From: an uncultured virus (IMG/VR IMGVR_UViG_3300034158_000001)
Lineage: Duplodnaviria; Heunggongvirae; Uroviricota; Caudoviricetes
IMG/VR virus record: IMGVR_UViG_3300034158_000001
Length of the DNA: 36,983 nt
Direction: 5' to 3' (one strand)
This document shows, piece after piece, positions 1 through 36,983 of this stretch. The notes under the pieces are model-generated. The model searched no databases. It saw only the letters and a list, made by a program, of their open reading frames with translations, and was not told where the DNA came from. The first letter of the stretch is position 1, and each line of letters opens with the position of its first letter. The position numbers and the translations under genes were made by a program.

Positions 1-1
1 A

Positions 2-529
2 TCGGGCTCGATGTACCACCTTACCTCTGACGTTATCGGCGGTTTCAATTCGCTGATTGAAGAGCAAAAGGAAGTAGAAGGTGCGGCCAACGTGAGCCTG
101 TATACTTTCTCCAATGAAGTGAAACGTCGCCTGAACAAGGTAGAGCTTGACGAAGTGGAGGCACTGACCACCACCAGCTACCGACCAAACGGTATGACTG
201 CAATGAACGATGCCATTGGCACGGCTCTGCGTGAGGTTTTGAACGACGCACCAAACAAAGCCATTATCAACATCTTTACAGATGGTCAGGAGAACTCTTC
301 GAAGGAGTTTAGCTCCGCCGCTGTTAAAGACTTGGTAGAACAGGCCGAAGCCAAGGGTTATCAGATTGTTTTCCTAGCCGCAAACATCGACGAACAGGCG
401 GTAGGAAAGTCGTTTGGCTTGCAAGCTAGTGCAACACGTAGTTTTGTTGCTGACTCTTTCGGGCTTGAGGGTGCCTACCTGATGGCATCTGCGTCCACTA
501 CCAACTACCGCACTGGAGGTGTCCAATGA
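2..529 (+). CDS. vWA domain protein (5' truncated by window edge)
   Basis: Frame is open from base 2 (S-G-S-M, end of MIDAS DxSxS); G-M-T-A-M-N-D-A and I-F-T-D-G-Q-E-N-S-S-K-E motifs. Confidence 0.85.
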   Translation, partial: SGSMYHLTSDVIGGFNSLIEEQKEVEGAANVSLYTFSNEVKRRLNKVELDEVEALTTTSYRPNGMTAMNDAIGTALREVLNDAPNKAIINIFTDGQENSSKEFSSAAVKDLVEQAEAKGYQIVFLAANIDEQAVGKSFGLQASATRSFVADSFGLEGAYLMASASTTNYRTGGVQ

Positions 530-819
530 CCGATTTCTACAAAGAAGAAAGCACTCACGTACAAATGAGTGAGCAGGAATTGTTTGAAGCCCTGGTTGAT
601 CTGATGACCATTCAACTCTCGACAGCAGACCAAATCTCTGCCTTGAAGAAGGCTCAAAAGTTCAACAAGAAAACCAACCCAGGTGGTATCCCCTCTGAGG
701 ACGTGGCACTTGTTGCAGGAGCAGCTAAACTTGAAGCTGCGGCCAACTACGAAGAGTACAGCGAAAAGACCTACGCTTTGAAGACGAAGTTTGAAGAGCT
801 GACAGGCTACAACGTTTAA
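526..819 (+). CDS. hypothetical helical protein (weak resemblance to phage dsDNA-binding/GapR-like proteins)
   Basis: GGAGG RBS, ATGA overlap with upstream stop, followed by terminator. Confidence 0.6.
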   Translation: MTDFYKEESTHVQMSEQELFEALVDLMTIQLSTADQISALKKAQKFNKKTNPGGIPSEDVALVAGAAKLEAAANYEEYSEKTYALKTKFEELTGYNV

Positions 820-822
820 ATG

Positions 823-849
823 AAAGGGGAGCTAAAAGCTCCCCTTTTC
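823..849 (+). terminator. intrinsic terminator
   Basis: AAAGGGGAGCT-AAA-AGCTCCCCTTT-T hairpin. Confidence 0.8.
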
Positions 850-868
850 ACATCTGGAGGAAATAAAT

Positions 869-1906
869 TTGAGAGAGGACATTCTAATTTTTGATGCCGA
901 CAGTATTGCCTACAAGGCTGCTGCTGCAAACGAAGACAAGAGCATTACAAGTGAGCATATTGAGAAGGGTGTAGTGGAAAGCTGGCCCAACAGAACAGCC
1001 TTCAGAGCTTATATCGCTGAGACCACTCACACAGAGGATATGTACATCATCAAGGACGTACAGGAGCCACGCCACTCAAGTTATGGCAAAACCCTGATTC
1101 GTGACATGATCAAGGGATATCACACAAGGACAGGAGTTAATAAGGGTGAGATTTATATTGGTGGTTCTGACAACTTCCGAGACTCTATTCCTCTTCCGAT
1201 GACTTGGGTAGCAACTTGCGGTAAATGGGCTGGCAAGAGTAGACTTGGCGGGAAGTATAAAGAAAACCGAGAAGACAACATCCGACCTGTTCAACTTAAA
1301 GAGTTGCGTAACTTCATGGTAAAAGAGCTTGGTGCTATCGTTGTCGATTACCAAGAGGTTGATGACATGTCGTCTATCCGTGCATTTGAAGGTTTCAAGT
1401 CTGACACCGGACGTGTGATCCAAGTGACTGAGGATAAGGATGCACTTCAATGTAGTGGGTGGCTGTTCAACCCTGCCAAGATGATCAAACCTGTGCTGGT
1501 TAAAGGCTTTGGGGAGCTGCACAAGGACGGTAAAGGAGTCAAGGGTACTGGTAGGCTGTGGTTGTACTACCAAGCGCTCTACGGTGATTCTGTGGACAAC
1601 TACCACGGCTGTGACCTATGGAAGATCGCACAGGATAAGTCTGGTAAGAGTGTAACGTTTGGCGAAGTGGCAGCATATAACCTGCTGAAAGATTCAACCA
1701 ACGATAAAGAGGCTCTGACAGCACTTTATAATCAGTATAGAAGCTGGTATCCTGAGCCGGTAACGTATATGGCCCATGATGGTATTCTCCACACCAAAGA
1801 TGCTGTCGAAATCATACAGATGTATTTTGACTGTGCACATATGAGACGTTGGGAGGATGACCGTATCGATGTTGCAGCCATGCTTGATAAGTTGGGGGTG
1901 ACTTAA
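869..1906 (+). CDS. 5'-3' exonuclease / flap endonuclease (T5 D15, T7 gp6-like)
   Basis: IFDADSIAY, NFR, YKENR, EVDD, DKD and GDSVDNY acidic motifs; TTG start with GGAGG RBS. Confidence 0.85.
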   Translation: MREDILIFDADSIAYKAAAANEDKSITSEHIEKGVVESWPNRTAFRAYIAETTHTEDMYIIKDVQEPRHSSYGKTLIRDMIKGYHTRTGVNKGEIYIGGSDNFRDSIPLPMTWVATCGKWAGKSRLGGKYKENREDNIRPVQLKELRNFMVKELGAIVVDYQEVDDMSSIRAFEGFKSDTGRVIQVTEDKDALQCSGWLFNPAKMIKPVLVKGFGELHKDGKGVKGTGRLWLYYQALYGDSVDNYHGCDLWKIAQDKSGKSVTFGEVAAYNLLKDSTNDKEALTALYNQYRSWYPEPVTYMAHDGILHTKDAVEIIQMYFDCAHMRRWEDDRIDVAAMLDKLGVT

Positions 1907-2127
1907 TGAAGTTTGGAGTTGAACCTTCAAGGGAATATATACAACAGTGGGCTGAAGGCGTGTACAACGTCTACCAGCCTCTGGCTTGGCAGTATGCAGC
2001 TTGGGCGTATTGGTACTTGGGCTATGACGACCCAATGATTAGTGCTGGAGATATCGTGACAAACGGTATGATTCAAAAAATCACGGATGCTTGCGTACTT
2101 CGACAAAAGGAGTTCGACAGTGAGTAA
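1906..2127 (+). CDS. hypothetical protein
   Basis: TAATG coupling to upstream gene. Confidence 0.65.
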   Translation: MKFGVEPSREYIQQWAEGVYNVYQPLAWQYAAWAYWYLGYDDPMISAGDIVTNGMIQKITDACVLRQKEFDSE

Positions 2128-2599
2128 CTTCTCTAATCTATTTGAAATCCGTGGGAGTAACCTTGTAAGAAAGGTCACAACCGGGGCAAGAGGTGTGGAA
2201 GGTTCTGTTGTTGGAACGCAAGTTAAAGGCTATCTTAGATTTGAACTCGGTGGTAGAACTTACGCCGTACACAATGTGATCTGGATGATCCACAACGGGC
2301 AAGAAATTCCTGATGGATACATTGTTGACCATGAAGACGGCGATCCCCTGAACAACGATCCAATGAATCTAAGGCTTGCAACAAAACCACAAAATGGTTA
2401 TAATGCAAAGCTCTATGTAAATAACAAGAGTGGCTTCAAAGGTGTGAGTTTCGATGTCCAAACTGGTAAGTGGGTTGCACAAATCCGCTTCGATGGTAAG
2501 AACAAGAAGATCGGTAGATTTTCAACACCTGAGCTAGCGAATGAGGCTTTGGTAAACATCAGAGCCGCACTGCACGGAGCATTCGCAAATGACGGATAA
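2120..2599 (+). CDS. HNH homing endonuclease with C-terminal AP2-like domain
   Basis: VDHEDGDPLNNDPMNLRLAT..QN HNH motif; NNKSGFKGV...KWVAQI..GK.K.IGRF.T.E.A AP2 motif; GTG start after AAGGAG. Confidence 0.88.
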   Translation: MSNFSNLFEIRGSNLVRKVTTGARGVEGSVVGTQVKGYLRFELGGRTYAVHNVIWMIHNGQEIPDGYIVDHEDGDPLNNDPMNLRLATKPQNGYNAKLYVNNKSGFKGVSFDVQTGKWVAQIRFDGKNKKIGRFSTPELANEALVNIRAALHGAFANDG

Positions 2600-3149
2600 C
2601 TATCAACCGTGGACAGAGTACCCCAACATCTGGAAAACTGAGGCGATGTATCTGAGCTGGATTCGTGGTGGAATCCGGCGATACCTCTGGTCTAAGAATC
2701 CAGTGAAGCTGGAGTTTGTCAAGTCTGCCCGCAAGATGATCACCAATCCTAATGTGAAACTCCGAAAGGGTAGACCAGAAGTTTGGGGAGGTATTTGCGA
2801 AATCTGTGGGAGAGAGCACCCTCTGAAGAATATGGAAGTTGACCATAAGTCTGGTGAGCACTCACTCAAGAAGGTGAGTGATATCCAGAAGTTTGTAGAG
2901 GGGATTGTGTTTATTCGCAAAGAGGATTTAGCCTTTCTCTGCAAGCCTTGCCACAAGATCAAGACCAATGCGGAGAGGAAAGGCTTGAGCCACGAAGACA
3001 GTGCTATCGATAAAGAAGCTATTGCTTTGATGAAGTTAACACCAGCCGAGCAGAAAAACTGGCTAAAAGATCGTGGTGTTGATAAGCCTGGAGTGAATGC
3101 AAAGATTCGCCGTGAGCAGGTAACTAATATTTTGAAGGAGGGTAGATGA
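2589..3149 (+). CDS. HNH endonuclease (Zn-binding CxxC...VDH...LCxxCH)
   Basis: CEICG, EVDHK and LCKPCHKIKT motifs. Confidence 0.8.
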   Translation: MTDNYQPWTEYPNIWKTEAMYLSWIRGGIRRYLWSKNPVKLEFVKSARKMITNPNVKLRKGRPEVWGGICEICGREHPLKNMEVDHKSGEHSLKKVSDIQKFVEGIVFIRKEDLAFLCKPCHKIKTNAERKGLSHEDSAIDKEAIALMKLTPAEQKNWLKDRGVDKPGVNAKIRREQVTNILKEGR

Positions 3150-3487
3150 AGAAAATGTACATCGCTGTGCTGGACGAGGCACCAGATTACATGGTGCCAA
3201 CTCTGGTTGCACACACTATTTTAGGTGCTGATGACCACTTTTACGAACATCCTGACATGGAGACTGTCAGGCAGTACTGTGATTGGAGGGTTAACTCTTT
3301 CCGCAAGGTTGTCCTGCGTGTTAACAGAAGAGAGTTCGACAAAATCAGAGAGACACTCACTCATTATGCAGGACATGAAAATACCATCTGTGGTGGTGAG
3401 CGTAGCTGCTTAGTTGTTCTGCCAGTTGAGTCTGATGCAGTTCCAAACGTATTAAAATTCGCCAAAATGTGGAAACCAAGTGTATGA
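3146..3487 (+). CDS. peptidyl-tRNA hydrolase 2 (Pth2)-like protein
   Basis: KMYIAV...VAH...W...SFRKVVLRV pattern parallels Pth2 (KMVIVVR...QVAHA...W...GQKKVVLKV). Confidence 0.6.
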   Translation: MKKMYIAVLDEAPDYMVPTLVAHTILGADDHFYEHPDMETVRQYCDWRVNSFRKVVLRVNRREFDKIRETLTHYAGHENTICGGERSCLVVLPVESDAVPNVLKFAKMWKPSV

Positions 3488-3525
3488 GCTGGATTTTCGA
3501 CGCAATAGGAAAAGGAGGTAAGACA

Positions 3526-4299
3526 ATGCCACAAAAGCACATCATTATCGCAGACACCCAAGCTAAGCCGGGTGAGAGTCTAGACTACATGAGTTATATT
3601 GGTCAGTACATCGCTGATAAACGCCCGGACGTTATCGTCCATATTGGCGACCACTGGGACTTCCCAAGTCTATCGAGCTACGACAAAGGCAAGAAGGTTA
3701 TGGAAGGCCGTAGAGTCATTGATGACGTCAAGGCTGGACATGACGGCATGATTGAGTTGATGAAGCCTATCATCGCACTACAGGAGCAACAGCGTGCAAG
3801 TAAGAAGAAGGTTTACAACCCTAAAATGGTATTTACTCCTGGCAATCACGAGGATCGGTTTGATCGCTATGCCAACGACAACCCAGAGCTTTACGGCCTT
3901 GTTGGTGTGGATTCCCTCAATATTGAACAATACGGCTGGGAAGTTGCTGATTATCTGAAGCCAGTTTGTATTGACGGTATCTACTACGTCCACTACTTGG
4001 TAAACCCAATGAACGGGCGCCCCCGAGCTGGTAATGCTGCTGCACAGTTGAAGGCCGTAGGTTCTTCATTCGTTGTTGGTCACAAGCAAGTGCTGGATAT
4101 CGCTATCGCTGATAACCAACTCGACGGTAAATACCGCATTGGTATTATTAACGGTGCGTGCTATCCTCATGACGAAGCGTACAAAGGGCATCAAGGCAAT
4201 AACCACTTCCGTGGTATCATGGTCTTGAACGAAGTTGAGGATGGCTTCGGCTTGCCTTGCCCAGTCTCCTTAGACTTCTTGACTAAAAAATACGCTTGA
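3526..4299 (+). CDS. calcineurin-like metallophosphoesterase
   Basis: IADTQ, HIGDHWD, GNHEDR, VH and GHKQ motifs; AGGAGG RBS. Confidence 0.85.
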   Translation: MPQKHIIIADTQAKPGESLDYMSYIGQYIADKRPDVIVHIGDHWDFPSLSSYDKGKKVMEGRRVIDDVKAGHDGMIELMKPIIALQEQQRASKKKVYNPKMVFTPGNHEDRFDRYANDNPELYGLVGVDSLNIEQYGWEVADYLKPVCIDGIYYVHYLVNPMNGRPRAGNAAAQLKAVGSSFVVGHKQVLDIAIADNQLDGKYRIGIINGACYPHDEAYKGHQGNNHFRGIMVLNEVEDGFGLPCPVSLDFLTKKYA

Positions 4300-4324
4300 C
4301 GTAAGACCGGGGCTATCGTAAGAT
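4296..4324 (+). promoter_or_regulatory. sigma70-type promoter
   Basis: TTGACG-N17-TAAGAT. Confidence 0.65.
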
Positions 4325-4349
4325 GGCCCTTCTTTCATTGGAGGGTTCT

Positions 4350-4589
4350 ATGTCACAAACGAAGAAACAATCTCTCAAAGAAACCCTTACCAACACTGGC
4401 GTTGGCATGGTAGGCAGTTGGCTCATTACGATGGGCACATTCAGCGCCCTTGGGGTTTCGAGTGTAGCAGGCAATGCACTGGCCTCCACTGTAGCCACAA
4501 TCGGCTGTACAGTTTGGAGCATTGGGCGTGGCTATACGATCAGACGCTATTTTAATAAACAACATCAGAAGGAGAAGACAAATGAGTGA
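4350..4589 (+). CDS. small membrane protein of a common phage family (QTKKQSLKETLTN...)
   Basis: GGAGG RBS; two hydrophobic segments; C-terminal RGYTIRRYFN. Confidence 0.7.
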   Translation: MSQTKKQSLKETLTNTGVGMVGSWLITMGTFSALGVSSVAGNALASTVATIGCTVWSIGRGYTIRRYFNKQHQKEKTNE

Positions 4590-4779
4590 GCTTGTGAGCT
4601 TGAAGGACGTTGTAAGCCTGCCAGAGGCAGTTGAGTTCCTAGAAGGACTGCTGACCCAGCATGGAGACACTGAAGACGCCATGATGATCTTGCTGTTGAA
4701 GGTCAGCCTTACAAAAGCAATCCTTGAGAAAGCACTGGGGGCTGACCCAATCATCGTTACATTGGAGGATGTGGAATGA
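4582..4779 (+). CDS. hypothetical protein
   Basis: AGGAG RBS, overlapping stop/start. Confidence 0.6.
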   Translation: MSELVSLKDVVSLPEAVEFLEGLLTQHGDTEDAMMILLLKVSLTKAILEKALGADPIIVTLEDVE

Positions 4780-5405
4780 GTGTTAGAGTACTTACAATCC
4801 AAGAGATGCTAGATTTACCAAAAGGCGCTCACGCTATCTTGGTAAAGAACGTCGATGATCTGGATGGCGGTGGCCTAGAGGCAGGGGCTGGACTGACCAA
4901 GAAGGGTGAAGTGTTTTGGCACTCAAGCGGGCACCGGTGTGACTTCTTTGAAGAGGGAGAAGTTGGAGTTGTTGAACAAACAGCTACAAATTTTGATCTG
5001 TCTGTCTTCGCACCAGAAACTGGTGAGCCTGTCCTGGGCGTATTTCGTCCTGATCTGGATACGCGAAAAGTTGGAAAGATTCGTGTTGAACTGGTTGACG
5101 AAGGTTTCCCACTCGCATTGCGTGAAGTCGCAAAGGTAATGACTTGGGCACAAAATGCGAAAGGTTACAAAGACCACGACTGGCAAAACCTACCAAATGC
5201 TGAAGTTGCTTTAGCTGCTGCGGCCAGCAGACACCGTACAGACCACATCGAACAAAGAGTTGTAAAAGGTCTTGACACTGAGGAGTGCGTGGATGTAGAA
5301 TCCTCACTTCACCACAAAGCTCATGAAGCTTTTGGTGTACTCGCTCAACTTGAGTTGATGTTGCGTGGTAAGTTTGTTGACAAGCATACTGCATACACGG
5401 TATAA
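4776..5405 (+). CDS. dATP/dGTP diphosphohydrolase-domain (DUF5664-like) protein
   Basis: VAKVMTWA...KGY.DHDW...AAASRH...D.ES.LHH.AH pattern. Confidence 0.65.
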   Translation: MSVRVLTIQEMLDLPKGAHAILVKNVDDLDGGGLEAGAGLTKKGEVFWHSSGHRCDFFEEGEVGVVEQTATNFDLSVFAPETGEPVLGVFRPDLDTRKVGKIRVELVDEGFPLALREVAKVMTWAQNAKGYKDHDWQNLPNAEVALAAAASRHRTDHIEQRVVKGLDTEECVDVESSLHHKAHEAFGVLAQLELMLRGKFVDKHTAYTV

Positions 5406-5406
5406 T
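5377..5406 (+). promoter_or_regulatory. sigma70 promoter with perfect hexamers
   Basis: TTGACA-N18-TATAAT. Confidence 0.75.
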
Positions 5407-5428
5407 ATTACCCAAGCAAGATAATGAG

Positions 5429-5460
5429 AGGGAAGCCCCTTAAAAAGGCTTCCCTTTTTC
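5429..5460 (+). terminator. terminator-like hairpin
   Basis: AGGGAAGCC-9 nt-GGCTTCCCT-TTTT. Confidence 0.7.
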
Positions 5461-5476
5461 TATATAAGGAGAATTA

Positions 5477-6427
5477 ATGACCATCACAGCAAAAATTATC
5501 GCTCACTCGGTTTCACCGAACGGGCAGCAAATTGTCACATTCGAACTTGAGTATCCAAGATTCGTCCACTCTGAACTGATGACACATCGACTATTCTCTC
5601 GTAATGCAGCATCCAGTAGAGCTATTCCCGTAAAGAATATCATCGAACAAGTAAGAAACAGCCCTGCAATGCCCATACATTGGGGAGTAAACGAGCCTGG
5701 AATGCAAGCGTCCAATGTGCTGTCTGATGCTCTAACCGCATCCGCGAAGTACATCTGGAAGAAAGCAGCATATTCTGCTGCTGACTTTGCTGAATGCCTT
5801 GTGAAGATCGGGTTACATAAGCAGGCAACAAACCGCATCCTCGAACCCTTCCAGACAATGAAGACTGTGATGACAGCAACTTGTATGGACAACTTCTTCT
5901 GGCTGCGTAACCATGAAGACGCCCAACCTGAAATCAAAGAGCTTGCTCGTTTGATGTGGGAAAAGTTACAGGCAAGCACACCGTTTGAACTGGAGCCTGG
6001 GGAGTGGCATGTTCCTTATGTCCACACTACAAGATACTTCACAACAAAAGAGATTCAGTACTGGGACATGCGAGCTGCACAACAGCTTACGCTTGAAGAG
6101 GCTCTGGCTGTATCCTCAAGCTGCTGCGCTCAAGTGAGCTACCGTAAGCTGGATGATACGCTGGAGAAGGCTCAGATGGTGTATAAACGCCTTGTAGAGA
6201 GTGAGCCTGTGCATGCCAGCCCATTTGAACACCAAGCCACTCCTATGCTGAATCCTGAGTATGAGGCTATGTTGCTAAAGCGGTTTATGGACGACGAAGT
6301 TGGTTGCTTTGACGAAGGTGTAACACACACTGATCGTAACGGTAAGAACTGGAGTGGTAACTTTGTAGGTTGGGTGCAATTCAGACAATTGATTCCCAAC
6401 AACGTGTGTCATAAATATGAACCATGA
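5477..6427 (+). CDS. thyX: flavin-dependent thymidylate synthase
   Basis: ELMTHRLFSRNAASSRA ThyX motif, LRNHEDAQPEI, HASPFEHQA. Confidence 0.92.
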   Translation: MTITAKIIAHSVSPNGQQIVTFELEYPRFVHSELMTHRLFSRNAASSRAIPVKNIIEQVRNSPAMPIHWGVNEPGMQASNVLSDALTASAKYIWKKAAYSAADFAECLVKIGLHKQATNRILEPFQTMKTVMTATCMDNFFWLRNHEDAQPEIKELARLMWEKLQASTPFELEPGEWHVPYVHTTRYFTTKEIQYWDMRAAQQLTLEEALAVSSSCCAQVSYRKLDDTLEKAQMVYKRLVESEPVHASPFEHQATPMLNPEYEAMLLKRFMDDEVGCFDEGVTHTDRNGKNWSGNFVGWVQFRQLIPNNVCHKYEP

Positions 6428-6851
6428 TTACGTTGCTGGGCTATTTGATGGTGAGGGGTGCTTTGTTATAACAATCTCCAAGAACACTGGAAAGGTCCGT
6501 AGGCAGGATTTTTACTACAAAGCAGAAGCTGCCATCGAGATACGTGAAGAGTTTTTAGTAGATGCGTTGATCGGTCTTTACGGAGGCAACAAGACAAAGA
6601 AGGTGCCAAGGAAAGAAAATCACTCCACCACTTACAGATGGAAGATTAACGGTGAAAACTTAAAAGCCTTCTGTCAACACATGGACGGAAGGTTGATGCT
6701 CAAGACTGAGCAGTCTAAAGTGATTCTTGAATTCTTCAAAGTACGCGAAGGTAAGACAACAACTGCACTGACTGATGAGCAAATTGCAAAGCAATTGTAT
6801 CTGAGAGGTGTTATTATGAATTTGAACAAGAAAGGAGTTTCACATGGCTGA
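6417..6851 (+). CDS. single-motif LAGLIDADG homing endonuclease, free-standing
   Basis: YVAGLFDGEGCF; downstream Y.W.I.G and L.LK.EQ pattern. Confidence 0.85.
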   Translation: MNHDYVAGLFDGEGCFVITISKNTGKVRRQDFYYKAEAAIEIREEFLVDALIGLYGGNKTKKVPRKENHSTTYRWKINGENLKAFCQHMDGRLMLKTEQSKVILEFFKVREGKTTTALTDEQIAKQLYLRGVIMNLNKKGVSHG

Positions 6852-7182
6852 TTACGCACTGAGTTTCCACGACCTGATGATGGTTGATGGCTTTAAAGAA
6901 GCACACGATACACAGAACAAGAAAGTATTCGAAGCGATTCTACAGACGAATGGCTTTGAGGTGAGTTTGGGTTACGAGCTTGTAGCCTGCAACCACCGAA
7001 CAATCAACAAAATTGAGTACTACGGAATTCGTGTTGAAGGTTTTGAACGTACAGATAAGGCATGGATTGACACAGGATGTGCGAGCATGGAAGCCCAGAT
7101 CGAAGCAGCTAAAGACAAGAGCCTGAGACATACGCTACGTCAAATGAGTTATCAGGGTACACTAACTCCTATCAGTGAATAA
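6844..7182 (+). CDS. hypothetical protein
   Basis: AAGGAG RBS; lies between thyX and nrdB. Confidence 0.75.
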   Translation: MADYALSFHDLMMVDGFKEAHDTQNKKVFEAILQTNGFEVSLGYELVACNHRTINKIEYYGIRVEGFERTDKAWIDTGCASMEAQIEAAKDKSLRHTLRQMSYQGTLTPISE

Positions 7183-7190
7183 GGAAACAT

Positions 7191-8249
7191 ATGACCAATA
7201 AGACAAGATCGGAGGCGGGCGTAATGCCCGTCCCGTTTGACTGGAACGCTAAGACTCGAATTATGACCGAGACAGACAGTTACGCAACTGTCTATCCACA
7301 GTTCTTAGAGTTTGCTGACCAGCAGTTCGACAAGCAGTTCTGGACAAATACAGAAATGAAGGTTGAGCTTGACCGGATGCAGTTGCTGTTTGAGTTAACT
7401 CCAGCACAGTTACACGCTGTAAAATTTGTACTCCAACTCTTCCTCAAGTATGAGCTGATTGTTGGTGAAGAGTTTTGGAATGGACTGTTTATTAGAGTGT
7501 TCCCAACTCCTGAAGCTAAGGCCATGGCGGCAGCATTCGCTGCATTTGAACTTCAAGTTCATGCACGGTTCTACAACCAACTAAATGTGCAACTTGGCCT
7601 CGACACAGACGAACATTATCGTGCGTATGCTGCTAACCCTGAGTTGGCTGCACGTGTAGAGTGGCTTGAGAAAGTGTTGAGCGGTGAAGATAAACTGCTC
7701 GCCACCATTGTATTCTCTATGACAGAGACTGCGTTGCTCTTTGCTAGCTTCGCCATCCTGAAGAGTTTCCAGACTAACGGGTACAACAAAATCGCTGTAA
7801 CTGTTCGTGGAACTAACCAGTCTGCAATTGATGAAGACTTGCATGGCTTGGCCGCAGCCTGGGCAGTTAACCAACACTACAAAGAGTTGGGACGTCCGCT
7901 GCGTGAGGACACTGTAAGAGTTGAACAGATTTACAAGGCTATTCAATATGCCTACGAACATGAATGTTTGATCATTGATCTTGCGTTCCTTGAAGATACG
8001 CTCAATGGTATGACTAAAGAAGACTTCAAGAACTACATCAAAGTGAGGCTTAACGTCTTTGCAGAACGCCTCGGACTTGATCTTCCATTCCCTGGAGTTA
8101 CCTCTCCAATCACTAAGTGGTTTGAGCTGGGCACAGACTCGTATAAAATGGTTGACTTCTTTACGCCTGGAATGGGCCTTGAATATGAGAGTGGCTGGGA
8201 TGAAACTGGGTTCATTCGTGGATATATTGAAACAGGGGAAATTGAATGA
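7191..8249 (+). CDS. nrdB: class I ribonucleotide reductase beta subunit
   Basis: FWTNTE, ELQVHARFY, ETALLFASF and DEDLH di-metal motifs, DFF tail. Confidence 0.92.
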   Translation: MTNKTRSEAGVMPVPFDWNAKTRIMTETDSYATVYPQFLEFADQQFDKQFWTNTEMKVELDRMQLLFELTPAQLHAVKFVLQLFLKYELIVGEEFWNGLFIRVFPTPEAKAMAAAFAAFELQVHARFYNQLNVQLGLDTDEHYRAYAANPELAARVEWLEKVLSGEDKLLATIVFSMTETALLFASFAILKSFQTNGYNKIAVTVRGTNQSAIDEDLHGLAAAWAVNQHYKELGRPLREDTVRVEQIYKAIQYAYEHECLIIDLAFLEDTLNGMTKEDFKNYIKVRLNVFAERLGLDLPFPGVTSPITKWFELGTDSYKMVDFFTPGMGLEYESGWDETGFIRGYIETGEIE

Positions 8250-9976
8250 ATTACTCAGCACTGAGAAAACAACAGATTGAGGATGGAGTGTGCCCACCGT
8301 GGTACACTACCGGGGGTATCCAGTTGTTCTACGACAAGTACTCGTACAACAATGAAACAGTTAAGAGCCGCTTCCGTGCAGTTGCACGGGCGCTGGCACA
8401 GCACGCTCCTGAAAGTTACCCTGAGTGGTGGAACGCCAACCCATACTGGGCAGGGAAGACTTGGGAAGACGCATTCTACCAGACGATGTGGGACGGTTTT
8501 ATCAGCCCCTCCACTCCGCTCCTTGCTAATGGTGGCCTGCGTCATCGTGGCACGACTGTAAGCTGCGCTGGTGGTAACGTTGGCAATAGCCTGGCAGATC
8601 GTTATGACTTCTTAACAGAAGCTGCCATCCTGACGAAACACAGCCATGGTACAAGTTACTGTATTGATGACTGGCCTGCCGAAGGTGATAAGATTCGTGG
8701 TGGACGTTCCCAGGGTGTGATGCCTTTGATTCGTGACATCATCAACGTGATGGAGGAAGTGGCTCAAGGTCCACGACGCGGGAGTTGTGCATACAGCTTA
8801 AGACCACAACACGGTGACTTTGATAAGGTGGCTGATTACCTATATGAGCGTACCGAGAGTAACAATGTTGGTTGGCTGATCGATGATGAATTTATCGACC
8901 TTATGGAGGAAGAAGACCCAGAGGCTCTACGCAAGTTTGCTAAGATGCTTGGGATTAAGATGCCACGTGGTAAGGGCTACTTTTCGTTCATTGACAAGAT
9001 GAACCGCAGGCTGGCTAAAGCCTTTAAGCGAGCTGGAAGACGTGCTCGTGCATCAAACCTGTGCCAAGAGACAAACTTGATTGCAGATGATGACTACACA
9101 TTTAGTTGTGTTATCCTCAACTATAACCTTGAGCTGTACCGTAGCTGGCCTGAACACCTTGTGTTTGTTGGTCAAGTTATGAGTGATTGTAACGTAAGTG
9201 AATATATTGAGACGATGGAGACCACGCTGTCTAAGAAAGACTTGAGAGCAATGGAGAAAATCCTACGCTTTACCAAGGAATTCCGTGCACTGGGTTCTGG
9301 CGTTCTGGGGCTACACACCCTGTTCCAGGCTGAGATGTTGTCTGTCTCTAGCATGGAAGCCATGATGTTGAACACAAAGATTTTCCGTGGCATCGAGAAG
9401 GATGCAATCTCGGCGAACTCTTGGCTGGCAGTTACTATGGGAGAGCCTGTAGGCTGTGCAGGGCTTGGACAACGCAATGCTACAATGCTGATGATGCCTC
9501 CTACCAAATCAACCGCTGAGTTGATGGCAGGAGCTTCTGAGGGTATTGGCCTGGACGTTGCCATGTGCTTCACCAAACAATCCGCTGGTGGTGAATTCTT
9601 CCGCATCAACAAAGTGCTGTTAGAGCTGATCAAGAGAAAAGGGTTAGACATCAGTCAATGTGTCAAAGACATGAACTCCCAAAAAGGTTCTGTACAACAC
9701 GTAAGCTGGCTGAGTGACGAAGAGAAGGCTGTATTCAGAACAGCATTTGAGATTCCAATGGAAGATCACTTGCGTCTGTGTTCCCAACGTCAGAACTACA
9801 TCGACCAAGGTCAGAGTATTAACCTCTACTTTACGTCGAATGACACACCAGAGTATATTGGCAAGATTCACCGTATCGCTTTTGACGATCCAAATATCCT
9901 GTCTCTGTACTACATCTATTCCATGAGAAATAGTGGAGAGATTACAAGAGTTGTGGAGTGTGCCGTGTGCCAGTGA
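8246..9976 (+). CDS. nrdA: class I ribonucleotide reductase alpha subunit (no ATP cone)
   Basis: SPSTP, VSC, RRGS, SNLCQE, PTKST, IDQGQSINL, LYY and C-terminal CAVCQ. Confidence 0.93.
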   Translation: MNYSALRKQQIEDGVCPPWYTTGGIQLFYDKYSYNNETVKSRFRAVARALAQHAPESYPEWWNANPYWAGKTWEDAFYQTMWDGFISPSTPLLANGGLRHRGTTVSCAGGNVGNSLADRYDFLTEAAILTKHSHGTSYCIDDWPAEGDKIRGGRSQGVMPLIRDIINVMEEVAQGPRRGSCAYSLRPQHGDFDKVADYLYERTESNNVGWLIDDEFIDLMEEEDPEALRKFAKMLGIKMPRGKGYFSFIDKMNRRLAKAFKRAGRRARASNLCQETNLIADDDYTFSCVILNYNLELYRSWPEHLVFVGQVMSDCNVSEYIETMETTLSKKDLRAMEKILRFTKEFRALGSGVLGLHTLFQAEMLSVSSMEAMMLNTKIFRGIEKDAISANSWLAVTMGEPVGCAGLGQRNATMLMMPPTKSTAELMAGASEGIGLDVAMCFTKQSAGGEFFRINKVLLELIKRKGLDISQCVKDMNSQKGSVQHVSWLSDEEKAVFRTAFEIPMEDHLRLCSQRQNYIDQGQSINLYFTSNDTPEYIGKIHRIAFDDPNILSLYYIYSMRNSGEITRVVECAVCQ

Positions 9977-10503
9977 TGGAAATTTGGGTTGATGTGAAAG
10001 GCTATGAGTCTTTCTATCAAGTCAGCAATATGGGTAACGTGCGGTCGAAAGATCGCACAGTTGCTTGTAAGCGGCTTGGCACTAAGAATCTTCGTAGTCG
10101 TCCACTAAAGGCAACAGTGGACAGTGTAGGCTACTGCAAGGTGACTCTGCAAGACCAAGGTCGCAATGTCGTGTGGAAAGTACACCGTCTTGTGGCTGAA
10201 CACTTTATTGACAAAGTTGAAGGCAAGGGTATTATCAACCACATTGATAACAACAGGGCCAACAACAAAGTTGATAATATTGAGAAGTGTACTCCAAAGG
10301 AGAACACTTCTCATATGCACTCGCAAGGCAGAAATTACTCTGCTTCGGGTGAAGACAACCCAGCTTGCAAGCTTTCTGACTCTCAGATTAAAGAGATTAT
10401 GGATTTGAAAGGTAAGCTGAGTCAGTCTAAAATTGCTGGTATGTATGGCGTGTCCCGACAACATATCGGTAAAATTCACAACGGGGCAAGGAGAACAAAA
10501 TGA
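9976..10503 (+). CDS. NUMOD4-HNH homing endonuclease with C-terminal HTH
   Basis: EIWVDVKGYE.FYQVSNMGNVRS, VHRLVA..F, INHIDNNRANN, SQSKIA..YGVSR. Confidence 0.88.
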   Translation: MEIWVDVKGYESFYQVSNMGNVRSKDRTVACKRLGTKNLRSRPLKATVDSVGYCKVTLQDQGRNVVWKVHRLVAEHFIDKVEGKGIINHIDNNRANNKVDNIEKCTPKENTSHMHSQGRNYSASGEDNPACKLSDSQIKEIMDLKGKLSQSKIAGMYGVSRQHIGKIHNGARRTK

Positions 10504-10859
10504 CACCTGCAATCAATACAACCGTGCTTGCAACTGGTGGTAGCCTTGTGACAACCGTAGACAACACTGGGGCAACTCTTGTCCTGAGTGGCGATACCGT
10601 TGCACCTGACTTCACCATTCACCTCACACCGGCTCAGGATCGAGTTTACGCTACGTTCCTTGATACTGCTGAGGATGCACGTGACCTTGAGAATCTGGCT
10701 ACCCTTCAAGGGCAGTTTGAGACTGAAATGGGCGCTGAGCTTATCAGCTTCAACAGTCAAGCTCTGACGAAAGACCCTGTAACAAAGGTGTATACTCAAG
10801 CTGTAACTCGCCTAGCTTTCGATGCCTACAAAAAAGGTCTTGACGGCCCTCCAGCCTAA
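10500..10859 (+). CDS. hypothetical protein
   Basis: AGGAG RBS, ATGA overlap. Confidence 0.7.
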   Translation: MTPAINTTVLATGGSLVTTVDNTGATLVLSGDTVAPDFTIHLTPAQDRVYATFLDTAEDARDLENLATLQGQFETEMGAELISFNSQALTKDPVTKVYTQAVTRLAFDAYKKGLDGPPA

Positions 10860-10868
10860 GCGTAGAAT
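10840..10868 (+). promoter_or_regulatory. sigma70-type promoter
   Basis: TTGACG-N17-TAGAAT. Confidence 0.65.
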
Positions 10869-10903
10869 CGCCCCCATCGACAAACGTCCTTGGGGGCATT
10901 TTT

Positions 10904-11122
10904 ATGAGCTACAATCTGAGAACAGACAAAGGAACACTCTTTGGCCGCGTAGATAACTATCTAGCTGGTGAGCTGCTGAAAAGCTGCAAAGGTAGCTGGA
11001 CCGAGAGGAAATTTGTCACCGGCGCTGTTAAGAACATCTTCGTTTTTACGGAGGCTACTACATACGGGACGGACGCTCTGAAAGTATTCCTGTTTGAAGG
11101 CTTTTACATGGAGGAAATGTAA
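10904..11122 (+). CDS. hypothetical protein
   Basis: ORF in coupled gene chain. Confidence 0.6.
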   Translation: MSYNLRTDKGTLFGRVDNYLAGELLKSCKGSWTERKFVTGAVKNIFVFTEATTYGTDALKVFLFEGFYMEEM

Positions 11123-11316
11123 TGACACCACGCGAAGAAGCAATCGCTGACATGAAGTATGCAAAGAGTTTGGGCATGACTGCATTAAAGCAGCACTACA
11201 TGATCTGGCGTGGAGCTACAGTTCCGTATCCATCTGACGTTGCAGAATACGCTAGCGTTGTGATGGAAATCTATGGTAAACTTGACACTGAAGACTATCT
11301 GCTAAAGGGGGCATAA
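11122..11316 (+). CDS. hypothetical protein
   Basis: GGAGG RBS, TAATG coupling. Confidence 0.65.
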   Translation: MTPREEAIADMKYAKSLGMTALKQHYMIWRGATVPYPSDVAEYASVVMEIYGKLDTEDYLLKGA

Positions 11317-11654
11317 TGCGACACACCGAGAAACGCTTTCTAACAGAAGACGCCGGGGAAACTGGCTCGATGGTTTGCACTGTAGAAACAATGCGTGTAA
11401 AAGATATGGACGAGTGGACTTTAGGTCGTGATCCGCACATCAGTGGTGACATTCAAATTCGAGACTGCGGCGGTCGTCCAATTAATCTGGACTTTGACGC
11501 ATACGGTGAGAAACAGTTTAAGAAACGCCTTGACAAGCTGGATGGGATGATTGCACAATTGCAGCGAATGAGGACTCAGTACCACGAAATGTGGTGGAGT
11601 CACCTACGCGACATCGAATATAAAAAGGCTGAACTGGCGAAGGGAGGGAAGTGA
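11316..11654 (+). CDS. hypothetical protein
   Basis: TAATG coupling. Confidence 0.7.
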   Translation: MRHTEKRFLTEDAGETGSMVCTVETMRVKDMDEWTLGRDPHISGDIQIRDCGGRPINLDFDAYGEKQFKKRLDKLDGMIAQLQRMRTQYHEMWWSHLRDIEYKKAELAKGGK

Positions 11655-11869
11655 TGGCTGAGTACAATATTCGAGTTACAAAATGGTGCAAACCCAAGGA
11701 AATTTTGTTTGAGTACAGCTCTCCAATCCCACCTTCTAAGGGTGACGTTATTTGGTATCGAGATAAAGCTTTCAGCGTTGGTTTGGTTAGCTATATCCTC
11801 ACGTCCTCCCAACAACAGGTTGGAGAGTACAACTATCTTGACTACATTGAAGTGCAGGTGATTCGATGA
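11654..11869 (+). CDS. hypothetical protein
   Basis: GGAGG RBS, TGATG coupling. Confidence 0.65.
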   Translation: MAEYNIRVTKWCKPKEILFEYSSPIPPSKGDVIWYRDKAFSVGLVSYILTSSQQQVGEYNYLDYIEVQVIR

Positions 11870-12486
11870 ACAAGCTCGTTATTATTGGCGGTGGCACATT
11901 CAACCACATCTCTTGCCACCTTGCCCTGGCGGCTCCAGCGTTCGGTCAGACAGCCATTAATATGGCACGCTGGGCTGTCCATATGGACACTGGTATGGAA
12001 GTTGTCCTAAAGCTCACAAAGATGGCCGACCGTTGCAGTGAAATCATTACAAATGACGACCTACACAACTATGTCAGCACTTTGTTGGATGACCCGCTGG
12101 TGAAGATCATTGTAATGAACGCCGCTGTCTGTGATTTTAAGGCTGAGAACCCCTCTAATGAGACTCGGCTGTCTAGCAGTAGGGACTACACAGTCACGCT
12201 AGAAGGAATCCGCACAAAGATCATGGGCATGATTCAATATCGCCGACCTGATATTGTTGTTTGTGGCTTTAAGACAACACATGGTGCCTCAGAGGCTGAA
12301 CAAATACGAAAAGCTGTTGACAGCATGAACGCAAATAGCTTACCATTGGTTCTGGCAAACGACCTCGAAACACGAAGGAATATTTTGGTGTGTGACTCAG
12401 GCCGTAACTTCTTCGATAATCGTGAATCCTTGCTTCGAAGGATGCTTGGGCACGCTCTGTATAAAGCGAGACAGAAATGTGGTTGA
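11866..12486 (+). CDS. phosphopantothenate-cysteine ligase (CoaB/DFP C-terminal)-like protein
   Basis: VIIGGGT, G.TA, NAAVCDF, VCGFK and VLANDL motifs match the CoaB pattern (TAGPT...AAAVSDY...VGFAAE...VANDV). Confidence 0.72.
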   Translation: MNKLVIIGGGTFNHISCHLALAAPAFGQTAINMARWAVHMDTGMEVVLKLTKMADRCSEIITNDDLHNYVSTLLDDPLVKIIVMNAAVCDFKAENPSNETRLSSSRDYTVTLEGIRTKIMGMIQYRRPDIVVCGFKTTHGASEAEQIRKAVDSMNANSLPLVLANDLETRRNILVCDSGRNFFDNRESLLRRMLGHALYKARQKCG

Positions 12487-12692
12487 TTAAAACCCAGTTT
12501 GGGTATAAACTACAGAGCTGGGATGGCACCCTGTTAAAGTACTTTGCTATGGCGTGTGACTCTAAGGCTTGGATAATGGCTGAAGGTTTGGCTCCTATCT
12601 ATTTGACAAAGAAAACCCCAAAGGCAACTAAAGATTTATACACAGAAGCCACAGGACAAACCCTGTGGTTCGATCAGGAGGAACAATGGTAG
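12477..12692 (+). CDS. hypothetical protein
   Basis: ORF in coupled gene chain. Confidence 0.55.
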   Translation: MWLIKTQFGYKLQSWDGTLLKYFAMACDSKAWIMAEGLAPIYLTKKTPKATKDLYTEATGQTLWFDQEEQW

Positions 12693-12931
12693 CTGACGCA
12701 GTAACAATCTACGGTAAATCTCAATGCAGCTCTTGCGAGCAGTCAAAATCTGTGCTAAGGTCTCGCAACATTGACTTTGAGTACAAGCAGCTTGATCGTG
12801 ATTTCACGATGGCTGAGTTGATGGACCTTCTTGATCACCTGGGCATGATGGGTTTCCGAACCTTCCCGCTTATTGTTCAGAAAGGCAAAGGTTACACTTT
12901 CGCAAACATCAAAGACGTTGAAGGAGAATAA
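12686..12931 (+). CDS. glutaredoxin / NrdH-like redoxin
   Basis: IYGKSQCSSC, FEYKQL, RTFPLI. Confidence 0.85.
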   Translation: MVADAVTIYGKSQCSSCEQSKSVLRSRNIDFEYKQLDRDFTMAELMDLLDHLGMMGFRTFPLIVQKGKGYTFANIKDVEGE

Positions 12932-12933
12932 CT

Positions 12934-13119
12934 ATGTCGCAATATGCTACTGATCGAATCGCTTCTATTCTGGATCGAATCCAAGAGCTTCACGCCGAGG
13001 CACGAGCTTTGTCGGACGAATACAATATCCCGTTTGACTTGGAGCTTGAAGGTGGACGTAACTACAATGTTACTGCCGAGTACGAACCTGGCTATAACTG
13101 GCTGTCGTCTAACTGCTAA
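12934..13119 (+). CDS. small protein ending WLSSNC (paralog 1)
   Basis: GGAG RBS; shares the EA..LSDEY.I.FD core with 14473..14709. Confidence 0.75.
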   Translation: MSQYATDRIASILDRIQELHAEARALSDEYNIPFDLELEGGRNYNVTAEYEPGYNWLSSNC

Positions 13120-13133
13120 TAAAGGAGAACACA

Positions 13134-13547
13134 TTGAGCATCAACAACCTAGAAGTATTTGAAGTGGCACGTATCCACTCTGCACTTGATCATTTGCAGG
13201 ACACCATCTATCGTGGTAACGTTGCCGCTGGCTGGTGGGAGAACATCTCTACAGGCGTTGCTCACCCTAAAGGTGACATCACCCTGATCTTGTCCAAACT
13301 GGCCCTGGTACACTCTGAGGTGTCTGAGGCTGTTGAAGGCGTCCGTAAAGGCTTGATGGACGCCCACTTGAAAGAGCGTCCAATGGCTGAGGTAGAACTG
13401 GCTGACGCCATCATCCGCGCTATGGACCTTGCTGGTCATGAGGGTTGGGACTTGGCTGGGGCCATCGTTGAGAAGCTTTATTATAACTCGACCAGAAGTG
13501 ACCATACCATCGAAGCGAGGCTAGCCGATGGCGGAAAACGAGCCTAA
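13134..13547 (+). CDS. MazG-like nucleotide pyrophosphohydrolase
   Basis: LALVHSEVSEAVEG.RK and EVELADAIIR..DL motifs; TTG start with AAGGAG. Confidence 0.82.
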   Translation: MSINNLEVFEVARIHSALDHLQDTIYRGNVAAGWWENISTGVAHPKGDITLILSKLALVHSEVSEAVEGVRKGLMDAHLKERPMAEVELADAIIRAMDLAGHEGWDLAGAIVEKLYYNSTRSDHTIEARLADGGKRA

Positions 13548-14069
13548 GTATAGTCGATCTGAAAGGCGTAGACGCTCTGGAAGTGAGACAACTTGCTCGG
13601 ATTGCAGCTCTGAACTGACCAGTGAAAACTGGTCAGAATCTATGCAGAAGTACAGTACAGAAGGTTCGTTTGTATACCTTCTTGGAATATTAGACAGAGG
13701 CGATATCAAAAGAACAATCCAAAACATAATGAAGAGCAGAACGCCCGTAGGGTTAAAAGGGAGTCTCTGTGGTCCGAAGAGAGAAAGCAGAAAGAGGCTA
13801 ACCGTCGGAAGAACAGTTACCTACAAAAGACTTACAACATTACATTAACAGACTACGAAACTATGTTGACAAGTCAGGGCGACTCTTGTAAGATTTGCTC
13901 AACTTCTGAACCCGGTGGTAAAGGTTCAGTGTTTCATGTTGATCATTGCCATTAAAGTGGGCTGGTACGTGGGCTTCTGTGTATGGCATGTAATATCATG
14001 CTTGGCAAGGCTAAAGACAATGTGACTACCCTACAAAATGCAATTAACTATCTGGAGGAAACAAAATGA
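13528..14069 (+). pseudogene. endonuclease VII-family homing endonuclease, disrupted
   Basis: 5-bp tandem duplication TACAGTACAG (13651-13660) shifts the frame; the shifted frame reads YNITLTDY..ML..Q..SCKIC...[26 protein letters not shown] with an in-frame TAA at 13953-13955. Confidence 0.85.
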
Positions 14070-14473
14070 CTCGCACTGTTACTAATCAAGCACAATTTGA
14101 ACTGGCCGCTGGTGTTACTCTGGTGTCCCAATTGATCGAGGGCACCTATCACAATGGCTCGCCTTATAGCTACAACAGCCACGATCTTGAAGGTCTATCT
14201 GACAACGAGCTGGACAACCTTGCAAAATTGGCTGTTGTCCTGCAAAATCTACCTGAAGACGGTGCTCTCGACTTTGACGGTGGAGACCTAGAAGAGTTTA
14301 TCAGAGAGTGGGCGGCTGATACCGCTGAATCGGCTGAGCTGCCCTTCACCTTCACTGACAGTGCTGGCACTGCTCAAACATACACCCCAGCAAGCCTGTG
14401 GGAGGCGTCTGGTAGCTGCTCTGAGTGGGAACAGTCTGCACAGTATGGCTATGATTATGGGTGGAACGTATAA
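14066..14473 (+). CDS. acidic protein with WEASGSC/WEQS motifs (paralog 2)
   Basis: GGAGG RBS; C-terminal [15 protein letters not shown] resembles its two neighbours. Confidence 0.75.
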
Positions 14474-14709
14474 TGTACACTGAAGACGCTGTAAAGCGTG
14501 AAAAGCTTAACGAAATCTGCAAACTGCTTGCCCAAGCTGAGACGCTTGTGGGCGAAGCTGAGTTGATCGCGGATGAATACGGCCTTGAGTTCGATGTGAA
14601 TTTTGGTGGATACGGCATGGGCGGCACCTACTACTCTGAGAAGTATGTAGAGGAGCAGGGTAGCCGTTACATGGACGCTGGCTGGAACACCTCTTCGCAA
14701 AGCTGTTAA
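14473..14709 (+). CDS. small protein ending WNTSSQSC (paralog 3)
   Basis: TAATG coupling; EAELIADEYGLEFD core. Confidence 0.78.
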   Translation: MYTEDAVKREKLNEICKLLAQAETLVGEAELIADEYGLEFDVNFGGYGMGGTYYSEKYVEEQGSRYMDAGWNTSSQSC

Positions 14710-14716
14710 AATAATT

Positions 14717-14756
14717 GGCCGTTGCCCTTGACAGGGTAGCGGCCTTTTTGTATTAT
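14717..14756 (+). promoter_or_regulatory. overlapping terminator and sigma70 promoter
   Basis: GGCCGTTGCCCT-TGAC-AGGGTAGCGGCC-TTTTT hairpin; TTGACA(14728)-N17-TATTAT(14751). Confidence 0.75.
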
Positions 14757-14786
14757 GGCCGGACACAAACAAACGAGGATTTACAG

Positions 14787-15398
14787 ATGACAATCTTAAA
14801 GATCGGCGACCGTGTAGAGTTTATCTCTAAGACAGGAGAGGGACACAGGGATGCGGTAGAGGGAGAGCACGGTACTGTAATTAATGTAGTAGATGATATG
14901 ATTACTGTAAAAACGGATAGGGACAGGATCATTTGTGTGTTCGACTTCCGTCTACGCAAACTCCCTTTTGCAGTAAGCCACAGTATCTTTGGCATGCCAG
15001 CACGTTTGATCCAAATAGATATCCCAGGTGAGTTCAAAGTTGGTGATCGTGTCATGCTTGCTACTGAAGAGCCTGAGTATGGCCGTGGTGTGGTTGATAT
15101 GTTTGAGGTGGGCACTATTACTGACGTGGGTACGGGTGAGCGCGGCAGTGCTGATGTTGGGGATATCATCGTAGAGTTCCCAAGTGACGAAGATTGGGTA
15201 GGTGTGCCAGGAGACCTCAAACATGCTCCACAAAAAGTGCGTGAAGAGTTTCCTTTGCCAGAGGTGGCCTTACCAGATATTACCCTTGACGAAGCTGTAA
15301 AAGGCTGTCAGGATATCCGTCAACAGATGGCTGAGCTTGCTGGCAAAGCCAGAGTGTTTGAAGAAGTCATGCGTAAAGCTGGCGTAAAATTTATCTAA
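14787..15398 (+). CDS. tandem SH3/KOW-like barrel protein with C-terminal coiled coil
   Basis: Two K(I/V)GDRV repeats; tail ITLDEAV..C.D.R...AGVKFI; GAGG RBS. Confidence 0.7.
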   Translation: MTILKIGDRVEFISKTGEGHRDAVEGEHGTVINVVDDMITVKTDRDRIICVFDFRLRKLPFAVSHSIFGMPARLIQIDIPGEFKVGDRVMLATEEPEYGRGVVDMFEVGTITDVGTGERGSADVGDIIVEFPSDEDWVGVPGDLKHAPQKVREEFPLPEVALPDITLDEAVKGCQDIRQQMAELAGKARVFEEVMRKAGVKFI

Positions 15399-15411
15399 GG
15401 GGATTTATAAA

Positions 15412-15940
15412 ATGACTATCTATAAAGTTGGTGATACTGTTATCCGTGATAGCGGTGAGTGGCGTGGCGTTAAGCCGGGTGATCTTCATGAGGTGGCTAG
15501 TGTGCATGGTGGTAATATCTGCTTAGTGGGTTTGGAGCAGTTCACATTTGATGGTGATAACTTCTCCCTGTATCATCGTGCAAAGTCTTCGACCACTGGA
15601 GAAGTGGAAGTTGGCGTTGAAGTTCGCATGACCAGCCGTACCCCAAGGTATGGTGCAGGTTGTATTGATGTTGGCGATGAAGGCGTTGTAATCTCCCTTG
15701 ATCGGCGCCGGCGGATACCATGTGAAATTTCCACGGCACAGCCACTGGCACTCGGGCAAGGATGACTGTGAGCTTGTAAACAAGATCATTGTTCCTGAAG
15801 TTTCCCTTGACGAGGCCGTTAGTCTGTGCAAAGATGCACGCACTGAGATTAAAGACCTTGAAGATAAGGTCAAGGCTTTTAAAGATTCAATCAAAGCTTA
15901 CGAGCGAGTAGTTCGTAATGCTGGTCTCACATTCATTTAA
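15412..15940 (+). pseudogene. paralog of 14787..15398 split by a frameshift near 15703
   Basis: The first frame matches the paralog up to GDEGVVISLD; the +1 frame continues GAGGYHVKFP..W and ends VSLDEAV..CKD...AGLTFI like the paralog. Confidence 0.7.
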
Positions 15941-15951
15941 GGAGATTCACT

Positions 15952-16335
15952 ATGTTAGACGTTAAAAATGATAAGTGGTTTGTACGTGTAGCCAACAAAC
16001 AAGAGGCTGACGCCGCACAAGAGTGGGCCTTCAAAGAGGGTTTGAGTTGGAATGGTAGAACAACGCTGCGACGCGACTACAGCGAGTGGGACATGGTTGG
16101 CGGCACTGCTATAGGCAGTGGTCACTGCGAGGGAGGTTTATTAGGTCAAGCTGGTGTTATGTACTGGTCCCGTAGCGGCCATAAAGAGATTAAAGTGACG
16201 TTCCAAACCGCCCTCTCAGTTGACACCGTTGTACTGCCAGAAGTAGAATCACCACAACAGAAGCAGATCAAAGCTTTGGAAGCCACTATCGCCCAGGCTG
16301 CCGCTCAAATCCAGAAGCTAAAAGAGGAAGTGTAA
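15952..16335 (+). CDS. hypothetical protein with C-terminal coiled coil
   Basis: AAGGAG RBS; QQKQIKALEATIAQAAAQIQKLKE. Confidence 0.75.
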   Translation: MLDVKNDKWFVRVANKQEADAAQEWAFKEGLSWNGRTTLRRDYSEWDMVGGTAIGSGHCEGGLLGQAGVMYWSRSGHKEIKVTFQTALSVDTVVLPEVESPQQKQIKALEATIAQAAAQIQKLKEEV

Positions 16336-16336
16336 A

Positions 16337-17332
16337 ATGTTGCTTATCGGCTCACGTGCTTTGGTAGCAAACAATCCTGAACTGGCTGACACACGTAAGT
16401 GTGTCGACTGGGACTATATCTGCACCTTGGATCAGTTTAAAGCTTGGCATAAGGCTAACAAAGACAATCTGCAATTCGCTGTTCCTACTCAGGGTGGTAA
16501 GTATTACCATGCACGTGACAAAGACGGCATGAACTACGAGTTTGAGTTGGCTTGGCCGGGTACGTCTGCTGAGGATTTACTCAAGCACTACGGCCTGCTT
16601 GACCATGTGTACAAGCCTGAGATTGGACCTGTGCCAGCAATCAATCCCGACCTGTTGATCATCAAGCTGAGCCACCGCTACAAACGTAACTCGCCACACT
16701 TCCTCAAAACTATGAGTGATATCAAGTATCTTCGTGAAAAGGTTGGTGCTGAATTCTTTGATAAGTTCATGCAGAATGGCATCAATGGCCCTATCATGGC
16801 AAAGCGTGAAGCTGAGTCCTACGACTACGCACACCCAAAGCTGAACGTCAGCTCGAAAGAGTTCTTCAATGGTGACGGTGTCAATTACGTGTACAACCAT
16901 GACAGCATCCATGAAGCTGTGGCTTGTGGTACACAACCAGCCTATAAGTGGTACATGAAAGACGGCTCTGAGGTTATGACCTCTAAAGAGAAGTTCTTTA
17001 CCTGTAACGAAGAAGTTCGCCTGTACGGCGTCTATGAAGAATCCTGTGTGCTCGCTCTAGAGCGTTCCCAGATTCCCCACAACATGATGCCAACTATGGA
17101 TGGCTCTGTGTGGTTCGATCAGTGCCGGAGTGGGCCATCACCACGATGGAGCTTTGAGATGGCTCTCATGAAGGTGTGTACATCTATCACCAGCGGGTAT
17201 TTCAGACAATATGCTTGGGAATCCTACGACAAGGTTATGGCTTTGTACAACGAGCTTGGAGAGGACGACTACATTCAACGGTTCCAGAAGAACCAACATT
17301 TACTGACACCATACAATGGAGAGAAATACTGA
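16337..17332 (+). CDS. Pol-beta-superfamily nucleotidyltransferase-like protein
   Basis: N-terminal IGSRAL...DWD (hGS...DxD); also LSHRY, HDSIHE, EESCVLALER, TSITSGYF. Confidence 0.65.
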   Translation: MLLIGSRALVANNPELADTRKCVDWDYICTLDQFKAWHKANKDNLQFAVPTQGGKYYHARDKDGMNYEFELAWPGTSAEDLLKHYGLLDHVYKPEIGPVPAINPDLLIIKLSHRYKRNSPHFLKTMSDIKYLREKVGAEFFDKFMQNGINGPIMAKREAESYDYAHPKLNVSSKEFFNGDGVNYVYNHDSIHEAVACGTQPAYKWYMKDGSEVMTSKEKFFTCNEEVRLYGVYEESCVLALERSQIPHNMMPTMDGSVWFDQCRSGPSPRWSFEMALMKVCTSITSGYFRQYAWESYDKVMALYNELGEDDYIQRFQKNQHLLTPYNGEKY

Positions 17333-17700
17333 TGCAAAAGTTCAAGAAAGGTGACACCGTGCAACGTACAAAAGGTCAATGGGAAACCGTAAAGGCTGGT
17401 GATATTTGCACAGTAGTGTCTGTGTCTGCTGATTGGAATGGTCTTACACTCTTGGGACACTCAGGCACCTACGATGACGAGTACTTCGTTAAGGTGGTTC
17501 TAGCTCCAAAGGAGCAGAAGAAGGTGACGATTGACGTTTGCCATCGTCTGGTGGCTTACGACTGTGAAATCGCTAATTTACAGGCTCGGCAGGATAATCT
17601 GAGAGAAGATTTCTCTCGACAGCTTGCACAACTAGAGGGTACAATTGACACACTCACCACAGAAATGAACACCCTCAAATCTGAATACAACGTCGAGTAA
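17332..17700 (+). CDS. SH3-like barrel plus coiled-coil protein
   Basis: TGATG coupling; FKKGDTV.R..G.W..VK.GD matches the N-terminus of the 15412 gene. Confidence 0.72.
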   Translation: MQKFKKGDTVQRTKGQWETVKAGDICTVVSVSADWNGLTLLGHSGTYDDEYFVKVVLAPKEQKKVTIDVCHRLVAYDCEIANLQARQDNLREDFSRQLAQLEGTIDTLTTEMNTLKSEYNVE

Positions 17701-17712
17701 CGGAGAAACAAA

Positions 17713-17856
17713 ATGGTTTCGATTTGCCTTTGTATCCTTTGGGCCTTACTCGTAACACTGCTGTTACCTAATGCTAAACAACCAACTGGTGTGATTGTAT
17801 CCGCCATTGGCGCTGTACTTATCGCTGTCATCTGCATCCAACTAGGGATTAAATAA
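17713..17856 (+). CDS. 47-aa two-TM membrane peptide (below ORF-track cutoff)
   Basis: GGAG RBS; MVSICLCILWALLVTLLLP...VIVSAIGAVLIAVICIQLGIK. Confidence 0.65.
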   Translation: MVSICLCILWALLVTLLLPNAKQPTGVIVSAIGAVLIAVICIQLGIK

Positions 17857-17857
17857 T

Positions 17858-18250
17858 ATGGCTGTTAAACGCCCATTCAACATGACCGAGAACGAATTCG
17901 ACCTGTATGCTGCAAAGCATCTAGTGTGGAAAGCAGAGAACGCTAAGAAGCGTGGTATCGAGTTCACCTTGACCCACACTTCGATGAAAAATCTGCTGTC
18001 TTCCAAGAAGTGTTTCTACACTGGTATTGGCCTCACTAAGAGCACTGGCAAGGAAGAGGAGTTGAAGCTGAGCGACTTTACCATTGATCGAATTGACGGC
18101 TCCAAGGGTTATGTGAAGGGCAATGTGGTAGCTTGCTGCCACGCTGCAAACCAGATGAAGAACCAATTTGAGTCTCTGGGCTTGACAGGTCTCAAAGCTG
18201 GGCGTAACATCTTCGACAAAGCAATCAAACGAATTGAGGGTAAAAAGTAA
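17858..18250 (+). CDS. T4 Srd-like / degenerate HNH-fold protein
   Basis: AKKRGIEFTL, KKCFYTG, TIDRIDGSKGYVKGNVVACC..AN. Confidence 0.65.
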   Translation: MAVKRPFNMTENEFDLYAAKHLVWKAENAKKRGIEFTLTHTSMKNLLSSKKCFYTGIGLTKSTGKEEELKLSDFTIDRIDGSKGYVKGNVVACCHAANQMKNQFESLGLTGLKAGRNIFDKAIKRIEGKK

Positions 18251-18465
18251 TGGCTAGTTGCCCAGGATGTAATCTCCCAATGATCAATGGTCAAGTGTTC
18301 AACGGACTCCTCCAATGTCACTGGGACTGCCAAGATGTTGTTCGTGCAAACATGGGAGAGCGGAATGCAGATGACTTAATTCAGTTTCGTATTAATAAAC
18401 GTTTGGCAGTGGATGGTATCACTCCAGGCCACCACTTGTTTGAAAAGCTTGGAGGAAAGGTGTGA
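18250..18465 (+). CDS. hypothetical Cys/His-rich protein
   Basis: TAATG coupling; CPGC and CHWDC. Confidence 0.6.
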   Translation: MASCPGCNLPMINGQVFNGLLQCHWDCQDVVRANMGERNADDLIQFRINKRLAVDGITPGHHLFEKLGGKV

Positions 18466-18791
18466 AGAAGTTACTAACCTCTGCACTGATCATGGCTACA
18501 ATCTCGCTTGCTGGTTGTGAAGAAGCCAAGCTGTTGAGTGAGAAACGAACCACCATGGTTGTTGAGAGTGTCTACCTAAGCTCTAAGAGCAACAGCAAGG
18601 TGACTCTTCGTGAAGTGGAGAGCGGCTACGTCTGGGAGGATCAACGTCTGGGTTGTTCTCGCTCTTATGCACGTAATGTGCAAGTTGGCAGCAAATGGGA
18701 CGTGACTGAACAATCCTATGTCTACCCTGAATCCCAACGATACTTCAGTCGCCTTGTAGGCACCGACGCTATCTGCACAAAGAGTAATTGA
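18462..18791 (+). CDS. putative lipoprotein
   Basis: MKK-hydrophobic stretch-LAGC lipobox; GGAGG RBS. Confidence 0.72.
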   Translation: MKKLLTSALIMATISLAGCEEAKLLSEKRTTMVVESVYLSSKSNSKVTLREVESGYVWEDQRLGCSRSYARNVQVGSKWDVTEQSYVYPESQRYFSRLVGTDAICTKSN

Positions 18792-18792
18792 T

Positions 18793-19020
18793 ATGGCAGA
18801 AATGCTTCGCTACGCCTCGCTTGAGGAGATTAAAACCTTCGGAGATGATCAGTGCATTGATATGTGCCTCTACTTTGAAGATGGTTGTCTCTGCATCCAT
18901 AGTGGTGACTTGCCTGTCTTGTTTGACAAGACTCCCCAAGAGCAGTACCATCACTACTTACAAGGCTGCAAATGTAGCCGACACCCAGATGGAGAGTTGA
19001 AGAGTGACCACACAAGATAA
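18793..19020 (+). CDS. hypothetical protein
   Basis: Fills the gap between flanking genes; frame choice versus 18788..19000 is uncertain. Confidence 0.5.
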   Translation: MAEMLRYASLEEIKTFGDDQCIDMCLYFEDGCLCIHSGDLPVLFDKTPQEQYHHYLQGCKCSRHPDGELKSDHTR

Positions 19021-19237
19021 GATTGAGTACATACGATCATTCATGATACTGATCACTAAGGCCGAGTCATACCACAGTGCAATCTCACATGCAAGTTTTG
19101 TTCGTGGTATGTTAGCTATGTGCTTCCGTGAACAGACAATCCCGCTAGAGGATTACAGAGCACTGTCTCAAGATGTAGAGACGATGATGGAAGTAAAGCG
19201 TAATATGCCTAGTGCAATTGATAAGGAGCTGTTTTGA
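19004..19237 (+). CDS. hypothetical protein
   Basis: GTG start with GGAG RBS. Confidence 0.62.
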   Translation: MTTQDKIEYIRSFMILITKAESYHSAISHASFVRGMLAMCFREQTIPLEDYRALSQDVETMMEVKRNMPSAIDKELF

Positions 19238-19380
19238 TGCGTAAAATGAGTGCTGAAGAGTTTGGAAAAGACTACGAATACGAGAAAGCCAAGCGAAAGC
19301 AACGCAAGGAAGACCGAAACACACGTGATAAGCGGCGATCTGGTCGTGACCGCTGGGAAGCAAAACCAGCAGACGAATAA
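19237..19380 (+). CDS. 47-aa basic peptide (below ORF-track cutoff)
   Basis: AAGGAG RBS, TGATG coupling; MRKMSAEEFGKDYEYEKAKRKQRKEDRNTRDKRRSGRDRWEAKPADE. Confidence 0.68.
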   Translation: MRKMSAEEFGKDYEYEKAKRKQRKEDRNTRDKRRSGRDRWEAKPADE

Positions 19381-19382
19381 GC

Positions 19383-19411
19383 TGGACTGATTCAACTTAT
19401 AGGTGTATAAT
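19383..19411 (+). promoter_or_regulatory. sigma70-type promoter
   Basis: TGGACT-N17-TATAAT. Confidence 0.6.
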
Positions 19412-19454
19412 AACGGTGAGGCAAGGATGTCTTACAACCTATAAGGAGCCTAGT

Positions 19455-19637
19455 ATGGTTAATGCAGCACTAGCCGCATACTACGCGAAGGTGGCAGTCA
19501 GAACACTCAAGGTTCATCTTGAGAACTTCCGTGAATGTCTGAGAACATGCACAATCCCTGATCGTAGGGCTTGGCTTGAAATCAGGATCAGTGAGTTAAG
19601 GACTGCTCTGTTTGATCGCACAGGTATGTGGTATTAA
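19455..19637 (+). CDS. hypothetical protein
   Basis: TAAGGAG RBS; has its own promoter and terminator. Confidence 0.7.
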   Translation: MVNAALAAYYAKVAVRTLKVHLENFRECLRTCTIPDRRAWLEIRISELRTALFDRTGMWY

Positions 19638-19639
19638 TG

Positions 19640-19663
19640 GCCCTCTTCGGAGGGCTTTTCTTT
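19640..19663 (+). terminator. intrinsic terminator
   Basis: GCCCTC-TTCG-GAGGGC-TTTTCTTT. Confidence 0.88.
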
Positions 19664-19686
19664 GCCTAAAATAAAGTAGAAAAGGA

Positions 19687-19714
19687 TTGACCCGGCAGAG
19701 TATTCCTGTAGAAT
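19687..19714 (+). promoter_or_regulatory. sigma70-type promoter
   Basis: TTGACC-N16-TAGAAT. Confidence 0.6.
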
Positions 19715-19743
19715 GAGTTACATCAACCAACAGAGGATTTGAG

Positions 19744-20085
19744 ATGACACTCACAGTGATCCAAGACGCAATCATACCAGTCTTCGCAGCGTACCGAGTA
19801 CACGACGAATATGGAAACCGTACCACTCTGATTAGTATTCACAGGACAAAAGAGGATGCTGGGGTTGCTACCTATAGAGAGGGTTGGTATGGTGGACCCG
19901 GCAAGGTGATTACAAAGCATGCCATCGAGGATGGGGAAAATCTCTATATTCTGGAGAGTCTTCAACCATTTCAGTTTAAAGATGTCACTGAACAGCGGGC
20001 TGAACTCGCCAGGATTAAAGTAAACCAAATTCTGTCAAAACTTACAGAAGCTGAGATACAAGTGTTAAAGGATAACCTTAAATGA
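19744..20085 (+). CDS. hypothetical protein
   Basis: GAGG RBS; C-terminal LSKLTEAEIQVL. Confidence 0.7.
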   Translation: MTLTVIQDAIIPVFAAYRVHDEYGNRTTLISIHRTKEDAGVATYREGWYGGPGKVITKHAIEDGENLYILESLQPFQFKDVTEQRAELARIKVNQILSKLTEAEIQVLKDNLK

Positions 20086-20279
20086 GTGAAATCATTGATA
20101 TAGTGACAACCCAAGGGCATGAAACTAACCTCACAGTACAGCTTCTTCATATACATGAAGGTGCTTTTACTACAATAGTAATTACTGACCAAGCTGACAA
20201 AGAGTCCGTCATGGTGTACGATGACGAGATTGACAACCTGATTGAAGCGCTCACTAAACTAAAAGGTGAGCTACGATGA
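20082..20279 (+). CDS. hypothetical protein
   Basis: ATGA overlap. Confidence 0.65.
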   Translation: MSEIIDIVTTQGHETNLTVQLLHIHEGAFTTIVITDQADKESVMVYDDEIDNLIEALTKLKGELR

Positions 20280-20473
20280 TCAGCTATGAAGACAAAATTA
20301 CTGATAACCAAGTGGTCTGGGTCAAAGTAAAGTGGTTAAAGAAGGAGATTGGACGAATCTACAAAGAGTGTGGACACTTCCACTACCGGCCCCGAGGTTG
20401 TGAAGGTAAGATTCGTAGTGAAGAGTTCGCATCACTAACCGCATTGAAACGTTATTTGGAGGGTGAAGAGTAG
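20276..20473 (+). CDS. hypothetical protein
   Basis: ATGA overlap. Confidence 0.65.
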   Translation: MISYEDKITDNQVVWVKVKWLKKEIGRIYKECGHFHYRPRGCEGKIRSEEFASLTALKRYLEGEE

Positions 20474-20946
20474 TGAGGGGTATCAGCAAGCACAGATTAT
20501 ACGCAATCTGGGGTGCTATGAATGTTAGATGTTACAGCCCAGCTTATAAGCAATTGGATGATTACGGTGGTCGTGGCATAGGTGTTTGTGAGAGATGGCG
20601 ACACCCGTCACATGTAGGTTTTATAAACTTTCTCAAAGATATGGGAGACCGGCCCGAGGGCTATACCCTGGATCGAAGGGATAATGATAAAGACTACTCA
20701 CCAGAAAACTGCCGTTGGGTTGAAAGACGTGTACAAGGTTTCAACCGACGACACTCCAAACCTGGAAAGGTTACACCTATGGGAGTCCTTTGGAGTAAAG
20801 GAATGAAACAGTGGCAAGCTTATTATACCTTTAAGTTGGAAGGTAAGAGTAACACTCACATACTTGGCTATAGTCCTGACTTGTTTGAGGCTATCTGCAT
20901 GCGTAAATCCTGGGAGGAAAGTGCGGGTACTTACTTTTCAGGCTAA
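20473..20946 (+). CDS. HNH-type homing endonuclease
   Basis: RLYAIW.AM..RCY, YGGRGI.VCERW, FLKDMG.RP.GYTLDR.DN.K.YSPENCRW. Confidence 0.82.
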   Translation: MRGISKHRLYAIWGAMNVRCYSPAYKQLDDYGGRGIGVCERWRHPSHVGFINFLKDMGDRPEGYTLDRRDNDKDYSPENCRWVERRVQGFNRRHSKPGKVTPMGVLWSKGMKQWQAYYTFKLEGKSNTHILGYSPDLFEAICMRKSWEESAGTYFSG

Positions 20947-21034
20947 AAATCCTTAAAGATTACTTTTACGTTGGCAAAACTTTCGCCAAAAGGTTTCAAT
21001 ATGGGAATTTATCCAAATTGTTTTCCTTTGGTAG

Positions 21035-21397
21035 GAGAAACGGCCAGCTTTTTATAGAGATGTACATACATTAACTGATACAGGAGATACTAGACATGGC
21101 TTACAAACTTCGTTGTGACTACTGCAAGTGTGCCTTCACTGCCTCCACACGTAGTGCTCAGTGCCCTAAAAATCATGGTCGATACCAGTCCACAACCTTC
21201 ATTGAGGACGTGCTTGACACAGCCCTGGACGTAGCAACCGCTGTAGCCGTGGCTCATGTGACGGGTGATATCTTTAGTGGAGCTGCTGACGTTGTGGGTA
21301 GCCTCTTCGACTGGTGATACGAGAAACGGCCAGCTTTTTACAGAAGTACCCGGACAGATTTTTATGCAAATCCCCGGCCAGTTTTTTACAGAGATGT
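21035..21397 (+). repeat. CGGnCAGnTTTTTA repeats (4 copies)
   Basis: Identical 20-mer GAGAAACGGCCAGCTTTTTA at 21035 and 21321; core copies at 21041, 21327, 21351 and 21375, the last three at 24-bp period. Confidence 0.85.
21096..21317 (+). CDS. small Zn-finger-like hypothetical protein
   Basis: AGGAG RBS; CDYCKC...CPKNH; acidic/amphipathic tail. Confidence 0.65.
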   Translation: MAYKLRCDYCKCAFTASTRSAQCPKNHGRYQSTTFIEDVLDTALDVATAVAVAHVTGDIFSGAADVVGSLFDW

Positions 21398-21482
21398 GTC
21401 TAAATCTGTAGAGAATTTGGGTGGGGCTCCGGCGCCCTTCCAGAGAAAGTTTTGAAGCACGCCACTGCCCCGTGAACGACAT

Positions 21483-21520
21483 AGAGAATCATTCTCAACT
21501 GGCTTTGATAGCAATTCTCA
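21483..21520. promoter_or_regulatory. two Fur-box-like 7-1-7 sites
   Basis: AGAGAAT-C-ATTCTCA (21483) and TGATAGC-A-ATTCTCA (21506) versus TGATAAT-N-ATTATCA. Confidence 0.5.
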
Positions 21521-21671
21521 TTTGATACTGAGTTTGAGATGTATTCTAATTACCAGAACGTCGCCCACACTACCTGTCTTGTACTCCAGTGTCTGGCCTT
21601 TCGGCTTTCGTTCCTGCTATGGCCTATTATACAGAATCCACCACAAGAGGCAACGGGTAACAGTTTTTTTT

Positions 21672-21875
21672 TATCACAAAATTTACTATCACAAAATTTA
21701 CTATCACAAAATTTTTCATTTGTCAAAATTATATAAGGCAAAATTTACAGTGGCTAAAACCACATAAGGGAAAAATTCCAATTCCGAAAATTACGAAAGC
21801 ACTTTTTATTGTGGCGAAAATTACATAAGATGAAAAAATATTTCTGAAAATTACTACAAGCGAAAAAATTTTTAC
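21672..21875 (+). repeat. AT-rich tandem 15-mer and phased A-tract array
   Basis: TATCACAAAATTTAC x2 plus a third near-copy, then AAAA(A)TT-type tracts every ~15-17 bp; GTGGCnAAAnnACATAAG x2. Confidence 0.8.
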
Positions 21876-22001
21876 AGACACGACTAGTGCCTATATGTAC
21901 AAGCGACCTATAAGCGCTTGACAGGAAAATATTCTTGTGCTATTCGCACGCGCTACCGTCTCCTTATGTACTGGCTCTCTAAAATAATTTGAAATTAAGT
22001 G

Positions 22002-22029
22002 TTGACGTGGTGGGTGATTTTGATAAGAT
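22002..22029 (+). promoter_or_regulatory. sigma70-type early promoter
   Basis: TTGACG-N16-TAAGAT with TGn extension; CACACCAAAC leader. Confidence 0.65.
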
Positions 22030-22075
22030 GGCGGCACACCAAACGAAAGCCACTTACGGCTAAGGAAGAAAGGCA

Positions 22076-23116
22076 ATGACAACTCCAGCACAGCAGCCAA
22101 AATTTCCCATTGACTCATTCGTTGAGGTCGTGGCTGGGGGTTGGGGCTTATCACCTGACCGCATCGGCGAGGTCATGGTAATTAAGGGTTTCACTTTGCG
22201 AGGCTCGGACGAGACCGTCTATCATGTAGCGGACCTCAACGGTGAGGATGTATCCCACTCCGCCTGGGAGCCATCTTTTAAAGCGGCTGTAAAGCCAGCG
22301 ACTCTGCCACAACCTGTTGTGCCACCTATGCCGGTTAGCTTTACAGCACCACCAAGCCCATACACTGATTTACAGCAAACTGCCATCAATACTTTTCAAG
22401 CTATGTATGATGCAGCGACGGCCTATCGCCGAGGCGAGCCATCGCCAAACGCTACTAGCTTGAATCCCGATTATGGCATTTGCGATAACATCGACCGTTT
22501 TGCCCGTGCTAATGGTTCCACTGAAACGCCAATGAGCGAGGTTAAGGAAAACTTTATCCGCCAAACTGAGGTTTACAGCGGTAACTACACTTACCCTGTG
22601 CCATGCCCAGAGGGTGGGGATGCGTCGAGCGCTTTTAGCCGGAACTCTAACAAGTGGAATGGCCCTTACGGCTTAAATCGCTTAGTGCAACTGGGTCAGC
22701 TTATCGAGTTGATCAAGAGTGACAAGTGGGAGGATTCAATGGTGGAACGTAAGACGCCAGCATTCCGCAACGGCTTGACAGTGGGTGATATTGTTGTGTA
22801 CACTCGCCGTACAGAATACACCTACTGGGTATTTCGTCGTGACGATGAAAGCCTGTCACCAAGTTTTCATAAGATCGGAGAGCCTGACGACTATACCGAC
22901 CTTGATTTAAACTATGTCCGCAAAGTTGATAAGGTCGATATTCGTGAGCGTACAGTTAGCGAATTCTTGGCTGAATTTAAGGTCAAGCAAGAAGAGCAAG
23001 AAGCTATTAATAAGCAGATGGCAGAGCTAGCAGCCTTGCTGGCGTCCAACAAAGCGGCTATTGCCTTGCTTGATTTTGGCTTGGCCGATCAACACAAAGT
23101 TAAGCGTCTCGCTTAA
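22076..23116 (+). CDS. multidomain early protein (SH3-like N-terminus, Pro-rich linker, C-terminal coiled coil)
   Basis: 346-aa ORF, RBS, own promoter. Confidence 0.8.
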   Translation: MTTPAQQPKFPIDSFVEVVAGGWGLSPDRIGEVMVIKGFTLRGSDETVYHVADLNGEDVSHSAWEPSFKAAVKPATLPQPVVPPMPVSFTAPPSPYTDLQQTAINTFQAMYDAATAYRRGEPSPNATSLNPDYGICDNIDRFARANGSTETPMSEVKENFIRQTEVYSGNYTYPVPCPEGGDASSAFSRNSNKWNGPYGLNRLVQLGQLIELIKSDKWEDSMVERKTPAFRNGLTVGDIVVYTRRTEYTYWVFRRDDESLSPSFHKIGEPDDYTDLDLNYVRKVDKVDIRERTVSEFLAEFKVKQEEQEAINKQMAELAALLASNKAAIALLDFGLADQHKVKRLA

Positions 23117-23123
23117 GTAACAG

Positions 23124-23164
23124 TTGACAGTTTGTGTGGCTTCTGTAGAATGGGCCACACAAAC
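23124..23164 (+). promoter_or_regulatory. sigma70 promoter with inverted repeat around the -10 box
   Basis: TTGACA-N16-TAGAAT; GTTTGTGTGGC...GCCACACAAAC. Confidence 0.75.
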
Positions 23165-23178
23165 AAGAGGATTCAAAA

Positions 23179-23325
23179 ATGTTCTGGGAAATTTATAACA
23201 AGCAAAGTGGTGTAATGGTTGAAAAGGTGTGGTATACTTTGTCTACTACAGCCGAAGAGGTTTACGCCCAACTGGAATATGATTTTGACTTTGATATTCT
23301 GGTAGTTCCAGACTCTGAAGACTAA
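23179..23325 (+). CDS. 48-aa acidic peptide (below ORF-track cutoff)
   Basis: GAGGA RBS directly after the promoter. Confidence 0.65.
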   Translation: MFWEIYNKQSGVMVEKVWYTLSTTAEEVYAQLEYDFDFDILVVPDSED

Positions 23326-23334
23326 AATCAGTCG

Positions 23335-23369
23335 TTGACAGCTAGAGCTAAAGCCGTCACAATGACGGC
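23335..23369 (+). promoter_or_regulatory. sigma70-type promoter with inverted repeat over the -10 box
   Basis: TTGACA-N17-CACAAT; GCCGTCA-CAA-TGACGGC. Confidence 0.65.
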
Positions 23370-23395
23370 ACACCAAATGTATAGAGGGTTACAAA

Positions 23396-23701
23396 ATGGC
23401 TACTGTATCGATCAACAAAAAGCGTGAAATTCTGGATTCTGCAAAGGGTCAAATGTTTTACGTGACCTTTGTCAAGACAGATGGTACACTCCGCACCATG
23501 CAAGCCAAGAAGTGGATCGAAAAGGCTTTGGCAAGTGGTGACAAGAATGTACGGGGAGTATCCACCGTGCCACCTGAGAACTATTCTCTTGTTGACCTCG
23601 AAGCGTACAAGGCAGACCCTAAGCGTTCGTATCGTTCGCTAAAGCTGGAAAGCCTCAAGAGCGCCACAGTGGCCGGTATCACCTACACTTTCAACGATTA
23701 A
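23396..23701 (+). CDS. SH3 beta-barrel (WYL-like/DUF2693-type) protein
   Basis: VTFVKTDGTLRTM...VDLE...YRSLKLESL. Confidence 0.7.
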   Translation: MATVSINKKREILDSAKGQMFYVTFVKTDGTLRTMQAKKWIEKALASGDKNVRGVSTVPPENYSLVDLEAYKADPKRSYRSLKLESLKSATVAGITYTFND

Positions 23702-23709
23702 GGGTAGAT

Positions 23710-23922
23710 ATGAAAACTCAAGTTATGATTGTTGGCACTGTCTGCAAAAGCTCGCCTTACCTGACTTCTGGTAGGGTTTACGATGTCTTGAGTGATGGCA
23801 ACGGGCTGGAAGACATTGTAAGTATCATCGACGACGAAGGTGATGAAATTATGATACTTACAGAACATTCGTCTGCTAGCTGCGCCCACTTAGGTCGGGA
23901 TGCAAAAGCTGTTTTCGTCTAA
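23710..23922 (+). CDS. hypothetical protein
   Basis: YLT.G.VYDV...IIDDEGD small-barrel pattern. Confidence 0.65.
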   Translation: MKTQVMIVGTVCKSSPYLTSGRVYDVLSDGNGLEDIVSIIDDEGDEIMILTEHSSASCAHLGRDAKAVFV

Positions 23923-23947
23923 ACACTCAAAAGAAGGTTACACAATC

Positions 23948-24088
23948 ATGCGTCTGATCAAAGTAAGTGAGTATCAAAAATCCTATCAATACGAACAAGC
24001 TAAAAAGCACGCTCGCCGTGCTGACATTGGCCGACGTTCGGGCCGTCGCGGTACTGGCGCTTGGGGCGTGTGGAGAGAGTCAGAATAA
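23948..24088 (+). CDS. 46-aa basic peptide, paralog of 19237..19380
   Basis: Y.YE.AK+..R...RRSGR...W pattern shared. Confidence 0.62.
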   Translation: MRLIKVSEYQKSYQYEQAKKHARRADIGRRSGRRGTGAWGVWRESE

Positions 24089-24092
24089 CTTC

Positions 24093-24141
24093 AAGGCGAG
24101 CAACCTAAATAGTTGACTCGCCTTTTTCATGTCTGTACAAT
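24093..24141 (+). promoter_or_regulatory. overlapping terminator and sigma70 promoter
   Basis: AAGGCGAG..CAAC/GTTG..CTCGCCTT-TTT hairpin; TTGACT(24113)-N17-TACAAT. Confidence 0.7.
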
Positions 24142-24176
24142 TCTCCCTATCGAAACGCAATTAAAGAGGCTGCATC

Positions 24177-24293
24177 ATGACACAAGAATACTCGACTGTA
24201 GAGGCTGCATTTAACTGTGCCGAACTGGCCCATTGGTTCCAAATCCCTTGCAAGCTGTTTAAAGAGTCTGGCAAGTGGTGTGTGAGGTTTTAA
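24177..24293 (+). CDS. 38-aa peptide (below ORF-track cutoff)
   Basis: GAGG RBS after the promoter; abuts next gene. Confidence 0.55.
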   Translation: MTQEYSTVEAAFNCAELAHWFQIPCKLFKESGKWCVRF

Positions 24294-24294
24294 T

Positions 24295-24669
24295 ATGGCA
24301 GCTATCAGACGCCCGCCACGGGCGCCAGCTAAGCCTAGAGCTAAGCCAGTGGTGCCTTTGCACCAACGTATCCTGGGGAAGCATCAAGTCGAGCTTGACA
24401 CAGTCGAGGATTTGAGGCACAAACTTGAGTTAGCATATGACGCTGACTCAATTGAGTATGATTCTTACCTAGACTGTCATGAGGTGCTAGACAATAGGGA
24501 GGCTAAAGCCCTAGAGGGCTTGGCAAAGTCAAGGGGAAAGCCTCCTGATAAGGTGGTCCCGATTAGGGTTAAAGTGGTTGAAACCAAACCATGGAAGCCC
24601 TGGCAAGTCAAGTTGTTTATGGTAGTTACATTTTTCGTATTCTTCAAATTCTTTTCTTTTAAGCCTTGA
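24295..24669 (+). CDS. hypothetical protein with C-terminal membrane anchor
   Basis: Hydrophobic tail LFMVVTFFVFF. Confidence 0.7.
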   Translation: MAAIRRPPRAPAKPRAKPVVPLHQRILGKHQVELDTVEDLRHKLELAYDADSIEYDSYLDCHEVLDNREAKALEGLAKSRGKPPDKVVPIRVKVVETKPWKPWQVKLFMVVTFFVFFKFFSFKP

Positions 24670-24693
24670 TCTACAGCAAAAACGCTGTACAAT
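24666..24693 (+). promoter_or_regulatory. sigma70-type promoter
   Basis: TTGATC-N16-TACAAT, CA-rich leader. Confidence 0.55.
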
Positions 24694-24720
24694 GGCCCAA
24701 CACAACCAATAGGTGATAGC

Positions 24721-25416
24721 ATGTTTTACGTCCTTAACCCAGTATCCAGCAACTCTAAAGTAGGCCCAATGCCTGTTAGCACGTCGAATAGCTCGACATG
24801 TCCTGACGCTTGCCCTCTCAAGTTGAAAGGCTGTTATGCAAAGTATGGTCCAAGTGGTATGCACTGGCGCCGCCTGGATGCAGGGCAGAGCAAGAACGCT
24901 AAAGAGTGGGGAGAATTCCTTAAAGACGTAAAACGTTTGAACCGTGACGTTTTGTGGCGTCATAACGTGGCCGGTGATTTGAACGGTACTTCTGATATTA
25001 TAGACCAACACAAGCTGGGTGAGCTTGTGAAAGCCAACAAAGGCAAACGTGGGTTTACTTACACGCATTACCCTGTGCTACCTGATCAAGATGGGCCTAC
25101 TATGCTTAATAGGGAATCCGTAGCAGCCGCTAATATTGCAGGTTTCACAATCAACCTAAGCGGCAATGACGTTAGTCATGCTGACAAGCTCAAAGCGCTT
25201 GACATTGCCCCGGTTGTCGTGATTATGCCCCGTGACGCTGAAAAGGTTAGCTACACACCCAGGGGCAATAAGGTGGTGATTTGTCCCGCTGAAGGTAGCG
25301 ACAAAGTTACATGCCTAACATGTGGTTTGTGCCAGCTTCCTAAGCGAGACTACATTATCGGGTTTCGGGCTCATGGTACAGCGGCGAAGACAGTTGAACT
25401 AATCGCAAGGGGTTGA
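24721..25416 (+). CDS. Cys-rich, radical-SAM-like / Fe-S phage protein
   Basis: NSKVG, TCPDACP....GCYA (Cx3Cx6C), RHNVAGD, FTYTH, INLS, CPA...TCLTCGLC, F.AHG. Confidence 0.6.
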   Translation: MFYVLNPVSSNSKVGPMPVSTSNSSTCPDACPLKLKGCYAKYGPSGMHWRRLDAGQSKNAKEWGEFLKDVKRLNRDVLWRHNVAGDLNGTSDIIDQHKLGELVKANKGKRGFTYTHYPVLPDQDGPTMLNRESVAAANIAGFTINLSGNDVSHADKLKALDIAPVVVIMPRDAEKVSYTPRGNKVVICPAEGSDKVTCLTCGLCQLPKRDYIIGFRAHGTAAKTVELIARG

Positions 25417-25423
25417 TAGAATG

Positions 25424-25460
25424 AAAGGCGCCAGCATAATAGCTAGGCGCCTTTTCTTTT
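25424..25460 (+). terminator. intrinsic terminator
   Basis: AAAGGCGCC-AGC...GCT-AGGCGCCTTT-TCTTTT. Confidence 0.75.
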
Positions 25461-25473
25461 GAGGTTGTGCCAA

Positions 25474-25860
25474 ATGAAAGCTAACCAAGCATTCCACGAA
25501 CATGCAAAGAAGGTCAGAATGAGCTTTGAAAGTGTATACAGTGCGCAGAATCAATGTTCTATGACTGGCCTAGAAGAGCAAATAGCCTTTATGGAATGCC
25601 CCACAGGCCAGATTGTAAGGCTATTCCGTGACCACAAGGGTTGGCATAGGATTGTGCTATTTGAATCGATTGCGCCCAATAGTGGCGTTTCCGCTGTACT
25701 TGTGCAAGCCGATGGCGAGGTACACTACAAAGAAACTGCGCCACAAGCAAGGGGAAACAAGTATACAAGAATGCTACAGGTTGTGTTGACATTGTGGGGC
25801 ATTAAGTGGTATCGCTCAACTCTTCTAACAGTTGCTGGCGCCGCTTGCTACAAAGACTAA
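25474..25860 (+). CDS. hypothetical protein
   Basis: GAGG RBS. Confidence 0.6.
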   Translation: MKANQAFHEHAKKVRMSFESVYSAQNQCSMTGLEEQIAFMECPTGQIVRLFRDHKGWHRIVLFESIAPNSGVSAVLVQADGEVHYKETAPQARGNKYTRMLQVVLTLWGIKWYRSTLLTVAGAACYKD

Positions 25861-25878
25861 AATAATTTGAAAAGAGTG

Positions 25879-25906
25879 TTGACAGCCATAACCAACGCTG
25901 TAGAAT
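25879..25906 (+). promoter_or_regulatory. sigma70-type promoter
   Basis: TTGACA-N16-TAGAAT, CACACAA leader. Confidence 0.7.
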
Positions 25907-25953
25907 TGACCACACAAGAGGCAAACAAGCCTCACAACTTAAAAGGAAATGCC

Positions 25954-26130
25954 ATGATCTACCTTAACCTGAAAACTTCGCAAGGCCGTGAAACTGTAGA
26001 CCAATTCGAAAAATCTGAAGATCAGAGCCCTAAAGAGTTCAGAAAGTATATACGATCTATGGTTTCAGAATATCGTATGGCTGGCATGAATGTTTACCAG
26101 TCATCCCGCATGTATGCAAACTGGAAATAG
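25954..26130 (+). CDS. hypothetical protein
   Basis: AAGGA RBS; GRETVDQF...EYRMAG..VYQSSR. Confidence 0.7.
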   Translation: MIYLNLKTSQGRETVDQFEKSEDQSPKEFRKYIRSMVSEYRMAGMNVYQSSRMYANWK

Positions 26131-26141
26131 ATTCTTAACTT

Positions 26142-26177
26142 AAAGCGCTTGCTACTTGTAGGCGCTTTTGGTAAGAT
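26142..26177 (+). promoter_or_regulatory. overlapping terminator-like hairpin and promoter
   Basis: AAAGCGCTTGC-5 nt-GTAGGCGCTTT; TTGCTA-N17-TAAGAT. Confidence 0.55.
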
Positions 26178-26215
26178 ACCTATATCGAAACAAAACACTG
26201 AAAAGGAAAAGCACC

Positions 26216-26575
26216 ATGTCTTACAAAGTCAAAGCTATTAAAGAACTGGCCCAAGAAATTAAAGCCGCTGGCTTTCGTGTGTTTATCGCTAAAAGTGGAA
26301 CACACGGTTTCTACACCGACGCGGCTGGCACCAAGGTTGTGAGTTTCCAATTTGACCTGGGCGGTTTCAAATTCACCGGCAACTATAAAACCAGCCAACC
26401 AAGCCGAACTGGTACGGGTTGGCAGTTGCAAGATGGCAGCTTTGAAGACATGTTCAAACAAATGCCACCAAATTGGGCTGTTGGTAGTGGTATCGATTGG
26501 AAATATACCACGCTTGAGCAACACTTGAAGACTTATCAAGCAAGCTCGCAATACGTTGAAGTGGGTGTAGAATGA
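26216..26575 (+). CDS. hypothetical protein
   Basis: AAGGA RBS. Confidence 0.72.
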   Translation: MSYKVKAIKELAQEIKAAGFRVFIAKSGTHGFYTDAAGTKVVSFQFDLGGFKFTGNYKTSQPSRTGTGWQLQDGSFEDMFKQMPPNWAVGSGIDWKYTTLEQHLKTYQASSQYVEVGVE

Positions 26576-26760
26576 AAACTATTCACTACGGTATGACCGA
26601 AGCTCAAGCCCGCCGCAAAGCTGGCAGTAATGGAAGTTTTCAAGGGCCATTGCCTTTGTGTGGCAATGGTAGTTTTCACGTTGACGTCACTAGCGCCCAT
26701 TGGGCTGTGACTTGCGAGGCTTGCAAGGCTACCCTCAAAACTCGCCCTGCTTACCTGTAA
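26572..26760 (+). CDS. hypothetical Zn-binding-like peptide
   Basis: ATGA overlap; H...PLCG...VTCEAC. Confidence 0.62.
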   Translation: MKTIHYGMTEAQARRKAGSNGSFQGPLPLCGNGSFHVDVTSAHWAVTCEACKATLKTRPAYL

Positions 26761-26768
26761 AACAACCC

Positions 26769-26796
26769 TTGCACTGCCCGTTCAACCTGATAGAAT
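26769..26796 (+). promoter_or_regulatory. sigma70-type promoter
   Basis: TTGCAC-N16-TAGAAT with TGn extension; CACACAAAC leader. Confidence 0.65.
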
Positions 26797-26827
26797 GGCC
26801 TCACACAAACGATAGAGGTAACGCAAT

Positions 26828-27430
26828 ATGGAACGCTATTTCATTCGCAACTGCTTAGGCCAGATTGTAGGCAATCCCAAGGGTTACACCACCTACAAGG
26901 GCGCCAGTATGATCTTTAATCGTCAGAAAATGCAGGTTGAGTTGATTGACCTTGCCCACGAGCTTGGCGTTAAAGGCAGTTCGCAAAATAGTGTTTTGAT
27001 TGGCTCTATCAAGTTGGAAAAGGTGGGCGAACAGCCTGTCAAAGCTCTGACTATTGTTCGAGTAGAGGGGCAGACTGGCCGTGGAATGTATGACCATCTG
27101 TGGTTTGACTGCGGTCTACCTAACGACTACGCACACCCAACCGTTGGGGGTGACTCCCTCTATCAAAAGAGTTTGGCTAAAGGGGGCTTTGGCGTCAACC
27201 CCTGGGAACCAAGGGGGCACCGGTTCGGCTTTCTTAACCTGGACATGCTACGCCGTTGGATTTACTCTGACGACTGGGTCACTGCATTAAGTGATAGAGG
27301 TGCCGTCTTGTGTACCTACAGTGTTCCTGTAGATTCTGTTATCGTGGGACGAACTCAAGTAACGTTTGACTACGAAAAAGCTGTTTGCCTTGATCGAAAA
27401 CCGCTTGCAAGCGTCTTGGAACAAGACTAG
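26828..27430 (+). CDS. two-domain hypothetical early protein
   Basis: GAGG RBS; C-terminal domain VRVE..GRGMY..HP...FGF...W...GRTQVTF. Confidence 0.75.
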   Translation: MERYFIRNCLGQIVGNPKGYTTYKGASMIFNRQKMQVELIDLAHELGVKGSSQNSVLIGSIKLEKVGEQPVKALTIVRVEGQTGRGMYDHLWFDCGLPNDYAHPTVGGDSLYQKSLAKGGFGVNPWEPRGHRFGFLNLDMLRRWIYSDDWVTALSDRGAVLCTYSVPVDSVIVGRTQVTFDYEKAVCLDRKPLASVLEQD

Positions 27431-27433
27431 AAT
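27405..27433 (+). promoter_or_regulatory. sigma70-type promoter
   Basis: TTGCAA-N17-TAGAAT; spacer inverted repeat GTCTTG-GAA-CAAGAC. Confidence 0.65.
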
Positions 27434-27463
27434 ACTCACACACCAACAAAGGGACCAAGCAAA

Positions 27464-27631
27464 ATGAATATTAAACAAGCTCACTCTGTACTGATCGCTA
27501 GAGGCTGGTGCAAGTTGCCCGTAGAGGTTAAAGAGCCAAACGCCCAGGGCGAGTATGGCGTCCAGTACATCAACCAACAAGGGCAAATTTTCTGGCTCAA
27601 CCCTGTTACCCTGAAAACTGGCCCACAATAA
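27464..27631 (+). CDS. 55-aa hypothetical protein (below ORF-track cutoff)
   Basis: AGGGA RBS after the promoter. Confidence 0.62.
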   Translation: MNIKQAHSVLIARGWCKLPVEVKEPNAQGEYGVQYINQQGQIFWLNPVTLKTGPQ

Positions 27632-27648
27632 ACAAAGGTATTGCCGCT

Positions 27649-28089
27649 ATGACTATTACAGTGACCAGCTTGACCCACCCAACCATGATTGCTAAAATCC
27701 GTCAAGCCCTCTACTACGCCCATAAAGGCGAGGGCCACAAGATGGGAGGGCATGATAAGCGGTGCTATATCAAGAACGCCAAAGGCCATAACATCATGCG
27801 TCTTAACTGGGTTGGTGGTGAACAGGGTTTCATTGTGTATGGCGATCAAGCTCGCAATATTACCCATATTGTCAAGAAAGCGTTGCAAAGAGCTAAGGAA
27901 AAGTCTCGACAAAAGGCTAAAAGGGATTCTTACGCACTGGCCTACAGTGGTTATAACCCAGACAAAGCTGGTAGCGAACAGCTTAGCAAAATGGCCCTGG
28001 TGTGTGGATTGACAACAATCCTAACAGGCTGTCAAGCCCCTGGAGCAATGACAGCTCTCTATAGTGTACTGGGCGGTTTGTTTACATGA
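27649..28089 (+). CDS. hypothetical protein with hydrophobic C-terminus
   Basis: AAGG RBS. Confidence 0.7.
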   Translation: MTITVTSLTHPTMIAKIRQALYYAHKGEGHKMGGHDKRCYIKNAKGHNIMRLNWVGGEQGFIVYGDQARNITHIVKKALQRAKEKSRQKAKRDSYALAYSGYNPDKAGSEQLSKMALVCGLTTILTGCQAPGAMTALYSVLGGLFT

Positions 28090-28253
28090 ATATCAAAATC
28101 ATTCTCATTAGAGCTAAGAAGCTGGCCGAAGTGTCTCGCAATGGGAAGGTTTTCACAAGTGGCACAGTCTACAATATGAGTCACTTTCGTCAGGTTGAAA
28201 AGCGTTTCAAAGCGTGGGACGCTCAAGGTTGGCCCTATGAGCCAAAGGATTAA
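28086..28253 (+). CDS. 55-aa hypothetical protein (below ORF-track cutoff)
   Basis: ATGA overlap with upstream stop. Confidence 0.55.
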   Translation: MNIKIILIRAKKLAEVSRNGKVFTSGTVYNMSHFRQVEKRFKAWDAQGWPYEPKD

Positions 28254-28268
28254 AAGAGAATAAACCGC

Positions 28269-28303
28269 TTGCAAGGGGCATTATCAAGCTGTACAATGCC
28301 CCT
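28269..28303 (+). promoter_or_regulatory. sigma70-type promoter with inverted repeat around the -10 box
   Basis: TTGCAA-N17-TACAAT; AGGGGCATT...AATGCCCCT. Confidence 0.7.
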
Positions 28304-28331
28304 ACACCAACACAAACAAGAGTGATACAAA

Positions 28332-28550
28332 ATGGCAAAGCGTTTGATCCACACCGAAACCCATACCACCGGCCTAGGCATTGTCCACACTGCAAAGGTG
28401 TATCGTGATAGTGAGTGGAACGAGTGGCAAGTGGTTTTTGCTCGTGACCGTAACACGAACTACAAGGCGAGCTATCACGCCGGTGATAAGGCAGACGCCA
28501 TTGATACAGCCAAGTATCACATTCATCGTATGTCCAAACAGTTCGCATAA
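28332..28550 (+). CDS. hypothetical protein
   Basis: AKVYRDSEWNEWQV.F...YH..DK.DA..TA pattern of small phage proteins. Confidence 0.75.
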   Translation: MAKRLIHTETHTTGLGIVHTAKVYRDSEWNEWQVVFARDRNTNYKASYHAGDKADAIDTAKYHIHRMSKQFA

Positions 28551-28564
28551 GGGAGTATAGCTTA

Positions 28565-28645
28565 ATGGAATTGCTTCTAGAGGCAGTACAGATTGTTCTG
28601 TGTGCTTTTATCCTCATTGGCATTGTCAAGATAGCGAGCGTGTAA
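28565..28645 (+). CDS. 26-aa single-TM peptide
   Basis: GGGAG RBS; hydrophobic core; fills the intergenic gap exactly. Confidence 0.5.
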   Translation: MELLLEAVQIVLCAFILIGIVKIASV

Positions 28646-28646
28646 C

Positions 28647-28910
28647 ATGATCTTCGCAACTGTTCTTAGCCTGTGCATGTCCGCATCATACAGCGATTGT
28701 AACGACTATATTGTCGACGTCGCCCCAACAAGCAAAGACTGTAAAGTCAACCTTATCGAGCACTCCAAGCGTATGACTAATGTGTGGAAGCTCGACAGCG
28801 GCAAAGCGTTGGATGTGTTCTTGAAAGAGTTTCACATTGTAGAACAAGTCGAGGATATCGCAAGCTACGACTACACCTGTCAGCCCATTGCTGATAAGGA
28901 TGTTCCTTAG
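28647..28910 (+). CDS. YebW/DUF1482-like small Cys protein
   Basis: MIFATVLSLC.....DC.DYIVDV......C...C pattern. Confidence 0.55.
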   Translation: MIFATVLSLCMSASYSDCNDYIVDVAPTSKDCKVNLIEHSKRMTNVWKLDSGKALDVFLKEFHIVEQVEDIASYDYTCQPIADKDVP

Positions 28911-28932
28911 AGCTTGTAGTCGTTGAACATGA

Positions 28933-28954
28933 GCCCGCCATGAGCGGGCCTTTT
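28933..28954 (+). terminator. intrinsic terminator
   Basis: GCCCGC-CATGA-GCGGGC-CTTTT. Confidence 0.78.
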
Positions 28955-29013
28955 CATTCCCACCAACATGAGCTAAATTCAAGTTGCTTGCTGTGAACAT
29001 GAATCTAATTCGT

Positions 29014-29042
29014 TTGACAGGTTTTCATTCGCACGGTACAAT
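29014..29042 (+). promoter_or_regulatory. sigma70 promoter pointing into the non-coding region
   Basis: TTGACA-N17-TACAAT. Confidence 0.7.
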
Positions 29043-29060
29043 ACCTTAAGAGCTTTACCT

Positions 29061-29798
29061 TTAAGCGACAGCTTAAGGAAGTAATCCGATAGCTATAAAA
29101 CATAATAACAAAACTCCTAAAGAATATCAACCCATAGCTTCGCTATAAGGGATTAAACCTTATGACCTTCGGTCATGTAGTTTGCACGGATCAAAAAGCG
29201 ATAGCTTTTGTGGTTATCAATTGTAAAATATCTATAACATAAACCCCTAAAAACTATCTCAAAACCTAAGCCAAGGCTTAGAAGGTTAAACCCTCAGACC
29301 GAAGGTCTAAGAAGGTCAAGAGCGGGCTGTAAGCCCCGTATTACAAGCGTTAGAGGCTATCCTACCCAATGCTACGCATTGAAGAGAAAACCCCTCAAAT
29401 CAACGCTAAACCCCTTTCTAGCTCTCTGCCTCGCGTGGGTGAGCCCCGTTAGGGGCGAGACACTAAGCGAAGCGCTCTCACTTTCAGTGAATTGTCAAGA
29501 ACTTCCTTAGATCATTACGCTATGTCCTACGGACAAACAGTTCTAACACCATGAGGGCAAATCCTCCCCAGTTGGCACACTTCTAGCAAGGCATATTGCA
29601 TGCCAGGAATATCACCCCTAGAGGGACAACCCCCATGGGCATGCTCGCCCTATGCACACACCCCTAACATGAATAACTCTCATGAGAGAATGAATCACAC
29701 ATGACAATACATCCTATGTGCGAGCAGTCCTACATGTTAATCATTCTCATGTGTGCATACGCACAAGTACAGAGCCACACGCTCTAATGCGAAGCATT
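29061..29798. repeat. array of short inverted repeats with GNA/GNNA loops
   Basis: 9 GAA/GTA-triloop and 3 C-GNNA-G hairpins in an ORF-free region (listed in findings). Confidence 0.85.
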
Positions 29799-29871
29799 GA
29801 AAGGCTAGCCCCTGGAGGGTGATACACACTCATGAGGATAGACCCTTGCCGGTGTGACCCTTTGAGGGAGA

Positions 29872-29887
29872 TGTTCCACGTGGAGCA
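29872..29887. promoter_or_regulatory. parS-like palindrome
   Basis: TGTTCCACGTGGAGCA, 15/16 to TGTTCCACGTGGAACA. Confidence 0.55.
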
Positions 29888-30139
29888 AATCTCTTTTATG
29901 GTGGAACGTTTGATGGGGCGAGCCCTCCCTAATAGGATTGATTCCCCTATGGGAGTGACTTTCCAATGAGAAGTGTTCTCGTTATTTTAGAATTACGAGC
30001 GGCCAGCTAGTGGGCCTTGTGTTGTCGTTAAGCACCTCTCGCTCAAAACTGGCTCCGCCACATCCCTTTATATTTTCCTATGTCAAGGTGGAACACTCCG
30101 TCAAGTGGTGTTTATTTTTGGCGGCGGGATTTATTTTGG

Positions 30140-30168
30140 TGGACAAAATGTTGGTAGTATTGTAGAAT
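30140..30168 (+). promoter_or_regulatory. sigma70-type promoter
   Basis: TGGACA-N17-TAGAAT. Confidence 0.6.
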
Positions 30169-30214
30169 TAGTAAAGGAGATACATACACTAAACCCCTAT
30201 AGGGAGATTAAACA

Positions 30215-30628
30215 ATGGCAACAATTGATGAACAGTACACACTAGTTTCGCAGCTTGGCATTTACGGTGCCATCAACCAGGGTGCGTTTCAAAACACCCT
30301 TGATGGTAAAGATGCTCCGCCAGCTTTCCATATCGTACACAGAGGAAGCATGGCTACCTTCACCCCTTCTGAAAGTGATAATGGTGCATACACTGTGTTT
30401 GACTACGCAGGTGATATGGTGATTACACTTCCAGCTTCGCTGTCTGCACCAGAGCTAAACCCATTTACAATGTTTGTAGTTAACACCCTTGGAAGGATTG
30501 ACTTCGTGTGCGAGACTCCCTTCATTGGGTATGCTCCTCACGTTGAGCAGAATGTTACATGTGGATTACTGAGAGGTATGACCAACTGGTATGCTTCAGG
30601 GACAAACAACAAAGCAGAGCTTAGCTAA
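30215..30628 (+). CDS. hypothetical protein, tail-fibre-tip-like beta domain
   Basis: GGGAG RBS; T.T.S.SDNG....F......ITLPA.L pattern. Confidence 0.6.
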   Translation: MATIDEQYTLVSQLGIYGAINQGAFQNTLDGKDAPPAFHIVHRGSMATFTPSESDNGAYTVFDYAGDMVITLPASLSAPELNPFTMFVVNTLGRIDFVCETPFIGYAPHVEQNVTCGLLRGMTNWYASGTNNKAELS

Positions 30629-31419
30629 TGACTCCGGTTATTTCACAACTGTTCAGTAGTTGCAGGGAGAGGAATCTTCGCACTCTGGACGATAATGTCC
30701 CTGATGAAAACTACCTGTTCTTGGTGACAAATTATGTTCCAGATATTGGGTCTTCTATATGGAAGTCATTTGATAACTCTGTGCAGATGAATCCACTAAC
30801 AGGGTGGACAGGCTTCTACTACACTTGGATGCCTGATCGTTCTATCTTTGCTGGATTCAGAACTCAGAAGTTTGGTTATGGCTTTGTGCACCCTAGTGCA
30901 ACGTCCAGTGGAGAGCTTTACCTGAGAGTACAGATTGGTATTCCAAAAGCTCCAGCGGCATCTGGTCAGTGGTGGGCGTACTCTGAGAACCCTATTGTGG
31001 TGATCAAGGATAACGTCGATCAGAGCCTTAAGCTGTCCCTGTCTTGGCTGTATAATGGTGACACTAACGCTGCAACGAGAGACTTGAGTAGAACGTTGGT
31101 TCTTAAGTTTGTTGATAGGGATGGTGTAGACAGGACGTTATCTGCTGAGTATGTTTTCCCAGTTGGTGAGGAGTATATGAACATTGATATCAAAGTGTTC
31201 CTTCCTAAAGATGGTCCTGCCCAACTTGTGGCGGCTCCCCTGGAAACAACAAACCCTCCAATCGTAAACACTTCTCTTACAGTTGGTAGAGGGTACTACG
31301 ATATACAGCCTGATCAAACTCTTGCAGTAAACTCCTACGATGGTGTTACACCTACAAACTGTCTGACACGTTACATGAGAGTTGGTATTGGTAACAAGAT
31401 TACAACAGCTAGACCATGA
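30628..31419 (+). CDS. hypothetical beta-rich protein (possible adhesin/lectin-like)
   Basis: TAATG coupling; aromatic, beta-strand-rich 263 aa. Confidence 0.7.
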   Translation: MTPVISQLFSSCRERNLRTLDDNVPDENYLFLVTNYVPDIGSSIWKSFDNSVQMNPLTGWTGFYYTWMPDRSIFAGFRTQKFGYGFVHPSATSSGELYLRVQIGIPKAPAASGQWWAYSENPIVVIKDNVDQSLKLSLSWLYNGDTNAATRDLSRTLVLKFVDRDGVDRTLSAEYVFPVGEEYMNIDIKVFLPKDGPAQLVAAPLETTNPPIVNTSLTVGRGYYDIQPDQTLAVNSYDGVTPTNCLTRYMRVGIGNKITTARP

Positions 31420-31450
31420 AAAAGCCCCGCTTATGCGGGGCTTCTCTTTG
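31419..31450. terminator. bidirectional terminator between convergent blocks
   Basis: AAA-AAGCCCCGC-TTAT-GCGGGGCTT-CTCTTT. Confidence 0.82.
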
Positions 31451-31457
31451 CCTGTGT

Positions 31458-31700
31458 TTAAGCAGGGCAGTACAACACTGTCCGATTGCAATTACCACCA
31501 CGGGCCTCTCGCACTCTCAAGAGTAGCCCATCTTCAACGAGCTTTCTCAGGATTGGTGTGCGGCTCAGGCTTGGCATGTGGCTACAATTCACGGCCATGC
31601 CGAGTGGATACTTCCTAACCAGATCGATCCAAAACTGACGCTGTTCTCTTGGAGACAGAAGTAGAAGTCTCCTATCCCATACACTAGTTGGTGCCCTCAT
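31458..31700 (-). CDS. hypothetical protein (possible winged-helix)
   Basis: GGAGG RBS; LRKLVEDGLL.R. Confidence 0.62.
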   Translation of the reverse strand: MRAPTSVWDRRLLLLSPREQRQFWIDLVRKYPLGMAVNCSHMPSLSRTPILRKLVEDGLLLRVREARGGNCNRTVLYCPA

Positions 31701-31867
31701 TTAACCTCCCAAGGAGCGAGCAAAGTGTCTACAGAACGGATCAGTCCATATGGAGTCCGTTCACTTGTCTCCCTCCCAGTGACGGACATTCTCGATGTGC
31801 TCACGTTCTTCCATGTACTCCCAATCTGTCATCCGATCCTCTTGGTGATCTGAATCCTCGTAAGTAC

Positions 31868-32068
31868 TCATTGCGGCTTACTCAGGTCAAGGCCAATTGG
31901 CTGTGGAATCTGGATGTCCATGCGGTCGATTACAATAGACAGGGCAAGACGAATAGCGTTCTCGACGATCACTCTCCGGCAGTATGTGGAGTTTGTGTTG
32001 CTCAGAGGTGTCTCGCACTGGTTGGCGATATTAGTAATTTCTTGTGGTGTCGGCATTGGCAGCTTCAT
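31868..32068 (-). CDS. hypothetical protein
   Basis: ATGA overlap chain. Confidence 0.55.
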   Translation of the reverse strand: MKLPMPTPQEITNIANQCETPLSNTNSTYCRRVIVENAIRLALSIVIDRMDIQIPQPIGLDLSKPQ

Positions 32069-32304
32069 TGTTGGGCTTCCTTACATGGGACTACACGACT
32101 GGTTTGTGGGTCGAGCAACAGGATTGCTTGAGAGGCATTGCCATTCTCAACGTAGAGATGGGTAACACCACGAACACAAATCTCGTAGCTATTCCGTTTG
32201 ATGTAGCTGGATACGGCAGCACCGCGAACGGTCCGTTCTTCAGGATTAGCGGGCACACAGCCTACGAGCAAGGCCAAGATTGCAGCCAGAGTAATCATTT
32301 TCAT
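32065..32304 (-). CDS. putative lipoprotein
   Basis: MK-hydrophobic stretch-LVGC lipobox; AAGGAG RBS. Confidence 0.72.
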   Translation of the reverse strand: MKMITLAAILALLVGCVPANPEERTVRGAAVSSYIKRNSYEICVRGVTHLYVENGNASQAILLLDPQTSRVVPCKEAQQ

Positions 32305-32429
32305 ACTGGTTCTCCTTTGATATATTTTTGCATGAGTACTTTGTAGTCAAGAACTTCTCCAGGGTGAGCCTCCTTATAAGAGGCTACCCACCAAGACCAA
32401 CCACCAACAGTGTCTTTAGCTGTCTTCAC
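32301..32429 (-). CDS. 42-aa peptide (below ORF-track cutoff)
   Basis: GTGA/ATGA overlaps at both ends; MKTAKDTVGGWSWWVASYKEAHPGEVLDYKVLMQKYIKGEPV. Confidence 0.6.
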   Translation of the reverse strand: MKTAKDTVGGWSWWVASYKEAHPGEVLDYKVLMQKYIKGEPV

Positions 32430-32605
32430 CAGTTACACCCGCAGTGTGATGGATGACCTTGAGGCATGCAGCAAACTTTCTGTTGTGGTGCTCCCCAGCC
32501 AGATTGGTAACTGGCCTGAACTGCCCACCCTAGATTGTAGAGTTCACGTTCTGCCTCTTCGATAATACGTTTGAGTTCTTGCCTCCGCATTTCAAGGGTC
32601 TTCAC
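32426..32605 (-). CDS. 59-aa peptide with coiled coil and Cys/His-rich tail (below cutoff)
   Basis: GGAGG RBS, GTGA overlaps; ends VCCMPQGHPSHCGCNW. Confidence 0.6.
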   Translation of the reverse strand: MKTLEMRRQELKRIIEEAERELYNLGWAVQASYQSGWGAPQQKVCCMPQGHPSHCGCNW

Positions 32606-32856
32606 CGAATGATCCTCCCGTTAAAGTTTGCATACCCTTCTTTATCGTCGTCATCGTAGATGGTCCATGTAGACCCACACTCGCAGCACGCCACACTGAT
32701 CCAGTAGCAGTCTGAAGTAGGGTCATAGTTACCAGTACTCCCGCCATACTTACCTGTCTTGTCAGTGTGAGGGCAGGTAGCTCGCAGTTCAGACAGCTCT
32801 TGGGAGAGTCGACTACGCATTGTGATGATGCGTGCTACACGTTCTTTGATAGTCAT
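32602..32856 (-). CDS. Zn-ribbon-like hypothetical protein
   Basis: CPH...GNYDP..D.YW....CCECG..W; ATGA overlap. Confidence 0.68.
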   Translation of the reverse strand: MTIKERVARIITMRSRLSQELSELRATCPHTDKTGKYGGSTGNYDPTSDCYWISVACCECGSTWTIYDDDDKEGYANFNGRIIR

Positions 32857-33347
32857 TTCTGCCAATTGTAGCACCCCTCACGGATAGCTGGCAAGTCTCC
32901 CCAGCAGCAACACTCCTTACCTTTGTCACAATACCCTGTAGAGCCAGTGAGGTGCAATAGGGCACCTTCGATGGTTCCCATTTTGTCTACTGCTTCCTTC
33001 GCCTCTTTAAGGCCGCACCCTGCACGTTCCCGTACAGTCTTGATCATCATCACCTTACTAGCTACGAGTGGTGTTGGTGTGAAGTCGGATGCCCACTGCA
33101 CTGCTGTTTCAGCTTCAGCAATAACTTTCTCATTTTCAAGGGCCAGGAGAAGGGATTCAAGAAGTTGGACGGCCTTCTCCTTGTTTGCATGCTGACTACG
33201 CTCACTGTCACAGGAGATACCAAGACCTGTCGGAATATGGTGTGCAATGATCCCACCTGTGGTGAGGCCAACAGTCATACCGCCAGCCCCATGTCCAGTC
33301 TGTGGCAGGTAGGATGTGATTCGGATATCAAACAGACTAATCGCCAT
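32853..33347 (-). CDS. RF-1 (peptide release factor)-like domain with GGM in place of GGQ, fused to a bL12-CTD/EF-Ts-N-like helical domain
   Basis: GAGGMTVG...HIPTGLGISCDSERSQHANKEKA..LL; SKVMMIKTVRERAGCGLKEAKEAVD; GAGG RBS. Confidence 0.8.
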   Translation of the reverse strand: MAISLFDIRITSYLPQTGHGAGGMTVGLTTGGIIAHHIPTGLGISCDSERSQHANKEKAVQLLESLLLALENEKVIAEAETAVQWASDFTPTPLVASKVMMIKTVRERAGCGLKEAKEAVDKMGTIEGALLHLTGSTGYCDKGKECCCWGDLPAIREGCYNWQK

Positions 33348-33810
33348 AGTAGAGTATTTCCTCAAAAGTGTTTTCAAAGTTTTCTAGAACAGCCTCGTTG
33401 AACCAACGGCTTGCTCCTGTGGGGCAGAGTGTACCACATTTAGCTAATGCGTCAATGAATTTCTTATATTCTCTCTGCTCTTTGAGGTTCTTTTCGTGCT
33501 CGGTTTGCACGCCATACCAACCATACCCGGAGGTTTCAATCTGATGACCCGCATCGTTCACCAGTACAAGCACTTGCTCGGTGAATCCAGGGTTCCGTTC
33601 AGAGCGGTAGACATAACTGCTCTTGAAGTACCAGTTTTGGTTTCCAGCAATACGTTGGAGTTCATAAACCAAGTGCTGAGATACCTCAAGTGTTTCCTCT
33701 AGCTTCTTGTAGAACGTGAAGTCGCTAGAACCGTATCCGTTCTCCATACGATAGCATTTGCGTTTGTCCACTGTTTCACCTCCAAGTAAAATGTAAAGAG
33801 CTGGGCTCAC
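33337..33810 (-). CDS. hypothetical protein
   Basis: GTGA overlap, 157 aa. Confidence 0.65.
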   Translation of the reverse strand: MSPALYILLGGETVDKRKCYRMENGYGSSDFTFYKKLEETLEVSQHLVYELQRIAGNQNWYFKSSYVYRSERNPGFTEQVLVLVNDAGHQIETSGYGWYGVQTEHEKNLKEQREYKKFIDALAKCGTLCPTGASRWFNEAVLENFENTFEEILYYGD

Positions 33811-34001
33811 TTGGCCCAGCTACGCCAGTCGATCCCGCAAGCATCTAAAGCTTCGTCCAGAGTGTAGTAATACGTGATTGGTGGCAGGCAGTAGTTGCGA
33901 GCGTACTCACGTATCTCCTCATTCATGGGAAGCTCTGACCACACTGTGGGTTCAATCGCCCCACAGATGTCACAGACTTTGGGAGTGTGTGGTTGTTCCA
34001 T
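33807..34001 (-). CDS. hypothetical protein (CxxC)
   Basis: Fills the gap in the - strand chain. Confidence 0.55.
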   Translation of the reverse strand: MEQPHTPKVCDICGAIEPTVWSELPMNEEIREYARNYCLPPITYYYTLDEALDACGIDWRSWAK

Positions 34002-34356
34002 TTTCAATTACCACCGCTTCATGAGAGTAGTAGCCATTATGCTCGTTGTAAGCCACAAATTGCAAGACACCTTTTGAAGTTTTGATGTTCACGAACATGC
34101 AATCACTCTCATAGACGCTACCCAGGGAAGTGGTTGCTAGTTTGCTGTCAACAACATCTGCACTCAGGTATTCCGCACCTACGAACTCTTCCAGGGAGTC
34201 CTCAGAGGTTAGGTAGCCCCAATTCTCACAGCAGCTCTGACCATTGCTGATACCCATCTTGATCTGCGTGTCGTCTTCAAGTGTGATAACGTAGCCGTCA
34301 TAACCGCTCCAAGAGCCACGGCCCCAAGTAGTTTCTTCGATAGACTTAATCTTCAT
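33970..34356 (-). CDS. conserved phage hypothetical protein (QSCCE...T.KG...NEHNGYYS family)
   Basis: AAGGAG RBS; QSCCE and HNGYYSH motifs. Confidence 0.75.
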   Translation of the reverse strand: MKIKSIEETTWGRGSWSGYDGYVITLEDDTQIKMGISNGQSCCENWGYLTSEDSLEEFVGAEYLSADVVDSKLATTSLGSVYESDCMFVNIKTSKGVLQFVAYNEHNGYYSHEAVVIENGTTTHSQSL

Positions 34357-34401
34357 TTTACTCTCCTTATATTTTGATTTTATGTACACACTTCCCACAG
34401 G

Positions 34402-34659
34402 TCAATCTCCCCAGTATGAAAGCTCTTCATCAACAGCTTCCTCTGGTGTAAGCCAATCCTCAAAGGACAGTCCTGCATTGTCAGAGTTTTCCCACAGAGT
34501 CTCAGCAAGCTCATATGCCTGGCTAATCTCCTGTGGGTCCACACCATCGTACATCTTAAGTGTGAACATGTACCCAACGGCCTCTTGAAGCCACTCAGTT
34601 GTCAGGCGTTCAAGCTTATCAGCTTTTGTCTCTACTACGAAAGCGCGTACTGCTGTCAT
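34402..34659 (-). CDS. acidic hypothetical protein
   Basis: TPEEAVDEELSYW C-terminal motif. Confidence 0.7.
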   Translation of the reverse strand: MTAVRAFVVETKADKLERLTTEWLQEAVGYMFTLKMYDGVDPQEISQAYELAETLWENSDNAGLSFEDWLTPEEAVDEELSYWGD

Positions 34660-34751
34660 TTTATTTTAGCTCCCAAGATAATACTCCCACAACCGGCGAA
34701 CCACGCAATGGCGAGCCATAGAAAGAATGTACTGATGTGCATGTGAATCAT
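34656..34751 (-). CDS. 31-aa single-TM peptide (below cutoff)
   Basis: GGAGGTG RBS, ATGA overlap. Confidence 0.55.
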   Translation of the reverse strand: MIHMHISTFFLWLAIAWFAGCGSIILGAKIK

Positions 34752-34794
34752 AACACCTCCAGAGTGGCCGTACTAGGCCAAAATTTCAATCGCG

Positions 34795-35133
34795 TTACGC
34801 TACAAGGTCTTCCCAAGGAACGTCCGCCATGACGAAGTTTTCGTAGGGGAACATCACCTCGACTGCCTCGCCGAGTTCATTGTACACACTGTACGAAACA
34901 AACTCTCCCAAGAATGCCACGTCTTTGAAGAAGTCTTTCCAGACCCTCGTGCGTACTCCGTGAGGCAGCCCTACAGGAAGCGAGAGCAGGAGCTTGTTCA
35001 GCTTAACAGCTTCATCCAGTACAAGCGGAACGTCTTTGACGTAGAAGTTGATACTCTTTGCCTTCATCACTGGGCAGTAACTGTAGTCAGAAATCTGACC
35101 TACTGGGCGGTAAGGGTTTGGCATGTAGAACAT
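34795..35133 (-). CDS. hypothetical protein
   Basis: AGGAG RBS. Confidence 0.65.
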   Translation of the reverse strand: MFYMPNPYRPVGQISDYSYCPVMKAKSINFYVKDVPLVLDEAVKLNKLLLSLPVGLPHGVRTRVWKDFFKDVAFLGEFVSYSVYNELGEAVEVMFPYENFVMADVPWEDLVA

Positions 35134-35148
35134 TTGAATCTCCTATAG

Positions 35149-35178
35149 AAAAGCCCACACCTTTGTGGGGTATGGGCT
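35149..35178 (-). terminator. intrinsic terminator after the terD-like gene
   Basis: AGCCCATACC...GGTGTGGGCT-TTT on the - strand. Confidence 0.7.
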
Positions 35179-35189
35179 ATTGTAGCACG

Positions 35190-35765
35190 TTATGCGAAGG
35201 CTTTCAATACTTCGTTAGGGTTGGCCTGGGCCGACTCACCAACTGGTTGGAAACCCCAACCATTGCCAGTACGTTGCAGAGTACCCACGTGCAGTGCAGT
35301 ACCATTTACGAACTGTTGCAGCTTGTATTGTGCCAACAGGTTGTCGTCTTGGTCATACAGGTCGAAACTACCACCAGAAATCATGCTGAAGTCTTGATTC
35401 CGTGCAATTGCATCATGCAAGAATACGAAGTGTTCGATATTGTCGATGTTTGCTGGAACTTTACCAATCTCAACCAGAATTTCTTCGTCATCCTGACCAG
35501 CCACATCTGCACCGTTACGGTTATCACGTGGCAGAACAACAGCACCGTTATAGCAGTCTTTGTTGTTGAAGAAGCAAACGTTCTTCATATCACCTTGGAT
35601 GCTGCCATTGCTGGTCAGGAACATGAAGATGTCAAGGTCAAACTCATGGCCTTTGCTTGCCATTGGGTGCAGGTTCCAGTTCAGAGCACCACGCAGACGG
35701 GTCAGCGAAGGTGCAACTTTGGTCAGGTCCAACATCAGGGTATCTTTGCTCAAGTTAAGCTCCAT
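35190..35765 (-). CDS. terD: TerD-family stress protein
   Basis: L.W...FDLD, FFNNK, DNRNG...GQDDEEILV, H.A..R.QDF, L.R...W.F..VG. Confidence 0.88.
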   Translation of the reverse strand: MELNLSKDTLMLDLTKVAPSLTRLRGALNWNLHPMASKGHEFDLDIFMFLTSNGSIQGDMKNVCFFNNKDCYNGAVVLPRDNRNGADVAGQDDEEILVEIGKVPANIDNIEHFVFLHDAIARNQDFSMISGGSFDLYDQDDNLLAQYKLQQFVNGTALHVGTLQRTGNGWGFQPVGESAQANPNEVLKAFA

Positions 35766-35825
35766 TATCAAGTTCCTCTTTAGTAGTAAGTTGAGGCGCC
35801 ATTTTGGCGCCTCTTTCAGTTTGTG

Positions 35826-36506
35826 TCAAGCTTCTTTGCTGAGTTTCTTAGCAGTAAATGCAGCCGCTACAACGATACCAGCACCAACAGCTTTAGCGAT
35901 CCAGTGGTTCACTTCGCCGATGTATTCAATGAAGTGTGCGTCAGATACGATCATTTCAGCACCAACAACACCCAACATACCAGCACCAATCCAGATAATC
36001 ACTGGGAATTTATCCATCAGACCAGACAAGTACTTAGCACCGTAGACAATGATTGGGATGCTCAACACGATACCAGCGATTGCGTACAGTGTAGAGTGAG
36101 CACCAGTGCTAGAAGCAGCGCCCGCCACAGCCATTACGTTGTCCAGCGAGAGCATGAAGTCAGCTACGATGATGGTCCAGACAGCGCCCCAAATTGTAGA
36201 TTTCTGTTCAACTTCTGGGTCTTCTTCATGGCCCGTCAAGAGCGAGTAACCAATCCAGACCAAGTAAATACCAGCGAAAATCTTCAGGAATGGGATACCC
36301 AGCAAGAAGGTTGCGAATACCAGCAGTACAGCTCGGAGTGCGATGGCGCCAGCAGTACCAAGCAGGATTGCTTTACCACGAACACTTACAGCCAGAGAAG
36401 CACATGCCAGAGCGATCACGATTGCGTTGTCTAGACCCAGAAGCAGGTCAATCATCGTGATCTTAAAGATCGCAGCCCAGTCGAGCATTGCGAAGAATTC
36501 CATCAT
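35826..36506 (-). CDS. terC: TerC-family integral membrane protein
   Basis: IDLLLGLDNAIVIAL, G..GAI.LR, TIIVADFMLSLDNVMAVAGA, GIVLSIP. Confidence 0.9.
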   Translation of the reverse strand: MMEFFAMLDWAAIFKITMIDLLLGLDNAIVIALACASLAVSVRGKAILLGTAGAIALRAVLLVFATFLLGIPFLKIFAGIYLVWIGYSLLTGHEEDPEVEQKSTIWGAVWTIIVADFMLSLDNVMAVAGAASSTGAHSTLYAIAGIVLSIPIIVYGAKYLSGLMDKFPVIIWIGAGMLGVVGAEMIVSDAHFIEYIGEVNHWIAKAVGAGIVVAAAFTAKKLSKEA

Positions 36507-36541
36507 TTTTGTTTCCCCTTTCAGTTTGTTTGTGTGGGGCC

Positions 36542-36570
36542 ATCTTATCTAATGGCCCCCATGTTGTCAA
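36542..36570 (-). promoter_or_regulatory. sigma70-type promoter for terC-terD
   Basis: TTGACA-N17-TAAGAT followed by CCCCACACAAACAAAC, same family as the early promoters. Confidence 0.72.
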
Positions 36571-36574
36571 CTAT

Positions 36575-36983
36575 TTATTTGGTTGCGAACGCTTTAAATT
36601 CTTCGTTCAGCAACAGCTCATAGAACTTGTTCTGATCGATAGCCTTCGGGTCCGTGATGTACAGCACTTCAACAGTGTCATACTTCGCAGCGATAGCGTC
36701 CAAGTAACGTTTATCGCAACCATTACCGATAGCAACGATCTGTACAAAGGTGTTCTCCAGCGAGTCTAGCTGAGCTTCAAACTCACGCTTATCGTTGTTG
36801 GCGCCATCGGTGATCAGTGCCAGATAGGTTGGGGTTACAGGCTTAGCTGCACCGAAACCGAACAGACCGAACAGACCGCGTTTTGTTGCCTGACCTTTCA
36901 GACCTGCGATAGCATCTGCGAAATTGGTCCCACCGCCTGCACGAATACCGTGCTTACGGATGTAGGTGTGTGCATCATCTACA
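36575..36983 (-). CDS. vWA domain protein of Ter-type clusters (5' part outside window; missed by ORF track)
   Basis: GGGTNFADAI, PTYLALITDG.NND, FVQIVAIG, YL..I, YELLLNEEF; stop at 36575-36577. Confidence 0.85.
   Translation of the reverse strand, partial: VDDAHTYIRKHGIRAGGGTNFADAIAGLKGQATKRGLFGLFGFGAAKPVTPTYLALITDGANNDKREFEAQLDSLENTFVQIVAIGNGCDKRYLDAIAAKYDTVEVLYITDPKAIDQNKFYELLLNEEFKAFATK

Follow-up and report, generated by a model that had tools for sequence, protein, structure and literature searches.

By homology, the window analyzed here (the whole stretch of 36,983 nucleotides) is a phiPsa374-like Otagovirus, a member of a group of virulent myoviruses of ~98 kb with Pseudomonas hosts. 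Its assembly was closed via one single copy of the direct terminal repeat, and its nearest record is phage G001, which is 97% identical across the region described here. The last right-arm gene occupies positions 28647-28910. The description of the following DNA as free of open reading frames was upheld: no ORF of at least 60 aa lies within 29001-30214, leaving ~1.2 kb gene-free. The protein of the ORF at 30215 was matched only in PPSC2 and the N4-like phage LUZ7 in a search of a phage collection, and a related-locus search started from this ORF gave only the G001 contig, which made it unsuitable as an anchor. Cumulative GC skew turns near 28.5-29 kb, where gene orientation switches. Rfam at gathering thresholds returned no match in the whole window, a tRNA search of the window found none, and Pfam analysis of 11 neighboring proteins gave nothing relevant or informative. 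The region was found in four metagenome contig sets, with no RNA run among those listed. A variant strain in metagenome contigs diverges from the window upstream of 29013 and carries 10 substitutions and 2 indels, with the hairpins untouched; as only ~1.3 hairpin changes were expected by chance, this sparing is uninformative. The features of the region are collected in Table 1.

Table 1. Features along the hairpin region, in window positions; a vertical bar marks the repeat boundary.
Feature	Position	Strand	Remark
Terminator-like hairpin GCCCGC-CATGA-GCGGGC, then T-run	28933..28949	+	3' of last right-arm gene
Sigma-70-like promoter TTGACA-N17-TACAAT, toward array	29014..29042	+	11/12 matches
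Mini-hairpin TTAAGC-GACA-GCTTAA (GNNA)	29061..29076	+	
Mini-hairpin ATAGC-GAA-GCTAT, core GCGAAGC	29134..29146	-	Relatives: GTA on + strand (alignment columns 59-62)
Mini-hairpin ATGACC-GAA-GGTCAT	29162..29176	-	
Mini-hairpin AAAAGC-GATA-GCTTTT	29194..29209	+	
Hairpin CTAAGCC-AA-GGCTTAG	29266..29281	.	Relatives' slot: GAA, TAC or TTC triloops
Mini-hairpin AGACC-GAA-GGTCT	29296..29308	+	
Mini-hairpin GGGCT-GTA-AGCCC	29324..29336	+	
Mini-hairpin CAATGC-GTA-GCATTG	29367..29381	-	
Invariant motif CTAAACCCCTTTC	29406..29418	+	12/12 genomes (alignment columns 300-312)
Mini-hairpin GCCCC-GTTA-GGGGC, variable slot	29443..29456	+	
Putative left-end site CTA|AGCGAAGCG	29463..29474	+	Mini-hairpin core GCGAAGC at 29467-29473
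Putative direct terminal repeat, 564 bp	29466..30029	.	Boundaries by homology
Hairpin TCACT-GAA-AGTGA	29478..29490	-	Only window and G001; window alone among 12 rows
Conserved TTGTCAAG	29492..29499	+	TGTCAA invariant in 12/12 rows
Mini-hairpin TGTCC-GTA-GGACA	29523..29535	-	57 nt inside repeat
Mini-hairpin AATGC-GAA-GCATT, core GCGAAGC	29786..29798	+	Mid-repeat; common to PPSC2 and G001

Every hairpin listed in the sequence-only reading was found at its coordinates. As had been claimed, all eight triloop stems of at least 5 bp in 29043-29800 carry a GNA loop or its complement, TNC; outside the ORF-free stretch, such loops were found in 5 of 52 triloop stems, about the chance rate of 1/8. When the region was shuffled 5000 times with dinucleotides preserved, triloop stems averaged 0.71 (maximum, 5) and GNA-type stems 0.086 (maximum, 3), compared with the eight GNA-type stems observed. 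Three of the five tetraloops in 29043-29800 are GNNA; the two off-rule stems are those at 29266 (CAAG, equally written as CTAAGCC-AA-GGCTTAG) and 29752 (ATAC). With 3- and 4-nt loops pooled, 11 of 13 were of the G..A type, a count reached by none of 2000 shuffles. Closure of most loops by C-G was likewise found as described, in six of the eight triloops, with those at 29324 and 29478 closed by T-A. The central triloop base is A in five and T in three. Exact GCG(N)NAGC cores occur at 29065, 29137, 29198, 29371, 29467 and 29789. The hairpins at 29162 and 29296 have CC-GAA-GG cores, and that at 29443 has a GTTA loop. Conserved AT-rich spacers separate the hairpins, whose spacing showed no clear period as judged by eye, and alignment on the loop revealed no shared flanking motif or common stem positions around them. 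Predicted DNA folding of the two strands was far better than that of shuffles (z = -5.1 and -4.8); standard folding parameters miss mini-hairpin stability, according to the available text of PMC13037366.

In phiPsa374, a genome-wide count gave 144 triloop stems, of which 22 are GNA-type. A cluster of five lies at 97399-97831, two are at the left end (at 58, in the repeat copy, and at 607), and the remaining 15 are dispersed at a rate close to chance. For six regions drawn from three genera, the observed G..A counts were reached by none of 2000 shuffles, the regions of the other genera having been picked for shuffling after their clusters were already visible.

The hairpins occupy orthologous slots across 12 genomes. 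Both sides of the stem had changed in 28 of 52 pairs, with a covariation score reached by none of 500 shuffles, and 80.3% of cells were paired, compared with 27-50% when partners were slid. These compensatory changes across the 12 genomes support the suggestion that structure rather than sequence has been selected. On this comparative evidence, about ten short inverted repeats are under selection in the ~400 bp upstream of the repeat and its first 70 bp, with another at 29786.

Of the 40 distinct triloop variants seen among the 12 genomes, 33 have a G..A-type loop on one strand and 7 break the rule; for the 31 tetraloop variants, the figures are 17 and 14. Loops in orthologous slots are either kept or exactly inverted (GTA to TAC or GAA to TTC, and the reverse). 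In the slot of 29194, each of the 11 stems of at least 5 bp has its GNNA loop (GATA, GTAA or GTTA) on the + strand, and the slot of 29324 reads GTA on the + strand in 12/12 rows, with a perfect 5-bp stem in 5/12. In relatives, the slot of 29296 is filled by AAACC-TAC-GGTTT, AAAGC-GTA-GCTTT or AAACC-TTC-GGTTT, and the slot of 29367 by GATAGC-GTA-GCTATC on the + strand, two relatives having the off-rule loop ATC. The slot of 29443 reads AGTGAGGC-GAA-GCC(C)TCACT in phiPsa300 and phiPsa347, and the 29523 hairpin is retained with stem covariation (TGACC/GGTCA, AAGTCC/GGACTT). The tetraloops GATA, GTTA, GACA and GCTA follow the DNA rule GNNA and not the RNA rule GNRA, which only GTAA fits.

The equivalent of the site at 28933-28949, a GC stem and T-run, stands at the same place in 8/8 rows of an 8-row alignment and is also flagged in phiPsa374. 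The promoter at 29014-29042 sits in a ~137-bp insertion (about 28960-29096; columns 76-212 of the same alignment) found only in the window and G001. The mini-hairpins themselves were rejected as intrinsic terminators: only 29149-29131 (-) was flagged, and the terminator-like site at 28933-28949 lies upstream of the array. The argument that the array works at the level of DNA was strengthened by four observations: GNA and GNNA loops occur on either strand, loops are exactly inverted between relatives, the tetraloops are non-GNRA, and terminator-like sites bracket the region.

The region had been placed near the genome termini, and homology to the terminal repeats of relatives agrees with this placement. 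The physical left end and repeat start probably correspond to 29466 (CTA|A-GCGAAGC), the position to which the annotated PhageTerm repeat starts of five phages (phiPsa374, 267, 300, 315 and phiPsa347) map. PhageTerm was used to map the ends of the phiPsa374 group (PMC9796965), and the exact A|GCGAAGC end depends on the PhageTerm runs of that single study; a nanopore-derived end in UNO-G1W1 lies 12 nt inside the A|GCGAAGC point (PMC11256812). The left-end motif is invariant in 12/12 rows, and the exact heptamer GCGAAGC is present in 15 of 16 relatives' loci reaching the site. The exception is phage 16Q, which reads GCGAAAC, a change that breaks the mini-hairpin. In the terminal GCGAAGC, the G..A loop is on the strand bearing the new 5' end. 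The right boundary (..CGTT|AAGCACCTCTCGC) was set by comparison with phiPsa374 (..TGGTT|AAACACCTCTCGC) and C11 (..TGGTT|AAGTAGC); it reads TT|AAG or TT|AAA and has no hairpin. Annotated direct terminal repeats of relatives measure 510-529 bp.

Two points go beyond the sequence-only reading: the left end, as placed here, lies 1 nt before the invariant GCGAAGC, and the bulk of the array sits immediately interior to the right repeat copy, one repeat length from the right end, and is absent at the left end. Since most of it is thus away from the physical end and missing on the left, simple capping of an end cannot be its role. The left repeat is followed by one to three G..A hairpins (at 607 in phiPsa374; at 1367, 1470 and 1628 in C11).

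An array followed by a G..A-loop hairpin at the left boundary of the repeat was also found in Pakpunavirus and Nankokuvirus, making three genera in total. The bench-mapped repeat start of Pakpunavirus C11 falls within the 5' arm of TAAGC-GACA-GCTTA (PMC5175280), and the start deduced for PaP1 lies 8 nt 5' of its hairpin. This boundary hairpin of C11 and PaP1 is identical to the core of the window's hairpin at 29061, and AACCCCTTTCC likewise occurs upstream of the repeat in both phages. In Nankokuvirus Ab03, the annotated start is at ca|AGCCATTG, where CAA-GCCA-TTG carries a GNNA loop, and TGTCAAG recurs 21 nt inside the repeat. The G..A loop of the terminal hairpin is on the + strand in all three genera. 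The terminal stem has only 2 bp in Otagovirus and 3 in Ab03; given stems this short, the cut could be explained by TAAGC acting simply as a sequence. The PAK_P3 record contains a homologous hairpin cluster at 62480-62714, and the only large gene-less gap between 52 and 72 kb of that genome is 62818-63738.

The explanation we favor, with confidence just short of even, is that the array belongs to the concatemer-junction and terminus region as a component that acts at the DNA level and is encoded by structure; the function assigned to it is an inference. The elements would act as DNA, not RNA, and would fold when the junction is opened. Opening could occur by torsional stress, as shown for the N4 promoter hairpins, by nicking combined with strand-displacement synthesis to duplicate the repeat, or by resection or unfinished lagging-strand synthesis, either of which would leave the repeat as a single-stranded tail. 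Under the twin-domain model, convergent transcription gives positive supercoiling, and cruciform extrusion would for that reason be disfavored. Once opened, both strands may quickly fold into mini-hairpins, which are poorly bound by SSB and withstand exonucleases. These could fix the limit of the opened region at the repeat edge and display the cut site (T[A/T]|A-AGC beside a G..A hairpin) to terminase or to a nuclease partner, and the new 5' end would be capped by the terminal GCGAAGC.

A bolder proposal, which we consider conceivable but doubtful, is that of a structure-coded phage "telomere," in which the left-end enzyme would read an extruded G..A-loop mini-hairpin, the array would be a strand-separation or torsion device, and the locus would nucleate the PAK_P3 fold. 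Here the left-end enzyme of Otago-, Pakpuna- and Nankokuviruses would read no fixed sequence, and a hairpin-reading enzyme would explain why the terminal GC-GAA-GC, TAAGC-GACA-GCTTA and CAA-GCCA-TTG differ among the three genera. The flanking mini-cruciforms would be needed to duplicate the end repeat, and the PAK_P3 fold that would start from this locus is the early, hairpin-like folding of the genome observed by Hi-C.

Alternatively, the mini-hairpins may be ssi or origin signals that mark the start for a primase or primase-helicase on exposed single strands, either ensuring priming beside the terminal repeat or serving as the unwinding element of an origin. We judge this unlikely. The available text of PMC13037366 reports such primase-site proposals for the complementary-strand origins of G4, St-1 and alpha3 and for RSF1010 ssiA; the primase start sites that it covers hold GCGAAAGC and GCGTTAGC, ssiA holds CCGAAGG, and SSB binds mini-hairpins poorly. 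The CC-GAA-GG cores and GTTA loop of the window resemble these elements, a primase/helicase gene is annotated in the C11 record, and both the conserved AT-rich spacers and the turn in GC skew would suit an origin. However, the loops are on both strands and invert between relatives, although any given lagging-strand template is a single strand; the array flanks the repeat on one side only; and the turn in skew falls where gene orientation switches. Even for G4, a primase role of the mini-hairpin is unproven in the text of that review (PMC13037366).

As a barrier to exonucleases, the array would act after a nuclease entering from the right end had eaten the expendable repeat and met a row of resistant hairpins before the unique genes, with the terminal GCGAAGC protecting the left 5' end. 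Mini-hairpins do resist exonucleases and protect oligonucleotides (PMC13037366), the array separates the last genes from the right repeat, and G..A hairpins also follow the left repeat in phiPsa374 and C11. The asymmetry is strong, however, with ~ten hairpins on the right versus one to three on the left, and duplex DNA ahead of the nuclease would contain no hairpins. Hairpins of 5 bp are not known to arrest helicase-nucleases such as RecBCD, and we regard such a shield as quite unlikely.

A genome-organizing locus is improbable in our estimate. In this model, hairpin or cruciform DNA in the array and repeat would be recognized by a protein of the phage or its virion, or by an SMC-like factor of the host, which would fold or anchor the genome early in infection. 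In a Hi-C preprint on PAK_P3, a 14-kb hairpin-like fold was present at 3 min, and the sequences at its tip were untranscribed at 3.5 min (10.64898/2025.12.15.694284). The hairpin cluster of PAK_P3 lies near the large gene-less gap, consistent with such a role, but the available preprint text is without tip coordinates, and Pfam analysis of the proteins neighboring the array in the window was uninformative and yielded no candidate binding protein.

The same stems would form equally well in RNA, where they could end or stabilize transcripts from both arms or belong to a structured noncoding RNA made from the promoter at 29014-29042. This strong sigma-70-like promoter is aimed into the array in the window lineage, and a few hairpins are flagged as terminator-like by T-rich runs (29149-29131 [-] in the window; 1439-1453 and 1589-1572 in phiPsa374 L005). 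We nonetheless consider an RNA-level role distinctly improbable: canonical terminator-like sites precede the array on both sides, the promoter lies in the insertion confined to the window and G001, the tetraloops are mostly not GNRA, and there was no Rfam match. The strand-symmetric loop rule (GNA or its complement) would not be expected from selection on RNA. The tip of the PAK_P3 fold, which may overlap the hairpin region, was untranscribed at 3.5 min in the available preprint text.

Chance accumulation of selfish REP-like palindromic mini-repeats in a gene-free region is very improbable, given the orthologous slots with compensatory change across genera, stems unlike one another, and no dispersal above the chance rate elsewhere in the 98-kb genome. 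The suggested analogy to N4-type hairpin promoters read by a hairpin-recognizing RNA polymerase is close to refuted: although the geometry is the same, with a 5- to 7-bp stem, a 3-nt loop with a sheared G.A pair and C-G closure (PMC4496689, PMC13037366), the hairpins have no common flanks, lie in both orientations and have no early or other genes downstream, the largest phiPsa374 CDS of 2478 nt leaves no gene of virion-polymerase size, and searches for PF00940 recovered the T7 control but gave nothing in phiPsa374, C11 or G001.

We found no published description of a mini-hairpin array at such phage genome ends. The word "hairpin" is absent from the main texts of the papers on phiPsa374 (PMC9796965), on PaP1 and on C11 (PMC5175280). 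Literature on GCGAAGC in bacteriophages held nothing on genome ends among the matches listed, and "triloop" did not occur in the best 10 matches for phage terminal repeats with GNA triloops. That conserved hairpins lie exactly at the genome cut suggests that DNA ends are marked or handled in this phage through their shape in addition to their sequence. How ends are chosen and repeats duplicated in phages with direct terminal repeats is poorly understood outside T7, and the array is a conserved, easily mutated cis-feature exactly at that step in three genera whose members include candidates for phage therapy and biocontrol (the PAK_P1-, KPP10- and phiPsa374-like phages). Should the hairpins prove to matter, they would be the first example found of DNA mini-hairpins acting at a double-stranded DNA phage genome end, and the second natural setting, after N4, of 5- to 6-bp hairpins working within duplex DNA. 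The motif CTA|AGCGAAGC and the array would also allow the true ends to be placed from sequence in circular or metagenomic assemblies of the group.

Noncoding cis-regions rich in repeats or palindromes near genome ends are known from the T5 injection-stop region, which acts in DNA entry, and from lambda cosQ, which acts in the termination of packaging. Neither is known to depend on GNA mini-hairpins. The genome arrangement resembles that of T7, with a direct terminal repeat and unique ends, non-permuted here by homology. In T7, cis-elements just left of the repeat reportedly act at the concatemer junction, and a hairpin DNA intermediate is said to have been proposed for duplication of the repeat. 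The T7 repeat contains one hairpin of the mini-hairpin type (GTCAACC-TTC-GGTTGAC), compared with an array here, no T7 end was seen to be linked to a mini-hairpin, and T7 processing is tied to the phage's own RNA polymerase, whereas no PF00940 polymerase was found in phiPsa374, C11 or G001.

The early promoters of N4 are similar in that short GNA-loop hairpins lie near the genome end of a double-stranded DNA phage (PMC4496689). They provide a precedent for extrusion at physiological supercoiling: N4 short hairpins extrude from duplex DNA at a superhelical density of -0.035 with Mg2+, and SSB spares the G..A hairpin (PMC4496689). As described in the available text of that paper, N4 has three promoters on one strand, conserved from -17 to +1 and lying upstream of early genes, together with a 3500-aa polymerase; the conserved positions are -10G, -8G and +1C. 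At the present locus, ~ten hairpins are spread over both strands, their flanks are not shared, no genes lie downstream of them, and a polymerase of this kind was not found. N4 requires A or G at -11 (PMC4496689), whereas the central loop base here is A in five and T in three of the eight triloops.

The closest likeness in loop rule is to the d(GCGAAGC)/d(GCGNNAGC) mini-hairpins of Hirao and colleagues, which share GNA and GNNA loops (e.g., GTTA) and C-G closure. According to the available text of PMC13037366, GNA loops are the only mini-hairpin-forming triloops among 64, and they confer exonuclease resistance and weak SSB binding. The contexts given there are primase sites of single-stranded DNA phages, RSF1010 ssiA and the N4 promoters (PMC13037366). 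Unlike these, the elements described here belong to a double-stranded DNA phage, form a conserved array at its end repeat and have the genome end beside the motif.

All hairpins listed by the sequence-only reading were present where it had placed them, and the excess of GNA loops that it proposed was confirmed. Perfect triloop stems of at least 5 bp in 29043-29800 carried GNA on one strand in 8 of 8 cases, against a mean of 0.71 triloop stems and 0.086 GNA-type stems in 5000 dinucleotide shuffles (GNA-type maximum, 3). The rest of the window had GNA in 5/52 triloop stems, about the chance rate of 1/8. When 3- and 4-nt loops were pooled, 11/13 stems were of the G..A type (GNA or GNNA on one strand), a count reached in 0/2000 shuffles; the two rule-breaking tetraloop stems were at 29266 (CAAG) and 29752 (ATAC). 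As DNA, both strands of 29120-29545 had predicted folds far more stable than those of shuffles (z = -5.1 and -4.8). GNA-type stems were found in the homologous stretch of all 12 relatives' loci examined. The complete genome of phiPsa374 had 144 triloop stems, 22 of them GNA-type: five at 97399-97831, one at 58 (second repeat copy), one at 607, and 15 spread over ~96 kb at the chance rate. The hairpin cluster is confined to the terminus.

Stem covariation, anticipated from the varied stems, was seen in related phages. Ten helices defined on the window were scored over a 12-genome alignment: 80.3% of cells were paired, compared with 27-50% when partners were slid 1-3 columns, both-sided changes occurred in 28/52 pairs, and the observed covariation score was reached in 0/500 shuffles. 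Independence is overstated by these figures, since the genomes share ancestry and a single one of them, the window, supplied the structure. The direct case for selection on structure is the slot-by-slot table of orthologous hairpins. Relatives filled the slot of window AGACC-GAA-GGTCT with AAACC-TAC-GGTTT, AAAGC-GTA-GCTTT, AAACC-TTC-GGTTT and TTGAAC-TGTC-GTTCAA. Among distinct loop variants, 33/40 triloops and 17/31 tetraloops were G..A-type on one strand; exceptions included AAA, ATC, GCT, GTCC, CTGA and GGAC.

The proposed location near the genome termini was borne out by homology to relatives' annotated repeat starts. The 1.3-kb stretch matched Otagovirus phages only (phiPsa374-like Pseudomonas myoviruses, ~98 kb; nearest record over the region, G001, 97% identity), and in relatives with defined ends the match lay at the right end, across the annotated direct terminal repeat. 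The window's PHROG matches (ribonucleotide reductase, thymidylate synthase, exonuclease and several HNH endonucleases) fit the right arm of an Otagovirus genome. Genes of phiPsa374 lie on the - strand in the left arm and the + strand in the right arm, so both arms are transcribed towards the ends. Repeat starts annotated in phiPsa374, 267, 300 and 315 shared one alignment column, window 29466 (CTA/AGCGAAGCG, boundary at the slash), with which the phiPsa347 start agreed; one study (PMC9796965, available text) obtained all of these ends with PhageTerm. The UNO-G1W1 end, from an independent nanopore pipeline, was 12 nt inside the equivalent point. CTAAGCGAAGC was invariant in 12/12 aligned genomes. 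Sixteen relatives' loci reach the left-end site (the Kremar record ends short of it), and 15 of them had the exact heptamer; phage 16Q has GCGAAAC there, which breaks the hairpin. The right boundary read ..TGGTT/AAAC in phiPsa374, ..TGGTT/AAGT in C11 and, by alignment, ..CGTT/AAGC in the window, and had no hairpin. From this boundary alignment, the window repeat is inferred to span 29466-30029 (564 bp). With the left boundary at 29466, most of the array (29061-29456) falls just upstream of the repeat, which in the virion places it a full repeat length in from the right end.

CCCCT-N(1-3)-AGGG palindromes (ACCCCTAGAGGGAC, GCCCCTGGAGGGTG, ACCCTTTGAGGGAG and ACCCCTATAGGGAG) lay inside or just past the repeat, the last overlapping the ribosome-binding site of the following gene; the T7 repeat has a similar CCCCC-ATA-GGGGG. 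That gene had no PHROG or Pfam match, and within the phage collection it was related only to genes of PPSC2 (59% identity) and the N4-like phage LUZ7 (41% identity; labelled 'tail protein' in one record). Two peat metagenome runs contained a related strain with 27 nt inserted at 30039, 10 nt past the inferred right boundary. Three direct copies of TATATAGTGCAACGGTAAT in the phiPsa374 repeat were missing from the window's repeat; they could be protein-binding or promoter sites. Six HNH-endonuclease-like genes stood amid nucleotide-metabolism genes, one flanked by two thymidylate-synthase-like ORFs.

Coordinates of features in the window and in related phages
Feature	Genome	Coordinates	Remark
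Terminator-like site	window	28933-28949	between last genes and array region
Terminator-like sites	phiPsa374	L005 1376-1395; L014 646-624 (two loci)	between last genes and homologous region
Sigma-70-like promoter, TTGACA-N17-TACAAT	window	29014-29042	strong, near-consensus; in window/G001-only insertion
Hairpins within repeat	window	29467, 29478, 29523, 29786	only these
CCCCT-N(1-3)-AGGG palindromes	window	29614-30208	
First gene past repeat	window	30215-30628	
HNH-endonuclease-like genes	window	2087-3149, 6417-6851, 9958-10503, 17858-18250, 20473-20946	17858-18250 protein also matches PHROGs endonuclease VII, Srd, sigma-decoy
Thymidylate-synthase-like ORFs	window	5477-6427, 6844-7182	
TATATAGTGCAACGGTAAT copies	phiPsa374	L005 ~1950-2230	columns ~815-1085 of eight-row alignment A1
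HNH endonuclease gene in repeat	C11	L022 330-932	
HNH endonuclease gene in repeat	PaP1	L025 90879-91481	
Homologous hairpin cluster	PAK_P3	62480-62714	
Gene-less gap	PAK_P3	62818-63738	only large one in 52-72 kb

The phiPsa374 large terminase shares ~70% identity with its Pakpunavirus counterpart and ~61% with the Nankokuvirus one. Pakpunavirus C11 has the gene layout of phiPsa374 and a 1173-bp repeat; 13/19 stems at 92400-93150 were G..A-type, and the repeat start, bench-mapped by fill-in, ligation and PCR (PMC5175280), fell within the 5' arm of TAAGC-GACA-GCTTA (gttaag/CGACAGCTTA). PaP1 had the same hairpins, its redundancy starting 8 nt 5' of the hairpin if the last 1190 nt are assumed redundant. 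Nankokuvirus RP8 held 8 G..A stems within 600 bp, mapping to record ends and annotated repeats of Ab03, Ab17, G1 and others. The Ab03 cluster (712-1120) stopped 57 nt short of the repeat start (ttca/AGCCATTGG), where CAA-GCCA-TTG pairs over 3 bp around a GNNA loop; TGTCAAG, likewise present in Otagovirus, lay 21 nt inside the repeat. Observed G..A counts were reached in 0/2000 shuffles in each of six regions, those other than the window having been picked after clusters were seen. Pakpunavirus repeats hold an HNH endonuclease gene, unlike the gene-free Otagovirus repeat. At PAK_P3 62480-63740 (locus L029), the Nankokuvirus genes flanking the terminus are co-directional, whereas Otago- and Pakpunavirus arms converge; the stem GGCTTC/GAAGCC recurs there with loops GTA, TAC, TTC and GTC.

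Going by its location, the array may serve in making the left end and handling the repeat once the junction has been opened, a family of explanations that we favor tentatively. Opening could proceed by nicking and strand displacement, with T7-style repeat duplication, or could come about when a single-stranded tail carrying the repeat is exposed. In the T7 model, the repeat is duplicated by nicking and strand displacement. In N4, hairpins of this length can emerge from duplex DNA when supercoiling is below the physiological level, and SSB spares the G..A strand (PMC4496689, available text). Of established mini-hairpin properties, the accessible part of the 2026 review by Hirao and colleagues limits the triloops to GNA and describes exonuclease resistance and poor SSB binding (PMC13037366); the natural contexts it names are G4, St-1, alpha3, ssiA and N4. 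Among the rival readings, priming or origin signals are unlikely, and an exonuclease barrier is slightly less likely still. A protein-bound genome-folding locus is improbable, its support being a lead from PAK_P3: the available text of a Hi-C preprint (10.64898/2025.12.15.694284) describes a hairpin-like fold of 14 kb that arises early in the 45-75 kb interval, its tip formed by two untranscribed, gene-less sequences given without coordinates, and that interval includes the homologous hairpin cluster and the one large gene-less gap.

Four observations point to the array elements acting as DNA rather than RNA, in support of the DNA-level, two-stranded structure first proposed. The loop rule is strand-symmetric: orthologous slots had the loop swapped for its exact reverse complement (GTA/TAC and GAA/TTC), which is the signature of DNA hairpin inversion, with a G..A loop remaining on one DNA strand. 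Tetraloops were GATA, GTTA, GACA and GCTA, GTAA alone following the RNA rule GNRA; GTTA and the entire GNA class are DNA mini-hairpin loops (PMC13037366, accessible part). Terminator-like sites flanked the region on both sides, and the promoter was restricted to the window and G001. RNA elements are quite improbable. Certain slots never flipped (GNNA on the + strand in 11/11 stems at 29194; + strand GTA in 12/12 rows at 29324; - strand in 11/12 at 29523), and a role for orientation is therefore possible in parts of the array. TTAAGC-GACA-GCTTAA starts 19 nt past the promoter, in the same insertion, and its core is the repeat-boundary hairpin of C11 and PaP1; upstream of 29013, two metagenome runs held a variant strain with different sequence. 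Selfish repeats are very improbable, dispersed repeats having been rejected because GNA-type stems outside the phiPsa374 terminus occurred at the chance rate. The suggested analogy with N4 virion-RNAP promoters fails, and such promoters are the least probable explanation: compared with N4 features (PMC4496689, available text), the hairpins lack a conserved -17 to +1 sequence and downstream genes and occur in both orientations, phiPsa374 has no annotated RNA polymerase and no gene approaching virion-polymerase size, and a T7-type polymerase domain was not found in phiPsa374, C11 or G001 (T7 control positive).

The hairpins go unmentioned in the available text of the phiPsa374 paper (PMC9796965) and in the PaP1 and C11 (PMC5175280) papers, and no prior description of the array was found in open-access main texts. 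T7 has a single G..A-type hairpin in its own repeat, GTCAACC-TTC-GGTTGAC, and, unlike Otagovirus, no array.

What the first reader, a model, noticed from the sequence alone, without database searches (positions are those of the whole stretch)
32853..33347. Release-factor mimic with GGQ changed to GGM, fused to a bL12/EF-Ts-like domain
Seen: GAGGMTVGLTTGGIIAHHIPTGLGISCDSERSQHANKEKAVQLL aligns by eye with class I release factor domain 3 ([44 protein letters not shown]), but the universally conserved Gln is Met (ATG at 33278-33276). No stop-codon-recognition domain or ArfB-type basic tail is present. The C-terminal half KVMMIKTVRERAGCGLKEAKEAVDKMGTIEGALLHL resembles the bL12 C-terminal domain (KVAVIKAVR..TGLGLKEAK.LVE) and the EF-Ts N-terminal helical domain, followed by a Cys-rich tail. 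Established: GGQ catalyses peptidyl-tRNA hydrolysis and its Gln is methylated by PrmC; the bL12 CTD recruits translational GTPases and also resembles ClpS-type folds. Inference: a catalytically altered mimic acting as a PrmC pseudo-substrate/inhibitor, a ribosome-binding takeover factor, or a decoy for translation-targeting defence toxins.
Basis: partly seen in the sequence, partly recalled or inferred. Interest (0 to 1): 0.8.

Follow-up and report, generated by a model that had tools for sequence, protein, structure and literature searches.

The report
Phage release-factor head with GGM
A family of Pseudomonas phages carries a small early gene made of the peptide-releasing domain of a bacterial release factor, with its hallmark glutamine replaced by methionine, joined to the hairpin that ribosomal protein bL12 and EF-Ts use to grip EF-Tu; nobody has tested what it does.

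Summary
Window 32853-33347 (-) encodes a 164-aa protein. Pfam finds an RF-1 domain (46.6 bits, cut-off 35) and a Ribosomal_L12 C-terminal motif (28.6 bits, cut-off 25.9), and nothing else. The catalytic loop reads GGM.

GGM is the family norm, not decay of this copy. In 107 aligned sequences the Gln position is Met in 87 and Gln in 9, and the second Gly is kept in 104. The Gln-bearing members are scattered over the tree, and a single clade for them is rejected (p-AU 0.0007).

The head matches release-factor domain 3 much better than ArfB (E 2e-18 against 0.0098). The tail half is a UBA-like three-helix module. Its first two helices match bL12 helices 4-5. A Cys4 knuckle follows in most members.

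The gene lies among small early-type genes of an Otagovirus-like phage. GenBank relatives call it "peptide chain release factor 1", which its scores do not support.

Function is untested. My best reading (0.3) is a codon-independent ribosomal A-site factor, docked through the hairpin, in which Met stands in for methyl-Gln. I found no paper describing it. It is a new variant of a known kind, interest about 0.66.

The parts
32853..33347 (-). Whole gene: 164 codons plus the TGA stop. PHROG 35727 family member.
   Evidence: phrog_35727 matches full length, E 1.7e-77. 120 relatives are listed.
33123..33347 (-). Head, residues 1-75: release-factor domain 3 (RF-1 / peptidyl-tRNA hydrolase fold). Three strands and one long helix.
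   Evidence: Pfam RF-1 46.6 bits. Family profile against solved RF1: E 2e-18. Foldseek best hits are RF1/RF2/mtRF1a, 28-42% identity over 77-94 columns. VIA: Z 9.8 (rmsd 3.1, 85 aligned) and Z 9.6 (rmsd 1.8, 69 aligned).
33267..33296 (-). Catalytic-loop equivalent, residues 18-27 (GHGAGGMTVG). Met24 is the codon at 33276-33278, in the place of the GGQ glutamine.
   Evidence: alignment. Family counts, of 107 rows: G22 95, G23 104, position 24 Met 87 / Gln 9, V26 92, G27 96.
33171..33206 (-). Residues 48-59, SERSQHANKEKA. This is the most conserved stretch of the family and is shared with canonical release factors.
   Evidence: E49, R50, S51, N55 and A59 are invariant in 107 rows. The stretch aligns to [11 protein letters not shown] of RF1.
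33063..33122 (-). Residues 76-95: end of the long helix and a linker of variable length and sequence.
   Evidence: Alignment A1 shows many gaps and no consensus here. The model has helix 52-88 followed by a low-confidence stretch.
32940..33062 (-). Residues 96-136: UBA-like three-helix module. Helices 1-2 are the bL12 helix 4-5 / EF-Ts N-terminal type hairpin.
   Evidence: Pfam Ribosomal_L12 28.6 bits. Aligns to E. coli bL12 residues 63-89. V99, I102, K103, V105, R106, G110, G112, L113, K114, E115, K117, V120 and D121 are each kept in at least 90% of 107 rows. Models show helices 93-109, 113-123 and 126-134. EF-Ts N-terminal domain: Z 5.4-5.7, rmsd 1.0 over 41 residues.
32856..32939 (-). Residues 137-164: Cys-rich tail, probably a Cys4 zinc knuckle. 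Consensus GYCxxGxxCVCGGDLPAIREGCYNW.
   Evidence: C140, C146, C148 and C159 are invariant in 82 tail-bearing rows. The tail was detected by a motif in 78 of 107 rows. It is absent in phiPsa381. Metal binding is inferred, not shown.
33337..33810 (-). Upstream gene (phrog_37145, unknown function). Its end overlaps the start of the finding's gene by 11 bases.
   Evidence: A gene also abuts the upstream end in phiPsa381, at the same relative position; homology of that gene was not tested.
32602..32856 (-). Downstream gene (phrog_4837, Cys-rich, unknown function). Its ATG overlaps the finding's stop codon (ATGA).
   Evidence: No solved relative found.

Best explanation
This is an early-region gene of an Otagovirus-like Pseudomonas phage. 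It encodes a two-module factor directed at the translation machinery.

Shown: module 1 is domain 3 of a class-I release factor, the part that reaches into the peptidyl-transferase centre. It has no stop-codon-reading domains. Module 2 is a three-helix domain carrying the alpha-hairpin that bL12 (helices 4-5) and EF-Ts (N-terminal domain) use to contact EF-Tu and other translational GTPases. A Cys4 knuckle follows.

Inferred mechanism: the hairpin module docks the protein to EF-Tu, to another translational GTPase, or to the factor-binding site of the ribosome. The head then enters the large-subunit A site without regard to the codon, and its GG-Met loop reaches the peptidyl-transferase centre.

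Inferred role of Met: methionine is a selected surrogate for the N5-methyl-glutamine of host release factors. It is long, unbranched and hydrophobic at its tip. It would keep the packing and positioning role of that side chain without needing the host methyltransferase PrmC. On this reading the protein still promotes, perhaps more slowly or with altered specificity, release of peptidyl-tRNA from ribosomes with an empty A site.

Inferred benefit: such ribosomes would arise when host nucleases or tRNA- and mRNA-cutting defences, or the phage's own shut-off, stall translation. Clearing them would free ribosomes for phage messages.
For: Both modules come from the translation apparatus and both pass Pfam's curated cut-offs.

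Head. The fold and sequence match RF1/RF2 domain 3: profile E 2e-18, with 40-42% identity to E. coli RF1 in the Foldseek rows; VIA Z 9.6-9.8.

The loop is under constraint, not decaying. Of 107 rows: G23 104, G22 95, V26 92, G27 96. The nearby linker, by contrast, is free to vary.

Position 24 is almost only Met (87) or Gln (9), with one Leu and one Ile among GG-bearing rows. Gln to Met needs two base changes. The single-step neighbours of the Gln codon (Lys, Glu, His, Pro, Arg), which would also remove the Gln, are not seen at position 24 in any of the 107 rows. That pattern fits a chosen side chain better than a simple loss.

The Gln and Met forms interchange repeatedly. The 9 GGQ rows need 8 changes on the tree, and at least 6 are forced by well-supported branches. 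There are well-supported sister pairs of one Met and one Gln member. One clade for the GGQ rows is rejected: lnL difference 274, p-AU 0.0007. Repeated interchange suggests the two residues are close to equivalent in function.

Purifying selection. Window against VCM: dN 0.278, dS 1.657. Against phiPsa381: pN 0.234, pS 0.826.

Hairpin. It aligns to E. coli bL12 residues 63-89 with 17 identities in 27 positions, counted by eye from the alignment. Thirteen hairpin positions are kept in at least 90% of rows. Alva et al. [quoted passage not shown]

Role of the Gln. Passages in PMC5799190 say the Gln side chain has a packing role. PMC13672221 summarises Aleksandrova et al. 2025: the methylated Gln positions the motif and raises affinity, and the tRNA A76 2'-OH acts as the nucleophile.

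Genome position. The gene lies in a run of small overlapping genes within about 2.5 kb of the terminal repeat in phiPsa381. This is an early or host-take-over type region; the timing itself is inferred.
Against: No assay exists, and every functional step is inferred.

Residues that active hydrolases keep are changed even in the GGQ-bearing members. The Asn of GGQ-x-V-N is Gly in 96 of 107 rows. The Arg of the S-A-[IV]-R strand is Val or Ala.

The head has half the basic residues of the same stretch of four canonical release factors (median 4 against 9; net charge 0 against +3). That would weaken rRNA binding.

Most members carry a 3-residue insertion before the GG.

Two subclades (9 of 107 rows, such as P0064, P0068, P0109, P0065 and P0092) have rewritten the loop and lost GG-Met altogether, yet keep the rest of the protein. 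So whatever the protein does can survive without a loop aimed at the peptidyl-transferase centre.

The structural match of the hairpin module is weak in statistical terms: Z 5.4-5.7, and no Foldseek hit at E<=0.001.

The same hairpin occurs in hundreds of non-ribosomal proteins of unknown role, so a partner other than EF-Tu is possible.
Confidence: 0.3

Rival explanations
1. Non-catalytic A-site occupant. The head and hairpin bind the ribosome and/or EF-Tu but do not release the peptide. The protein would plug or park ribosomes (host shut-off, protection or hibernation), working like Dom34-Hbs1 or the bacterial Balon-EF-Tu pair. Alternatively it would soak up translational GTPases by imitating a bL12 C-terminal domain.
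For: The universal Gln is absent in 98 of 107 rows. The conserved Asn and Arg of active hydrolases are gone, and basic residues are halved. Nine of 107 rows have lost the GG loop but keep the ERSQ..NK helix, the hairpin and the tail, so the conserved core looks like a binding surface. There is a precedent: Balon lacks GGQ, sits in the A site independently of mRNA, acts together with EF-Tu and keeps the catalytic centre inert (PMC10901736, abstract and section 10). Burroughs and Aravind (PMC6514570, passages seen) read Gln-less release-factor-like families as inactive binders.
Against: A pure binder would not need GG (104 of 107) or a choice restricted to Met or Gln. Repeated Met/Gln interchange would then toggle between an inert and a potentially peptide-releasing protein. 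The phage also needs working ribosomes.
Confidence: 0.27
2. PrmC pseudo-substrate. The GGM loop enters the active site of the host release-factor glutamine methyltransferase PrmC as a side chain that cannot be methylated. This blocks methylation of RF1/RF2 and weakens host termination.
For: The head is 40-42% identical to E. coli RF1 domain 3, the part that a solved RF1-PrmC complex involves (2b3t appears among the matches). Gln-to-Met is a classic change from substrate to dead-end analogue. Conservation of GG plus a Gln-sized side chain fits an enzyme pocket as well as it fits the ribosome.
Against: It gives no role to the strongly conserved bL12-type hairpin or to the Cys knuckle. GGQ-bearing members would be substrates, not inhibitors, yet they alternate with GGM members. 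Loop-less members persist. The loss of basic residues does not suggest tighter binding to an enzyme that recognises release factors. The benefit to a lytic phage is unclear.
Confidence: 0.12
3. Decoy or antidote against a host defence. The protein presents a release-factor-like or bL12-like surface to a defence sensor or toxin that acts on the translation apparatus, or it shields EF-Tu.
For: The gene lies in an early region among small genes of unknown function. Repeated Met/Gln switching and a variable linker and tail resemble arms-race genes. bL12-type hairpin repeats are fused to a TIR domain in one bacterial protein (P0150; weak PADLOC SAVED_TIR match), which hints that this hairpin is used in conflict systems.
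Against: I know of no defence system that targets the GGQ domain or the bL12 C-terminal domain (from recall, not searched). The protein and its two neighbours have no PADLOC match. dN/dS of about 0.17 is ordinary purifying selection.
Confidence: 0.12
4. The Met codon matters as an internal start. The Gln-to-ATG change creates a second initiation site, so a short form lacking strand 1 and the GG loop is made alongside or instead of the full protein.
For: Database gene calls start at this Met in 5 of the 120 relatives listed (P0002, P0028, P0116, P0117, P0119). The Gly-rich codons upstream pair moderately with the anti-Shine-Dalgarno sequence in two of three genomes tested: -5.5 and -5.8 kcal/mol, against -6.2 and -6.6 at the true starts.
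Against: In VCM the upstream pairing is weak (-2.5). The pairing follows from the Gly codons themselves. Residues 1-23 are conserved as protein. GGQ and loop-less members have no such ATG. The short form would lack a strand of the sheet.
Confidence: 0.04
5. A decaying or neutral remnant of a captured release-factor gene, with no function.
For: It lacks the Gln and the codon-reading domains. Some contigs hold split or truncated forms (P0276-P0279).
Against: There are 120 relatives at 41-88% identity with intact frames. Blocks are invariant in both modules. dN/dS is well below 1. The fusion is kept across roughly 95-100 kb phage contigs.
Confidence: 0.02

Closest known systems
Domain 3 (GGQ domain) of bacterial class-I release factors RF1/RF2 (Pfam RF-1, PF00472)
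   Same: Same fold and clear sequence homology over residues 1-80, including the GxGG loop, the strands and the ERSQxxNK helix.
   Different: No domains 1, 2 or 4, so no stop-codon reading. Gln is replaced by Met. The Asn and Arg that follow GGQ are lost. Half the basic residues. Most members have a 3-residue loop insertion. Fused to a bL12-type hairpin.
ArfB (YaeJ) / ICT1 / mtRF-R: stand-alone GGQ-domain rescue factors
   Same: A GGQ-type domain without codon-reading domains, joined by a linker to a second element that decides where it acts. This is the best model for how the protein might work.
   Different: Sequence is much closer to RF1/RF2 than to ArfB (E 2e-18 against 0.0098). No basic C-terminal helix for the mRNA channel, which ArfB needs for activity (PMC3950681, abstract and passages). 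No Gln. The predicted head has one helix and three strands and shows no helix where ArfB/ICT1 carry their inserted one (comparison by eye).
[quoted passage not shown] 2001, as cited in PMC4739770)
   Same: Residues 97-123 align to E. coli bL12 63-89. The three-helix topology superposes on the EF-Ts N-terminal domain taken from EF-Tu/EF-Ts complexes (rmsd 1.0 over 41 residues).
   Different: No bL12 N-terminal stalk-binding domain and only profile positions 10-38 of 67 of the C-terminal domain. No EF-Ts core domain. Binding to EF-Tu is not shown.
Balon-EF-Tu and Dom34(Pelota)-Hbs1: release-factor-like A-site factors without the catalytic Gln
   Same: Possible functional analogy: a release-factor-like protein lacking the Gln that acts in the A site without a stop codon, coupled to an EF-Tu-type GTPase (PMC10901736).
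   Different: Those proteins have the unrelated archaeo-eukaryotic aeRF1 fold and keep decoding-centre domains. Here the head has the bacterial RF-1 fold, keeps GG, and the link to EF-Tu is only inferred.
PHROG 35727 and GenBank entries labelled 'peptide chain release factor 1' in Otagovirus genomes (VCM, phiPsa381, COT4, PHB09 and others)
   Same: It is a member of this family: E 1.7e-77 over the full length, 54-74% identity to the named phages.
   Different: The family has no described function. The release-factor label fails NCBI's own thresholds: prfA 48.4 bits against 423, prfB 49.2 against 370. The PHB09 paper only lists the gene in a table as 'auxiliary metabolism' (PMC8622976, passage seen).

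Membership tests
Class-I release factor RF1/RF2 (PrfA/PrfB) | RF-1 (GGQ) domain present | tested here: met
   PF00472: 46.6 bits against a cut-off of 35. Fold match at Z 9.6-9.8.
Class-I release factor RF1/RF2 (PrfA/PrfB) | Codon-reading PCRF domain (domains 2/4 with the PxT or SPF tripeptide) and domain 1 | tested here: not met
   Pfam at E<=10 finds no PCRF. The protein is 164 aa. NCBIfam prfA scores 48.4 bits against 423 and prfB 49.2 against 370. No longer fused forms were found, only 4 ordinary 362-aa release factors.
Class-I release factor RF1/RF2 (PrfA/PrfB) | Invariant Gly-Gly-Gln | tested here: not met
   The loop reads GGM. Met24 aligns with the Gln. Met in 87 of 107 family rows.
ArfB/ICT1-type codon-independent release factor | Basic C-terminal tail that enters the mRNA channel | tested here: not met
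   The C-terminal half is a UBA-like module plus a Cys knuckle. Whole-protein net charge is -3.
ArfB/ICT1-type codon-independent release factor | GGQ domain of the ArfB/ICT1 subtype with GGQ | tested here: not met
   Family profile against ArfB: E 0.0098, compared with 2e-18 for RF1. No Gln. The model shows no inserted helix.
Ribosomal protein bL12 | N-terminal dimerisation and bL10-binding domain | tested here: not met
   Pfam at E<=10 returns no family other than RF-1 and Ribosomal_L12. NCBIfam L12 scores 24.3 bits against a cut-off of 84.4.
Ribosomal protein bL12 | C-terminal domain helices 4-5 (factor-binding hairpin) | tested here: met
   PF00542: 28.6 bits against 25.9, profile positions 10-38. 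Alignment to E. coli bL12 63-89.
Ribosomal protein bL12 | Complete alpha/beta C-terminal domain (67 profile positions) | tested here: not met
   Only positions 10-38 are matched. Both models give a three-helix bundle.
EF-Ts | N-terminal UBA-like domain | tested here: inconclusive
   Structure: Z 5.4-5.7, rmsd 1.0 over 41 residues. Foldseek E 1.2-2.8 with 32-34% identity. Sequence E only 1.9.
EF-Ts | EF_TS core (dimerisation/exchange) domain | tested here: not met
   No Pfam hit. The protein ends 28 residues after the three-helix module.
PHROG 35727 (phage family, unknown function) | Full-length profile match | tested here: met
   E 1.7e-77, residues 6-164 against profile positions 5-162 of 162.
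Peptidyl-tRNA hydrolase activity (works like a release factor) | Ribosome-dependent hydrolysis of peptidyl-tRNA | not testable with these tools
   Needs a biochemical assay.
EF-Tu / translational GTPase binder (works like the bL12 C-terminal domain) | Physical binding to EF-Tu helix D or to another GTPase | not testable with these tools
   Needs pull-down, NMR or cryo-EM. See Tried and rejected for the one computational attempt.

The most novel reading that the evidence does not exclude
Phages have built, from host parts, a GTPase-coupled A-site factor: a bacterial-type release-factor head delivered or anchored through an EF-Tu-binding hairpin. It would be a viral counterpart of Dom34-Hbs1 or Balon-EF-Tu. 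Methionine would be a natural, methylation-independent replacement for the supposedly universal catalytic glutamine. The repeated Met/Gln switching would make this family a natural experiment on what the GGQ glutamine is for.
Probability: 0.15. Interest if true: 0.88.

Novelty: new variant of a known kind. Interest (0 to 1): 0.66.

Why it matters
The glutamine of GGQ is treated as universal in every protein that releases peptides on the ribosome, and its exact role is still debated. Here a whole family keeps the two glycines but uses methionine, and its members switch between Met and Gln several times.

If the Met form is active, nature has already run the mutagenesis that shows the side chain is for packing and not for chemistry, and it would not need the host methyltransferase. 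If it is inactive, phages carry a new kind of A-site blocker.

Either way, the fusion to the hairpin that bL12 and EF-Ts use for EF-Tu points to a way of reaching the A site that is not known for bacterial-type release-factor domains.

There is also a practical point. The gene is mislabelled 'peptide chain release factor 1' in many phage genomes that are being developed for biocontrol of plant-pathogenic Pseudomonas.

Tried and rejected
Complex prediction. I sent P. syringae EF-Tu (Swiss-Prot EFTU_PSESM) with residues 88-138 of the family alignment. The result was 'no answer' (score 0.03, mark 0.32). This is no evidence either way.

Expression. No RNA holder was listed among 15 sequencing runs. 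I did not lay reads.

Own genome. The window's assembly is not held. The nearest virus record, G001, holds an almost identical gene with two in-frame deletions. It is too close to be informative about selection.

Neighbours as clues. Of the 15 neighbouring ORFs scanned, Pfam hit only the TerD, TerC, vWA and DUF7448 ORFs (4 of 15). PHROGs gave only unknown-function families, plus a 'membrane protein' family for the TerC ORF. The genes directly up- and downstream have no significant solved-structure relatives. PADLOC gave nothing for the protein or these two neighbours. There are no tRNA genes in the window.

Other hits in the phage collection. I opened 2 of the 26 non-Pseudomonas/non-Pectobacterium records (Listeria, Acinetobacter, Salmonella, Escherichia, 'Bacteriophage sp.'). 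Both were ordinary full-length RF1/RF2 genes with GGQ in unverified short records, not relatives of the fusion.

Longer or shorter forms. The 'longer' search found only 4 canonical release factors. The 'shorter' search found 5 pieces: head-only P0276-P0278, and hairpin-plus-tail-only P0127 and P0279. These may be splits, breaks or miscalls.

Fold of the C-terminal module alone. Foldseek gave no hit at E<=0.001, and the best VIA Z was 5.7. So 'UBA-like / EF-Ts N-terminal-like' rests on modest structural scores plus the sequence match to bL12.

Literature. No paper in the searchable library holds GGQ, GGM and 'release factor' together. Searches for phage GGQ or ArfB-like proteins and for Otagovirus release factors found only genome tables. 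Shaw & Green 2007 and Aleksandrova et al. 2025 are not held. What I say about single substitutions of the Gln beyond the passages is from recall. Supplements were not consulted.

Earlier notes of this scan hold nothing for this genome or sequence.
Full report
**What is there**

The minus-strand ORF 32853..33347 encodes 164 residues. Its start lies 11 bases inside the end of the upstream gene. Its stop overlaps the ATG of the downstream gene (ATGA), so it sits in a tightly packed operon.

Pfam, even at E<=10, returns two families only:
- RF-1 (PF00472): 46.6 bits, cut-off 35, residues 18-80.
- Ribosomal_L12 C-terminal domain (PF00542): 28.6 bits, cut-off 25.9, residues 96-124, matching profile positions 10-38 of 67.

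There is no PCRF codon-reading domain. The protein's net charge is -3, so it has no ArfB-like basic tail.

**Where it comes from**

The window is from an Otagovirus-like Pseudomonas phage.
- A protein-level search of the phage collection finds the gene in 41 Pseudomonas-phage records and one Pectobacterium-phage record, at 54-74% identity among the 40 rows shown. These include COT4, M5.1, REC, PHB09, VCM and the phiPsa374 group.
- Flanking DNA matches the same phages at 81-86% identity.
- In phiPsa381 the gene lies about 1.8-2.2 kb from the left end, after the terminal repeat, in a run of small genes of unknown function.
- In the window the neighbours are small ORFs of unknown function, a DUF7448 protein, and TerD, TerC and vWA genes.
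- GenBank calls the gene 'peptide chain release factor 1'. PHROGs files it as family 35727, function unknown.
- By NCBI's own models it is far below the release-factor thresholds: prfA 48.4 bits against 423, prfB 49.2 against 370.

**GGM is the family norm**

A search of the 5.8-billion-protein collection gave 121 relatives at E<=0.001, of which 120 are listed. I aligned the window protein with 106 of them. The 14 I left out were:
- the window's own short database call (P0002);
- four gene calls that begin at the Met of GGM (P0028, P0116, P0117, P0119);
- four that looked like near-copies of rows already in the alignment (P0043, P0047, P0055, P0076);
- five short rows (P0103, P0111, P0112, P0114, P0118).

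In one search two of the dropped rows read GGQ (P0111, P0118). The rest read GGM, begin at that Met, or (P0076) have a rewritten loop.

In the 107 rows the Gln position is Met 87, Gln 9, Asn 6, and Leu, Ile, Tyr, Ser and a gap once each. The flanking loop is conserved: G22 95, G23 104, V26 92, G27 96 of 107. The linker (residues 76-95), by contrast, has no consensus.

Nine rows in two subclades have rewritten the loop completely (for example ..HGNSTWLP..), yet keep the rest of the protein.

Selection is purifying. Window against VCM gives dN 0.278 and dS 1.657. Against phiPsa381, pN is 0.234 and pS is 0.826, so synonymous sites are saturated.

**Met and Gln alternate**

On a maximum-likelihood tree of the 107 rows plus four canonical release factors as outgroup, the 9 GGQ rows need 8 changes. 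Well-supported branches alone force at least 6. Sister pairs of one Met and one Gln member are supported at 97-98%. Holding the GGQ rows together costs 274 log-likelihood units, p-AU 0.0007.

Caveats: the group was named after the tree was seen, the tree was built by the quick search, and recombination between phages could move alleles.

With GG present, the residue pairs at positions 24-25 are MT 51, MQ 14, MS 9, MM 5, QH 4, QQ 4, MA 2, MR 2, LN 1, QM 1 and IS 1. Gln to Met takes two base changes. The one-step neighbours of the Gln codon (Lys, Glu, His, Pro, Arg) do not appear at position 24 in any of the 107 rows, and Leu appears once. I read this as selection for a particular long, unbranched side chain, not simple loss of the Gln.

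**The head**

A profile of the family against all solved chains gives the following:

| Solved protein | E-value |
|---|---|
| RF1 | 2e-18 |
| RF2 | about 1e-17 to 1e-13 |
| PrfH | 1e-11 |
| C12orf65 | 6e-7 |
| ArfB | 0.0098 |

So the head derives from RF1/RF2 domain 3, not from ArfB.

The AlphaFold model (mean pLDDT 77.8) has strands 8-13, 32-37 and 42-46, a low-confidence loop at 14-31, and a long helix 52-88. Foldseek's 15 matches at E<=0.001 are all release factors. VIA gives Z 9.8 (rmsd 3.1, 85 aligned) and Z 9.6 (rmsd 1.8, 69 aligned).

Differences from active hydrolases go beyond the Gln:
- The Asn of GGQ-x-V-N is Gly in 96 of 107 rows.
- The Arg of S-A-[IV]-R is Val or Ala.
- Most members have three extra residues before GG; the VCM-type members do not.
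- The head has a median of 4 Lys+Arg, against 9 in the same stretch of four canonical factors.

**The tail half**

Residues 97-123 align to E. coli bL12 63-89 (helices 4-5). I count 17 identities in 27 positions by eye from the printed alignment. Thirteen of these positions are kept in at least 90% of rows.

Both models make a three-helix bundle. The best structural neighbours are UBA domains and the EF-Ts N-terminal domain from EF-Tu/EF-Ts complexes: Z 5.4-5.7, rmsd 1.0 over 41 residues; Foldseek E 1.2-2.8 at 32-34% identity; 1ctf bL12 at 58% identity over 26 columns. The ESM Atlas lists UBA_4, EF-Ts_N and GKRP-like_C models. These structural scores are modest, so the assignment rests mainly on the sequence match.

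Alva et al. [quoted passage not shown] 2001. Kothe et al. 2004, on EF-Tu helix D with L7/12 helices 4 and 5, is listed in PMC12179292 (reference list seen). That particular residues such as V66, I69, K70, L80 and E82 of bL12 bind factors is my recollection, not a call result.

After the bundle comes GYCxxGxxCVCGGDLPAIREGCYNW, with four invariant Cys in the 82 tail-bearing rows I aligned. It is probably a zinc knuckle, which is an inference. A motif search finds the tail in 78 of 107 rows. It is absent in the phiPsa381 group.

**The hairpin is a mobile module**

An exhaustive search with residues 90-164 found 464 proteins at E<=0.001. Apart from a few clusters of this family, the listed hits carry the hairpin 2 to 18 times in tandem.

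Of the 29 I scanned, 28 hit Ribosomal_L12 at E<=0.001. Only one (P0153, a family member) has RF-1. Partners include TIR, LRV/HEAT, NHL propeller, PASTA, zinc ribbon and Coa1 domains, and DUF6793. Predicted membrane anchors in some of these (P0245, P0273) are judged by eye from the sequences.

One phage-type protein, P0149, joins the same hairpin-plus-Cys-tail module to a different Cys-rich head. This suggests the tail half is an adaptor and the head an exchangeable effector.

**How it most likely works**

Both modules come from the translation machinery, so the ribosome is the most economical site of action.

Best reading (0.3):
- The hairpin docks the protein to EF-Tu, to another GTPase, or to the factor-binding site.
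- The head enters the 50S A site independently of the codon.
- The GG-Met loop reaches the peptidyl-transferase centre.
- Met takes over the packing and positioning role of the N5-methyl-Gln of host factors, without needing PrmC.
- Some peptidyl-tRNA release is retained on ribosomes with an empty A site.

Passages I saw say the Gln side chain has a 'packing role' (PMC5799190). They also say that in the 2025 model the methylated Gln positions the motif while the tRNA's own 2'-OH attacks (PMC13672221, summarising Aleksandrova et al.). The Met/Gln alternation fits near-equivalence of the two residues.

Against this reading: other conserved hydrolase residues and basic charge are lost, and members without the loop survive.

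Rivals:
- Non-catalytic plug or parking factor (0.27). This is nearly as likely. It has a precedent in Balon, which lacks GGQ, sits in the A site with EF-Tu independently of mRNA, and keeps the catalytic centre inert (PMC10901736, abstract and section 10).
- PrmC pseudo-substrate (0.12). It explains the Met but not the hairpin.
- Defence decoy (0.12).
- Internal start at the Met codon (0.04). Upstream pairing with the anti-Shine-Dalgarno sequence is -5.5, -5.8 and -2.5 kcal/mol, against -6.2, -6.6 and -5.7 at the true starts.
- Dead remnant (0.02).

**Comparison with what is known, and novelty**

The protein is a member of PHROG 35727. It is not RF1 or RF2 (no codon-reading domains, no Gln), not ArfB (no basic tail, weak similarity), not bL12 (no N-terminal domain, only the hairpin) and not EF-Ts (no core domain).

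I found no paper that holds GGQ, GGM and 'release factor' together. Searches on phage GGQ proteins and on Otagovirus release factors found only table entries. Burroughs and Aravind's survey of release-factor domains has no occurrence of 'phage' or 'L12' (PMC6514570, term search).

Earlier notes of this scan mention other untested phage GGQ mini-proteins and a 'dead' release-factor fragment. None has this fusion or GGM.

I rate it a new variant of a known kind, with interest 0.66. Function remains unproven. The one complex-prediction job (EF-Tu) gave no verdict, and no RNA data were found (see Tried and rejected).

Noticed in passing
window 32426-32605 (-): A 59-aa ORF two genes downstream ends in ..CCMPQGHPSHCGCNW. 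The same kind of tail (..CTMPQGHPTHCGCEW) replaces the usual Cys knuckle in family member P0086. So Cys-rich C-terminal tags seem to be shared or swapped among small early proteins of these phages.
   Followed up: partly
proteins P0128-P0275; P0150, P0131, P0247, P0180, P0245, P0273: The bL12 helix 4-5 hairpin occurs as 2-18 tandem repeats in hundreds of non-ribosomal bacterial proteins. It is fused to TIR, LRV/HEAT, NHL-propeller, PASTA or zinc-ribbon domains; membrane anchors in P0245 and P0273 are judged by eye. Pfam labels part of it DUF6793. This is a widespread adaptor module of unknown role. The TIR fusion hints at a link to defence.
   Followed up: partly
protein P0149 (169 aa): A phage-type protein carries the same hairpin-plus-Cys-knuckle module as the finding, behind a different Cys-rich N-terminal head with no family match. 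The tail half therefore behaves as an exchangeable adaptor.
   Followed up: partly
window 33276-33278; protein P0002: The public database's gene call for this very sequence starts at the Met of GGM (141 aa) and loses strand 1 and the GG loop. Four relatives are called the same way (P0028, P0116, P0117, P0119).
   Followed up: yes
window 35190-36982 (-): A phage-borne TerD (35190-35771), TerC (35826-36506) and vWA/TerF-like (36575-36982, runs off the window) cluster lies just upstream in the same transcription direction. Relatives annotate these as tellurium-resistance or general stress proteins.
   Followed up: no
locus L003 (virus record G001), gene for the same protein: The nearest held virus record has an almost identical gene with two in-frame deletions. 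Two residues are missing in the linker and four (LPAI-type) in the Cys tail, which keeps its cysteines.
   Followed up: partly
proteins P0276-P0279, P0127: A few contigs carry the head alone (72-86 aa) or the hairpin plus tail alone (64 aa, starting at the Met inside KVxMIK). These may be natural splits, frameshifts or gene-calling artefacts.
   Followed up: no
window 33970-34398 (-): A 142-aa ORF matches Pfam DUF7448 (E 1.1e-17), a domain of unknown function, three genes upstream of the finding.
   Followed up: no
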